From positions 41,664,001 through 41,728,000 of the forward strand of contig OX597823.1 of NCBI GenBank assembly GCA_951406725.2: a DNA stretch of 64,000 nt, in the 5' to 3' direction. The position numbers and the translations under genes were made by a program. Under the pieces are notes generated by a model that worked only from the letters and a program-made list of their open reading frames with translations, made no database searches and was not told where the DNA came from. This DNA comes from Octopus vulgaris (taxonomy: Eukaryota). This document shows, in pieces, positions 1-64,000 of this stretch. The first letter of the stretch is position 1; every line of letters begins with the position of its first letter.

Positions 1-610
1 TGGCTGTCCGACTAGGGTTTTTATACCTCCCTGTTGGAAGTGCCAATGAAGTGCCACCTACCGATGACAGAATCAGGTAACATAACTCTGCTCTGTTTCC
101 TTTAGCCTTTATGACCCTTGATACACTACTTCCCTCCATGACTATAAGTCAAAAAAGAGGTACATTGTAGCAAAAGGCCAATCTAGAGAACAAAGCAGAG
201 GAAATGAACGTATCCATAAAATGGCAGAAATGGGTCATTTCATATAAAGATAGTTCGAAGGAGGTGAGATGCTTGAAAGTATCAAAACAGCAACTGAGTA
301 ACAGTATCAAAACAGTATCAAAACAGCAACTGAGTAACAATTTCGGCAGTGCTTGCTGTGTCTGATACAATTCCACAAACTGAAGCTTTGCATTAGAAAC
401 ACAAGGAGCAAGAAAAGATGCTGTAATCTGAGTGCTGTCCAGTGCTGTAAAATGAAGCAGAGTTGAGCTGGTGTAAATGAGCTAGCTTCACAGGGTTGTA
501 AAAGCTCAGTAAGTCAAAGCAGTGAGTTGATCCAATTAATGAAATCCAAAAGATGGAACTGATGTGCATAGCTGTCAAAGGTCGCACTACCTGGGGAATA
601 CCGCAATGAA
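1..610 (-). mobile_element. Possible decayed LTR-retrotransposon gag remnant
   Basis: Frameshifted minus-strand pieces (FDSYAHQF..., SLIGSTHCFDLL, ELLQPCEASSFTPAQL..LQHW, KGHK) loosely resemble Gypsy-type gag. Many stops; by-eye similarity only. Confidence 0.25.
279..339. repeat. Short tandem duplication
   Basis: gtatcaaaacagcaactgagtaaca occurs twice, with a partial gtatcaaaaca copy between them. Confidence 0.85.
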
Positions 611-2349
611 AGAAAGAATGTAAATAGTAAAGGAAAAGTTTTTAACAATTTTGCCAAAAGACGTAAGCCACGATTGACATAGCAGCTTGCAGATGAAGTT
701 GAAATGACTCCCTAGTGATTTAAATCCAAATCTCTGACATCAGTTCTCTTTCTATATTTTTTTTTTGTTTTGAGAAAAGTCCATTATGGAATATTCTAAC
801 GGTGAAGGTCACCATTTTAGGATGGGGTCAAGCATTAGTCTGGTTCATTTGTTTAGTGTTGTGCTGTGTGTATATGAATGCAGCAAGCAGTGTTCAGACA
901 AGGCTATGTGTAACAAGTTTTATATCATGTTCTACAAAGGTGCGTGCAAAATAATATAAAAGGTGTACGAACTGTTTGTTCCTTTATTAGTGAATTTAGT
1001 CAGTCAGTGTGGCTATTTATTAAGCTATTAGTCATTGCAGTTTAAAGGATCGTTCTGAAAGAATAGAGAGTGAGCATTGCTCTAGCTACATAGCATGATT
1101 GTCATGGCCAGGAGTAAAAGAGCTAGCAGTCCTAGCTGTGTGTGGCAGTTGACAAGTTGCCTGCCCAGAAGGAGGAATAGAAGAAGAGAGAGAATGAAAA
1201 TCTGACTACTGACAACAGAATGGGGTAGAGTAACCCCACTAACTGCTGTAATTCAGTAAAATTGAATACACTACTGGTGTATACATGCACATATAAGTTG
1301 TTATATTACTTAATGCTACAGATTACATTGTTTACTTTTTGTCAAATAATAATAATATCTTGGAAATATTTTATGGTAGTTCTTTACCTATTATCTTCTT
1401 TCCCACCCACTCTTATATAATACAAGGTAGCCCTGTATCTCTTCTGTAGCAAGACACCTGTACTTGTTCCTGTATCATACTTTAGCTGGCATAAAATCAC
1501 CTCAGGCTCTACTACAGCCCAACTTAGACAAAGAGTCTTCTTCTCCATCTTCTGAATTACTTGACACCCTTACTAGTACCTGTGTTACCAAAGAGAAAAG
1601 AAATCACCTAATATATGCTCTTAAATGGTCTACATTAAGAAGAGCATCTAGTCATAGCAAAAATGCCAAAGCAGACATTGGAGCATGATGCAGTCCTTGA
1701 ATGTTTTCAGTTCTGTGAAACCATGCCAGCATGGAATATGGACATTAAATGAGGATAATGATGATTTTTAAAATGAGTCTGGGAATTTTTGAAATTTATG
1801 AGTTCTTAACATTGTTATCAAAAGAAAGTAAGGAAATTAAAATTAGGTCGCAAGCTTAATTTAAGAATTTAATTAGTCATTCTGCAGTACCCTATACAAT
1901 GTAAGCAAATGTTTAAAATAAGTTGTTACATTTGGCACATCATATTGAGTCTGAACTGCAAGCAACCAACAATGAATTTTTCAAGTTAAAGATATCCAGA
2001 CGACTATACAAATATGGAAAAACAATTACATTTTTTACAAGACATTACAAGAAATTATAAATCAGGTGAGAGTTGTTTATTTTTAGATAAATTAGTTCAA
2101 ATATTTAAAATAAATATTTTTATTTGTATTTTTTTCAACTGAAATTTAGAAGAAATGAGGTTTTTATTGCTTATTTTGTTTTTATCCCCGATTCTTTTCA
2201 CTTCACTATTTCTTAATTAACATATATAAAACAGGTAAAAGTTGGTGACAGGAAGTTCCTCAAGTCATAAAAATCCTGCCATGATTTCCTTCCATTTATG
2301 ACATACTATTATTGAAAATAGATGTTAAATGAAGCGAATAAATGAATGA

Positions 2350-2600
2350 ATGAATGAACAACAAGGGCATTAAACTCTTACTTCCTGCATAGATTAGTAG
2401 AATCATTAAAGAAATGCTTTAGGCTTGCCACAGTATCGACAATACCACAGGCAGGATGACATAATAGAGATCAAATAATTGGCATTTACTGCATAAAGTG
2501 TTTAGTAACTTGGATAGTTAGGCAAGTAAGGTGAAGTGTCTTGCTTTAGGATACAATGAAATGACTACAAAAATCCAACACCTTAACTAACCTGCCATGA
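2350..2600 (-). mobile_element. Degenerate CORE-type SINE
   Basis: gtgaagtgtcttgctttaggatacaa matches the reverse complement of the CORE-like block seen in better copies at 60190-60215 and 11775-11800. Confidence 0.45.
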
Positions 2601-2896
2601 TATATTAAATATGATGTGTTATATAATGACTATATTGTCTTGTAAACATCACTAAATCTCACACTTTTACCATGAGGTGACCAATACAGAGCAATGTATT
2701 TGCTGTTGCAGAAGATAGAGCAACTGGAATCGGGTTTGTCATTGCAGTTCCATGTGTTCACCCACCAACGTGACACAGCTTAACAACAATATTAAAGTTT
2801 AAAGTAATCTAATTTGCATTAATGGCCTGAACATTACTTGCATTGAAAGATTGTCTATATCCTATCAAACACAAGTTTATTTCTCAATATATACAG

Positions 2897-2945
2897 GTGA
2901 TGATGTTATATGCTGGCTCAGCCTTACCATATCTGTCTAGACTCT
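2897..2945 (+). CDS. Candidate small exon of an unidentified host gene
   Basis: Acceptor atatacag| and consensus donor |gtaagt flank 49 unique bases. Open as VMMLYAGSALPYLSRL in phase 0, or ends GDDVICWLSLTISV* in phase 1. No protein recognised. Confidence 0.25.
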
Positions 2946-3073
2946 GTAAGTCTACATATGTTACCGACATTAATAAATTAGAATCTTAAATTTAAGTCTT
3001 ACTGTAATTTACATAGAATTCCAGCATTCTTTGATTGATAATACAAGTGTTATAACACATAATTATATCATGT

Positions 3074-3111
<38 letters not shown>

Positions 3112-3116
<5 letters not shown>

Positions 3117-3152
3117 ATCCAAACATGAAAACACAAAGAGACACTACACACA
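3112..3152 (-). mobile_element. Terminal fragment of the PLE-like repeat seen at 34315-34530
   Basis: gttaatccaaacatgaaaacacaaagaga is the reverse complement of about 34502-34530. Both copies abut (TA)n. Confidence 0.7.
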
Positions 3153-3153
3153 C

Positions 3154-3203
<50 letters not shown>

Positions 3204-3207
<4 letters not shown>

Positions 3208-3277
3208 TCATCATCATCATCGTTTAACGTCCGTTTTCCGTGCTAGCACGGGTTGGACGGTTCGACCGGGGTCTGGA
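3204..3277 (-). mobile_element. 5'-truncated RTE-type 3' tail inside (TA)n
   Basis: (cat)n-cgtttaacgtccgttttcc...gggttggacggtt is the same 3' end as the RT-bearing copies at 27795 and 57003. CpGs are retained, suggesting a young copy. Confidence 0.8.
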
Positions 3278-4766
3278 TATATATATATATATATACATAT
3301 GAGAGAGATAAATCAAAATCTCTTGATTACATTTGATATTTTGTGTGTAGGTCATCACAGTCTATTACTAGACTTTTTCCTGATAAATGCTGACATTGAG
3401 AGATAAGTTTAAGTTCAACAAAAACAGAAGAAAACAAAAAAAAAAAAACATTTTGGTAGCTTACATTTTTCTCTTCTTTAGAAGATTATTCTACCTCAGA
3501 CTATTGAAACAATTGCATTGAAATGCTAACTAGCATATGTAACATTCATAGTCATATATATATATATATATACTTTGAAAATACTTAAAATATTTTTCAT
3601 TTTCTTTTTTTATATTAATTCTAGCAATCTTCAGGTCTTTGATGTTTTGGTCTGCAGTATTGCAGTAGTATTTATCTCCACCACAAGAAATTCTATGATA
3701 TCTAAAATATCTGTATTATGATTCAATCTAGGAAATTTTGTTTCTAAACACAATATGCTGATTATCAAATCAGTAAAAACTCTGACTAGTGGTTTTCTAG
3801 AAATTTTTGCAATCTGGTATTAACAACTTATAGATGTGAGATGTCATCCTCAGCTAATTATCTAGTTGATAAAACTGTTGTAAAAATACAGACTGCCCAT
3901 AATTATCAATGGAGTGAGTATATTAATATTTATACAATACAATATTGTACATCCATTTTGACCAATTTTACCGATCTGTTTTGCACAGGAGAGTTCAGGG
4001 AAACCTCAATCTTCATGTTCATTAGAATGCTTGGGTAGGAAGAATACTCTTGTGTGTGGAACTGATTGGTAAAATTGGGTGAAATGGATCTGTAATGCTG
4101 TAGTATATAAATATTAACACACACACACACACTCATACACACACATACATTTTGAAAGAGAGAGAGAGAGAGAGAAAGAAAGAGAGAGAGAGAGAGATAG
4201 AACTAACAAATTGCCATACATACACTTCCTCTTTCTCTCTCACCCTCTCTTGCACATGAACACTTACAGAAAACAAGCCATCTTGTAATGTCTTATAATC
4301 AAGTTGATATCTTTATAAAAAAAACTACAATGAAAATAATGTTAAATGACCAACTTTCATACATCATTATATTCTATTCAAGAGATCCTTACATGTATCT
4401 TAACAAAGTAATTTGGGCCATTTTTATTTTTTACATCGTATGATATTTTTATTCTTTATTTATGATTTTTATAGTTTGCTGTATAGTTTATAATTATAAT
4501 TATTTTGTTTATGTTTTGATTTGTTGTGTTCATGTTTTTGCTGTTATTTATTGCTTGTTTTCAATAACTGGCATTTTTACCAATCTCAATGGAATCTAAT
4601 GTATATAAATATGTATAAACACACACATTTGTTAGATGTTAAAACAAAGCATGTATATGTACATAGCTACTACATATATGTATAAATTCACATATACATA
4701 TATAGAATAACGTGATATCTATCTTTCTATCTATCTAGCTTATGTATAGATATATATATACATATA

Positions 4767-4923
4767 GGGAGAGAATTCATAAAAAAACAGGACGAAGGTA
4801 TGTGGTGTAGACAACAATCAGATGTATTAGTTTAATGCTCGGGAAATGAAGAGGTCTTTAACGTTTCGAGCCTACGCTCTTCCACAGAAAGGAACACAGA
4901 AAGAAACAGGGAGAGAAATAAAG
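4767..4923 (-). mobile_element. Penelope-like terminal fragment with a degenerate hammerhead motif (4856-4891)
   Basis: Minus strand reads cttt CTGTGGA a gagc gtag gctc GAAA cg TT aaag. Stems I and II pair, stem III is the palindrome ACGT, and core A6 is mutated. Confidence 0.6.
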
Positions 4924-5239
4924 TATGTTGTCATCCCAAAGCTGCAATAGAAGACACTTGCAAAAGGTGCCACACTGTGGAATTGCATGCAAAAGTATGT
5001 GGTTGCAAAGTGAACTCACAGTTTTATACTGAGTCCCCTAGCATGGTATGTTGGGCAAGTGTCTTCACTATGTGAGCAAAACAATGCTATGATGTTTATA
5101 TTCCTTGCTGCTGGTTGCTCTGCACTTTTGAAGACCAATGGAATAAAAAAAATCATTCACTTGCAAAACAGCTTAGGTTTTGCAACAGGAAGGACATCTA
5201 ATCTCAAATTTTCATCTGACCTATGAGCACATGCAAAAA

Positions 5240-5545
5240 CATTCATCATCATCATCAATATACTGACATAGGTTGAATGGCTTGACAGGAACTGGCAAGG
5301 CTAGGGGCTGCACCAGGTTCCATAGTCTGTTTTGGCTGGTTTCTATTGCTGGACGCTCTCCCTCATGCAAACTACTTTGCAGAGTGTGCTGGGTGCTTTC
5401 TACATGATGCCATCGCCAGCTCTTTTATGTGACACCATTACTGCATTTTATGGGCACCTTGGTTTTAGGATCTGAATTCTGCTGTGGCAAGCAGGTTGAG
5501 TACAGCAATGCACCACATATTTCAGTCGTCTGTCATTTTCTTCAT
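5240..5545 (-). mobile_element. RTE-related 3' UTR/tail fragment
   Basis: (cat)n tail followed by tctgttttggc...gctggacgctctccctcatgcaaactactttgcagagtgtg, shared with the 8612, 38989, 44287 and 57003 copies. Confidence 0.7.
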
Positions 5546-6540
5546 AATTATAGCTTTATTACAGTTAATCTTTATTTTTATTTTCTTGTTTTATCCTAGA
5601 AGTGGTTTATATGTCTTCTTATGAGAAAAGTTGTGCATATTATATCTAAAATCTATATTGTGATTGAATTTAATTTTGATACTGAGTTGAGCAAAAGCCA
5701 GCAAATGACCATGCAACAAAACTTGTTCTGATATAATTCTTTAATCTAACTGCATTAATATCCCACTGAAGCCATTGCAGACATTATTAAAAGAAAATTT
5801 AGACTGATGGACAAAGATTGAGGATGATGTTTCCATGATTTTGAACATGTAGTTATATATTTTATTGAATAAATCAATGGATTTAAATTATAGTCCTGCA
5901 AAGCCACCATGGTGTATCATAGTTTTTCTATGTCATTTTATGCTGCTTAATTCATCTGAAAGTTCTTTACCATTTTCACATCAGTATTGTAAATTTCTGC
6001 AAATGACACACACTTTGCGGTCAAAAGTTTTATCAAGATAGACAGGTGTTGTCAGAGGAATAAAAACACAATTTTCTTTGCAGCATCAAATCATTCCATT
6101 AGCCCACTAGTGAAAATCAACAATGATATGCAAAGGAAAACATAGATGTCCAAAATAAATGATTCTCTCCACATGTGTCAGGATCCTTTGTCTGGTCTTC
6201 ATCATTTGACCAATCCTCATAAAAAAACTTCTTTCATTTTCTCTGTTTGCTTGGAGTTTAATTTCGATTTACAGATGGTTAATGACATGTTTTTCTTCTG
6301 TCAGCAGAGTGCCATCAAAATGATTGCACAGCTTCTGCAGTTTTTTGATTAGTACAGAATGAGTGGAACAGATATTTTACACAGCCATTTGTGATGCTAG
6401 TGAAAGTAGGCAGCAGGTGGTAATGGTACTTTCATATAGCTACTATTTTTTTTTCTTTTTAATTATAATCATAGTATGAATCAGTCCTCAGTGTGAATTT
6501 GTTCTGCAGAATCATTTGTCAACCAGTAAAATGTGGGAGG

Positions 6541-6564
6541 ACTTTTTTTTTGCCACACCCTGTA
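6541..6564. mobile_element. Isolated Tc1/mariner-like terminal inverted repeat end
   Basis: ttttttgccacaccctgTA is the reverse complement of TA-CAGGGTGTGGCAAAA, a typical Tc1/mariner-type terminus. No partner end found. Confidence 0.35.
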
Positions 6565-6781
6565 TTTTTAATATTGCTCCTTCTGTCTCAATAGTGCTGA
6601 CTCTTGTTTGTGATGCTATACTACAAATATTTCTGAGAGCAAGAATTCCAGACCATATGGATGGCATGAATATGAATTTCAATGAAGACATCTATTTAAT
6701 TAATTGCTCCTGTTACTTCAGTTCTGGTCTTTGGTATCAGATTAATTCCAGTATATACTACAGTACCAATTTAGAATGGAT

Positions 6782-7915
6782 TTGATACTGGAAATTTAAT
6801 GTAAAGTAATACAGAAAACATTGAAAAATGTCTACAGAAATAATTTATTCCTTTATCCAAATCATTTCCAATATTTGTCCTCATATTATGCTGAAATATA
6901 TTCTCTGGAAGTTCAAAGACAAAATACTTTTAATAATCTGTACAACAACTGATTCCATGCTTGTTGAATAGACAACATTTATCATATATCATCTTCAAAC
7001 TATAGATTTTAACTTTAAGGTTCAAATGTGATTTCTATCTTTCAAAGCAGGTTCTGAGATTACAAACTTTATAAAGGAAAGGGGGTCAAAGACAGGACAA
7101 TGGTACAAATAAGGCAGTCAAATACAAAGGATTAAAAAGAATATGACTTAAAGGAAAGCTTTTCATGAATTTCTTGAAATCTTTTCACAAATTTCTTGCC
7201 ATATTGATGCCATGAATTGAATTTGCCATAGTGCTGGGCCAATTTGATACCATTTAGACTTTGTGGAAATTATTTCACTCAATCAATTCTGATTGACCAC
7301 TGAGTAGTAATTAATAGCTGTTGTGCGTGAGAAAAATCTACCATCTTTTTGAAATATATGAAGAGCTGTTATGAATATTTGCATTAGTTCTGAAGAAGGT
7401 GAAAAAGTAATTTGGGACAACATACTGTTGTATATGTGTCATAGAGTCATTGTATGGCATCAACATGGTATGAAAATTATAAAAGGATTTCCTTTAAGTA
7501 ATATCCTGTTTTACTGTAAAATCCTGTATTTGACTGCCATATCGGCACCATTGTCCCATCTTTGACCCTACCACCACCACCACCACCACCACCACCATCT
7601 TGTTTCCTTTATCAAGTTTGCAGTCTCAAAACCTGCTTTCTCACTGCAGTCTTTGAAAGAAATTTCATATGAATCTTAAATTCAAAATCTAAGATTTGAA
7701 GGTGATGTATGATAAATGTTGTCTATTCAAAATGTGTGGAATCAAGTGTTGCATCAACTATTATTTTAAAGTATATTTGTCTTTAATCTTATAGAGAATA
7801 TTTCAGAACAACCTTCGGACAAATTGAAAACGTTTTGGATGAAGAAATATGTCATTTCTGTACATATTCTTCAATGTTTTCTATACAATTTTTATATTAA
7901 ATTTCCAATATCAAG
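6782..7915. mobile_element. Foldback/long-TIR element, arms about 6782-7215 and 7452-7915
   Basis: Collinear reverse-complement blocks, e.g. ttgaatagacaacatttatcata / tatgataaatgttgtctattcaa, ggcagtcaaataca / tgtatttgactgcc, and ggaaatttaat..agaaaacattgaa / ttcaatgttttct..attaaatttcc. Confidence 0.85.
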
Positions 7916-8611
7916 TCTTTACCATATGTTATTAATGTTTTCTTTTCCCATGGATAGTGGTATTCTATTTGCTTTGAAATGTGATGACTTTTGAGCACCA
8001 TAAATGGGTCATGACCAAGAGTTTCACTTTGAGATTTCGATAAAGTTGTTGTGTTGTCAGTTTGAAGAGTTAGTTCAGCTTCTGTTGATAAATATTCATC
8101 ATTTAGCTTTTCGCAAGTAATGATCTTCCTTCATTGTGTTTGCATTCATCTCTTGCTTTCCTTTCACATTTCATTTGTATTCCAGACTTCTACTTATGCC
8201 CTGCAATGATAATGTAGGAAATTAAAATAGTGTTCATAAGAATAACAACAATGAAGAATTGTATTATGGTTTTGCCTATTATTTTCTATATACCAGTGAA
8301 AACAGACCACTACTGATCTGATTATTAGAATACTGTAATAACAATTAGACAAACCACTGGTCTGAAAATACTGGTTTGAAATAGTTCAGACTTCAGATAT
8401 GAATATCACAGATTTTATAAACTCAATCAAAGGAAGGTTTACATAAATGTGTTTGTTTGTGGGTTTATGTATATTTTCATGTTTACAAACACAACCAAAT
8501 AACACATTGTTAAAAAATATCTTCATAACTATTTGTTTTAGAAAGTTAATGGGTGATTTATATTGTAAGAAAAGTATTGAAAGAGAAACCATAAACTTAA
8601 TCCTGACATGA

Positions 8612-9758
8612 TTTCATCATCATCATTGTTTAATGTCTGGCTTCCATACATGCATGAATTCGACGGTTTGACAGGAGCTGGCCAGGTAGAAGACTACCTC
8701 AGGCTGCTATGTCTGTTTTGGCAGAGTTTTTTTGACTGGATACCCTTCCTAATACCAGCCTCTCTGCAGAGTGTCACTCATTGCTTTTTATATGGCACCA
8801 GCACAGACAAGGTCAGTTTTTGCATGATTTTTACAGCTGGATGCCCTTCCAAATGCCAACCACTTTACAATGTAAACTGGATGCTTTTTACTTGGCAACA
8901 GCATCAGCAAGGTTAGCAGGTAACTTGCAAGACAAGGAATTTTAAGAGGAGTGAGGGCATTGGAAGAAAAGTTCTTGTATCAGGTGATGAAAGGTTAGTG
9001 AGCAGGGTAGTAAGGGCAAGGAAGGGAGTGGAAGACAATCATAATGTTTGAAGAGGAAACGTGAGGAAGAGAAATATGCAGTTTAAAAGCAGTGACACAG
9101 TTCAGTTTTTTTAGATAGGGTGTGTGAAAGGTTTGCTTTACATGTGGGTGGGACACAATTCTTGTAGCACTCAGTTTCACTGACATGGGCGGATCTTCTC
9201 TAGGACCTCATATCGCCAAATATCTTGGTTGATTGTCATTTCCTCTGTGAGCCCAACATCCTGAGATCAGTCTTCACCACTTCATCCCATGTCTTCCTGG
9301 GTCCCCTACCTCCCCAGGTACCACCCACTTACAGTGAGAGGCACTTCTTTATACAACTGTCTTTACTCATACACATCACATGTCCAAACCAATGCATTCT
9401 CCTCTCCTGGATGCCACATTTAATTCCTCTTATGCTTAACTATTCTCTCAACACAGTTGTACTTTATTGCTCATGCAATCTGGTGTTGCAAATCCAATAG
9501 AGCATACTACCATCATTCCTCTCTAGTTTATGCGTGTCCTTTACATTCAGAGTCATGGAGTATAGCCGTTTGTACATAAGCATCATACAATCTACCTTTC
9601 ACTCTGAAGGACTGTCCTTTTGTTACTAACAGAGGTAGTAGCTCTCTGAACTTCCTCCATCCTATTATTATTCTAGAAATAATACTTTCAGAGCATCCAT
9701 CACTGTCACTAATTTGGTCACCTAAGTAGCAGAAACTATCTACTACTTCAAGAGAGCC
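8612..9758 (-). mobile_element. RTE-clade LINE remnant (RT C-terminus plus 3' UTR), interrupted
   Basis: Minus strand encodes LEVVDSFCYLGDQIS...GCSESIISRIIIGWRKFRELLPLLVTK. (cat)n tail at 8612. Confidence 0.85.
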
Positions 9759-9761
9759 TCA

Positions 9762-10332
9762 ACCAGTACTTATTTTTTTTTATCTCAAAAGGATAGAAGT
9801 TGATATCGACCTTAGTGGAATTTGAACTCAGAATATAAAAACAGGAGAAATGCCACTAGGTATTTTGTCAGATGGGCTAATGATTCTGCCAGTTGTTGCC
9901 TTCAATAATAACAGCAACAATTATAATCCTTCCTACTAAAGGCACAAGGTCTGAAATTTGGGGGTAGTGGGTTAAGCTGATTACATCAATCCCAGTGTTT
10001 CACTGGTACTTAATCTATTTACCCAAAAAGGTGGAATTTGAACTCAGAACAAAGACATAAACAATATACTGCAAAGCATTTCACCTGGCATGCTAACAAT
10101 TCTGCCAATTTGCTGCCTTAATAATAATAATTACAATTTCGACCAAAAGCACAAGGCCTGAAATTTGTGGGGAAGGGGTAAGTTGATTTCATTGACCCCA
10201 GTGTTTCACTGGTACTTAATTTATTGACCCCATAAAGATGAAAGACAAAGTTGACCTCTGAATGTAGTGACAGACAAAGTACTTTTAATCATTTCACCTG
10301 GCATACTAACGATTCTGCCAGCTCGCCACCTT
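9762..10332 (-). mobile_element. Three head-to-tail copies of tRNA-derived SINE family A
   Basis: Each copy ends ...attctgcca.....gccttc/ccttaa (5' head aagg..g..agctggcagaat on minus) at about 9902, 10119 and 10332. B-box-like gagttcaaattcc in two copies; separated by (taa)-rich spacers. Confidence 0.85.
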
Positions 10333-11639
10333 AATATCAATAATGATTATTATTACTAAAAAGAGGAGATGATGATAGGTGTTATATCCTAGACATATAA
10401 ATAAAGCTAGATATCTTGAGCAGCAATTATAGAAATGGGAATAACTTAAGAAGAACTTAAAATCAATTCAATTTGAATTGTGCACCTTGATAGAATTTAT
10501 TAGGTCTACTAGAATAAAAACAAACGTGAATGAAATATTGTAAAAGACAGAAATCATTTTCTCTTTATTGGAATATAATACGTTTGCAAACAAGTTTACG
10601 TCTTTGCACGAATAAAATACCATGTCAAAAATGTAAGAAATTCTGTCACTTTAATTTCTATTGTCCATCTGGCTCTTGTTCTCAAATAAAATTGCTATGT
10701 CTTTTTTTTGATAAGTTTCGATGTCCTCTCATCAACTGGAATTCATTCAAACCATACTAAATTCTTTTATTACACTTTTAGAGACCATTTTTCAATATGA
10801 ACAGACAAAGCTGAGAATGGTTATGACTGGCTCATGAAACATTTATTATACTCTGCAGATGGTTAGAGCTTCCTCATATATATCAGTGCAATTAACATTT
10901 GCGCATACACATACGTATTCACATTTTTGCATACATACGTGCATCTATGCCTTCATGTCTGTTACACACATACACACAGATATACATAAAGTAAAGTGAA
11001 GTTAAGAAGTCAGATGGAAGAAATAGAAAAGAAATAATATGATGAGTCTAACAACAAGAAATTAAGAGTAAAGGAAATCTGGAGTTGATGTAAAGTTGAG
11101 GCGAGTCTATTACATTGGTACTTAAGCTAAACATATCTAATTCTTTCTATTTTCACTTTTTTGAAAACACAATCATTTTATGCATTTTCATCATCAACAC
11201 TAATATCATCATCGTCATCATCATTTAACATCCAGCTTCCATTCTAAAACAGGTTGACTAGTTTGTAAAGGAACGACAAGTTGGAGGATTGCCTCTTACA
11301 CCAATGTCCATTTCAGCATAATTTCTATAGCTGGATGTTCTTCCTAACATCAACCAGTTAAGAAAATATACAGAATGGATGCCTTTTCTATGGCATCAAC
11401 CTTCGTAATGATCACTTTGTAACCTCTCACTCACACTTTTATGAAATTACCCACCTTTTTCTTCTCCTCCCATTAGATCTACTCTCTATATTATCTTTTC
11501 TATTCACCTTATTGTATCTCAAAAGTACACTCTTAGTACCTTGTCACCACCATCATTTTCTACCTTCCAACAAGTCTCAACCACCCTCACATAATGTCGA
11601 GTAGTTATGTTTCCTTAATAACTAGTAGAGCAAGTAAAA

Positions 11640-11880
11640 TCCCTTCCTGAGCCAAATGGACGCATAAGGCTGTTTTCCCTGTTTCCATGGCTTATATACT
11701 CCCCACCTAGATGGAATTCTGATCCAGCACAGGTTTACTCATTTTTGTCAGCTGAGTGGACAGGAGCAATATGAAATTAAGTGTTTTGCTCAAGAATACA
11801 ACACACTACCCAGTCCAGGTATTGAAATCACAAAGTTATGAATATGAGTTCAAGACCCTAACCCCCATGCCACATGCCTC
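11640..11880 (-). mobile_element. CORE-type SINE (family C)
   Basis: actcatttttgtcagctgagtggacaggagcaatatgaaattaagtgttttgctcaag is shared with 60150-60210. Confidence 0.65.
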
Positions 11881-12039
11881 TACATTCTATAACAAGACAA
11901 ATCCTTCTCTCATACTTCAGTCTTCACCTAGCATAAAACCACCTCCTGCCGTCTCTCTCTCTCTCTCTCTCTCTCTCACAAATCCTCATACACAAACACA
12001 CTCATGTGGTGGGGCTGAAGGTGGGTAGGTTTATTTCAG

Positions 12040-12110
12040 AAACATTAACTGGGAATCAACCATTTTATTATTTGAAACTTTCAACTTCTATATATGAAAC
12101 ACAAGCATAA
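12040..12110 (+). CDS. Candidate terminal coding exon of an unidentified gene
   Basis: Acceptor tttatttcag|, then phase-1 frame xTLTGNQPFYYLKLSTSIYETQA-TAA (stop 12108-12110). Followed by ~1.6 kb with no recognised transposon, ending in a poly(A) signal. Confidence 0.25.
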
Positions 12111-12517
12111 ATATCCGAGTGTATTGCAAAAGACTAGCTGATATAGCATACAACTAAAGTTTACCATGATGCATTTGGACCAGAAGTTGCAGTTTATAGG
12201 GATCAAGGCTTGAAGAGAGTTCAGCAATACCATTATTCTTTACCCCACCCCACCCCCCAAAAAAAAACAAATAAACGAAAACAAACAATAAAATATGTAA
12301 AAAGTCAATATAATAACAAAAAATAAATTTCGAAAAATACAACAATAGCAAAAACAACAGCAGAAAGGAATGAGAAGTGAAAATAAATTAAAGAATTAGC
12401 GAAACTAAATCCAATGAAAATAAAGCTTTTGCTTCTTCAAGTGATATTGTTTCTACTACTACTACTACTGCTGCTGCTGCCACTGACTGCTGCCGTGGTA
12501 ATGTTGTTGTTGTTGTA

Positions 12518-12562
<45 letters not shown>

Positions 12563-12821
12563 TTATATATATGTGTGTATAAATCTCTATGTTTATTTAT
12601 ATATAAATTCCGTTATTGAGTCATTAGTTTCGTTATTAGCCTTTGTTTCTATGCATTTTCTATGTGTGATCATTTCGTTTGGGTTTTTTTTTTATATTGT
12701 TGATGATGGTAATAAAGATGATGATGATGATGAGAAACAAGTGAAGGGGAAGAAGGAAGAAAGAAAGAGGAGGATGATTATGTATTTTTTTTTAGGGATT
12801 TGTTATTCCGGAATATTTTTG

Positions 12822-12823
<2 letters not shown>

Positions 12824-12904
<81 letters not shown>

Positions 12905-12906
12905 GC

Positions 12907-12948
<42 letters not shown>

Positions 12949-12959
12949 CTATTATTATT

Positions 12960-13007
<48 letters not shown>

Positions 13008-13039
13008 GTTATTATTGTTATTGCTATTTATTATTATTA

Positions 13040-13080
<41 letters not shown>

Positions 13081-13095
13081 GTTATTATTATTATT
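12824..13095. repeat. (ATT)n microsatellite
   Basis: About 270 bp of ATT/ATC/GTT triplets. Source of the spurious 282-aa ORF. Confidence 0.97.
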
Positions 13096-13681
13096 GCTGT
13101 TATTTAGATGTTATTAGTTTTAGGTTGTTAATATATTTGGTTTTGATCTTGCTTTTTCTCAAATGTTTCGTCGTAGTAGTTGTTGTTATTGTTTCATCTT
13201 CCCAACCCCCCACCCCAACCCCCCCTCCCCATCATATTACATTCATTATGTTTTCTTTTTAAACAAAGTAATGTCAAACCAAATAAGAAGGCAGCTTGCT
13301 TTCTATGCATTTTACAAAATGAAATGCATTTGTACCAGCGTATGCATACAAAACAGTGCAATTATTTGAAGAGATGCAAATTCCAAATAGATATAAAAAC
13401 AAAAAATATGTGGGGGAAAAAAAAACAGTAGGAGAAGGGACAAAATTGACGAATAGGAATATGTAGAGTAACCTGATATATTATATAAAAAAAGGATAAT
13501 TTGAAATAAATAAATGATAAATAAAGGAAAATATATATTTAAAAAAGGAGGTAACTAATGCCATTGAGCAATAAAAATACATAGTAAGCAAAACTATTTA
13601 AGACATAAATCAAAGGGTTGTGAAGGTATAAAAGAAAATGTTATGCGTAGTTATGTTTCCCACATATAATTTTGTGCTTTC

Positions 13682-13726
13682 AATAAAATGATATCTGAAT
13701 ATAATGTTTGTGTTTATGTGTGTTTT
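13682..13726 (+). terminator. Candidate cleavage/polyadenylation signal
   Basis: AATAAA at 13682-13687 followed about 17 nt later by a GT-rich tract tgtttgtgtttatgtgtgtttt. AATAAA alone is common in this AT-rich DNA. Confidence 0.3.
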
Positions 13727-13790
13727 AAGCCTGTGAATTCACGTCTGTATTTGTGTATGCGTATAAATATCAGTTCAGATTTTGTGTGTG

Positions 13791-13831
<41 letters not shown>

Positions 13832-13924
13832 CTATATATATTTATATAAATATAGATAGATAGACAGATATATCATCCAACCCATGCAAGTATGGAATAT
13901 GATCGTTAAATGATGACAACAACA

Positions 13925-14735
13925 AAAAATAGACCTATCACTCCCTTCTTGTATCATACTGCCTTTTTTCTTTGTTCCCTTCCTCACTCTTTTCTTTTGG
14001 ACAACCCAACTACTCATTATCTCCCTTTTAATTCTATTTCTCATCCTTCCTTGGCTACTGAAGCATCATTAGTCTTCTTCTGCTCTCCCCACTCCATCAC
14101 CATTGGTCATACCCCAAACCCTTATTATTATATATGACATCAACCCCTCAACCCTGTCTAGATTTTACAGTTGTCACCTACTCTTCTCCAACCTCCCTTC
14201 TTGTTATACACACAACTCTTGTTCTTCATTCTCTATATTCACATCTTGCCCATCTCCCAGCTATCCCAAGCATTCTAGCAGCTTCCAACCACATACCCAC
14301 CCATTTCTTTTAAGTATCACCCATTTCTATTCACCTCATATCATGAGGATCCATCTGGACACCTCATTATCTTCACCATTCTTATATCTTTCCAGCACCA
14401 TCCAGATCACCACCACATTCTCTTCTATGGTGTGAGTAGCCATGTAGCCCTGCTATAGCAAGAAACTTAGTCGGCTCTTACTTGTCTTTCATGTTTAACC
14501 GATCATCTCCTTCCATAAAGCCACCTGTCTCAGGGTTCATAATCTTGAAAACTGTAAGAGACATCACTAGTGCTGGTGCCATAAAATAAAGCAGCTTGTA
14601 CATGGTGGGAAATGATTGGCATTAGGAGGCCATTCAACCATAGAAACCACATAGACAGCATGATATAGTCCTATGTCCTGTCAAATTGCGTCAAACTATC
14701 CAGTTCATACCAGCTGGAATATGGACATTAAATTA
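13925..14735 (+). mobile_element. Degenerate RTE-related non-autonomous element
   Basis: Ends with the RTE-type tail (ggcattaggagg..cattcaaccatagaaacc...ggaatatggacattaaat). The pyrimidine-rich body is not translatable. Confidence 0.45.
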
Positions 14736-14743
14736 TGTTAATG

Positions 14744-14823
<80 letters not shown>

Positions 14824-14861
14824 CACGGGCACACAAGTGTATGTATATATTTATTGTTTAT

Positions 14862-15287
14862 TTTTTACTCATTTCGGTCATAGACTGTGGTCATGTTGGG
14901 GCACCATCTTGAATCTTTAGTTGAATTAATCAACCCTGTTACTTATTTTTTAGGCCTGGTACTTATTCTATCAGTCTCTTTGCCAAAACACTAAGTTACG
15001 GGGACGTATACACATAACACCAGTTGTCAAGCAGTGAGGTAGGGACAAACATAGAAACAAAGGCACAAACACACACACACACACTCCTATATGTATGTGT
15101 GTGTGTGTATACGATGGGCTTCTCTCAGTTTCCCTCATCTAAATCCACCCACAAGGCTTTGGCCAACCCAAAGCTATAGTAGAAGGTACTCAGGATGCCA
15201 TGCATTTTCAAGCAATGCCATGCAGTAGGACTGAACCTGAAACTATGTGATTGGGAAACAATCTTCTTACACACAGCCGCTCCTGCA

Positions 15288-15290
<3 letters not shown>
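14862..15290 (-). mobile_element. tRNA-derived CORE-SINE family B (OR2-like)
   Basis: Collinear with the young copy at 48351-48773: tail ttttact..tttcggtcatagactgtggtcatg, internal (CA)n, head acacagccgctcctgcacct. Confidence 0.85.
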
Positions 15291-15327
<37 letters not shown>

Positions 15328-15524
15328 TTTCAGTTACTGTCTACCAAGGTTTTGATAAACTTCGAGCTGTAGTAAAAGACATGTGCCACACATAGCATGT
15401 AGTGGAACTGAACCTGAAATCACATAGTTGGGAAGCATGTCTGAATGCATGAATGCATCTGTATGTATGAATGTGTTTGGATGTGCATATTTATATGTGC
15501 AGATGTGCAGATGCATATACATTC

Positions 15525-15564
<40 letters not shown>

Positions 15565-16197
15565 AAATACATGCATACACACATACACACATATCATGAC
15601 AGGCACAATAAGCATATATATATGCCCATATAACGTACATCATATCTCATCTAGGCATGTACATCATGTACAAAGAGACATGGTACAATTAAGTTTTTGT
15701 CATCTTTTCAACAAAACATTATCCAGTTTTTCCTTTCATATTTCATTGAATTTTATCAGAGAAATTTGATGTAATTTAATAATGTTACATAATAATGTTA
15801 CATAATAATTATCCCTGGGAAATCACATACTCATTGTTTTTCTCAACTATAACAAAAATTACATGCACATTGCTGTAATCACCATCACCACTCTCTTTGA
15901 ATGAATTCATCTCTGTAATAACCATTATTCATATATCTGCCATCACTATAAGAAGCACATATCAATATTAATACACCCACAATCCATGAAACAGCACTCA
16001 GAAAAATCACTGCTCAAACAACTGACACAAGCTATAAAACATGGTATAAGTTATCGCAGCAGTTGCTGAGGACAGTTTTACATTTATTGCATAACAGTGG
16101 TATGAGAATGTTAGTGGGTATGTGAACAGAGTTTTGTGACTGAAAGTTGGCTATACTTCCTGAAAAAGAAAATATGTAAATTTCTACAGACCGTAGA

Positions 16198-16263
<66 letters not shown>

Positions 16264-16506
16264 TCATAAGCATAAACATAAATATATAAAATATATATAG
16301 CATTTTCATAGCATTTTTTCTAATGGCCAGATAACTGAAGATATGGCATTGTGGATTTCCACCTCAGCATCCGAAACTCCGAATTTTATCATGGCTACCG
16401 AATAATTGCTATATATTACATTTACAGATATATATATATATTTATAAAATAAGAATGACAATAATAATATAATAATAATAATAATGTTAAGGATTATTAA
16501 TTCCTT

Positions 16507-16547
<41 letters not shown>

Positions 16548-17342
16548 CAAAATAGTTTGGTTCATATTCGTTGATATTCACAGAGTTTCAAGTGTGATGC
16601 TAATCTCCAGCCATTTCGAATTTGAATGAAGGAAGTTGATTGTTATTACTGTAAGATGGGCTGTGATTGGTTGGAGATCATGTGGTGTCATGGGTTGATG
16701 TTGGTATAACCATATATCAGTGATGACAGATCATTGGAAAAACACTGCATGGTGAACAGGAAATCGGTTAGGTTGTTGGAGGGGAGGTAGGAAGGGGTGG
16801 CATGCACAAATAGACAGTTGCATATGTGGGTGTGTGGACACACTCATCTGGTTTTGCATGCATATTGGTATTGATGCGAGCATCCGCATCTGTACATGGG
16901 CATGCACGTACATGGCCACACACTTAAACACACACAAGCACATTTACATATAAATGGACATACGTGCATGTACATACACATGCATGTGCTCATACACATA
17001 TACATATACATGTGTCTGCATGTATGTGTGTGCACGTGTCATGTCTGTTCATATGTATACAGATATATGGGGCAAGTAAGTCTGTTCAGAGTTGCCTCTT
17101 TTCAGTATTTCCCATTGATAATGGCTTAAGAGGTAGGAAAATGTCAACGTTGTAAATATTTTACCCTATAAAAAATATGTACACTGTGCATTTTCCTTCT
17201 TTTTATTTTATTTCCCTCTACAACCCACTACATAGGGGAAAAAATTTCTCCATCAAAGCTTTTCACTAGATATATATATATATATACATGATGGCTGCAA
17301 ACTTGTGTTTGAGTATTGCTATTGCCTGATTGAATGTCCCAC

Positions 17343-17406
17343 ATATGCGGAGGCTACGACCAGCCATTTTGTGAATATGCGGAGGCTACGACCAGCCATT
17401 TTGTGA
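17343..17406. repeat. Perfect 32-bp tandem duplication
   Basis: atatgcggaggctacgaccagccattttgtga occurs twice in tandem. Confidence 0.95.
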
Positions 17407-17602
17407 TAAGTTTAACTTTTTTTCAAGCAATGCCTGGGCATAATGATTTTTTATAGTGAGGAAAGGATTTACACAAATCCAATCTCACTCTCTGAACATG
17501 AGCAACATAAACTTGAAAAGAAGAATTAATCTACTTGATCGAATATTGTCAGTGATGCAAGTTTTCTCTCAGAGTTTCCCTCTTCTACAGAATTGGTCCC
17601 TA

Positions 17603-17899
17603 GAGTCATCCTTTACCTAATTTCTAACCACTGGCCAAGTACATGTGTGGAGACAGCCAAAAGGAGCATTTGACCCTGACTGCCTTCTTCTAACAGTTAA
17701 ATATGGAGGTGGATAGGAGGCTATATCTTGGAAATGTGCCAGCCCAATGGTTTCCCTACATGGCAGAATTAATAGTCAAGACTATTGAAGCATTTTATCT
17801 GATCAAATTCATCCTATGGTTGCAGAACTGTTTCCGGAGGGAATTGCAATCTTTCAGGATGATAATGCACCTATTCACACAGCTAAAGTTGTTACTGAA
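17603..17899 (+). mobile_element. Tc1-family DDE transposase fragment (pseudogene)
   Basis: Translates to [34 protein letters not shown]...AISWK...[47 protein letters not shown], containing the Tc1 TVKxGGG and FQxDNAPxH motifs. Truncated at a (TA/CA)n tract. Confidence 0.9.
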
Positions 17900-17946
17900 T
17901 ATATATACACATATATATATGCATACATATATATACATATATACAT

Positions 17947-17981
<35 letters not shown>

Positions 17982-19337
17982 CACACACACATACACATAT
18001 ACATATATATATATATATATACATACACATATACATATATATATATATACATACATATAAACAAACATATATATATATATACATATATACATACATATAA
18101 GTACATATGCACATTATATATATATATATATATATATACTTATATATATACTCACACATTTATACATATATTTATATATATACATATGCATGTATATACA
18201 TATACACACACACACACACGCATGTATATATATGAGTAAAAGTACAGGACATCACCAACAAGTGAAAAATACATAATCACACAGAGATAAGTACAGGACA
18301 AAATATCGAAAAGAGTTCTCCTCAGTTGTTAACTGTTTTACTACTATCTATTTCGTGCCTTTAAAGACATGATAGGAAAACTTCATAAAACAGGAGCATC
18401 CAGAAATTTTAAAAATATAAAATTTGTGGAGTGTTAAGGCTTGAAACGAACAAACAGCAAAAGATTGGATGTACAAAGTAAACAATCAATGAAGACAAGA
18501 ATTAGGGGTCGTTAAACGAAGACGAATTTTAATGGGTAACACCTGGGAGAGACTTGTTGAGGAAATAGAGTAAATAGAAGAGAAGAAAATAGTAGAAAAG
18601 AAAAAAATGTTAGGAGGCGAGAAAAATGATGTCCTGCATGATGGATGTCTTATCCAGAAAAGACAGGGGCGAGAGAAATAGGCTGTAGCCACGTGTGAGC
18701 AACAGGTTGATGGGAAGGAGTACAAAAGAAGATGATAACTTAATATATTGCATGCCTTTGCTCCCCTAAGGAGATCCTCAGTTCTTTAAGCCTCTCCTGA
18801 TATTCCAATATTCTCAAGATATATATGTGTGTGTGTGTGTGCGTGTGTACTTAGACACACACAGAGAATCAGATATACATAAACATAATTCTATATATAC
18901 ATATATGTATGCATATGTGTGTCTGTGTGTGTATATATAAATATATATAAAATATATATTTTCTATATAAATTTTATTTTCGTCAGTGGCAAAATCTAAA
19001 AGAAGCAAAAAAAAAAAAAGAGAGACAAAATGCACAACTGAGATGGTGATAGAAAACAACAAAGCTAGGAGAGAGAATTAAAAGTTTACTACCAGCTGCT
19101 ACACAGTAAAAGATGAATGAATGTACAGCAATAATAGAGAATATTTATAATTAAAATATATCTTACAATGTGTGAACAGTCGTCACATGACGCAAACTGT
19201 TTAGAGGCAACAACAGCATTATACTGAATCAATGGCTACATAGAATATGTGTATATATATATATATGTGCGTGTGTTTGCATGTATGCATTATGTGTGTA
19301 TGAGTATATATGTGTCTAAATATATACACATACATAA

Positions 19338-19378
<41 letters not shown>

Positions 19379-19508
19379 CACACATATATATACACATATA
19401 TATATATACATACATATATATATATACACATATATAGACGTTTGTGTGTATGTGTATGCATAAATATGTGTGTGTGTATATATATATATATATATGTAGA
19501 TATAAATA

Positions 19509-19588
<80 letters not shown>

Positions 19589-20294
19589 CATATATAGGTG
19601 TTTGTGTGTATGTGTGTGCATAAATATATATATATATATATACATATTTACTTTTTACCTATATCCATTCATAATATACATACTAAGGTGGCGAGTGACT
19701 ATACTCACTTATTCTTAGTTTCCTCAACTGTCAAATTCTCTTCATACCAACAGAATCACAATAAGATGTTTTATAAAGCATTATTCGACTAAAGTAGCTC
19801 TGCATGACAGAGAGGTTAAACGGAACCTGTGAACAAACAACAGATACACCAGAAACTATGTGTTTGAAACAAACATACCTGTGTCATCATACCACCTACT
19901 TCGGGGTACAGCCTTCAAGAGTTATTCCACAGCAAGATTATATGTTTTCAATTAGATAAATATACTTCAGTATTATTGAATTTGTTAGTTTTCTTGGTGT
20001 GGTGCGAGTTTCTGTTTTTTTTTGTACTTTGCTAGCAGCCATATATCTGTGCTAGCAGATTATTCTTTCTTGATATTGAATAAGATATAAACAGTCAGGG
20101 TGAGAAAAATATATTAGGTTCCATTAATGCTTAACTAAATTAGACTCTGTAAGCTTGAAATTTTTATCTTTTGCTTGTTAACCTTGAATGCATTCTTGAG
20201 AAGTCATGTCTTGTTAATAATATTTTAAAAGGCGCCTATAATCATATATTTCTGGAAAAGATATATATACATACACATATACATATATGTGTTA

Positions 20295-20332
<38 letters not shown>

Positions 20333-20770
20333 CTTTTACTAGTTTCAGTCATTAGATTGCAGCCATGCTGGGGCATTGCCTTGAGGAATTTTAGTTGAGC
20401 GAATTGATTCCAATACTTATTTTATTTTTAAGCCTATTGGTCTATTATATTGGTCTCTTTTGCTGAACCCCTAAGTTATGGGGATGTAAGCACACCAACA
20501 CTGGTGAAGCAGTAGTATGGAACAGACACACCCACAGACATGCATGCACACACACACACACACACACACAGACACATGCACACATACACAAACACACACA
20601 CATACACAACAGGCTTCTTTCAGTTTCTGTCTCTCAAATCCACTTGCAAAGCTTTGGTTGCCTCGAGGCCATAGTAGAAGACACTTGCCCAAGGTGCCAC
20701 ACAGCGGGGGTAAACCCTGAACCATGTGGTTGGGAAACAATCTTCTTACCACTCAGCCACACCTACATCT
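20333..20770 (-). mobile_element. CORE-SINE family B (OR2-like)
   Basis: Contains agaagacacttgcccaaggtgccac (CORE-like) and the head accactcagccacacct. Full-length alignment to 48351-48773. Confidence 0.88.
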
Positions 20771-20889
20771 ATATGTTTGTGTGTGTGTGTAGATTACTGT
20801 TTGTTTGATGTCACATTATGCATAAAAACAACATTACAATGAAGATTTACTCAATACATTTTAGTTAAATACATAATAAGTTTTAGTTA

Positions 20890-21002
20890 GAAGGAAAAGA
20901 GTGATAGTGACTTCGAAGTTTCAGCTTATCTCCATTTATCAGACTATCTGATGAATCTGAGGAAGTCAAAATTTCGAAGTCACTGTCAGTGTTCTCCTTC
21001 CA
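20890..21002. mobile_element. Inverted pair of PLE-like ends, each with a degenerate hammerhead motif
   Basis: Minus: gatagt CTGATAA ... GAAAC TTCGAA GTC actatc. Plus: CTGATGA ... caaaatttcgaaGTC actgtc. Same family as 52572-52690. Confidence 0.6.
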
Positions 21003-21394
21003 AAAGTTTTAAAAAATATATATTCTTTCATTCTTTTACTTGTTTCAGTCATTGGACTGTGTCCATGCTGGAGCACTTACCTAAAAAGATTTAATTAAAA
21101 ATCATTATAATCAAAATAATTAAAATTCATTATAGTTAAAGCAGTTTCTTTCAGTGTCATCTGTAGTGTACCCTGAAGTCCCAAGCCTGCCTTTTTTTTA
21201 AATACCAGATCAGGACATAAGATCATGACAAGCAGTTCACAAGTGTGACCCCCATAAGCCAGAGTGGCTGTTCCAGCTCATCTCTTTTGCCATCCTCTGA
21301 GGCATTGCCTTTTCCATTCTGCCCACTAGGAACATGGGGCAGTCTGAATTACAGGAGATTGTACATTCCACTCTTTAATGTAATGATATTCCTT

Positions 21395-21463
<69 letters not shown>

Positions 21464-21480
21464 CTAGTTGAGGTATAAAA

Positions 21481-21917
21481 TTACTGTTAATAAGATGTCT
21501 GTTTATAGCCATGAAACATTTTTCATCAAATTTCAACATTTTTCAAAAATTTAAAATCCATATTAATGGGTAGGACCAATTTGATGAAAAAATGAGCAGA
21601 GTCTGGTTGGGAATGTGTGTTACCATCATTTTTGTGAATGTGCATAAAATGATAAAATTTTACACTTTGGGGCAGATTTTGCCAAATTGATGTCATGATG
21701 ACTAGTATGCAAAATGCCTAAATTTTGCTTGAGAAATAAAATGGTCTTACCTAATGAAAACCTGAAATGCTGGGGAATTAAAACAATGAATTGAAATTAG
21801 TTTTAGCAACTCAGAAGAATTCGCATTGAAATGCAGAATTAGCAAATGCTCAATAGATTACCATTAATAAGCTGTCTGTTTATACCCATGAAACATTTTT
21901 TGCCAAATTTCTGCATA
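21481..21917. repeat. Element with ~58-bp direct repeats about 377 bp apart
   Basis: ttaataagatgtctgtttatagccatgaaacatttttcatcaaatttc (from about 21487) versus ttaataagctgtctgtttatacccatgaaacattttttgccaaatttc (from about 21864). Confidence 0.7.
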
Positions 21918-22092
21918 TATATATATATATATATATGCATGTGTGTATGTATTTAAGTATACACATATGCAAGCATGCATAGATGTATGTTTACTTGTGT
22001 GTAAGTACTTATGTATACACACATGTAAGCATGCCTCAGTGTATGCATGGAAGTGTGTGTGTGTGTGTGCATATATATGTGTATATATATAT

Positions 22093-22152
<60 letters not shown>

Positions 22153-23874
22153 ATGAAGAAAGGAAGGAAGTATTTTAAGTCCATATGTCATTATGCAATG
22201 GATTTCTGACATTTCAGACAAAGCCTTTAGTGGAAGAGAAAACAAGTTTTTCTTTGCCTTTATTCTAAGAATCTGTAGAGATGGGAAAGAATTAATTTCA
22301 GGAAAAAATAAAGAATTAGTTTCTGCAAATGTGTGGTGGGTGATTGTTGTAAGAGAAAAAAAAAATGAAGAGAATTTTGGAGAGAGTGAGGTTGGAGGTT
22401 GGGATTAACGAAGAATGAAAAGGAAAAGAGTGTATGATTATTGATCTGTTGAAGGTTGGAATGTTTTCCTATTTTGTGGGAGCTGATTATAATTTGTAAA
22501 CAACTTGCAAAAAAATAACAGTAGGCGTATTCATGTCTGTACAGACATGTCGGATACAAATTGTGGAAATTAGTCTGAATTCTTTCCATATAAATATGTG
22601 TGCGTGTTTCCTATCCAAAAGGCTTTTCAACTTTATATTTACATAATTTATAGCATTTATGTACTTTGAGATCCAGTTCTAAAAATTATTAATTTCATGT
22701 TCTCTCAAATGTTTATAAGTTTTTGTGATTCCAACAATCTAAGCGCACACACAACACACACATGCACACACACGCACACACATGTATGTATATATGTACA
22801 ATTTATCAGTTTGTTGTCCGTAAATCATAAAAAAGAAATACACTCATTATCAGTAATACAGTAGTTGTATTTTTACATTTCATTGAATATACTCCTGGTT
22901 ATATAACTTGTTAGAATGTTACCATTGCTTTCATGCTGACTATTGCATTTAGGCATTTGTTCATCTCAAGTTTTTGCCTTTCTATATACATTTTACATTT
23001 ATTATTCCATTTTTTTTTTGGCAATATTATTTCTATTGATGTCAACTTGAAATAGTAGAATTGCTAACATTTTGGAAAAATTATTTGCAGTACGTCTAGC
23101 TTTTTTAAGCGAGAAGAAATGTGAACTTGTAGGACTAAATGCCATATGATATTTCTTCTTATATACAGAGTTCAAATTTGACCAGGGTCAAATTTGTCTT
23201 TTGTCCCTCTGGGGTTGATAAAATTAAGTACCAATCAAGTAGTAGTGTTGATGGTACCAATTAATCCTTTCCCCTCAAAACTGCTGGCCTTGTGCCAAAA
23301 TTTGAAACTATTATTTTTGAGTGAGATAGCAGCACATGCAATCAAAATGACACTGGTGTACATATGTACAAAGCCCATACACCCATCATGATTACACGTT
23401 TGACTACACTAGGCACATTCATCACAATTATATGCACATGACATGGTGATCTCTTATCAAGATAAACGGTGCATGACATTGCAGGTGGGGCCCAGTAGCC
23501 CATCCTGTTCAATAGGTTCCTGAATAAGGGTCGTTTAAGGATGTTGAATGAACCATCCATCTTTCCAGAGGCAAATTATTCAGATCCCAAAGAATTCCTC
23601 TCAACATGACTATGATTCTCCCCAACTACTTCTGCTCATGATCAGAGATGCACATATTGTCAGCCACGAAGGAACACGCTCAACTGATTATAGTCAAACA
23701 ACTAACCAGCAAATCTGTGGTATTGAGCAGAATATCTACTGTAACCCATCTTTTACACCAAGACAAAACTTGTACATGATAACACTTCCAACCAGTTAAG
23801 ATCAGGAGCCATGAGAGCCACTGCCTGGTACTGCATCAGGGCATTTCTTCTTATAATAATTATTATTTCTATTG

Positions 23875-24330
23875 AAGGTGGCAAGCTGGCAGAATCATTA
23901 GCATACTGGACGAAATGCTTAGTGGTATTTCACCCATTCCTATATTGTGAGTTCAAATTCTGCCAAGGTTGACTTTGCCTTTCATCATTTTGGGATTGGT
24001 AAATTAAGTACCAGTGAAGCACTGGGGTTGATGTAATTGATTAGTCCCCTCCCACAAAAATTCAGGCTTTGTGCCTATAACAAAAAGGGTTATTGTTGTT
24101 GTTGTTATAAACTACCTGTGATCTGGCAGATTTGTTAGGACATTGGACAAAATGCTTAGTGAAATTCTTTCCAGCTCTCTAGAATCAGATTTGAAATCCT
24201 GATAAAAGGTCAACTTTGACTTTCAACATTTCAAGGTCAATAACATACCATTAGAGAACTGGGGGTGGGAGTGGGTGGGCATATAATTGACTCCCCCCCC
24301 CCGAATATCAGGCTTTGTACCTGTAGTAGA
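23875..24330 (+). mobile_element. Two tandem SINE family A copies
   Basis: Head aaggtggcaagctggcagaatcattagc, B-box-like gagttcaaattc, and central gactttgcctttcatc...aaattaagtaccag. Confidence 0.85.
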
Positions 24331-25084
24331 CAGAAATATTTCTTTTTTTTTTTCTTCCTTATCATCAACAACCTCCTTCACTGTGGCATCATCAACATAG
24401 TTGTCATCAATATCATCAACATTATCATCATCATCATCATCACCAACCACATCATCATCATGATCACATTCGTGCTTATGATGATGATGATGATCATCAT
24501 CATCATCATCATCATCATCAATAAATTCTTTTCTTTCGGGGCAAAATTTTCATTTCACAACCATTTATATCATTATCTATTGTAAAACCACCAAATCTTC
24601 AGTTCTCTTTTATTCTGTAAAAAAATCTATTATCTTTTTATTTCCTTATTTTTTCTTTTCATCTGATGCTGTTAAAATATTTAATATTCTCTATTCTCAT
24701 AACTTCCTCGTACTTTTGTCGTTGGCTTATTTTTTAAATTCTATTTTATATCTTCATTTTATGAAATTTACATTATTTATATTTTATGTTTTCATTTTGT
24801 TCTTTACATTATTTATTTTACATTCTCTTTAGTTCAGTTTTATGTTACTTTTCCTTTGTTAGTTTTGCACTTATAGTCCCACCACCCTCCACTTCTACCT
24901 CCTTCTCCTCATCATCTTCAGCATCATCATCATCATAACCCTAACCCATACTCACCATCATCTTAATCACCATTTTCTTCCTTCTCCTCCTCCTCCTCCA
25001 TCATCATCACTATCCTCATCATCATCATTATCATCAGCAACATCATCATCATAATCTTGTTCTCTTCCTCCTCACCAACATCAT

Positions 25085-25765
25085 CAAGGTGATAAGCTGA
25101 TAAAATCATTAGAGTGTTGGGGAAATAAAGCTTTGTTATTTGCCTCAGCTCATTATGCTCTGACTTCAAGTCTTGTGGAGGTCAGCTTAGCCTCTCGGCT
25201 TTTCAGAGTTAATGAAAACAAAATACCAATCAAGTACTGAATTGATGTTATCAACCAATCGCCTTTCTTCAAAATAATTGTTCTTGTGCATAAAATAGAA
25301 AACAATTCTTCTTCTTCTTCTTCTTCTTCTTCTTCTTCTTCTTCTTCTTCTTCTTCTTCTTCTTCTCCTCCTCCTCCTCCTCTTCATCCTCCTCCTCCTC
25401 CTCCTCTTCTTCCTCCTCCCCCTCCTCCTCATTCTTTTCCTTCTCCTCCTCCTCCATGCACAGTTCAAAATGCAGCTCAAGTCATCTTTGCTGTTCATCT
25501 CTGTGAGGTTGAACACTGGATTCAATGTGTTCAAATAGTCCCCACCCTCACCCTAAAAAAAAAAAATCAAGCCCTGTGCTTATAGTAGAAAGAGTTATTA
25601 TTTCACCTACCACTACATTCTGAGTTCAGATTCTGCCAGTGTTGACTTTGCTTTTCATCTTTTTGGGGGTCAATAATATAAGTACCAGTTGAGTACTGGA
25701 GTTGATGTAATCAACTATCATCCTCCTCCAAATTTCAAGACTTTTGCCTATAGTAGAAAGGATTA
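25085..25765 (+). mobile_element. Degenerate SINE family A copies interrupted by (TTC)n/(TCC)n
   Basis: Head aaggtgataagctgataaaatcattag at about 25085. Central and tail blocks at about 25480-25600 and 25610-25765. Confidence 0.65.
25306..25455. repeat. (TTC)n-(TCC)n polypyrimidine microsatellite
   Basis: About 150 bp of nearly pure pyrimidine triplets on the + strand. Confidence 0.95.
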
Positions 25766-26364
25766 TTACAGCTGTCCTTGTCCCAAAATTTGAAACTATT
25801 GTTATTCTTTTCCTATTGATATTATTATTAGAGCTTAACTATCAACAGCTGTAAAATTAGTAGAGAGTAACAGTAAATTGAGTTTCTGCTAATGTTTATC
25901 TCTTTTCACCTTCATGTGCTTTAAGTGTTAGAAGCAATATCTGATTAAGATTATTTAGCATTAGGTTTCAGTTAGGCATGAATATTACAACATCACCATT
26001 CCCTTTAAATAAAAACATCATTTCCTTTAAATAAAATACAAATAGTTTTATGTCCAAAAGCTAACAAATTGCATAATTGTTCTGATCTTCTTAAAATACG
26101 TACATGGGTGTCCCCATGCCTGCATATGCATGTGTCTACATGTGTGTTTGTGTGTGTGTATATATATATACTTTATAAGTAAAACTGCAAAGACATCACA
26201 AAAAATCTTACTCAGAGTTTCATGTTCCCATTCGTTGGACAGTTTTGTACTCTACCTCTGGTATTTGAGTACTATTTTTCCACCTTGTTTCACATTTATA
26301 TGCTTACGCTGGTATACATATATATATATGTACATACATACCACTACATGTATGTATGTCTGTT

Positions 26365-26403
<39 letters not shown>

Positions 26404-26454
26404 TTATATATATATATATATACATATACATACACATCCACACACACATATATT

Positions 26455-27794
26455 TATGGAAGGTGCAAAGGTACAATAAACACCAACATAGATTCCATCA
26501 CATGCCAGGGGGAAAATTAGAAGTAGCCAATAGTTTCCATTACCAAGGCAACCATTTCAGTAGCAGGAGTGGATGCTCTAAGAGCATAGCTGATAGAATA
26601 GGAATAGGCTGGTTAAAGTCCAGAGAGCTCCTACTTCTGTTTGTAACAAAGGGCCTCTAGCTCAGAGTGAAAGGTAGACTGTATGATGCCTGAATGCAAA
26701 CAGCCATGCTACACAGCAGTGAAACATGGGCTGTGACTGCTGAGGACATGCATAGGCTTGAAAGAAATGAAGCTAGTATGCTCCACTGCATGTGTAATAT
26801 CAGTGTGGATGCATAACAGGGTATAAGTGTCCTGAGAGAAAAGTTGGACATCAGAAGCATCAGATGTGGTGTGTGAGAGAGACAATTGTACTGGTATAGT
26901 CATGTGATGCATATGAGGACAGCTGTGTGAAGAAGTGTTGCACTCTATTGGTGGAGGGAACCTGTGGAAGAGGTAGACCCAAGAAGACATGGGACAAGGT
27001 GGTGAAGCATGATCTCTGAATGTTGGGCCTCACAGTAGCAATGACAAGTGACCAAGACCTTTGACGATATGCCATGCTTGAGAAAACCTATCAAGCCAAG
27101 TCAGATCATAGTCATGGCCAATGCCAGTGTCATTTAACTGGCCCTTTGAAAGCACCCTGAAATCGTGGGGTAATATGCTGTGCTTGTGAAAACCTGTTGA
27201 ACCGAGTGAAATCATAGTCATGGACGATGCCAGTGCTGTTTGACTGGCACCTATACAGCTGGCACGTAAAAAGCACCGTTCATGCATTGGGCCTCATGGA
27301 GGCAATGATACCAATCCCAGTGAGATCATAGTTGTGACTGATGCCATTGTCATGTAACTGGCTTGTTAAAAGCATCCTTCAATTGCTGGGTGATATGCTG
27401 TGATTGTGAATACTTGTTGAACTGAGTGAAATAGTTTTGGTCAGTACCGTCAGACTGGCACCTCTGCTAGTGGCACATAAAATAACCATTCAAGTATTGG
27501 GTCTCATGATGGCAGTGACAGGTGACCAAGACACTTGGTGATATACTATGCCTGTCAAGTGAAGTGATATGGTAGTCATGGGTCATGCCAATGTCAGGTA
27601 ACTGACACCCATGCTGATGGAATGTAAAAAGCACTTACTACACACTTGGAGTGGCTGGAGTTATGAAGGGCATCTGTCCATAGAAACCTTGCTAAATCAG
27701 ATTGGAACCTGGTGTAGCCTCCCAACTTACCAGTTTTCAGTCAAACCACCCACCCTATGCCAGTGTGGAAAGCAGAACTTAAACGATGATGATG

Positions 27795-27795
<1 letters not shown>
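26455..27795 (+). mobile_element. RTE-clade LINE, 5'-truncated (RT C-terminus, repeat-containing 3' UTR, (GAT)n tail)
   Basis: GKLEVANSFHYQG...IADRIGIGWLKSRELL...RVKGRLYDA*MQTAMLHSSETWAVTAEDMHRLERNEASML...RGRPKKTW. In-frame stops; ends aaacgatgatgatgat. Confidence 0.92.
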
Positions 27796-27827
<32 letters not shown>

Positions 27828-27881
27828 CATCAATACATATATATATATATATACATATATAACTCAATGTGTTTGTGTGTA

Positions 27882-27926
<45 letters not shown>

Positions 27927-27978
27927 CCACGCACACACACAAGACCTACATTGTAAATTTAAAATCAACTCTTTATAT

Positions 27979-28061
<83 letters not shown>

Positions 28062-28599
28062 CGCACATACATACTTTTATATATTTACTTACATATATAT
28101 GTGTTTGTGTGTGTGTGTGTATATGTATCTCAAATCGCTCATATAGACATACAGCTGAAACCACAAATTCAAACTTTAAAGATATTGAAATTATCGATTA
28201 AAATTGTTGTTACTTTGAAAAAGAAGCCTAAAAGTACAAAAACAAAAATATCAAATATAGAGTAATATAATTATAAAAAATATTACACTAAAATGAATAG
28301 AAAGATAAGAAAAAAAAGAACATTTTGTTTTTCTAAAAGGTGAAGAGAATTTCATTTAAGATATGGTTCCAGACCACACACTCTCTCTCTCTTTTTCTTT
28401 GCACTCTCTCTCTCACTCTCTCTTGATGCTATCACTGAACTGCTCCTCTTTCTCTCTTTCATGATTTTGATCATAGATATGCTTCTATTTATTGTTATAT
28501 AATGTATAAAAATATCTGTATGCGTATCTCATAACTGTATAGAACTGGTGCACATACACACACACACACACACATATATGGAACGACTGTATATGTGTG

Positions 28600-28815
28600 T
28601 GTATATAAAAATATGGATATTTTATATATGCATATATATATATATATATATATATAAGTATATATATAGATATATGTACATATAAACTTATCTACATATA
28701 TATGTTTGTGTATATATATCTATATGTAATATATATGTATATATATGTGTATATATATGTGTATATATATATATAAGTATATTTATAAATATATGTATGT
28801 ATATAAACATATATG

Positions 28816-28863
<48 letters not shown>

Positions 28864-28897
28864 AATATATATGTATGTATATATCTATCTGTGTATC

Positions 28898-28936
<39 letters not shown>

Positions 28937-29402
28937 AATATATATGTATGTATATATCTATCTGTGTATCTATTTATCTATATATATATATAATACATAT
29001 CACACACACATATATGCAGTGGTGTGTGTGTCTCTTTCTTCACATAGTATGATAGTTGTAATCAAGCTTCACCATCATGCAAATGGTGGTACTCATTTCC
29101 AATCTCCCATGAAAACATGACTTGCCATAGGGAAATGTGAGGAAGTATTACCTTACTCGGAAATATAGGAGGGCTGGAAACAGGAAAGAGAACTAACTGC
29201 AGAAAATCTTCATTGAATTTGATCTGGCTCTTGCATGTAGGCAAATGCCGCCTTCGCAATAACAATATTTTGTGCGCGTGTGTGTCTGTGCGGGTATGTG
29301 TGTGTGTATGATGCTTACATACATGTACACATGCCTATATATATGTATACATACACATACAAAAAAATATATACATATATTCATATATATACATGTGTTT
29401 AC

Positions 29403-29436
<34 letters not shown>

Positions 29437-29885
29437 GCATGTATGTATGTACATATATATACATATATATGTGCACACAGATATTTGTATATATATATAT
29501 ATATATTATGTATATATGTACATATGTATACATGTATGTATGTATATGTATGTATATATATATATATATATACACACATATGTATATAAATGTATATATA
29601 TATGTATATATATACATATGTATAGATATATATATATATGTATAAATATACATATGTATATATATATGTGTGCATGTATATATATATGTATAAATATACA
29701 TATATATATGTATTATACATATGTATAGATATATATATATATGTATAAATATACATATGTATATATATATGTGTGCATGTATATATATATGTATAAATAT
29801 ACATATATATATGTATATATATATATGTGTGTATATGTATATATGTATAAATATACATATGTATATATATGTGTGTATATATATG

Positions 29886-29916
<31 letters not shown>

Positions 29917-29976
29917 ATATACATATTGTTTTATATATATCTTCATATATATATGTGTGTGTGTGTTTGTGTGTGA

Positions 29977-30014
<38 letters not shown>

Positions 30015-30020
30015 GTATAT
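28600..30020. repeat. Compound (TA)/(TG)/(TACA) microsatellite field with an embedded SINE tail (about 29020-29270)
   Basis: Direct reading of the sequence. Source of the Y/I/H/T-rich ORFs. Confidence 0.95.
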
Positions 30021-30201
30021 ATAGCTATATATTGTTTTTCTGTAGTTCCAGCTCAGAGCTGCAGCCATGCTGATACACCGCTGTTTTGCTACACTGTTAT
30101 TACTGAGAGCCTCCTCCAATATGCGGCATTTGGTGACAAATGAAGTTTGATGTACCTCTTGATGTACCTCACTTGTACCTCTTGGTTCATCTGAGACTCT
30201 T

Positions 30202-30556
30202 ATAATAATAATAATAATAATAATTGTGTACAGTGCTCAGGTGCACTACAACTCATCTAAAGTGTATATATAATCAGGTGTAGTTTCGGCGGATTTCGGA
30301 AAGCATGAGGGCCTTAAAGGATGCAGTGTCATGGCAGTCAACAACTGACGCAGGCAGTTTATTCCATGCTTCAGCAACTCTGAGCGTGAAAAAATGTTTC
30401 CGAAAGTCATGGGAGCTGTGTTGTTTTCTGACTTTGTAGGCATGTCCACGTGTGTTAGACACATGGAGATCAAAAAGGTGTTCAGTGTTGTTATTGGTGA
30501 GGTGGTTGATAACCTTGTGGGTGTCTACCAAGTCCGTCGCCAGACGCCGGAGCTTC
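30202..30556 (-). mobile_element. CR1/L2-type LINE 3' end, 5'-truncated
   Basis: Open frame LRRLATDLVDTHKVINH...NTRGHAYKVRKQHSSHDFRKHFFTLRVAEAWNKLPASVV...SFK has the TRGH and FFxxRVxxxWNxLP ORF2 C-terminal motifs. The tail is the (taa)n run at about 30202-30223. Confidence 0.88.
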
Positions 30557-30778
30557 TTGACAGGGAAAAGTCCAGCTTTGATTTTAAAATGCCTACTTTT
30601 ACATTGTGCAGGTTCCTCAGGCTTTTTGAGAAAATATTAAAAAGCTGTGGGCCCCTGAAACCCATCCTCTTACAGTAACTGGTCCTGTAGTGCGATGGCA
30701 ATGCTGGGATATATGGCACTATGTTTTGTCATCCCATTCTGGCATTGGTGTACCTTTCAAATGCCAAACTTTGGCACA
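30557..30778 (-). mobile_element. Second non-LTR retrotransposon ORF2 C-terminal fragment (host of the previous insertion)
   Basis: ...SHYRTSYCKRMGFRGPQLFNIFSKSLRNLHNVKVGILKSKLDFSLS (GPxLFNxLP and KxxLD-like motifs). The frame appears to resume left of the insertion (RVSDEPR, about 30180-30200). Confidence 0.7.
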
Positions 30779-30789
30779 ATTCCTTCTAT

Positions 30790-30975
30790 GTATGTGTGTG
30801 AACAAGCTAGAAAACACAACAATCAAAGGTTGTGGAATAAGTACAGTGGTATTGGACGCTCAGGAAAAGAAAGAAAATATAGTGAATTTCACGTTTTGAG
30901 CGGAACTCTTAATAAGAAATATAGAAAAATTCTAAAGAATGGAAGATGGAGAAAGATACACACACGGTCTCATGT
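30790..30975 (-). mobile_element. PLE-like terminal repeat (family of 34315-34530)
   Basis: Reverse complement aligns to 34320-34520 (attggacgctcaggaaa, acgttttgagcgga). The hammerhead core is decayed. Confidence 0.7.
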
Positions 30976-31020
30976 ATGTATATATGTATATTTTGATAGA
31001 TTTATATAAGCATGTGTGTG

Positions 31021-31069
<49 letters not shown>

Positions 31070-31080
31070 TTATATATATT

Positions 31081-31133
<53 letters not shown>

Positions 31134-31299
31134 AAAGTCAGAATGCGATAAAATAAAATTAATTATTATCGCTGGTGTTTCTAGCACAGGCCATATATTA
31201 TTCATATATAAGTACATTAAGCGGCGAAGTATATATATATATATACATATTTATATATATTTGTATATATAGATATATATATATATATATATATATACA

Positions 31300-31332
<33 letters not shown>

Positions 31333-31828
31333 GTTGAGCAGGAGGGAGACACGCACACACACTGAACCCATACATGCATATATATGATTGATATTTATTG
31401 TTCAAAATTTCCGTTAAAAAACGAAAAGATATTTTCTGGTGAAAAAAATTAGTCTATTATGATAGTGAAAATAAAAACTGTTTACTCTTTCAGGACTAGG
31501 AATATTGCTTTTTAAACACTTGAATTTATATTAGTGAAACAATTTTGTTTTTAAATTTTCTCTGTTTTTCAACAGTTATGAAAAGATAGTTATATTAAGT
31601 TTGTAATACCACAATATAACCAGGGTACTCTGTTGACATTTGCATGATATTGAAGACTAAATCCACAGATTCACGTAGATATGTGTATGCATACTATGTA
31701 GATATGGATGTGTGTGTGTGTGTGTGTGTACATATGTGTGTGTGTGTATAAATACAGACAGACATGCACACTCAGCAGAATTACGTATCTATGTATTTAA
31801 TTACATATTATCAAGTACATATGTGAGC

Positions 31829-31871
<43 letters not shown>

Positions 31872-31908
31872 ACAAACACATATATACATATATGTACAGA
31901 CATATATG

Positions 31909-31958
<50 letters not shown>

Positions 31959-32003
31959 TATATGCACATATACGTAAATGTGTGTGTGTTTGTGTATATA
32001 TAG

Positions 32004-32048
<45 letters not shown>

Positions 32049-32141
32049 ATATATATATATACACAAATATATATAATGTGCAGAAAAATGTGTGAGTGTA
32101 CATAAGAATATTTATATAAATGTGAATATGCCTATATACAT

Positions 32142-32186
<45 letters not shown>

Positions 32187-32597
32187 ATAGAGCAATGTAA
32201 GTATATGTGTATGTATGTCTCACTATAAATAAATACACACACACATAAACACATATACATACATGCACATAATCACAGATATATTGTTTTTCTGCACGTT
32301 GTGCAGCATGATATCATGCTTAGAATTTACTTTCTTATTAGATAACACAAGTGATTGATCAAAGTTATTGCTGCATGAATTTCCCAAGAAAAATCTCGAA
32401 TTGCTTGCAAAGCTGACAAGATAAAGAGTAATGTGTATATTCATTTCAGTATCTTTGATGTCCAGGATTATTTTGAAGGGGAAAACATTAGTCAATAGAT
32501 ATTCATATCAGCTTTTGGATTTGTATTTCATTGATTTCAGATATCGCTTTAGTGCTTTACGTACTAACATTTACCGGTTCTATGTATATTGAGGAGG

Positions 32598-32610
32598 AAT
32601 AATAATAACG

Positions 32611-32676
<66 letters not shown>

Positions 32677-32690
32677 TCATCATCCTCATC

Positions 32691-32757
<67 letters not shown>
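32598..32757. repeat. (AAT)n followed by (ATT)n inverted microsatellite
   Basis: (AAT)n at about 32598-32675, a ~17-nt spacer, then (ATT)n at about 32693-32757. Confidence 0.95.
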
Positions 32758-32758
<1 letters not shown>

Positions 32759-32880
32759 GTGTTTTTGTTTAATGGTAATATTCAAACACACACACAGACA
32801 CACGTTTGTGTCTAATTGTGTATAACTGAATTAAACTTTTTCACATAATACATTTATACATTCTTACATATACACTTGTA

Positions 32881-32915
<35 letters not shown>

Positions 32916-33046
32916 TAGCATTACTATATATGTGTATGCATGTATATATGTATTATATATATTTTGTATATGTGTGTGTGTGTATACATGCATATATGTT
33001 GAAGGAGAAAGCGATATGCACACACTTACACATATATGTGTATATG

Positions 33047-33116
<70 letters not shown>

Positions 33117-33667
33117 ATTTATATAGATGTGTACATGAACATATGTTTATATGTGTGTAATCTGGAAAAATTTCAATATGAAAATAAAGTGAGTTATCAG
33201 ATAGTAATTGAGGAATATGCTATATAAAGAAATAAGTGTAATAGGTGAGGAAGTGGATACTACACCTGCAAAGTCAAATATTCCAGGAAAAAGTAGAATA
33301 TAAGGCCAAGATTGTAAATTTAAAGTCAATTTTTTTCTTTCTTATGCTAAAATCCAAGACATTTAATTGAATGGCCCCCATCTACCTACCATTATGCATA
33401 TAATTAAATCTTCTCTCATCTGAAAGTCAAAATATCTCACCATTCTTTCTTTTTCCATCAATGCCTTGTATCCTAATTTATGTCCTGAAAATTTGATGAG
33501 CATACATAGAATCCACACTCCCCAACTCTAATTTATTTATCACTAATTTTTTAAAAATTCTTTGTTCCTGCCAGTGCCTCTAACACCCTTACTTCGTCTA
33601 TTTTATTGTACATGTTAACAAATCATACTTGCTGACCTAATTATACAGAATTCCTCCTGGCTCTGTC

Positions 33668-33724
<57 letters not shown>

Positions 33725-33727
<3 letters not shown>

Positions 33728-34240
33728 GTCACTAAATATGACTAAGGTGTTAGAAATACCTACATTGCTAGAAATAAGAGCTAAAATGCTATAATGCTGT
33801 AAGTCAAATCACATAGTTTGCATACATATATACTGATAGAGACTGTAATAATCCGAAAACACAGTTTGAGAATTCCTTATACTGGCAGTCAGTTTCAGCA
33901 ATTTCCATTGCCTCATCAGTAAGGACTAGCTTGACTTGAGTAGATTCTGGACTTAATTCTCTATCAGTATATATGTCTTCATCATAGAAACCTGTGATGC
34001 TAATGTGTATACAGAAAATTAATGAAGGCAGCACTTCGCAAAGTTTAACCAAAAAGGAAAACTATAATCATCACTAAATGTCACTCGGGACAGTTACCAT
34101 TCCCGCCAGTATATATATGTATGCAATTGTGTGCTTTGATTGCAGCATTAGAGCATTTTAGCTCTTATCTCTAGCAATGTAGGTGCTTCTAACACCCTAG
34201 TCACATTTAGTGACGATTAGAGTTTTCCTTTTTGGTAAAA
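33725..34240. mobile_element. Non-autonomous element with nested inverted repeats enclosing a hammerhead ribozyme
   Basis: Outer IR about 33725-33855 / 34085-34217; perfect 19-bp IR 33824-33842 / 33958-33976; third IR about 34047-34088 / 34196-34238. Confidence 0.8.
33874..33925 (-). ncRNA. Type I hammerhead ribozyme with intact core
   Basis: Minus strand: uccuua CUGAUGA ggcaau-ggaa-auugcu GAAA cug-acugc-cag UA uaagga. Stem I 6 bp, stem II 6 bp (G-U at base), stem III 4 bp. GUA cleavage triplet at 33882-33880. Confidence 0.8.
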
Positions 34241-34314
34241 TATTTCAAACTGCAGTCCACATTAATTTATATATATGTAGGTATGTATGTGTATATATAT
34301 ATATATATATACAT

Positions 34315-34530
34315 TCAAAATGTGACCGCATGTGGACTGTTGGGAATTTTTTTTTTCCTCCGTCTTCCCTTCTTTGGATCTTTCCCTTTCCTATGTTTCT
34401 GACGAAGAGCTCCGCTCAAAACGTTAAACTCTCCTTCTTTCCTTCTTTCCTGAGCGTCCAATAATACTATACTTGTTCCATGTCCTCGCGTTGTTGTGTT
34501 TTCTCTTTGTGTTTTCATGTTTGGATTAAC
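34315..34530 (+). mobile_element. PLE-like terminal repeat with minimal hammerhead motif (34395-34429)
   Basis: gttt CTGACGA a gagc tcc gctc AAAA cg TT aaac, with one core change (G12 to A). Flanked by (TA)n on both sides. Confidence 0.7.
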
Positions 34531-34534
34531 TATA

Positions 34535-34589
<55 letters not shown>

Positions 34590-35302
34590 ATATGTATGTA
34601 TGTATATGTATATATGTATGTATATATATGTATGTAAATATATATATATGTAAATATATGTATATATATATATATATATATAAATGTAAGTGTATATATG
34701 TATATATGCTCCTTTAGTGAACCAGGCTACAAACCCTGTAGTAAACCATTACATATAGAAAAAGTATCATCTATAGTTCTATGCAGTTAAAATCCAGTAA
34801 AATTATTTATTATATAGTAAAATAAGTAATTTTCCATGATGTTGCTGCAAAATAACTATAATCTTATAGCTATCAACTGGTGAAATAATATATTCATCTC
34901 GTACTTCCTGACTTTCTTTATATTCCATGTGTGTGTGTGTGTGTGAGTGTGCATGTGTATCCAGTACAGGTAAAATGAACAAAAATGTATTTGATCCTGT
35001 GAGAAATAAATATCAATTTAACACAGAAGTGAAAGAGCTAACGGTTTCATACTTTATGATACTTTTAACTTGGCGATACATAGCATATTTAATAAACATG
35101 CCGAGTATCATAAAAGCATGAAACTATTAATAGCTCCTTCTGTTGTGCATTAAATTGATATGTATGTATATATATATATATAGATATATATATATACACA
35201 TGCTTTATGATTTTACTCAGGCTTAGTGTTACTAGTAACCAGTTGTTAGAAGTTGACATGCGTATGATTTAGTATAAAATATTAGGTGAGTTTAGAGAAA
35301 GA

Positions 35303-35557
35303 TATTAATTATTGAATTGCAAGAGAATGGTAATTGTATAATCATTTTCATTAGCTTACAGCTGTTTCTGTCATGAGAAGCTCTGTACTCAGAGCTGAAT
35401 GCTTCTGCAATGTCATATAACTTTATTTTAATGGTTTTGTGGAAGCTACGATATGTTATACAAGCACTCAGCTCTCAAAGCTTCTCATAGTGGAAACAGG
35501 TGTAAGCTAATGATATTGACTACATAATTACCATTCTCTTGTCATTCACTAATTAAT
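35303..35557. mobile_element. Hairpin element (~100-bp inverted arms), PLE-derived or MITE
   Basis: caagagaatggtaatt...tcattagcttacagctgtttc...atgagaagct pairs with agcttctcat...gaaacaggtgtaagctaatga...aattaccattctcttg. Confidence 0.8.
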
Positions 35558-35621
35558 GTATGTATTAATAGATACACAAACACACACACACACACGTACA
35601 CACATATATATATATACATAT

Positions 35622-36112
35622 ATCTAGTATATGTAAATCGCAGTATGTGTATATAATGACTAATGCATATATTTCTACAGTTCTCAACCGATTTTCTCTA
35701 AACTATACACACACATTAGTTATATCCCAGAACTCCTGTGTAAATGGATGTAAACTGACGTAGTTTTTTTGTATGTAGGGTCTTCCATACTTTTTTAATC
35801 TGTTTATAAAATTGAAAGGACTTTGTCTATTTATTTACTTCGACTGTCCACTTGCACAGTGGCCCAATCAGGAAACAGGATTTGGAAGCTGTCATTTTGT
35901 TTTCATGTGATTTAATGTTTATGTTAATTTAAAAGATTTCGACAAAAAATCCTGTCTAGCTGTTATTTTTAGCACAACACGTGTTATGTCTCCAGTAATT
36001 TTCTTTCATGTAAATATATGTTTATGTTAATTTAAAAGATTTTCCACATTCGTTGTATGTACATAGTTTTTTTTTTTTGTATGTAGTGTCTTCCATACTT
36101 TTTAAATCTATA
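35622..36112 (+). mobile_element. Helitron/Helentron-like non-autonomous repeat with internal duplications
   Basis: Starts atctagtatat and contains ttctcaaccgattttctctaaactatacacacacatt (recalled as Helentron-like). Duplicated blocks at 35761-35800 / 36064-36108 and 35915-35939 / 36018-36042. Confidence 0.4.
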
Positions 36113-36229
36113 TTGTCATATATTGGCATTAGAGAATATTTTTGACAGTAATCAAATTAACTAGGAACACTGTACCCAATGAATATCCAATACCTATCAT
36201 TCTTAATCTCCATGTTTGAGCTGCATTAA

Positions 36230-36700
36230 ACTTTGGCAAGCTTACCTTTACCTATTCTGAGTTACTTGAAAGGTGATGTTCCATTTCCTCTCTTCTATTT
36301 GTTAATACCTTTGTTTACCTACCAATGCATTGTTTCACTTTAAGGATGATTATTTACCCATCTATTATGATATTTTGGCTGTTGTCCATCGTTTCAAATA
36401 CGTTTTAGCATTGAGGTTCTAGCCCTTTTTTAAACAATCGCATATGATTCGTCCCAAAGAATCAACCTTTAAATAGATATGGTTTAAAACCTATTGCAAC
36501 AGAGGTAGAGCCAGGTTTCCACAGTTCAATGATAGTGAGTAATACCAGTGTGTATCAAAGGGTTTGTTATAGAAGATGCTAGATTTCATTAGGTCCTCCT
36601 AAACTGTTATCATGCATGCCAGAAAATCTCTGATTTCTTCAAGGGATCTACTAGATAATTTGTCCAAAATATTATAGTTTTCACCATCTAACCATCATTA
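36230..36700 (+). mobile_element. Heavily decayed Penelope-like reverse transcriptase remnant
   Basis: Ordered motif remnants FHFKD, YYDILAV (YxDD-like), PFLN, IWF-KPIAT and KGFV across frameshifts. Confidence 0.35.
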
Positions 36701-37588
36701 TTAACTTTCATTCTACACCCACAGTCTTTTAATAACAAAAACAGAAAAAAAATCAGAACTTGATATACATCATCATCATCATCATTGCTTTAATCTTTGC
36801 TATTCCATGTTTGCATGGGATGGACAGTTTTTTTCCAACCTTTACCCATTTCCATGTAAGGTAATATGTCCCCAAGCCAGACATGTTTCCATGGATGATT
36901 GGAAAAGTAGAACATGATGGTATTGCTTGTTTACAACTATCACGTGATGCCTAGACAAGAAGACACACATGCCTGTACGCATAAATCTATGACATATAAA
37001 GTTATTTATAGTTTAATACTTCACTCTGCCTTGCCCCCCTCTCTCCACTTTCTTTCTCTCTCTCTCTCTCTCTCTCTTCCTCTCAGTTGTTCCATAAAAT
37101 TATTCAAATTGAAAATGTAGCTCATAGTGAAACTAAAATTATTCAAAATAAAACCAGGACTGGTAGTGAATAAATATCACGAACAAACAAATAAAGACAC
37201 AACTTCTTTTTAATCTTTTCACTCAAATCTTGGATATTCTATTCTAAACAAATTCTCTGGAAAACAGGCCATGTATAAAAGAAGAGATTAGTAGCAGGCC
37301 AGAAAAAAACCAGTTTCACAGATAACTATCACACGTTTTTTGACAGCCATTATCAATGAGATGGAAAAGTCAAGCTTAGGGGCAACTTTTTTTTCTTTGT
37401 TCTATTTTTGAGAATGAGGTCTGTAGCTGATTCCATATATTAAAAAATACTCACTGCATCATTTTTTTACATTGGTCTGTAATGGTAGTAGTAGTAGTAG
37501 TAGTAGTAATGATGGCGATGACGATATTGTTTTCATAATAAAAATTATTATTATTGTTGTTGTTGTTATTGTTATTATTATTATCATT

Positions 37589-37794
37589 AAGGTGGTGGAC
37601 TGGCAGAATTGTTTGTACGACAAAATGTTTAGTGGTATTTCATCTGTATTTACATTCTGAGTTCAAATTCGGCCAAGGTCAACTTTGCCTTTCATCCTTT
37701 TGGGATCAATGAAATAAATATCAATTGAGCACCGGGGTCGATGTAATCAACTAACAGCCTGTCCCCAAATTTCAGGCCTAATAGAAAAGTTGTA

Positions 37795-37866
<72 letters not shown>

Positions 37867-38990
37867 CATCAGCATCATCATTATTAAGGTGGTGAGTTGG
37901 CAGAAGCGTTAGCACGCCGGGCGAAATGCTTTGCAGTATTTCGTCTGCCGTTACGTTGTGAGTTCAAATTCCGCCGAGGTCGACTTTGCCTTTCATCCTT
38001 TCGGGGTCGATAAATTAAGCACCAGTTACACACTGGGGTCGATGTAATCGACTTAATACCTATGTCTGTCCTTGTTTGTCCCCTCTATGTTTAGCCTCTT
38101 GTGGGTAATAAAGAAATAGGTATTTCGTCTGTCTTCACATTCTGAGTTCAAATTCCACCTAGGTCAACTTTACCTTTCATACTTTCGGAGTCAATAAATT
38201 AAATAGCTGTGAAACACTTGGGGTCGTTGTAATCAACTAGTCTCCTCCCCTATAATTTCAGGCATTGTGCCTATAGTAGAAAAGATTATTATTATTATCA
38301 TCATAGAAATTCTTCCAAGATTGACTTTGCCTTTCATCCTTTCAGGATAAAATAAGTACCAGCTGATTCATTCAACTTCCCCTTCCAAAAACTCGCTGGC
38401 CTTGTGTCAAATATCGAAACCATTATTATTATTGCTAAGGTGTTGGATTAGCAGAACTGATAAAGTAGTGAACATCATTATCATCATCATTTAACATCTG
38501 CTTTCTATTGGCATAGATTGCATGGTTTGACAGGGAACTGGTGTGTTGCAGAGTGCATGAAGGTCCAATATCATTTATGGCTGGATGCCATTCCTAATAC
38601 CAGTCACTTTGCAGAGTAGTTTTTCTAGTTCTTAAAACCTTGAGTTCAAATCCTGCCTAGGTCACCTCTGTCTCTTTTTCTCCCTAGGGTCAGCAAAATA
38701 CTTACCTGTCAAATACTGAGGTCAGTGTTGTCAGTGAAAAACCTTCCCTTTAGATTTGCTGGCCCTGTAATAAGAAATAAGAATCAATTTAAGGATAGTA
38801 GATTGACAGAATCTGCAGAGCATGGAACAAAATGCCTTGTAATATTTCTCTTGACTCTTTATGTTCTGAGTTCAAATCTCACTCAAGTAGACTTTGTTTT
38901 ACATTTTTGATAAAATGAAGTACCAAATACTGGCAGATGGAGTGGGAAGATAACTGATATAAAGTAACCTCCCATCAAAATTGCTGATCG
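37589..38990 (+). mobile_element. Array of about 6-7 SINE family A copies and fragments, including a young full-length copy at 37887-38118
   Basis: Young copy aaggtggtgagttggcagaagcgttagcacgccgggcgaaatgc...gagttcaaattccgccgaggtcgactttgcctttcatcctttcggggtcgataaattaagcaccag...aataaagaaata. Other copies are separated by (ATT)n. Confidence 0.9.
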
Positions 38991-39925
38991 TCATCGTTTA
39001 ACATCCATTTTCCAGGCTGACATGAGTTGGATGGTTTGACTGAGGTCTGTAAAGCCAGTGGCTGCACCAGACTACAGTCTGATCTGGCAATGTTTCTACA
39101 ACTGGATGTCCTTCCTAATGCCAACCACTCTGAGAGTGTAGTGGGCGCTTTTTACATGCCACCAGAACAGGATCCAGTTGGGTGACCCTGGCATTGATCA
39201 TGTTTGGATAGTGCTTTTTACGTGTCACCGGCACAGGAGCCAGTTGGAGGGCACTGGCACTGACTACGTTCAGATAGTGTATTTTACATGCCACCAGCAT
39301 GGGAGCCAGTCAGAGGGCAATGGCCACAGCTACGATTTTAGTTTTATTTGACTCAACAGGTCTTCTCATGTATATCATAGTGCCTAATGCATCAAGGGTA
39401 GTCTTAAATGGGCCAGACATGCAGCACTGGCATTGGCCATGGTTATGATCTCATTTTAGTGTCCAGGTCTTCTCAGTCACAGCATATCTCCAAAGGTCTC
39501 ATTCTGTCATTGTCTCTGTGAGGCCCAACATTCACCACATCATCCCATGTCTTCTTAGGTTTACCTCTTCCACAGGTTCCTTCCAAAGTTAGTAGTACTT
39601 CCTCACACAGCTGGCCTCATCCATACATAACATGTGACCATACCGGTGCAGTTGTCTCTCTTGCACACCACATTGGATGCTTCTTATGTCCACTCTGTCG
39701 TGTATGCATACTGACATTACAGATCCAGCAGATCATACTAGCTTCATTTCTTTCAAGCCTATGCAGGTCCTCAGCAATCATGGCCCATGTTTCACTGTCA
39801 TGTAGCATGGCAGTTCACACACATGCATCATACAGCCTACTTTTCATCATGAGTGAGAGGCCTTTAGTTGCCTGCGGAGGTAGGAGCTCTCTGAACTTTG
39901 CTAAGGCTATTCTTATTCTAGCCAC
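38989..39925 (-). mobile_element. RTE-clade LINE remnant
   Basis: ARIRIALAKFRELLP...RLYDACV*TAMLHDSETWAMIAEDLHRLERNEASMICWICNVS...RGKPKKTWD, with the same 3' UTR as 26455-27795. Confidence 0.92.
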
Positions 39926-39949
39926 TACACTATTGTATTTAAATTAGTT

Positions 39950-40140
39950 TCAAATTTTGGCACAAGGCCAGAAGATGTTGGGAAGGGAGTAAGTCAATTT
40001 CATTAAACCCAGTGCTCAACTGGTACTTATCTTATCGACCCTGAAAACACGAAGGGCTAAAGTTGAGCTCAGGAGCATTTGAACTCAGACATAAGATGGA
40101 TGAAAGGCAGCTAAGTACTTTGCCAGATATGATTTTGCCT
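39950..40140 (-). mobile_element. SINE family A
   Basis: aaattttggcacaaggcc...cccagtgctcaactggtacttatcttatcgacc...tttgaactcaga. Confidence 0.75.
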
Positions 40141-40179
40141 TGCCTTGTGCTTAAATCAGAAACAATTATTAACAGAAGC

Positions 40180-40427
40180 ATGGCCTCCGTGCCGTGGCAC
40201 GTAAAAAGCACCATCCGATCGTGGCCGTTTGCCAGCTTCATCTGGCACATAAAAAGCACCCACTACACTCATGAAGTGGTTGGTGTTAGGAAGGGCATCC
40301 AGCCATAGAAACATTGCCAGATCAGACTGGGTCTGGTGCAGCCTTCTGGCTTCCTAGACCTCAGTTGAACCATCCAGCCTATGCCAGCATGGAAAGCGGA
40401 CGCTAAACGATGATGATGGTGATGATG
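40180..40427 (+). mobile_element. RTE-type 3' UTR/tail fragment
   Basis: ggcacgtaaaaagcacc...gttaggaagggcatccagccatagaaac...gcatggaaagcggacgctaaacgatgatgat. Confidence 0.85.
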
Positions 40428-41828
40428 GCTTAATAGAATCATCACAGCATTGAAAAAATTGTGTCTTGTGGTATTTGTTTCAGCCCTTTATTCTCTGTGT
40501 TCAAATCCCACCTAGGTTAACTTTATCTTTCATATTTCAAAATAAGGTAGCAGGCAACCAACATTTTTATCATATCATCACATCCCTTGGCAAAATACTG
40601 TTTTGTAGTTATACAACCATAATGACTGTTTAAAAGTAATCAGCTTTGTTTGTTATTCTTTGGAATTAAATAAATTTCATAAAAAGTATGTCTACTTGCT
40701 CTTCTGTGTCTCTTCTTCTTTCTAGCTTTGCTCTATTCATGCCACTGAGGTTGCAAAAATTATGTCGTTTTGCCTAAATCATCTTTTCCAGACGCAATGA
40801 CTTATAAAAATTACTGTCACTGATATAATGGCATTGGATTATTCAGTACCATTTCTCCTTATATTATTAGATTAGTGTCCACAATCATAACTATCCTCAT
40901 CAGTCATTGTGATCACCATCATCTTTATCAGCACCATTGTCATTGTCATCATCATCATCTTTAACATCAACTAAATCATTATTGTCCATCTCCCCCGTTC
41001 CCTCATCATCAGCATCATCATTGTTGTCATCATCATTAACATCTCTATCATCATCCTTCTCCTTATTGTTATCACTGCTGTTGTTGTAATCATCATCTCT
41101 GTGATTCCCTTCTTTTTTCTCGTTACCATCATCATAAGCACCGATATCATCATCATCATCATCGTCTCTCACTACAAGCAGCAGCAGCAGCATTGTTGTT
41201 ATTGCCATCATCGTCATTAGCATCATCATCATCATTACCATCAATACCGCCATTCCCTTCCTCCTCTTCTTTCTCTGTCTCCTCCTCCTCATCATATGGG
41301 GTATAATTTTTGCTTATATCATTACCTTAAAGATATTCACTATCTCCTTTACATAACCACCTACACATTGGTCTACAACACAGGCCATAAGCAAAGTAGA
41401 CTTTGGTTTGTGTTGATGTAAAAATTTATAACCTTAATAACAATGTCAGACTTCGGAGTTGTAAAAATTTGACAATATGTCATTGTGAACAAAGATTGTA
41501 AAATACATGTTTTAGACCCACAGATAGGAGTCTTTCACCATTATCATTTAATACCTTAGAGAACTGCATATGTAGCTATACATTATAAACCTCTCTCTTA
41601 AATCTGTGCTGGTTTGCTTGATAAATGAAACCTCATTATTAGTGCTAGAGTTATAAAAGATGGTGCAGCAGCTAGGAATTAGTAGAGCACTGTACTAAAC
41701 AGCTGAGAGTATTGTTATTGTTGAGATACAGGATGGCTTGATCAAGCAGACTGATGGTCTGTAGCATTCAAGCTATGACCATCTAGATCTTTATATTATT
41801 ATACATATATTTATGTGTGCACATGTAT

Positions 41829-41891
<63 letters not shown>

Positions 41892-41932
41892 TATATGCAT
41901 GCTTATATGTATGTGTGTGTATGTATATATAT

Positions 41933-41999
<67 letters not shown>

Positions 42000-42009
42000 T
42001 ATATATATA

Positions 42010-42290
42010 AGAATTTTTTGCGTAATGATATAAAAACCAAGGCTGTGTAGATATTAGGACATTTATAGATAGACGGTCTTACAGCTGTTTCCAAGATATT
42101 AATTATATCCCTTCACTGGAGACGGTGTGAGAGGATGGTTAAGTAATAGTTAATTTAGATAGGATACAAAATAGAGAGTGAGGTGGAGGAAAGAAACTAG
42201 ATGTAAGATATGTAGGGATATTGAAGTTTTAGATCCATTTTTTGGGGCAGAATGGTATACATGTAAGATTCCAATACCTTATGAGTAAAA
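42010..42290 (-). mobile_element. PLE-like terminal fragment with degenerate hammerhead (42076-42123)
   Basis: Minus: gtct CCAGTGA a gggata-taattaa-tatctt g GAAA cagctg TA agac. Stems pair but the first core strand is mutated. Confidence 0.55.
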
Positions 42291-42329
42291 TCCAACAGAA
42301 TACACACACACACTCACTTATATGTACAG

Positions 42330-42750
42330 GTACATGTGTGAGTGATAAGAAGTTTGCTTCCCAACCACATTGGTCTACGTTCAATCCCACAGTGTGGAAC
42401 TTTGGGCATCTTCAACTATAACCCCGGGCTGACCAAAGCGTTGTCAGTAGAGTTGGTAAACGAAAACTCAATGAAACTCATCACATATATATGTATACAT
42501 ATAAATGTGTGTATGTTTAATGTATCTTTGCCTTGACATTGCATGATAGCTGCAAATGAGCGTCACTGTCATTTAAGCAGTGTGTTTCATTTTTGTAATC
42601 TACTGTGAAAATGTCTGGTCATTGGAAAATGTTGCTTTACTTGGAAACAGTGAGGGCTGGCAACAAGGACATCTGACCGAGGAAAAATATGCCTCACCGT
42701 TCATCCAACCCACACAAACTTGGAAGTGTGGATGTTAAAACAATGATGAT
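42330..42750 (+). mobile_element. CORE-SINE family B head joined to an RTE-type tail
   Basis: Head aagaagtttgcttcccaaccacat...cccacagtgtggaactttgggc, ending ggatgttaaaacaatgatgat. Similar layout at about 55575-55925. Confidence 0.65.
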
Positions 42751-43633
42751 AATGTACATATATGTGTGTGTGAGTGTGTTTCTCACTCTCTCTCTCTCTA
42801 TATATATATAGATAATAAAGGTGGGTATATATTATATCAGGTCTTCCCATAAATTCTGTTTGAATTTTAAATAATGAAAACAAGTGATCAAATGTTATAT
42901 TTATTTGAAATTTAATCATCAATGTACTCGGTAATTTAAGCTGAGAAATAAACCAAGGAAACAATATAATTTAGATCAACTGAATAGGGCAGTTTCAATC
43001 AAAATAAATGGCTAACTTTAACCATTTTACATTGAATAGAAAAGATAGGAACATGGTAATTGTTGACTTTGCAAATGTATTCACTATTGGCTATAGGTCT
43101 GAACAATGGCAAATGCTCAGAAAATACAGTTGCCATGAGAAATTCACCTCCATGAGGGAGTTCTCACACAATGGAATTATAGCAAGGGTCAACAGTAATG
43201 GAGACATAGCATAATTTGCAGCAATAAACAGTGTTAAATAGGGTTTTATACTAGCAGCTGGAGTGTTCCATTTATTTTTTATATCAATGCTGCAGGCTGC
43301 CTTCTATTATCTTGGGAATGGAGTTTATATAAATTCCTGCCAAACTGCAGATCACTTCAGCATTGTGCATTTTAGAGAAAAATAATAAGACCCATTCAGA
43401 TTCTTACAAAAGGAACACTGTAAACAGTTTACAATGTGTTAGGTATGCACATATCATAATACTTACGGTGGGTTGTGAATTCATTCTCCATTGTAAAAAA
43501 AAATATTTTGGTCATCTCAAAATATACATCATAAAGATAGCAGTAGTACTGCAGACCATCTCTGTCAGTACACAAAGAAAGAACCATAATTGATGGCATC
43601 AATCCAAAACTATACAATATATGTATATATATA

Positions 43634-43830
43634 TGTCACTAAAGCGACTAAGGGCACCAGTGAACACCAGTATTGCTAGAAATAAGAGTTAAATCAATTC
43701 ATAGCCACAAGAAGCGCTTATCTTAATGACTGACAAAGGAGGATAAGTGCTTCTTGTAGCTATGAGTTGTTTTAACTTTTATTTCTAGCAATACTGGTGC
43801 CGAATAGTGGTCTCTGTCATTTTAGTGATG
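43634..43830. mobile_element. ~195-bp hairpin element related to the 33725 arms
   Basis: caccagtattgctagaaataagagttaaa..tcatagccacaagaagcgcttatc pairs with gataagtgcttcttgtagctatga..tttaacttttatttctagcaatactggtg. Confidence 0.85.
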
Positions 43831-43986
43831 TATATATTTCTGCCTTTCAGCTGTATAATTGCGAACAAGCCACCCTTATTATTTGTAATTTTCACTTTCA
43901 CCATTCAGGAAATCAGTGTAAGTTTTCTACAATAATCTTATAAACTGACAAGGGAAATTAAGTTTAACCGAAGGTGCAAGGTGAAA

Positions 43987-44032
43987 GTCACTGACGAACT
44001 TTAATACAAATGTGAAATCACTGTGATCTGGT
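43987..44032 (+). ncRNA. Hammerhead-like motif, core intact, weak stems
   Basis: gtca CTGACGA actttaatacaaatgt GAAA tca-ctg-tga TC tggt. Stem III 4 bp, stem II bulged, stem I includes two G-U pairs. Confidence 0.4.
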
Positions 44033-44246
44033 TCTGCTCACACACACACACACACACATATATATGCATACATGCACACAAATATGAAATAGAAGCAGTG
44101 GTTTTGAAATAAATATTAATCATACATGCTTAATGCATATGCTTTGTTTATTTGCTGGTAGACTGCAACCTGGCATGGTGGAGATGATTCTCTCAAAGTA
44201 CTGGGTGTTAAAACACCTGAAAGTCATGGACAAGTGAGAGAACCCA

Positions 44247-44286
<40 letters not shown>

Positions 44287-44289
<3 letters not shown>

Positions 44290-44605
44290 TCATCATTATC
44301 ATCATCGTTTAATGTCCGTTTTCCATGCATGCAAGGGTAGGATGGTTGACAGGAGCTGTTCAGGTAGATGCCTACCCAAGGCTACTGTGTCTGTTTTGGC
44401 TGGATTTTTATAGCCAGATGCCCTACTAACACCAACTACTCTGTAGAGTGGACTCAGTGCTTTTTACATGGCACTAGCACAGGTGAGGTTAGTTTCAGCA
44501 TGGTTTTCACAGCTGGATGCTCCTCCAAATGCCAACCACTTTACAGTGTGGACTGGATGCTTTTTACATGGCACTGGCAAGGTCACCCAGTAACTTGCAA
44601 GACAA
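44287..44605 (-). mobile_element. RTE-type tail fragment
   Basis: Collinear with 8612-8935, including the internal duplication of gctggatgc..cc..a...ccaaccact. Confidence 0.8.
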
Positions 44606-46544
44606 GTAATTATATATATAGGTAGATCAGTATATTGAAAAACATGCATTGATACTAACATACAAAGGAGAGCTGCACAGGCAAGCTCCTTTTTGTGTAT
44701 CTGAAACTTTGACTATTCAACAAGCATGAATCAGGAAAATCCCAAAGCAAGACATAGTTCCAAACATAAAGGTATTAAGGTGAGTAGGCTTACCAAGTTT
44801 GGAAAGTTTCCTCACCAGGAAAAAATCTTTTGGTGGATGGGGTATGTTACGTGAATGTCTTCTGAAGGACTGCACAAGAAAAATTTTATATTTCCAACCA
44901 CCTGTCGAGAAGTAAAAAAAATAAATAAATAAATAAAAATAAAGCAAGAACAAAAAACGATGTGTTTGACTTTGCCCACTATCTAAGACATTGTAAAAAG
45001 ATAACTGAAAAACAAAAAAAAAGGTGTATTTAATATTCTGAACATTCAGAACACTCTCGGAAATTGTACCTGAAAGTTGGTGGCTAAATAAGATAAGATT
45101 AAAACAGTCATTATTGCTAGTGATCATTACAGAGAGAGAGAGAGAGAAAGAATGAGAGAGAGAGAAAATTCTCTATCTGTACATATGTTGCATTTATTCA
45201 TGTATGCAAATAAATTAATGCATATATGTGCACATATATATATATATGTATATATATATATGTGTATATATATATACGTATATACATAAATGTCACTGCT
45301 AGCATTTTCCTAACAACATAGCTATTCTTGACAGATAATAAATGTAAAAGAAGCTAGAATTATTGTGTCCTACACACAGGCATTAAAATACTTGAACTCA
45401 TAACCCAGGAGTTGGTAACTCTATACATTAAACAACTGTTTGTGCCTATAAATTGACCATACATACATACATACATACATACACACACACATACACACAC
45501 ATACATACGTACGTACATATAAATATGTATGCATTTATGATAGATGTCAAAGAGGGAAGGAGAGAGAGTAAGAGGAGAACAGGAATTTTGTGTTTGGGTT
45601 GTGATGGTTGTCGAGAGGGGAAGAAAGATCTAATGCCACTGGATATAACTTCTTGTTCTTTTTTTTTGTTTTATAAACTACTGACTCTCACTCACTCCCT
45701 CGACTAAATAGCATCTCTGAAAACAACATGAACAACAACAAACAATTCAGTAAAGGAACTCCAATGATTTGGAGTAATCCAATCATGTGTACTCATGTTT
45801 CTGGAATTAGGACAGCACATATCATTGGAAAAGACAGCCATCATTGTCTTCAAATATTGTGATATCCTCTCCACCCCCTCCTCTTCCTCTCCATCCTCCT
45901 CCCCTCTCTTCTTCTTTTTCTCTCGCTCTCTCTTTCTCTCTCTCATCATGCTCTCAACTACTTGTCTTTGTCTGCAATCAATCAAAAAGATGGCCAATTA
46001 TTCATTAATACATAAATCTATATAGAATCGTGGATATGTCAATCTGTCATCAGTCTAATACCATTTAACATATACATCAGATATAGCTGACTTTTCGCTG
46101 CACTATGTAACTGTCTGTGATGATATTTATTATTACTGTTTGTTGTTGATATTTATTTTTCTTTGATGTTATTATTTTTACCTGATATCACTCAGTTGAT
46201 CACCCATCCAGCTTTGCTATAAACAATCTCTCTCTCCCTCACTTTCTTTCTCTCTCTCTGCTTCTCCCCTCGAACTCCATCTTACTAATTTGATTCCTCT
46301 TGTAGTAGTTGAGTCTCTTAAACTGATTAGATGGTTGCAATTGAAAGAATAAATTTGGTGGCTTTGTTCATCCAGTCTACCTGGACCCATGCCTAAATAC
46401 TCACCAGACAAAACATGTATATTGCCATATCAAGATAAAATTAAATTAAAGAAAACTATTGTGTATTGTTTGTGTGGTAAGAAGTTGGCTTCTTGGCCAC
46501 ATGGTTCTAAATTCAGTGTCTTAATATATAAACAGAGAGGTGGT

Positions 46545-46880
46545 CTTGCCAAGCTGGAAGGGAATGTTACTTGATATGGTAGCTCAGGGATCAGGGAGTC
46601 TCTCAGGGCTGAACTGCAATTTCTCCAATTGAGAGGTTACAGCTCTGGTTCTATGGATAAGAGATGAGAATGTTGCAAGAAAGAATCACAAGATGGATTC
46701 TTCAAGCTGAGTCAACCAGCAAGAGACCTGTGGGTAGAGCAAGAATACATTGGTTTTATAATATCCATAGTCCTAGTTGGTAGCACTTGGATATCCAACC
46801 AGAAAGTGTAATGACAGTTATTTCTAATAGCACCCTTTGGAGGAAATATCTGAGGGCTCTGCTACTATGACCCTTCGAGG
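46545..46880 (+). mobile_element. RTE-type ORF C-terminal remnant (different family)
   Basis: IRESLRAELQFL...LWFYG*..RMLQERITRWILQAESTSKRPVGRARIHW...NSTLWRKYL, with the RPxGR and W motifs. Confidence 0.7.
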
Positions 46881-46926
46881 CATACTAGGCAAAAAATTTG
46901 GATGGATGGATTGATATACATCTCTA

Positions 46927-47008
<82 letters not shown>
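46927..47008. repeat. (TC)9(TA)23(GA)9 perfect palindrome
   Basis: Self-complementary compound microsatellite, 82 bp. Confidence 0.9.
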
Positions 47009-47012
<4 letters not shown>

Positions 47013-47359
47013 AAGATTGATAGGTAGATAGAAAGATAATCAGTTGTAATATCAATAAGCAATAATGTATGAAACTTTAATTCACAAACTTAATGTCAAA
47101 GCCAATTAAAAATATATATAGATGTACATGACCACATGAGTTCAGGCAGCACAAAAATAGTGCTCAGTACATGGTGTATTAGGAATTGTATCAGCCATAG
47201 AAATCATGTAGCTTGATGTCTTTGTACTTGTTGGATCCTGTTAAGCCATCCATGCTAGCATTGAACATAGACATTAGATAATGATGATGGCATACATACC
47301 TACATAACACAAAAACATATATATATCTTTAGTCTTGTGACACACAAACATAAATATAT

Positions 47360-48212
47360 GTTTAGTCTTGAAAGCCTTTTGTAACTGCTTCAGTAATTTG
47401 GTGCTGTACTTTCCACTAATAGTGTGGCTCTTTTGAAGATAGTTAATAAATACGATGCTTTTTACATCCCAAAACACTGAGATCATCACCTTCCTTGCAG
47501 ATCAGAGGACTTCGGCCTTCTTTAGAACAGGTGAGGGGTGTTTTCGCTGCATGGATTGTCTCTTTGTCTCTGGTACAAAATGATGAATCCACGCCCATCC
47601 TGGGTTAGGAAAGATTCAAAGAAATCATTTGGATCTACCTCAAAGAATGCCAGACTTTCTTGCGCTGTGATCAGCTTGGTGTGATTTTAATCAGTTGTCA
47701 GATGACATGGCACCCACCAAGCAGAAAAGTTTGTCATACCAAGTTCATTGTGTGAAATATTTTCAACTCTCTCACAGGATATGCTAGTAGCATTGGCAAT
47801 TTAATTTATTGTCTCTTGCTTGTCATCCATTTGTATAAGGTGAACACAACCAATGTTTTCCTCCGTGGTGGCAGTTGCAGGACGTCCAGAACTTCAGTCA
47901 TCTCCCAGACTCTTCCTTCCCCTCCTAAATTCAGCTGCCCACTTTTGCAGTGTTGATAAAACTGGAGCATCATTCCCTAATGTAGCAACCATGTCAACAT
48001 GAATGTCCTTGGGAGCTAAACTCTTTTTCTGGGGGTATTTGAAAATTTTATCCATTTTCAAGAGAAGTCACTACTAGTTACTTTCAAAGCCTTCTTTGAA
48101 TAGTCAGATGTCTCTTTACTTGGAAAGAAAGAAAGTCGTTATTAATAAGAAGGGCTGAAATTAATGAAGAAATCACAACTCTGGCATCATTCCATAGTCA
48201 GCCCAACCTCAT
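47360..48212 (-). mobile_element. Mariner transposase pseudogene with one decayed end
   Basis: From ATG at 48055: MDKI..QKKSLAPKDIHVDMVATLGNDAPVLSTLQKWAAEFRRGRKSLGDD*SSGRPATATTEENI...RWVPCHLT...AGKVMISVFWDVKSIVFINYLQKSHTISGKY. Has the HTH and WVP motifs, with stops and frameshifts. Confidence 0.92.
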
Positions 48213-48350
48213 GTGTACATATATACATCAGTATTATGTAAACCTGAAATATAATATATATACCTAATATATGATATATCTATAGCTATATATAATGTGG
48301 TGAGTGAAAGCAAAAAAGAAAGTAGTACTCAATACATTTTGTTGGAGTTA

Positions 48351-48574
48351 CTCTTTTACTTGTTTCAGTCATTTGACTGCGGCCATGCTGGAGCACCGCC
48401 TTTAATCAAGCAACTCGACTCCAGGACTTATTCTTTTGTAAGCCCAGTACTTATTCTATCGGTCTCTTTTTGCCGAACCGCTAAGTAACAGGGACATAAA
48501 CACACCAGCATCGGTTGTCAAGCAATGCTAGGGGGACAAACACAGACACACAAACCACACAAACACACACACGC

Positions 48575-48607
<33 letters not shown>

Positions 48608-48819
48608 TACAACGGGCTTCTTTCAGTTTCCGTCTACCAAATCCACTCACAAAGCTTTGGTTGGCCCGAGGCTATAGTAGAAGACACTTGCCCAAGGTGC
48701 CACGCAGTGGGACTGAACCCAGAACCATGTGGTTGGTAGACAAGCTACTTACCACACAGCCACTCCTGCACCTACCACACACCCACTCCTGTGCCTACCA
48801 CACAGCCACTCCTGCACCT
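48351..48819 (-). mobile_element. Young full-length CORE-SINE family B (OR2-like) with triplicated 5' end
   Basis: A-box-like gtggctgtgtggta, B-box-like ggttcagtccc, CORE-like gtggcaccttgggcaagtgtctt, tail tgactgaaacaagtaaaagag. Flanked by an 82-bp direct repeat. Confidence 0.93.
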
Positions 48820-48990
48820 AGATATGATATATCTATAGCTATATATAATGTGGTGAGTGAAAACAAAAAAGAAAGTAGTACTCAATACATTTTGTTGGAG
48901 TTATGTATATTTAATAACAATTTGACTCAGTTCCACATTATTTTAAGTTTTGTGGGTGTAAGATACATCCATCTGTTAAACTGTTTAAAA

Positions 48991-49031
<41 letters not shown>

Positions 49032-49456
49032 TATCTATGTGTGTGTGTATGGAAACACATACAAAAACATATACGTTTCTAGTCTTTTGTGAACTCTATA
49101 ATTTCCATTAATAAATAAAAATAGCAACAATATTTTTCAAACAGAAAATGTGAAACTTGCACCCACACACATACTCACAAACATATTTACACACACACAC
49201 ACACACACATGTCATTGCTGTGGGTGTTTTGCTTGACTAAATTAAGGTGTTATATTGGGAGTAGAATAAGAAAATCACCAACTCAAAATCAATAGAACTG
49301 CACTAAGTAATTACTGTTTTATAAAGCCTTTTACGTTTTTTTTTTTTTAAATCTAAATTTGATTTCTTTTCTATTTCATTATTTTGAAATATTTATTTAT
49401 TTATATAGCTTTTTGTATTTCGTTACTTTTTGGGGTTGTATTTACTTTACTTTATC

Positions 49457-49520
<64 letters not shown>

Positions 49521-52075
49521 TTATGTTTGTGCTGTTGCATATGCAATTATTTGTTCCTGATGTTAGGAATCTTATTTTTCTATTCCGTTGCTGCTGCAAC
49601 GGTTTTTACATGCGGGGTTTTATTTTTGTTCTCATATTTTTGTATTTTGCTACCTTTTTTTTTTGTCGTAATTTTTGGCATGGTTGTTGTTACCATGATT
49701 TCATCTGCATATATATTATCACATGGGCATAAGTATGTATGTATATGTGTGTGTGTTTGTGCGTGTGTGTGTGTTCAATGGAAGGAAGAAAGCAGAGGAG
49801 AAAATAATGAAAGTGAACGAAACATTTATCAGTGGGATTACATTTCAAACCAATCATAATCAGGTGGCTGTCAGTGATGGTTGTCACACTCTTATTGCCT
49901 GCAAACTGTCTCGTTTGATTGTCTAAAGTGGCAAATCTGATGCATTTTAACTGCCAGCAGATTGCACATCAGCGACTCTTCACACTAACCACACACACTG
50001 AAGCACATTGATTTCAATTAAAATGCACTTCAGTTGCACACCAACACACACTTGATGAGACTGACTTTAACTGTGATGCATAGAAAAATACACTAACTGC
50101 TGCTGTTTAGATAACTCTTCTGCTGCACTTCTGCTCCAATCCAATTTAATTACACTTCAATTTCTACGTTTCAAAACACTTCCGCCACATCAAAAAAAAA
50201 ACTACATTGACTGCACCTCTGTTAATTTCATCTACTAATTAATGATACTTGTGCAATAAATCAGCAACATTTTAACGACATATCAAATGTCTTTTATTGC
50301 ATTTATACAACAAGCAGTTTATACATCTCCACTATGTTCCACTAACTATATTGTTGTGCTTTGAAAGCTTTTATCTTATATATTGAGTGAAATTGGGTAG
50401 AGAGAAATTACATAGAATCACATCAGATGGATTGTACTTTTGATTTAAAGATCCAGCCTTGTCACGTTGTGTTGTGCTAATTCCACTGAAGAATTACATT
50501 AAGGGTACATACGTCTGTGGAATGTTGGGTTGTTTATATGCGAATATAATGAGCAGGAAGTATGGTTGATCAAACATCTTAAGGCCCATCATTGCAACTG
50601 ATGAAGATCTATATACTTTACAATTTTAATTCATCAATGGTGCTACTTCATTTTAACAGAAGTGTGACAATTATTTCAACTCTACTTTTACAGCACTGTC
50701 AGCAGTCTTTACTTACCAATATTATTTCAGCTACTCTTAACTTAGGCTCCAACTGCATTTAAGAACCAATGAAGCAGCTGTTCTTCCTTGATCATGATAG
50801 AAACATTGTTAGGAGAAGCGCTTAGTGCTGATCATGACATATGACCACTAAAGAAATTGCATTTGAAAGCATTGACTCAAAATTTATGTATAAGTTCTTA
50901 TGTATGTGCGTGTGTGCATGCGTGCATGCTTGCATGTGGTGTGCATGCATGTGTGCTTGAGCTAGTGTATGTATTTGTGTAAATTTAGCTGTGTTCTTTA
51001 TGAAATTACTTCTGGGCTAAAGTTAACAAAGGCATTTCAAAGATAATTTTCTTTCATTTTTATTTTTGCGTCACTGAATCATTAACGCAGAAGTACAGCC
51101 AGTGGTATTATGTTTAGTAATCAGGTTTTGAAAACTCTCATGTAAATGAAATTCAGATAAAAGTAATAGATAATTCAATTAAAGAAAAATTTAGAGGCAT
51201 TTTTGAACCATAAAAATTAATGGCTGTTTGTGTTAATAGTGTCTTCATAGAGTTTAGTCTAATAATTAGCATAACGAGAACAATATATTACCAACATGAT
51301 TACTATATATATATAACATAAAAAAATTAAATGATACATTTTTCAAAATCTTAATGATTATATTAATAAATATAGTATATGCAAATAAAAGCTGACTTGT
51401 GAATAGATAAACTAATAAATCATATGACCAAAAATTAATGTTCTGGATGATGGTGCTCAAATATCTTTTATTAGGTTATCAAGGTGAAAAAGTATTTAAG
51501 CAGCTTTAATATGTTCAGAAATCCTCACTGAACCAACATTGTTAGCTCTGTCTTAATCACACAATTCTATTTGTTAGCAATGAACTCTCTAAATTTAGTA
51601 GCAGAGATATGGATTAAAAAAAATCTTCTGTCCAGACAGGGTCTTTTGAAATGAAGATATCAAGGATTAGAAATTGCATTTTAATTATCTCTTTTGATTT
51701 TTGCCAAGTATTTTTCCTCAGTGCATTGAACTAATTTTCTTTTTCTTAAATCTAATCCATGATTAGACTGATAATCCTGAATAAAATTTGGATAGATATT
51801 TGGCATTAGGAAGGGCATCTAACTCTAGAGACCATACCAAAGCAGACACTGGAACATAATGCATTCCTTAGACCCACTGGATCCTGTGAAACTGTCCAGC
51901 CTCTGCCAATATGGAACACGTATTAAATGAAGATGATGATGGTAGCAGTAGTGGGGGTGATGAAAAGGAAGATATGTGAATAATTATTTCATTTACAAAC
52001 ACTCCTTTATGTGCTCTAAAACAAAGCCTACTTTCTATGCAAAGAATCTCATGTCCTAAATCTGGCTGCTATACT

Positions 52076-52283
52076 GGTTTCAAATTTTGGTGCAAAGCTA
52101 GCAAATTCGAGAGAAGGGGGTAAGTTGATTACATTGACCCCAGTGCTTAACTATTTCATTGATCTGGAAAGGATGAAAGGTAAAGTCAACCTCAGTGGAA
52201 TTTAGACTCAAAGTGCAAAGAGGGACATAATGTCGTCAAGCATTTTTCCCAGCATGCTAAATATTCTACCACCTCACCACCTT
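52076..52283 (-). mobile_element. SINE family A
   Basis: gaaaggatgaaaggtaaagtcaacctcagtggaattt...cacctcaccacctt. Confidence 0.8.
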
Positions 52284-52399
52284 AAATTTAGCGGCAATAT
52301 TAGACTCCTCTGTACAAAGTTATTTTTATGTTTAATTGAACTCTAAACAATGACACAACTCTGACTCTAAACTAATAAAATCTTGCAACATCTTTCTAC

Positions 52400-52720
52400 C
52401 AACTCATACCAGATGAACTTGCTTTCCTCCTATCTTCTTTCTCCCTTCCTATACATTTATTCCCCAGACCTACATAAACCAAACCTAATTGTCATTTCAT
52501 ATAGCTTCATCTACCCCAGAAAACCACTTTCCCAAAGACTATATATACAACCAAATGGAATCCAAGTGTAGTACAGTCTGATGAAACTAGCAAGCTGAAA
52601 CTTTGAAACACAGTCACCCCTCTTCTTGGAAAAGTTTACAAATGATGCACTCTACTACAAGTATTGAGTAATCTTTCAGTTTAATGCTAAATTGTTTTTA
52701 TAAATAACTTGACATAAAAC
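52400..52720 (+). mobile_element. PLE-like terminal fragment with decayed hammerhead (52572-52617)
   Basis: acagt CTGATGA aactagcaagct GAAAC tttgaa... Downstream gtattgagtaatctttca matches the reverse complement of about 20840-20857. Confidence 0.5.
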
Positions 52721-52763
52721 CCTAACTTCAATGTATACACATACAAACACACATACACAAATT

Positions 52764-53085
52764 CATGCTTGGCCTAGTAGTTAAGTGTTGAGCTCGCTCA
52801 TGATTAAGAAGTTGTAGATTTGATTCTTGGACCGACCTACTGATTATGCCCTGGAGAAAGGCACTTTATTAAATGTTGCTCTGATCAACTCAACTGGAAA
52901 TGAGGAGCTACTAAGTGCTGGTACCGCCTTCTTTGCCTCCAGCTGTAAACATTCTCAATGTTCTGTTTGGTGTAGGATGAGAGGACTGAGAGAGAATCTA
53001 TATCTGCTCATGACTGCATAGGCTTCTAAACAATTAGTGAAAGCATGGCACATACTGTCGAGTCGTATGCATTTGCATTTGATGG
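52764..53085 (+). mobile_element. tRNA-derived CORE-type SINE
   Basis: Head tggcctagtagttaagtgttg...gatttgattc, then ccctggagaaaggcacttta. Confidence 0.55.
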
Positions 53086-53156
53086 CTATAGTTTTATATA
53101 TACACACACACACACATATATATAGGCGAACGCATAGCAGAGTGCATTATATATAT

Positions 53157-53319
53157 AGGTGCAGGAGTGGTTGTGGGGTAAGAAACTTGCTTCCCAACCT
53201 CATGGTTCTGGGTTCAGTCTCACTGTGTGGAACCTTGGGCTAGTGTCTTCTACTATAGCCTTGGGCTGGCCAAAGCCTTGTGAGTGGATTTGATAGACAG
53301 AAACTGAAAGAAGCCCGTC

Positions 53320-53353
<34 letters not shown>

Positions 53354-53500
53354 CCTTGTGTCTGTGTTTGGTAAAAGTGACCAATAGAATAAGTACTTGG
53401 CTTACAAAGAATAAGTCCTGGCATCGATTTCTTAGACTGAAACCCTTTAAGGCAGTACTCCAGCATGGTCGCAGTCAAGTAACTGAAGCAAGGAAAAGAA
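53157..53500 (+). mobile_element. CORE-SINE family B (internally deleted)
   Basis: aggtgcaggagtggttgtggggtaagaa...gggttcagtc...ccagcatggtcgcagtcaagtaactgaagcaag. Confidence 0.88.
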
Positions 53501-53511
53501 AAAAATACAAG

Positions 53512-53556
<45 letters not shown>

Positions 53557-54592
53557 ATATACACATGTCCATCACCATCATCATCATTATCATTAGTAAC
53601 TAGAGTGCAAACCCATGTGTTATATTCAAAACACAATTGCATTCTGATTTTCTATTGATATTAAGGTTTTTGATATATTTCCCAGTGTCTTTTATTTAGA
53701 GCAGTAAATTTCCAAACAAACTCTTAAAGATCTCATAAGAAAATATGAAAGAGGAAAAACAAACTTCAAAAATAGGAAACTGGATCAGTTGTGTTAAAAG
53801 GAAATTTGTTGTTCTCATATCTCATATATATAAATATATTTATATACATACTTACACACACACACACACACACCTATATACACTCACACACACATATATA
53901 CACTTACACATACATACATATATATATCCATATACTTATGTCTATATATTTGTGTATACACCTTTATATACACACACATCTGTGCATAAGTGAATTATAA
54001 GTGAAAAATTCAATATCCTTTGATAATCGGTTATCTGTACTTGAATATATTTTGTGGTGCACACAGACACACACACACACACACGCACACACAAACACAC
54101 ACGTGTACACATATGGACACATGCGTTTCATTACAAATCCCATAGAAAGTTTTGTTTATTTCTTGAATTAAAACTTTGAGCTAAACTTAAAATACCACAG
54201 CAGATTGTTCCCACACCATATGCTCCAACACCCTAACTCTTTCTCCTCTTTTCTCTCCCTCCCTCTCTCTCTCTCTCTCTCTCACTCTTTTTTTTTTCCA
54301 AAGGAGGAATTTTCAAAATTGGTTTTTGATTTCTTCAAGTTGATTTATGGCTTGTCTCAGTAGCATACACTGACTTTCAGGTCTCCTGAAAATCTTTGTA
54401 AGAGTTAAATGTATTTATTCCCCCCACACACACGTGTGTGTGTGTGTGAGTTTGAGTGTATGTGTGTGCATTGTGCATTATGTTTGTTTCTCAATGTCTT
54501 GTGTCTGTATGTGTTTAATATTTTCTTATATGTCTGTGTCTAAAAATTTGTTGGTGTAACCATGTTACACTACAATTAGAATATCTTGTATG

Positions 54593-54625
<33 letters not shown>

Positions 54626-56253
54626 GTGTGTGTGTGTGTGTGTGTGCATGCATATGTGTGTTAGTGTGCCTGTTTGTATGAAGGAGTCTAAATTTATATG
54701 CATTGTATATATAAGTTTGCCTAGTTGTTTTTATATTCATTTTTTCCCCCATGCTTGTATGAGTTTGGTAAATATATTGCTGAGGCATGGTTTTACAGCC
54801 TGGTGCCCTTTCCATCACTAATCCTTGCCTGTCTTTCAAAATAAGAGATCTCTCATTCCACACATCTCCAAAGGTTCAACAGGAGAAATGGTAACAACAA
54901 TCACCTCTCTTTTAGCTCAGCAGTTTTCATAGAAGTGCAAATTAAACAAGCATACAGGTACACATGCTCACGTCATACATCTCTCTCTAAGCATATATAT
55001 GAGTGTGTGTATTTATATACACACATACATATCATCATCATGATCAGCTTTCATACATTGACTTTTCCTGCTAGCATGGGTTGGACAGGTCATCATGGTT
55101 TGTGTCAACACCAGTAAGGTGCTGCTGTTTCTATAGATTGACGCTTGTGGCATTTGGTTTAGTTTCTAAAGTTGGATGCTCTTCCTAACACCAAACAATT
55201 TACAGAGTTCACTGGGTGCCTTCTTCAAGGTACTGACGTTGTGAAGTTGAACAAAGAGACTTCACAATGCTAAGCATTCCCTGCTCAGTAAGAGAGATGC
55301 ACCAGAGAGTAAGCTTGAGGCTGACCCAATGCAGTTTGTTAAACATCAGCCTTGTAATGGGTATAAGAGTCAGAGGCATGAAGAAGACCAATGCAGTCTC
55401 TGGTACATGGGCCAAGTAAGATAATGAAAATGGACCATTGGATGGGAACTGAGCAACAAGTTGATGAAGAACTCCAAGGGTTCAAAGGATATAAGATGAG
55501 AGGGGTAGTAAAATATGTTTTTGTATCCATAGGAGAATTCAGAGTAACTCAGCCTCTAAACACTACCTTTGTACATTAGGCAAGTCTCTATTACCATAGC
55601 TTCAAGCTGACCAAAGCCTTGTGAGATGATTTGTTAGTTGGGAACTGGAAGAAGCCCATCATATATATTTGTGTGTGTGTGTTTGTACCCTTGCCCTAAC
55701 ACTATGTCATGGTAGCAAATATACATCGCCATCATGCAGGTAATGTTCAGTATTTAGTCATCAATAAAAAATGTAATTGGCAATGGGGAAATATTACCTT
55801 ACCTGGAAACAGGTGAGGGTTGATGACAAGAAGAACATTTGACCATAGGTAATGTGTGACAAAAATATTCTGTCCACTTCATGTAAGTTTTAGAAAATGT
55901 GACATAAAAGGATGATGATGATGTGTGTAGGCTATTTTGTATGTATGAAAGAGTGAAATGAGAACAACTTTGTTCTAATCAATGATTACATCTTTGTGTA
56001 CATATTGTATAAATATGTATAACTTTACATTTAATAAATTTTTGTATATGTGTGCATACATTTCTGTGTCTGTGTGTGTGTTGCTATTAGCAGTGGTAGT
56101 TTCCAAACAACTTCAAGTGATAAATGGTATTTGTGGTAGTTGTAGTGATAGTTACAGCCTTGTTGTTGTTATTGTTGTTGTTGCTGTGCTTGTTCTTGTT
56201 ATTAATGATAGTAATAGTGGGAATAGTAATGGAAATACTATTGACAGTGGAGA

Positions 56254-56356
56254 TGGTGGTGGTAGTGGTGGTGGTAGTGGTGGTGGTAGTGGTAGTGGTG
56301 GTGGTAGTGGTAGTGGTGGTGGTAGTGGTAGTGGTGGTGGTAGTGGTAGTGGTGGT
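56254..56356. repeat. (GGT/AGT)n microsatellite with higher-order 12- and 18-bp periods
   Basis: ggtggtggtagt units switch to ggtggtggtagtggtagt units. Confidence 0.9.
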
Positions 56357-57002
56357 GATGATAATGACATTCGTACTGATTGTGATTGTGCTAGCATAGG
56401 CAGGGGTATCTGATATCTCCAGCGATATCTCCATTGAAAATAACATCACTGTTATCAGCTCAGATCTTGCCATGTGTCCACTTGATATTGATAGGCACTT
56501 GATAGATACCTGTTGTAAATAATTTATACCACAGCAACTTCCTTCTCCTCACCTCTCTCTCTCTTTTTGATACTGCTGTTTATTTGAAGTGATTGATATC
56601 GTATCATAGTATTCCATGAATATATAATCTACCAGAGAGAGCATGCAGGCACAACTGCCTGGGAACGAGGAGGTGGGCTTATGGGGCTAAGAGCTGGAGA
56701 ATGTGGAAGTAGTGCAGGCCTCTGGGAAGGTATATAAGATTATTTAAGTTAATCACGAAGATCTTTACCAAATGGAATTGGTTACCAGGTGGTAGATTTC
56801 TTTTTGTTCTTAAGGTTAGTGTGTGTCTATGTATGTATGTGTATGTGTGTGTGTGTGTGTGTCTTCATGTATTTACATATGTGTGTATATGTACATATAA
56901 AGGATTACTCAATGCTGTTTAGTTGACTATACATTTATCAAACTTCTAAGAAAAGGTTGAATAATGACTTTGAAGTTATGACTTGCACAACTTCATTAGA
57001 TA

Positions 57003-58424
57003 TCATCATCATCATCATCATCATCATTTAACGTCTGCTTTCCATGCTTGCATGGGTTGGACAGCTCGGCTGAAAACTGGTAAGCGGAGGTGCTGCACCA
57101 GGTTCTGATCTGGTTTGGCAAGGTTTTCTATGGTTGGATGCCTTTCCTAATGCCAGCCACTCCGAGAGTGTAGTGAGTTCTTTACATGCCACTGGGACGG
57201 GTGCCATTGACCTGACACTAGCATCAGCCATGTCTACGATCTCATTTGACAGGTCTACATAAGCATAGTGTATTGCCAAAGGTCTTGGTTACTTATCACT
57301 GCCTCCATGAGGCCCAGTGCTCAAATGGTGCTTTTTACATCCCAGTCAGATGGCATTGGCCACAACTTTGATTTCACTCAGTTTGACAGGTCTTCACAAG
57401 CACAGCATATCACCCAATGATTGAAAGGTGCTTTGAATGAGCTAGTTATGCAACACTGGCATTGGCCATGACCATGATCTCAATTGGCTTGACAAGTCTT
57501 CTTCTCAAGCACAGCATACCTCCAAAGGTCTTGGTCACTTGTCATTGCCTCTGTGAGGCCCAACCTTCGAAAATTGTGCTTCACCATCACCACCACCACC
57601 ACTCTTGTATTCCTGAGTCTACCTCTTCCATAGGTTCCCCTCTACTGTTAGAGTGTAACACTTCTTCACACAGCTGTCCTCATCCATATGCATTACATGA
57701 CCATGCCAGCGCAGTCATCTCTCTTACACACCACATCTGATACTTCTAATGACCAACGTTTGTTTCGAAATGCTTATACTCTGTCATGCATGCACACTGA
57801 CATTACATATCCAGTGGAGCATACTAGCTTCATTTCTTACAAGCCCACACATGTCTTCAGCAGTCACAACCCATATTTCACTGCCGTGTAGCATGGCTGT
57901 TTGCACACAGGTATCATACAGTCTGCCTTTCACTCTGAGCAAGAGGCCCTTTGTTACCAGCAGAGATAGGAGCTCTCTGAACTTTGCCCAGCCTATTCTT
58001 ATTCTAGCAGCTATGCTCTCAGCGCATCCTTCCCCTTCACTGACTTAGTCATCTAGGTAACGGAAGCTATTGACTATTTCTAGTTTTCCTCCTGGCATGT
58101 GAAGGAATCTATTTTCTATACATTTTTGGTGTTTATAGTATCTGTGCACCTTCCACACACAAAAAACTATCTTCCCTGTTAACCTTCCTCTGATATTGCT
58201 GCATCTCCTCTGTGTCCATAACTTACACTGTGTACATCTTATGAAGTCTCTACTTACACCTTTTCTTCAGATTGGGCAGAGCCATCTATCTGAAGGGATT
58301 TGTGACTTGTTTGCCTTCCTGCTAAGATTTTGGTTTTTACAAGGTTAACTCTAAGGCCCTTCAATTCTAGGCTTTGCTTCCACACTTGAAACTTCTTCTC
58401 TAGTTCTGGTGATTCAGCTATAAT
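57003..58424 (-). mobile_element. RTE-clade LINE, longest copy in the window
   Basis: IAESPELEKKFQVWKQSLELKGLRVNLVKTKIL, a Cys/His-rich segment (about 58140-58245), then GKLEIVNSFRYLDD*VSEGEGCAESIAARIRIGWAKFRELL...AMLHGSEIW, 3' UTR and (GAT)n tail. Confidence 0.93.
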
Positions 58425-58495
58425 ACATATACGAAAAATAGAACTTGAAAATGCACTGAGAATAGTTAAAATATTTTTTATCAATACATTTGAAG

Positions 58496-58534
58496 CTTTA
58501 ACCGGTTTCACAGTTTACACTGATTTTCAAAAAG
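58496..58534 (-). ncRNA. Minimal hammerhead-like motif with a U3-A8 core variant
   Basis: cttt TTGAAAA t cagt-gtaa-actg t GAAA ccgg TT aaag. Palindromic stem III ACCGGT and a GNRA-capped stem II. Confidence 0.4.
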
Positions 58535-58867
58535 TTCAAATAGAAAGGTATAGCTTATGTCGCAGCTGTCTTGCTTCTGACTGGTGTTTGACGCTTCTCC
58601 TGCTTTTATAGGGAGTTCATCGCTCAAATTAGTATATGTTTTGAATAGAATATCCTCTACCAGTCAAACCCTGTCTTATATGTGCATGTGTGTGTAGGTT
58701 CATTTGTCCCCCACCAGCTCTTGACAGCCAGTGTTGTTGTGTTTACATCCCTGTATCTCAGCTGTTTACATCCCTGTAACTTGATTTGTTTAACTAAAAA
58801 TCTACAAGGCGGTCATAGTCTAATGACAGAAAGAAGTAAATGATAAAAGATATGCAAGTGCTTGAGT

Positions 58868-59066
58868 TGAACTCTTTTGATACTAACACTTCTGAGACCA
58901 CCCCTGGTTCTATCATACAAACTTCCTGTTTTACGGTGGTCAAAATTAGAATCTCCCTTGAAATTTCCGTGCTAATGTATGTTCCAAACACCAGCTAAAT
59001 AATGACAGTTATTGTACTAAATTCTTCATTAACTCCAAAAGGAAACGAAGCAACAGAAAGGGTTAA
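58868..59066. mobile_element. piggyBac-like MITE remnant
   Basis: Right end gaaagggTTAA and decayed left end tgaa-ctcttttgatac (TTAA-CCCTTT type termini). Family recalled from memory, not searched. Confidence 0.45.
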
Positions 59067-59989
59067 TATAGTTAGCATATTCAAATTGTGTTTTGTGAAA
59101 TCTCTCATAAATATTTTTCTTTTTCTAATCAAAAACAAATTTTGGAATTCTACTTCTTCGAATGTAATAATACAATCTCTGGTAGCTTCTTAATTTCATA
59201 GATTCTGTTGAAATACCTCTGTTGGTGGTAGAAGTGGTGGCGGTAGTCAATCTTCTGATCAAACCAAATAAACTGTGTTTCCATTTGTGTTTCAAATTGC
59301 TGATATTATCAGTCAGTCGTAACTCCTGTCAGAGAAATACCTCTAAAATTAGGAATGGTTCTGATTTATAAGTTAGAGATAAAAAGATATAGTCTTTGAC
59401 CCAATTCAAAGTTCACAAAAATGATATACTGAGTTTTAAGATCACCAAGACATTCCTAAGTACATTACTTTCCTAAGTAATTCTCTTAGTAACAGTCAAA
59501 GTTGGTTTAAAGTATTATCCTTATGAAAAAAAAAAGTGCATGGATATTATGAGTAGATGCAAGAAGCAATAACAGATAGTCCTGAATGACTAATTTAGAT
59601 ATGTTTGAGAGGTATTTGAGCCTGTAAAGGCTTTTCAGGGAAGTTTGTTGTAGGAAAAAAGGATCGCTATCAGTCAATAATGTTGATTAATTTCCAATAA
59701 AGGAAGTTTCACTTCTTAGTTCAAAGTTACCTATCTTGTTGAGTGCTGAAGAGAACTAGTATTTGAAATTTATTCATCAGTCAAATAGAGGGTGCTCTGA
59801 ACTGATTTAAGTGTCTTAACACCTTTTTGTCTTATAAGAGACATTTTTTTCTCCATGGCAAAAATACAATAAAATGCCATTACAGGTTCAAATACATCTC
59901 AAACATATTTGAGTTGGACTTAAGCTTTCATACACTGATATCTTTCAATGAAAAAGAAATGATTATGACAGAGTATCATAACAAGCACT

Positions 59990-60530
59990 CCATTGGTTAC
60001 AATGATCCCATCAACAGAACAGTCTGCTCATGAAATTAACATGCAAGTGGCTGAGCACTTCACAGACACACATACCCTTAACATAGTTCTCAGGGAGATT
60101 TAGCCTGGTAGAGAATATGATAAGGCTAGCCCTTTAAAATACAGATACTACTCATTTTTGCCAGTTGAGTGAACTCTAGAGCAATGTGAAATAAAATCTC
60201 TTGCCCAAGGACACAATACTCCTTGAAGAATTGAACTGATGACCTTACGATCATGATCCAAATACTCAAACCTATTTCACAAGGGGCTAAACGTAGAGGG
60301 GACAAACAAGGACAGACATAGGTATTAAGTCGATTACATCGACCCCAGTGCGTAACTGGTACTTAATTTATCGACCCCGAAAGGATGAAAGGTAAAGTCG
60401 ACCTCGGAGGAATTTGAACTCAGAATGTAACAGCAGACGAAATACCGCTAAGCATTTCGCCTGGCGTGCTAACGATTCTGCCAGCTCGCCGCCTTGATCC
60501 AAATACTCAAACCACTAAGCCATGTACCTT
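59990..60530 (-). mobile_element. CORE-type SINE (family C), interrupted by a younger SINE
   Basis: Head on minus aaggtacatggcttagtggtttgagtatttggatca...gttcaattc, then tgtccttgggcaagaga. Its tail is shared with the + strand fragment at about 50430-50610. Confidence 0.8.
60273..60494 (-). mobile_element. Young SINE family A copy with a 19-bp target-site duplication
   Basis: tgatccaaatactcaaacc at 60254-60272 and 60495-60513. CpG-rich body nearly identical to 37887-38118. Confidence 0.95.
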
Positions 60531-61514
60531 CATTGCAGAGTATCATAATAATCTGAGTGCCAGTAGTCAACTTTTAATTGCACCAGGCTTTACAAAGAAG
60601 TAAAAAACCAAGCTGCACATTTAACTTCATCAGATTTTAACTCTGCTCTACAGCATTTGCCATTATTGGAAATCCTCCTCATCACTTTAATGTCCCTTTT
60701 TCCATTCTTGCATGGGTCAGATGGAATTTGTCGAGGAACATTTTTTTATAGTTGGATGCCCTTTCTGTTGCCAAACCAAACTTGTTTTCAAGTAATGGGA
60801 TATTTTTCACCCCATGGGGGAACCTACTTTCACAGAAGATTGGAAGCAAAAGGCACTGTTTGTATGAAGGTAACACCTGTTTACAACTAGTATGTGATGT
60901 CAAGACAAGGAGACATAACCCACTCAATATATATATATATCTATACACATACACATGCTCATATGTATACACACACATACACATGCTGTTATTTTTCACC
61001 CAGCCTTTGACCAGACTGGTCATGCTGTTCTGGGCTTCTGTTATGTCCTCTAGGCCTTACTCCATTTCATCTTTACGCAACCCCACTAAGTTCGTTCAAT
61101 AGCTGCAAAGCTCTTTCTGTAGCATTTGTGGTATATGTATAACAATTATTTTTTCTTCTGTTGTATATAGCTGTAAGGCTTTGTGTTGTTACATATGCAC
61201 AATTCTTTGTCTGTTGTATTTATATATCTTGTTTGCTTCTGTCTTAGTATACATTTGCTAGCTTTTTCCCATTAGCTTAATAACAGCACTGGTTCCTCCA
61301 AGATTGAGTGTCTCGATGGTAATGGTGCAAAACTACTATGATATTTTGGGTCATTGACTGATGAGGAAAACTCAGATTCAAATATTCCATTTATCATATC
61401 TTTGCCTAAATTTCTCATCCATTAAGTTTTCATCTAGTTTCCTGTTTGCTCTGCTTTCATCTAGCTTTTTCTCCTTGTTGTGTTCTTTTTGTTCAACCCT
61501 TTATATATATATAT

Positions 61515-61700
61515 ATATGATTGGCTTCTTTCAGTTTCTGTCCCTCAAATTCACTGGCAATACTTTGGTCAGCCCTGGGCTATAGCAGATGACATTTGCC
61601 CAAAGTTTCATGCTGTAGGACTGAACTGCAAACCATGTGGTTATGGAACAAATTTGTTAGCCACACACTCATTCTTGTATCTATAGCCATACCTGCACCT
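61515..61700 (-). mobile_element. CORE-SINE family B 5' half
   Basis: ggcttctttcagtttc...gacatttgcccaaagtttcatgc...cctgcacct. Confidence 0.75.
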
Positions 61701-62587
61701 AGAAATGTTCATATTATTTCTTTAAATTTTTTTTTCTTCAGATTATTTCTATTTCCAAGCAGAATTCAAAGGTTAGAAAAAATAGTTGAGTTCTGTTCTT
61801 AGTTTTAATCAGTCTTTATTCTTACAGTCATTGGCATCGATCTGTTTCTACAGAATTATGCTGTAATTTCAATATTGATGTCAAACTAATTAGATAATTA
61901 CTGCAGATGAGAAGAAATTATTCAAATAGATCATTTTTCTTTTAGCCTTTTCCATTCTAAGCTCTTAGCATGTCTATACTTGTCTATCTAATTGTCTTCC
62001 ACCCCTTCATACTTCCCTGCCACCATAGATGCACACATATTTCTCTCTCTAAATATAGCTTTTCTTTTTATTGAACGCCAGCTTGTCCTTCTACCATTGT
62101 GTCTGCAAGCATTCTCATAGACATATTCTTTCAGTGTAAATCGACCTATCTCCTTCCTCTCTCTCTCTCGCTCTCTCTCTCTCTGCTCACTCTCTTGCAT
62201 ATAACAAGTTTCCATGTCTATAAGGTGTTTCAAATCCAAATAACTACCTTCTCCAAACAACCCTTCTATTTTCAAAGGCTTCTGTTCCATCATAGCCTGT
62301 CCTTCATTTCCATGTCACCCACTGAATCAAAATTCCAGCTTTCTAACTGTTACTCAGGGGAGAAAAATCTACGCTGATAGATACAATACCTATTCTTTCT
62401 CTTCCTCTTCATCTTCCTTTATTAGATTTTTTTAAAAACAGCATTGTGATACTTAAATTATTTTGTCCATAATATAACTGTGATTAGGAAAAGCATTCAA
62501 TTAAGTTTTGGCATATGTGTGGTTGATATACCTGTGTGACTCTGGTTGTAAGCTTTTTCCATCTTACATGCGCATACATGCATGTAA

Positions 62588-62644
<57 letters not shown>

Positions 62645-62703
62645 TATATGTTAAATGTAGAAGCAATGATGAGTGACAATTCTGTAAATAATAATAATCA
62701 TAT

Positions 62704-62828
62704 GCTTAAAGCTTATAAGCATTCGCCATGTATTGACTAAAGGAAATAGTCTAATATTGGGGCTTGTATTCCCCAATATTAGACGTTTTCTTTAGTCAAT
62801 TTATGGTGATCAGTTATAAAGTTTGAGC
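62704..62828. repeat. ~125-bp imperfect hairpin
   Basis: Perfect inner stem gtctaatattgggg / ccccaatattagac with an 8-nt loop, next stem attgactaaag / ctttagtcaat, and weaker outer pairing. Confidence 0.85.
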
Positions 62829-64000
62829 TTATATATACAGAGAGAGAGAGACTGACAGACAGACAGACAGAGAGGGATTTGGTAATGCAAGCAGGAAAAT
62901 AGAACTCAAAACTTGAATACTTATTTTCTATTATTTATAATTAGCAGAAGTTACAGAGTGACTCAAAGATCAAGTGTTTTCTGTATTGACACTTGTTAAA
63001 CTTATATATATGTATATGCATATGTGCGTACACACACACACAACATTTGACAGCTGCTCAGACTGCTGGAAGCCAATGTCCAATGATATCTAGAGGCGTG
63101 TTTCTTTTTTCTTTAATAATCCAGCTGATGCTAGCAACATGAAACAAAAGATGTTCAGGTTAAACTTCCATCATACTTTTCTGCTCAAGACTAAGTGAGG
63201 TGACACAGGCTCAAAGAAATCTTCCCTACAGTCTTTTAGTGCATACTAGATCCCATCATGATTTCTCATGTTGATTGTACAGCCAGGCAATAACTGTGAG
63301 CCATCCAGTCTCACTTGTCATATTCAGTATTACATTTATGAATTTGTTTTGTAAGATTCTTGATGTGAAATCGTGTATTGAAACAGATATTGTTATATTT
63401 TGGGACAGTTACTCATGCACTATATATTTGTTCTTCACTTGTTTATTATTTTTCCTATTTTATTCTATGACCATTGTCAAGAAATCTTTCGTCACACATC
63501 TGTGATCTCTTGAGCCACTCTTCCATCCACGTGTTTCCTCCTCATCTCAAAGCAGTATTATTATCAGAAATACATTGGAGGTCTGAGTTGTTCAATTTTT
63601 TAATTAGCTTATATGAATAATGGGTGAAGCAAGGCACCATCTCTATTATTTCTCCTTGATGATGCCATTTCATCTATATAGCACAGTCACAATTCACAGA
63701 GTAACAATATCTTGCTGATAAATATTCTAAATTAATCTATACTGTTGGAAATCTTCATGTATCTGTATTTATCAGGTTCTTTATTATCAAAAGTAAATTA
63801 GAGAACTTATAGACATAGAAATATTGTAAACTATAGCATGGCCGGTCATGAAATAACAATACACGCACTATTTGAGATGAGATGCAAAAGAGAATTGTTG
63901 ATATTAAATAATATTGGAATATACATGTAAAGAAATCAGAGAAGTAAAGAATCTCTGTTAGCGGCATTCTTAGGGTCTGCTATCATTTGATGCATTCAAT

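Follow-up and report, generated by a model that had tools for sequence, protein, structure and literature searches.

A window of 64,000 nucleotides of Octopus vulgaris DNA (contig OX597823.1, positions 41,664,001 to 41,728,000), AT-rich and full of microsatellites, contains a hammerhead ribozyme motif enclosed by nested inverted repeats. The question raised by this locus is what kind of element brings a ribozyme and inverted repeats together, and whether the ribozyme acts there as a self-sufficient monomer, as an earlier note on this DNA had proposed when it described a retrozyme-like mobile RNA in MITE-like packaging.

RESULTS

A type I hammerhead on the minus strand

In its minimum-energy fold, the minus strand between 33925 and 33874 forms a type I three-way junction whose stems measure 6, 6 and 4 bp and whose loop III has 5 nt. 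The segment has CUGANGA, GAAA and NUH around the junction and an open helix I, which is what defines type I.

33874..33925, minus strand: type I hammerhead, with helix I at 33925-33920/33879-33874, core CUGAUGA at 33919-33913, helix II at 33912-33897, core GAAA at 33896-33893, helix III at 33893-33881, and a GUA site with the predicted cut between 33880 and 33879

Stem II opens with a G-U pair in this copy, where the canonical pair is G-C. When both strands were scanned with a complete type I descriptor, this segment was the sole match in the window, and 1,670 Mb of simulated sequence (first-order Markov, modelled on the window) gave no match with stems of 6/6/4, 16 with stems of 5/4/3 and 582 with stems of 3/3/2. 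The complete type I hammerhead that had been reported on this strand is thus borne out by its fold, by the descriptor and by the lack of simulated equals, and the motif and its nested inverted repeats are real, far beyond chance. A merely fortuitous arrangement of letters could appeal to the folding energy (-11.2 kcal/mol, with 8 of 200 shuffles as good and a modest z of -1.8) and to an Rfam score under the gathering value, yet the simulation, the preferential sharing of the core among family copies and a frequent variant that restores the canonical G-C pair (see below) leave this reading a negligible probability.

The comparison with Rfam, named in the earlier note as a check, held in part: a hammerhead model did match, but this was Hammerhead_3 only, with a score of 25 bits (gathering score 48.5; E of 0.007 in a 761-base search) and in a different register, and no Rfam hammerhead model reached its gathering score for the 33925-33874 element. 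We rejected a type III reading in the Hammerhead_3 register because just 4 nt remain for helix I. Over the whole window, the 150 of 263 Rfam result rows covered contained microsatellite-driven miRNA matches only. Stems I to III persist in a 546-nt context, with mean pair probabilities of 0.75, 0.88 and 0.55, and energy prediction places the fully active monomer fold at ~0.14 of the ensemble for the window allele.

Anatomy of the inverted repeats

The 19-bp inverted repeat around the hammerhead is perfect (33824-33842/33958-33976), as had been claimed. The outer arms, previously described as imperfect and ~130 bp long, are real as well; BLAST aligns them at 88% over 110 nt (33723-33832/34112-34219), and a weak extension towards 135-150 nt is all that lies beyond. 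A third inverted repeat does overlap the right arm (34016-34089/34195-34268, 81% over 74 nt), which moves the right end of the element from 34240, where it had been placed, to 34268. Both outer ends lie in TA-rich microsatellite, and the adjoining (TA)n tract noted earlier was found again on the left. As read from the sequence, these inverted repeats represent the 3' end of one retroelement, present three times in 5'-truncated form and arranged as follows.

33675..33724: (TA)n microsatellite, probably the target of the insertion, next to the 3' end that lacks the tail
33723..33990, minus strand: copy 1, pLTR-like part, a 5'-truncated 3' end with the hammerhead and without the tail; homology to the family ends at ~33990
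33723..33832, minus strand: high-copy terminal part of the family, with its most conserved motif at ~33763-33800, common to the hairpin 43627-43837
33824..33842: 3' arm (in the hammerhead sense) of the 19-bp stem, which closes a rod tipped by the hammerhead
33958..33976: 5' arm (in the hammerhead sense) of this stem; in several X9 contigs both arms are covered completely or for the most part
33991..34015, minus strand: 25-nt linker from the tandem fragment to copy 1, near single-copy at its 33991 end
34016..34089, minus strand: copy 2, a short 3'-end fragment in partial tandem (direct repeat), with a 49-nt tail at 34064-34016
34085..34111: head-to-head junction of copies 2 and 3, near single-copy
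34104..34268, plus strand: copy 3, an inverted 5'-truncated copy with a 49-nt tail at 34220-34268
34269..34311: TA-rich microsatellite sequence at the tailed 3' end

Copy 1, in which the hammerhead cut site lies 157 nt from the tail-less end of the element, is matched by several contigs of X1, X3 and X9 that align from 33818-33856 to 33986-33990. Copy 2 has the direct orientation and lies 342 bp upstream of the end of copy 1. Copy 3 is truncated ~30-45 nt 3' of the hammerhead and continues weakly to ~34085, with a possible 5-nt overlap with copy 2 (by eye, weak). The 49-nt tail occurs on copies 2 and 3, i.e., on two of the three, and also in family contigs. Inward from 34112, family contigs (loose ends in X1, X3 and X5) carry letters that match the 33860-33832 stretch, so the right arm belongs to the hammerhead unit, which it continues, and is no terminal repeat of its own. 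The flanks show no target-site duplication (their best shared word has 6 nt), and being microsatellites they would mask one of TA.

The absence of credible coding capacity stated in the earlier note was upheld: the longest frame through the unit has 85 aa from stop to stop and no Pfam match. The frame that starts in the hammerhead core carries a stop and gave no credible homologue (0 of 7 candidates scored), and neither a reverse transcriptase nor a GIY-YIG domain was found in the window copy or could be linked to the family. One candidate homologue of the core-start frame, P0012, was rejected because it is a tandem-repeat sequence whose score is the sum of 19 weak matches of at most 24 bits each.

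A multi-copy family

Contigs of 4 of the 24 listed public runs, with four organism labels, were aligned at an 80% cut-off (1,963-2,677 records aligned per run; best word shares of 0.37 and 0.28); no RNA run was among those listed. Since summed contig depth is no copy number, we use it as a relative measure only and express it in contig-equivalents, the unit being the median depth of eight listed pieces in each run. The contigs do not reconstruct the locus itself from end to end: none of the listed pieces covers the entire element, and word sharing was at best 0.37.

In all four runs the contigs reveal a family of many copies that preferentially share the hammerhead core, in agreement with the repeated non-coding element that had been postulated. 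Summed depth peaks at ~4,500-7,500 contig-equivalents in the terminal motif of both arms, 40-75 nt inside the end and not at the very end, and stands at 135-229 in the hammerhead core and 21-37 in its flanks, the core bin being 4.6-5.7 times as deep as the flanks in 4 of 4 runs. Terminal fragments exceed hammerhead cores ~30-fold, which is expected under 5' truncation. Depth drops from ~22-35 contig-equivalents at 33972-33990 to ~1-3 at 33991-33992, and it is 0.4-1.6 at 34086-34104, the junction of copies 2 and 3. Among the 40 of 217 substitution rows listed, 3 of 52 hammerhead positions vary versus 16 of 71 flank positions (Fisher p of 0.012) and none of the 13 core positions does; indels, left out of this count, cluster among those listed in the helix III loop. 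Conservation of the core among copies, on which the earlier note had made its proposal depend, is therefore found. In the 3' arm of the 19-bp stem, positions 33837 and 33840 differ in at least half of the family depth. The exact pattern of the hammerhead had no match in metagenome and viral contigs, and that of the arm had none in metagenome and genome contigs.

In the contigs, the interiors between the arms vary, arm-to-hammerhead joints occur in other copies, and opposite-strand joints fall at 33755-33784 with arm lengths that differ between contigs. One X1 contig connects the hammerhead with the tail, of which it covers 8 nt (to 34023). At 33801, 99-136 contigs per run leave the window copy with one shared consensus, pointing, as far as contig letters can tell, to a large sister subfamily with a different interior.

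A MITE is a class II foldback element, and the packaging of the hammerhead had been likened to one. According to this reading, a MITE or another DNA foldback element would have captured a hammerhead-bearing piece between its terminal inverted repeats, in line with the 110-nt inverted arms beside TA, with the related hairpin at 43627-43837 that has the same arm ends and no hammerhead, and with the many contigs that join arm to arm over other interiors. The anatomy speaks against it on several points. The arms are asymmetric, the right one running 49 nt further with a tail on that side only, and in other copies this right arm leads on inwards into sequence that adjoins the hammerhead. The element also contains a third, directly oriented copy of the end, contigs differ in how long their arms are, and no target-site duplication was seen, although microsatellite flanks would mask one of TA. 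What had looked like packaging is better described as an inverted 5'-truncated copy (the right arm) and a direct partial-tandem fragment with a tail (the third repeat), and we regard a foldback DNA element as improbable.

The other proposal of the earlier note, a retrozyme, deserves more weight, although we still consider it unlikely. The locus would then be a solo unit of a non-LTR retrozyme, a non-autonomous repeat of 270-350 nt whose tandem transcripts are cut to monomers, circularised and re-inserted by proteins of Penelope-like elements (PLEs). The canonical core, the lack of an ORF and the rod-like fold agree with this, as do the 342-bp spacing of the partial tandem, which lies within the 150-450 bp given for animal retrozyme units in the available text of Cervera and de la Pena (2020, PMC7229834), and the X1 contig that continues from the hammerhead into the tail. 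Monomers are moreover described as common and derived from pLTRs in the accessible part of a recent report (Li, Clavereau and Pollet 2026, 10.64898/2026.07.22.740005). That same part requires two consecutive units, however, and the element has a single hammerhead. At 33991-33992, the junction that a 342-bp unit would have, depth is ~1-3 contig-equivalents per run against 22-37 just inside, a comparison to be read with the reservation that contigs can hide collapsed arrays elsewhere, and the excess of terminal fragments over cores is the one that 5' truncation predicts. With one hammerhead and no family-wide tandem unit, the element thus falls outside the definition of a retrozyme.

Allelic forms of the hammerhead

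The window copy differs from the family majority at 3 of 52 hammerhead positions. At 33897, the canonical G10.1-C11.1 pair, replaced by G-U in the window copy, is present in 46-54% of the family depth; the letter found at 33907 in 57-70% reduces helix II to 5 bp with a 6-nt loop; and at 33885 the majority letter is A (66-83%), which turns helix III into a 6+1+6 palindrome. With the majority letter at 33885, all 4 letter combinations (the letters being unphased) give a predicted dimer minimum in which two hammerheads are linked by their palindromes, and a predicted monomer minimum in which the core is bound by the 3' half of helix III, leaving at most 0.02 for an active-type fold; without that letter, the predicted probability of an active-type monomer is 0.07-0.31. 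The palindrome of the majority form is thus predicted to sequester the core when a copy is alone and to pair two copies with each other. Of the three loop indels listed, one is predicted to keep the double-hammerhead dimer on a palindromic background and two to lose it. The earlier note had seen here a real loop and a monomeric ribozyme, unlike palindromic motifs; by these predictions the 5-nt loop, monomer-favouring form is a minority allele of the family, and the family itself looks to be of the palindromic, dimer kind seen in other animal type I hammerheads. It offers a natural allele pair one letter apart, one form with a predicted monomer fold and the other predicted to fold as a dimer only, which would test whether PLE hammerheads cut only in tandem transcripts.

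One might still suppose that the window copy is retained by the host because it functions as a monomeric ribozyme and cleaves a minus-strand transcript. Its core is intact, the monomer fold is the predicted minimum of this allele and keeps its stems in the longer context, and the 19-bp clamp is perfect in this copy. On the other side stand the three departures from the majority, including the replacement of the canonical G-C pair by G-U, and the small share of the ensemble, ~0.14, taken by the fully active monomer. The arms are furthermore 12-19% apart, suggesting an old event if they were identical at insertion; by our own arithmetic, a 13-nt core would stay intact by chance with a probability of ~0.25-0.5 at this divergence, so that in an old insertion an intact core is unremarkable. 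Retention by the host is accordingly a very improbable reading.

Motifs with a long palindrome are also found elsewhere in the window, as decayed motifs with a helix III of 10 nt (20942, minus strand) and 11 nt (43991, plus strand), neither of which folds as a hammerhead today. Such motifs number 3 in the window against 0.02 expected, with descriptor thresholds that were set after seeing them. Apart from its long palindromic helix III, the locus has no unusual trait. It is conceivable, though we hold it only tentatively, that a helix III of 10-13 nt serves as a switch in octopus hammerheads, a single copy hiding the core and two copies forming an active double ribozyme, within a short, non-autonomous, Penelope-mobilised family of hundreds of hammerheads and thousands of hairpin-shaped ends.

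Other elements in the window

Several other sequences in the window resemble parts of the element. A second hammerhead family has two decayed motifs head to head at ~20940-20950 (20887-21003) and a third copy at 52578 on the plus strand (52566-52645); its helix III is a 10-nt palindrome, perfect in the 20942 minus copy, and its helix II and part of its core have decayed. The hammerhead-like remnant at 43986-44033 (plus strand) has an intact core, a weak helix II and a 5+1+5 palindrome as helix III, and lies 150 bp from the hairpin 43627-43837. This TA-flanked, diverged hairpin has arms that share the terminal motif of the family, has neither hammerhead nor tail, and probably consists of two inverted truncated ends of a sister subfamily.

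Two copies of another piece, 74% alike, at 34340-34530 (plus strand) and 30809-30954 (minus strand), contain a minimal hammerhead with a broken core, and we take them to be pLTR-like ends. The former begins ~70 bp to the right of the element, ends in (TA)n and has no real similarity to the hammerhead unit (score of 33). By eye, a 10-nt inverted repeat (34252-34261/34332-34341) brackets the right microsatellite and ties the tail of copy 3 to the start of this neighbouring piece.

Further imperfect foldback elements with AT-rich ends lie at 3914-4126, 35304-35557, 59599-59908 and 62700-62832, mariner transposase fragments at 47277-47501 and 47897-48067 (minus strand), and a LINE-like C-terminal remnant, 83% identical to an Octopus vulgaris protein (best of 10 matches), at 30277-30636 (minus strand). 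A Pfam search of 150 of 206 filtered frames, covering few of those below 13.8 kb, gave the two mariner pieces and no host exon, and no tRNA gene was found.

DISCUSSION

Based on the sequence, we propose that this locus is probably an old, dead-on-arrival Penelope-like insertion in the octopus genome, made of three 5'-truncated 3'-end copies. According to the available text of Craig et al. (2021, 10.1101/2021.04.23.441226, PMC8557442), PLE insertions show a partial tandem, an adjacent inverted 5'-truncated copy, a tail of 30-40 bp at one end and a bias towards (TA)n. In the octopus locus, the partial tandem and the inverted 5'-truncated copy beside it are both present, the hammerhead lies close to the 3' end and the insertion is in AT-rich or (TA)n DNA; the one-sided tail found on two of its three copies has 49 nt versus the published 30-40 bp. 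The link to Penelope drawn in the earlier note is supported by the three-copy anatomy with its one-sided tail and TA-rich ends, which, tail length aside, matches the described PLE layout.

A PLE protein, perhaps from an autonomous parent, would have nicked TA-rich DNA, and reverse transcription would have begun at one of two internal sites, yielding ends with or without the 49-nt tail. Two such internal starts that explain the tail, and cleavage at AT-rich sites, are described in the accessible portion of Frangieh et al. (2024, PMC11167929). Synthesis may then have stopped early and switched template, giving the partial tandem and the inverted copy. The hammerhead would be the pLTR ribozyme of the family and, to go by the literature, would cut tandem precursors as a dimer; in the window copy, a minority letter breaks the palindrome, so that the monomer fold becomes the predicted minimum. 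The available texts of both studies call the function of PLE hammerheads unclear (Craig et al. 2021, PMC8557442; Frangieh et al. 2024, PMC11167929). The hammerhead of PAc, a Poseidon element of Anolis, was reported in the latter to be dispensable for insertion in vitro and to cut only with the protein present, and the predicted activity of the octopus hammerhead is therefore not assured.

Annotated Penelope families exist in the Octopus vulgaris genome, as stated in the accessible part of a 2026 repeat study (PMC13282606), in whose available main text the word "ribozyme" is absent. Our literature searches, whose scope lay outside Repbase, Dfam and Lunse et al. 2016, found no description of octopus hammerheads, and the patterns searched for were absent from one supplement file each of Craig et al. 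and Cervera 2014. The family may thus be unreported as a hammerhead carrier. The locus as such is ordinary: hammerhead-bearing, folded-back Penelope ends have already been described, and the window copy is old. For repeat annotation it matters that retroelement ends may account for many of the hairpins in octopus genomes that look like MITEs.

Comparison with known systems

With the canonical endonuclease-positive PLE units (Penelope/Poseidon, Neptune, Nematis and Hydra), as presented in the available text of Craig et al. (2021, PMC8557442), the octopus locus shares 5' truncation, a partial tandem, an inverted copy, a tail at one end, a TA-rich target and a hammerhead near the 3' end; it differs in having no ORF or clade assignment and in a tail of 49 nt instead of 30-40. 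Within this group, PAc offers the closest view of the 3' end, since the portion of Frangieh et al. (2024, PMC11167929) at hand describes two alternative 3' ends, with and without the tail, downstream of the hammerhead, as well as AT-rich targets. The ORF of PAc starts inside its hammerhead, whereas the equivalent octopus frame has a stop and no credible homologue.

Animal non-LTR retrozymes, in the accessible parts of the two reports that describe them (Cervera and de la Pena 2020, PMC7229834; Li et al. 2026, 10.64898/2026.07.22.740005), are likewise non-coding and a few hundred bases long, with a canonical type I core, self-paired RNA, low GC and a proposed PLE origin. The octopus element, known here from DNA alone, has in contrast a single hammerhead, no tandem array, no family-wide unit and an inverted-copy layout.

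MITEs resemble the locus in being short and non-coding, with inverted arms beside TA and very many related hairpins, but the octopus arms are asymmetric, variable in length and continuous with the interior, and the element has a third internal copy and no visible target-site duplication.

Finally, the minimal hammerheads of metazoan PLEs are similarly of type I, with G10.1-C11.1 (in about half of the octopus family depth), a palindromic helix III and predicted activity as dimers, and they too are mostly single dispersed motifs from truncated elements. The octopus core is without the extra nucleotide that they typically have between core position 9 and helix II, its helix I has a full 6 bp, and its helix III is a 13-nt (6+1+6) palindrome where theirs is absent, small or extremely short.
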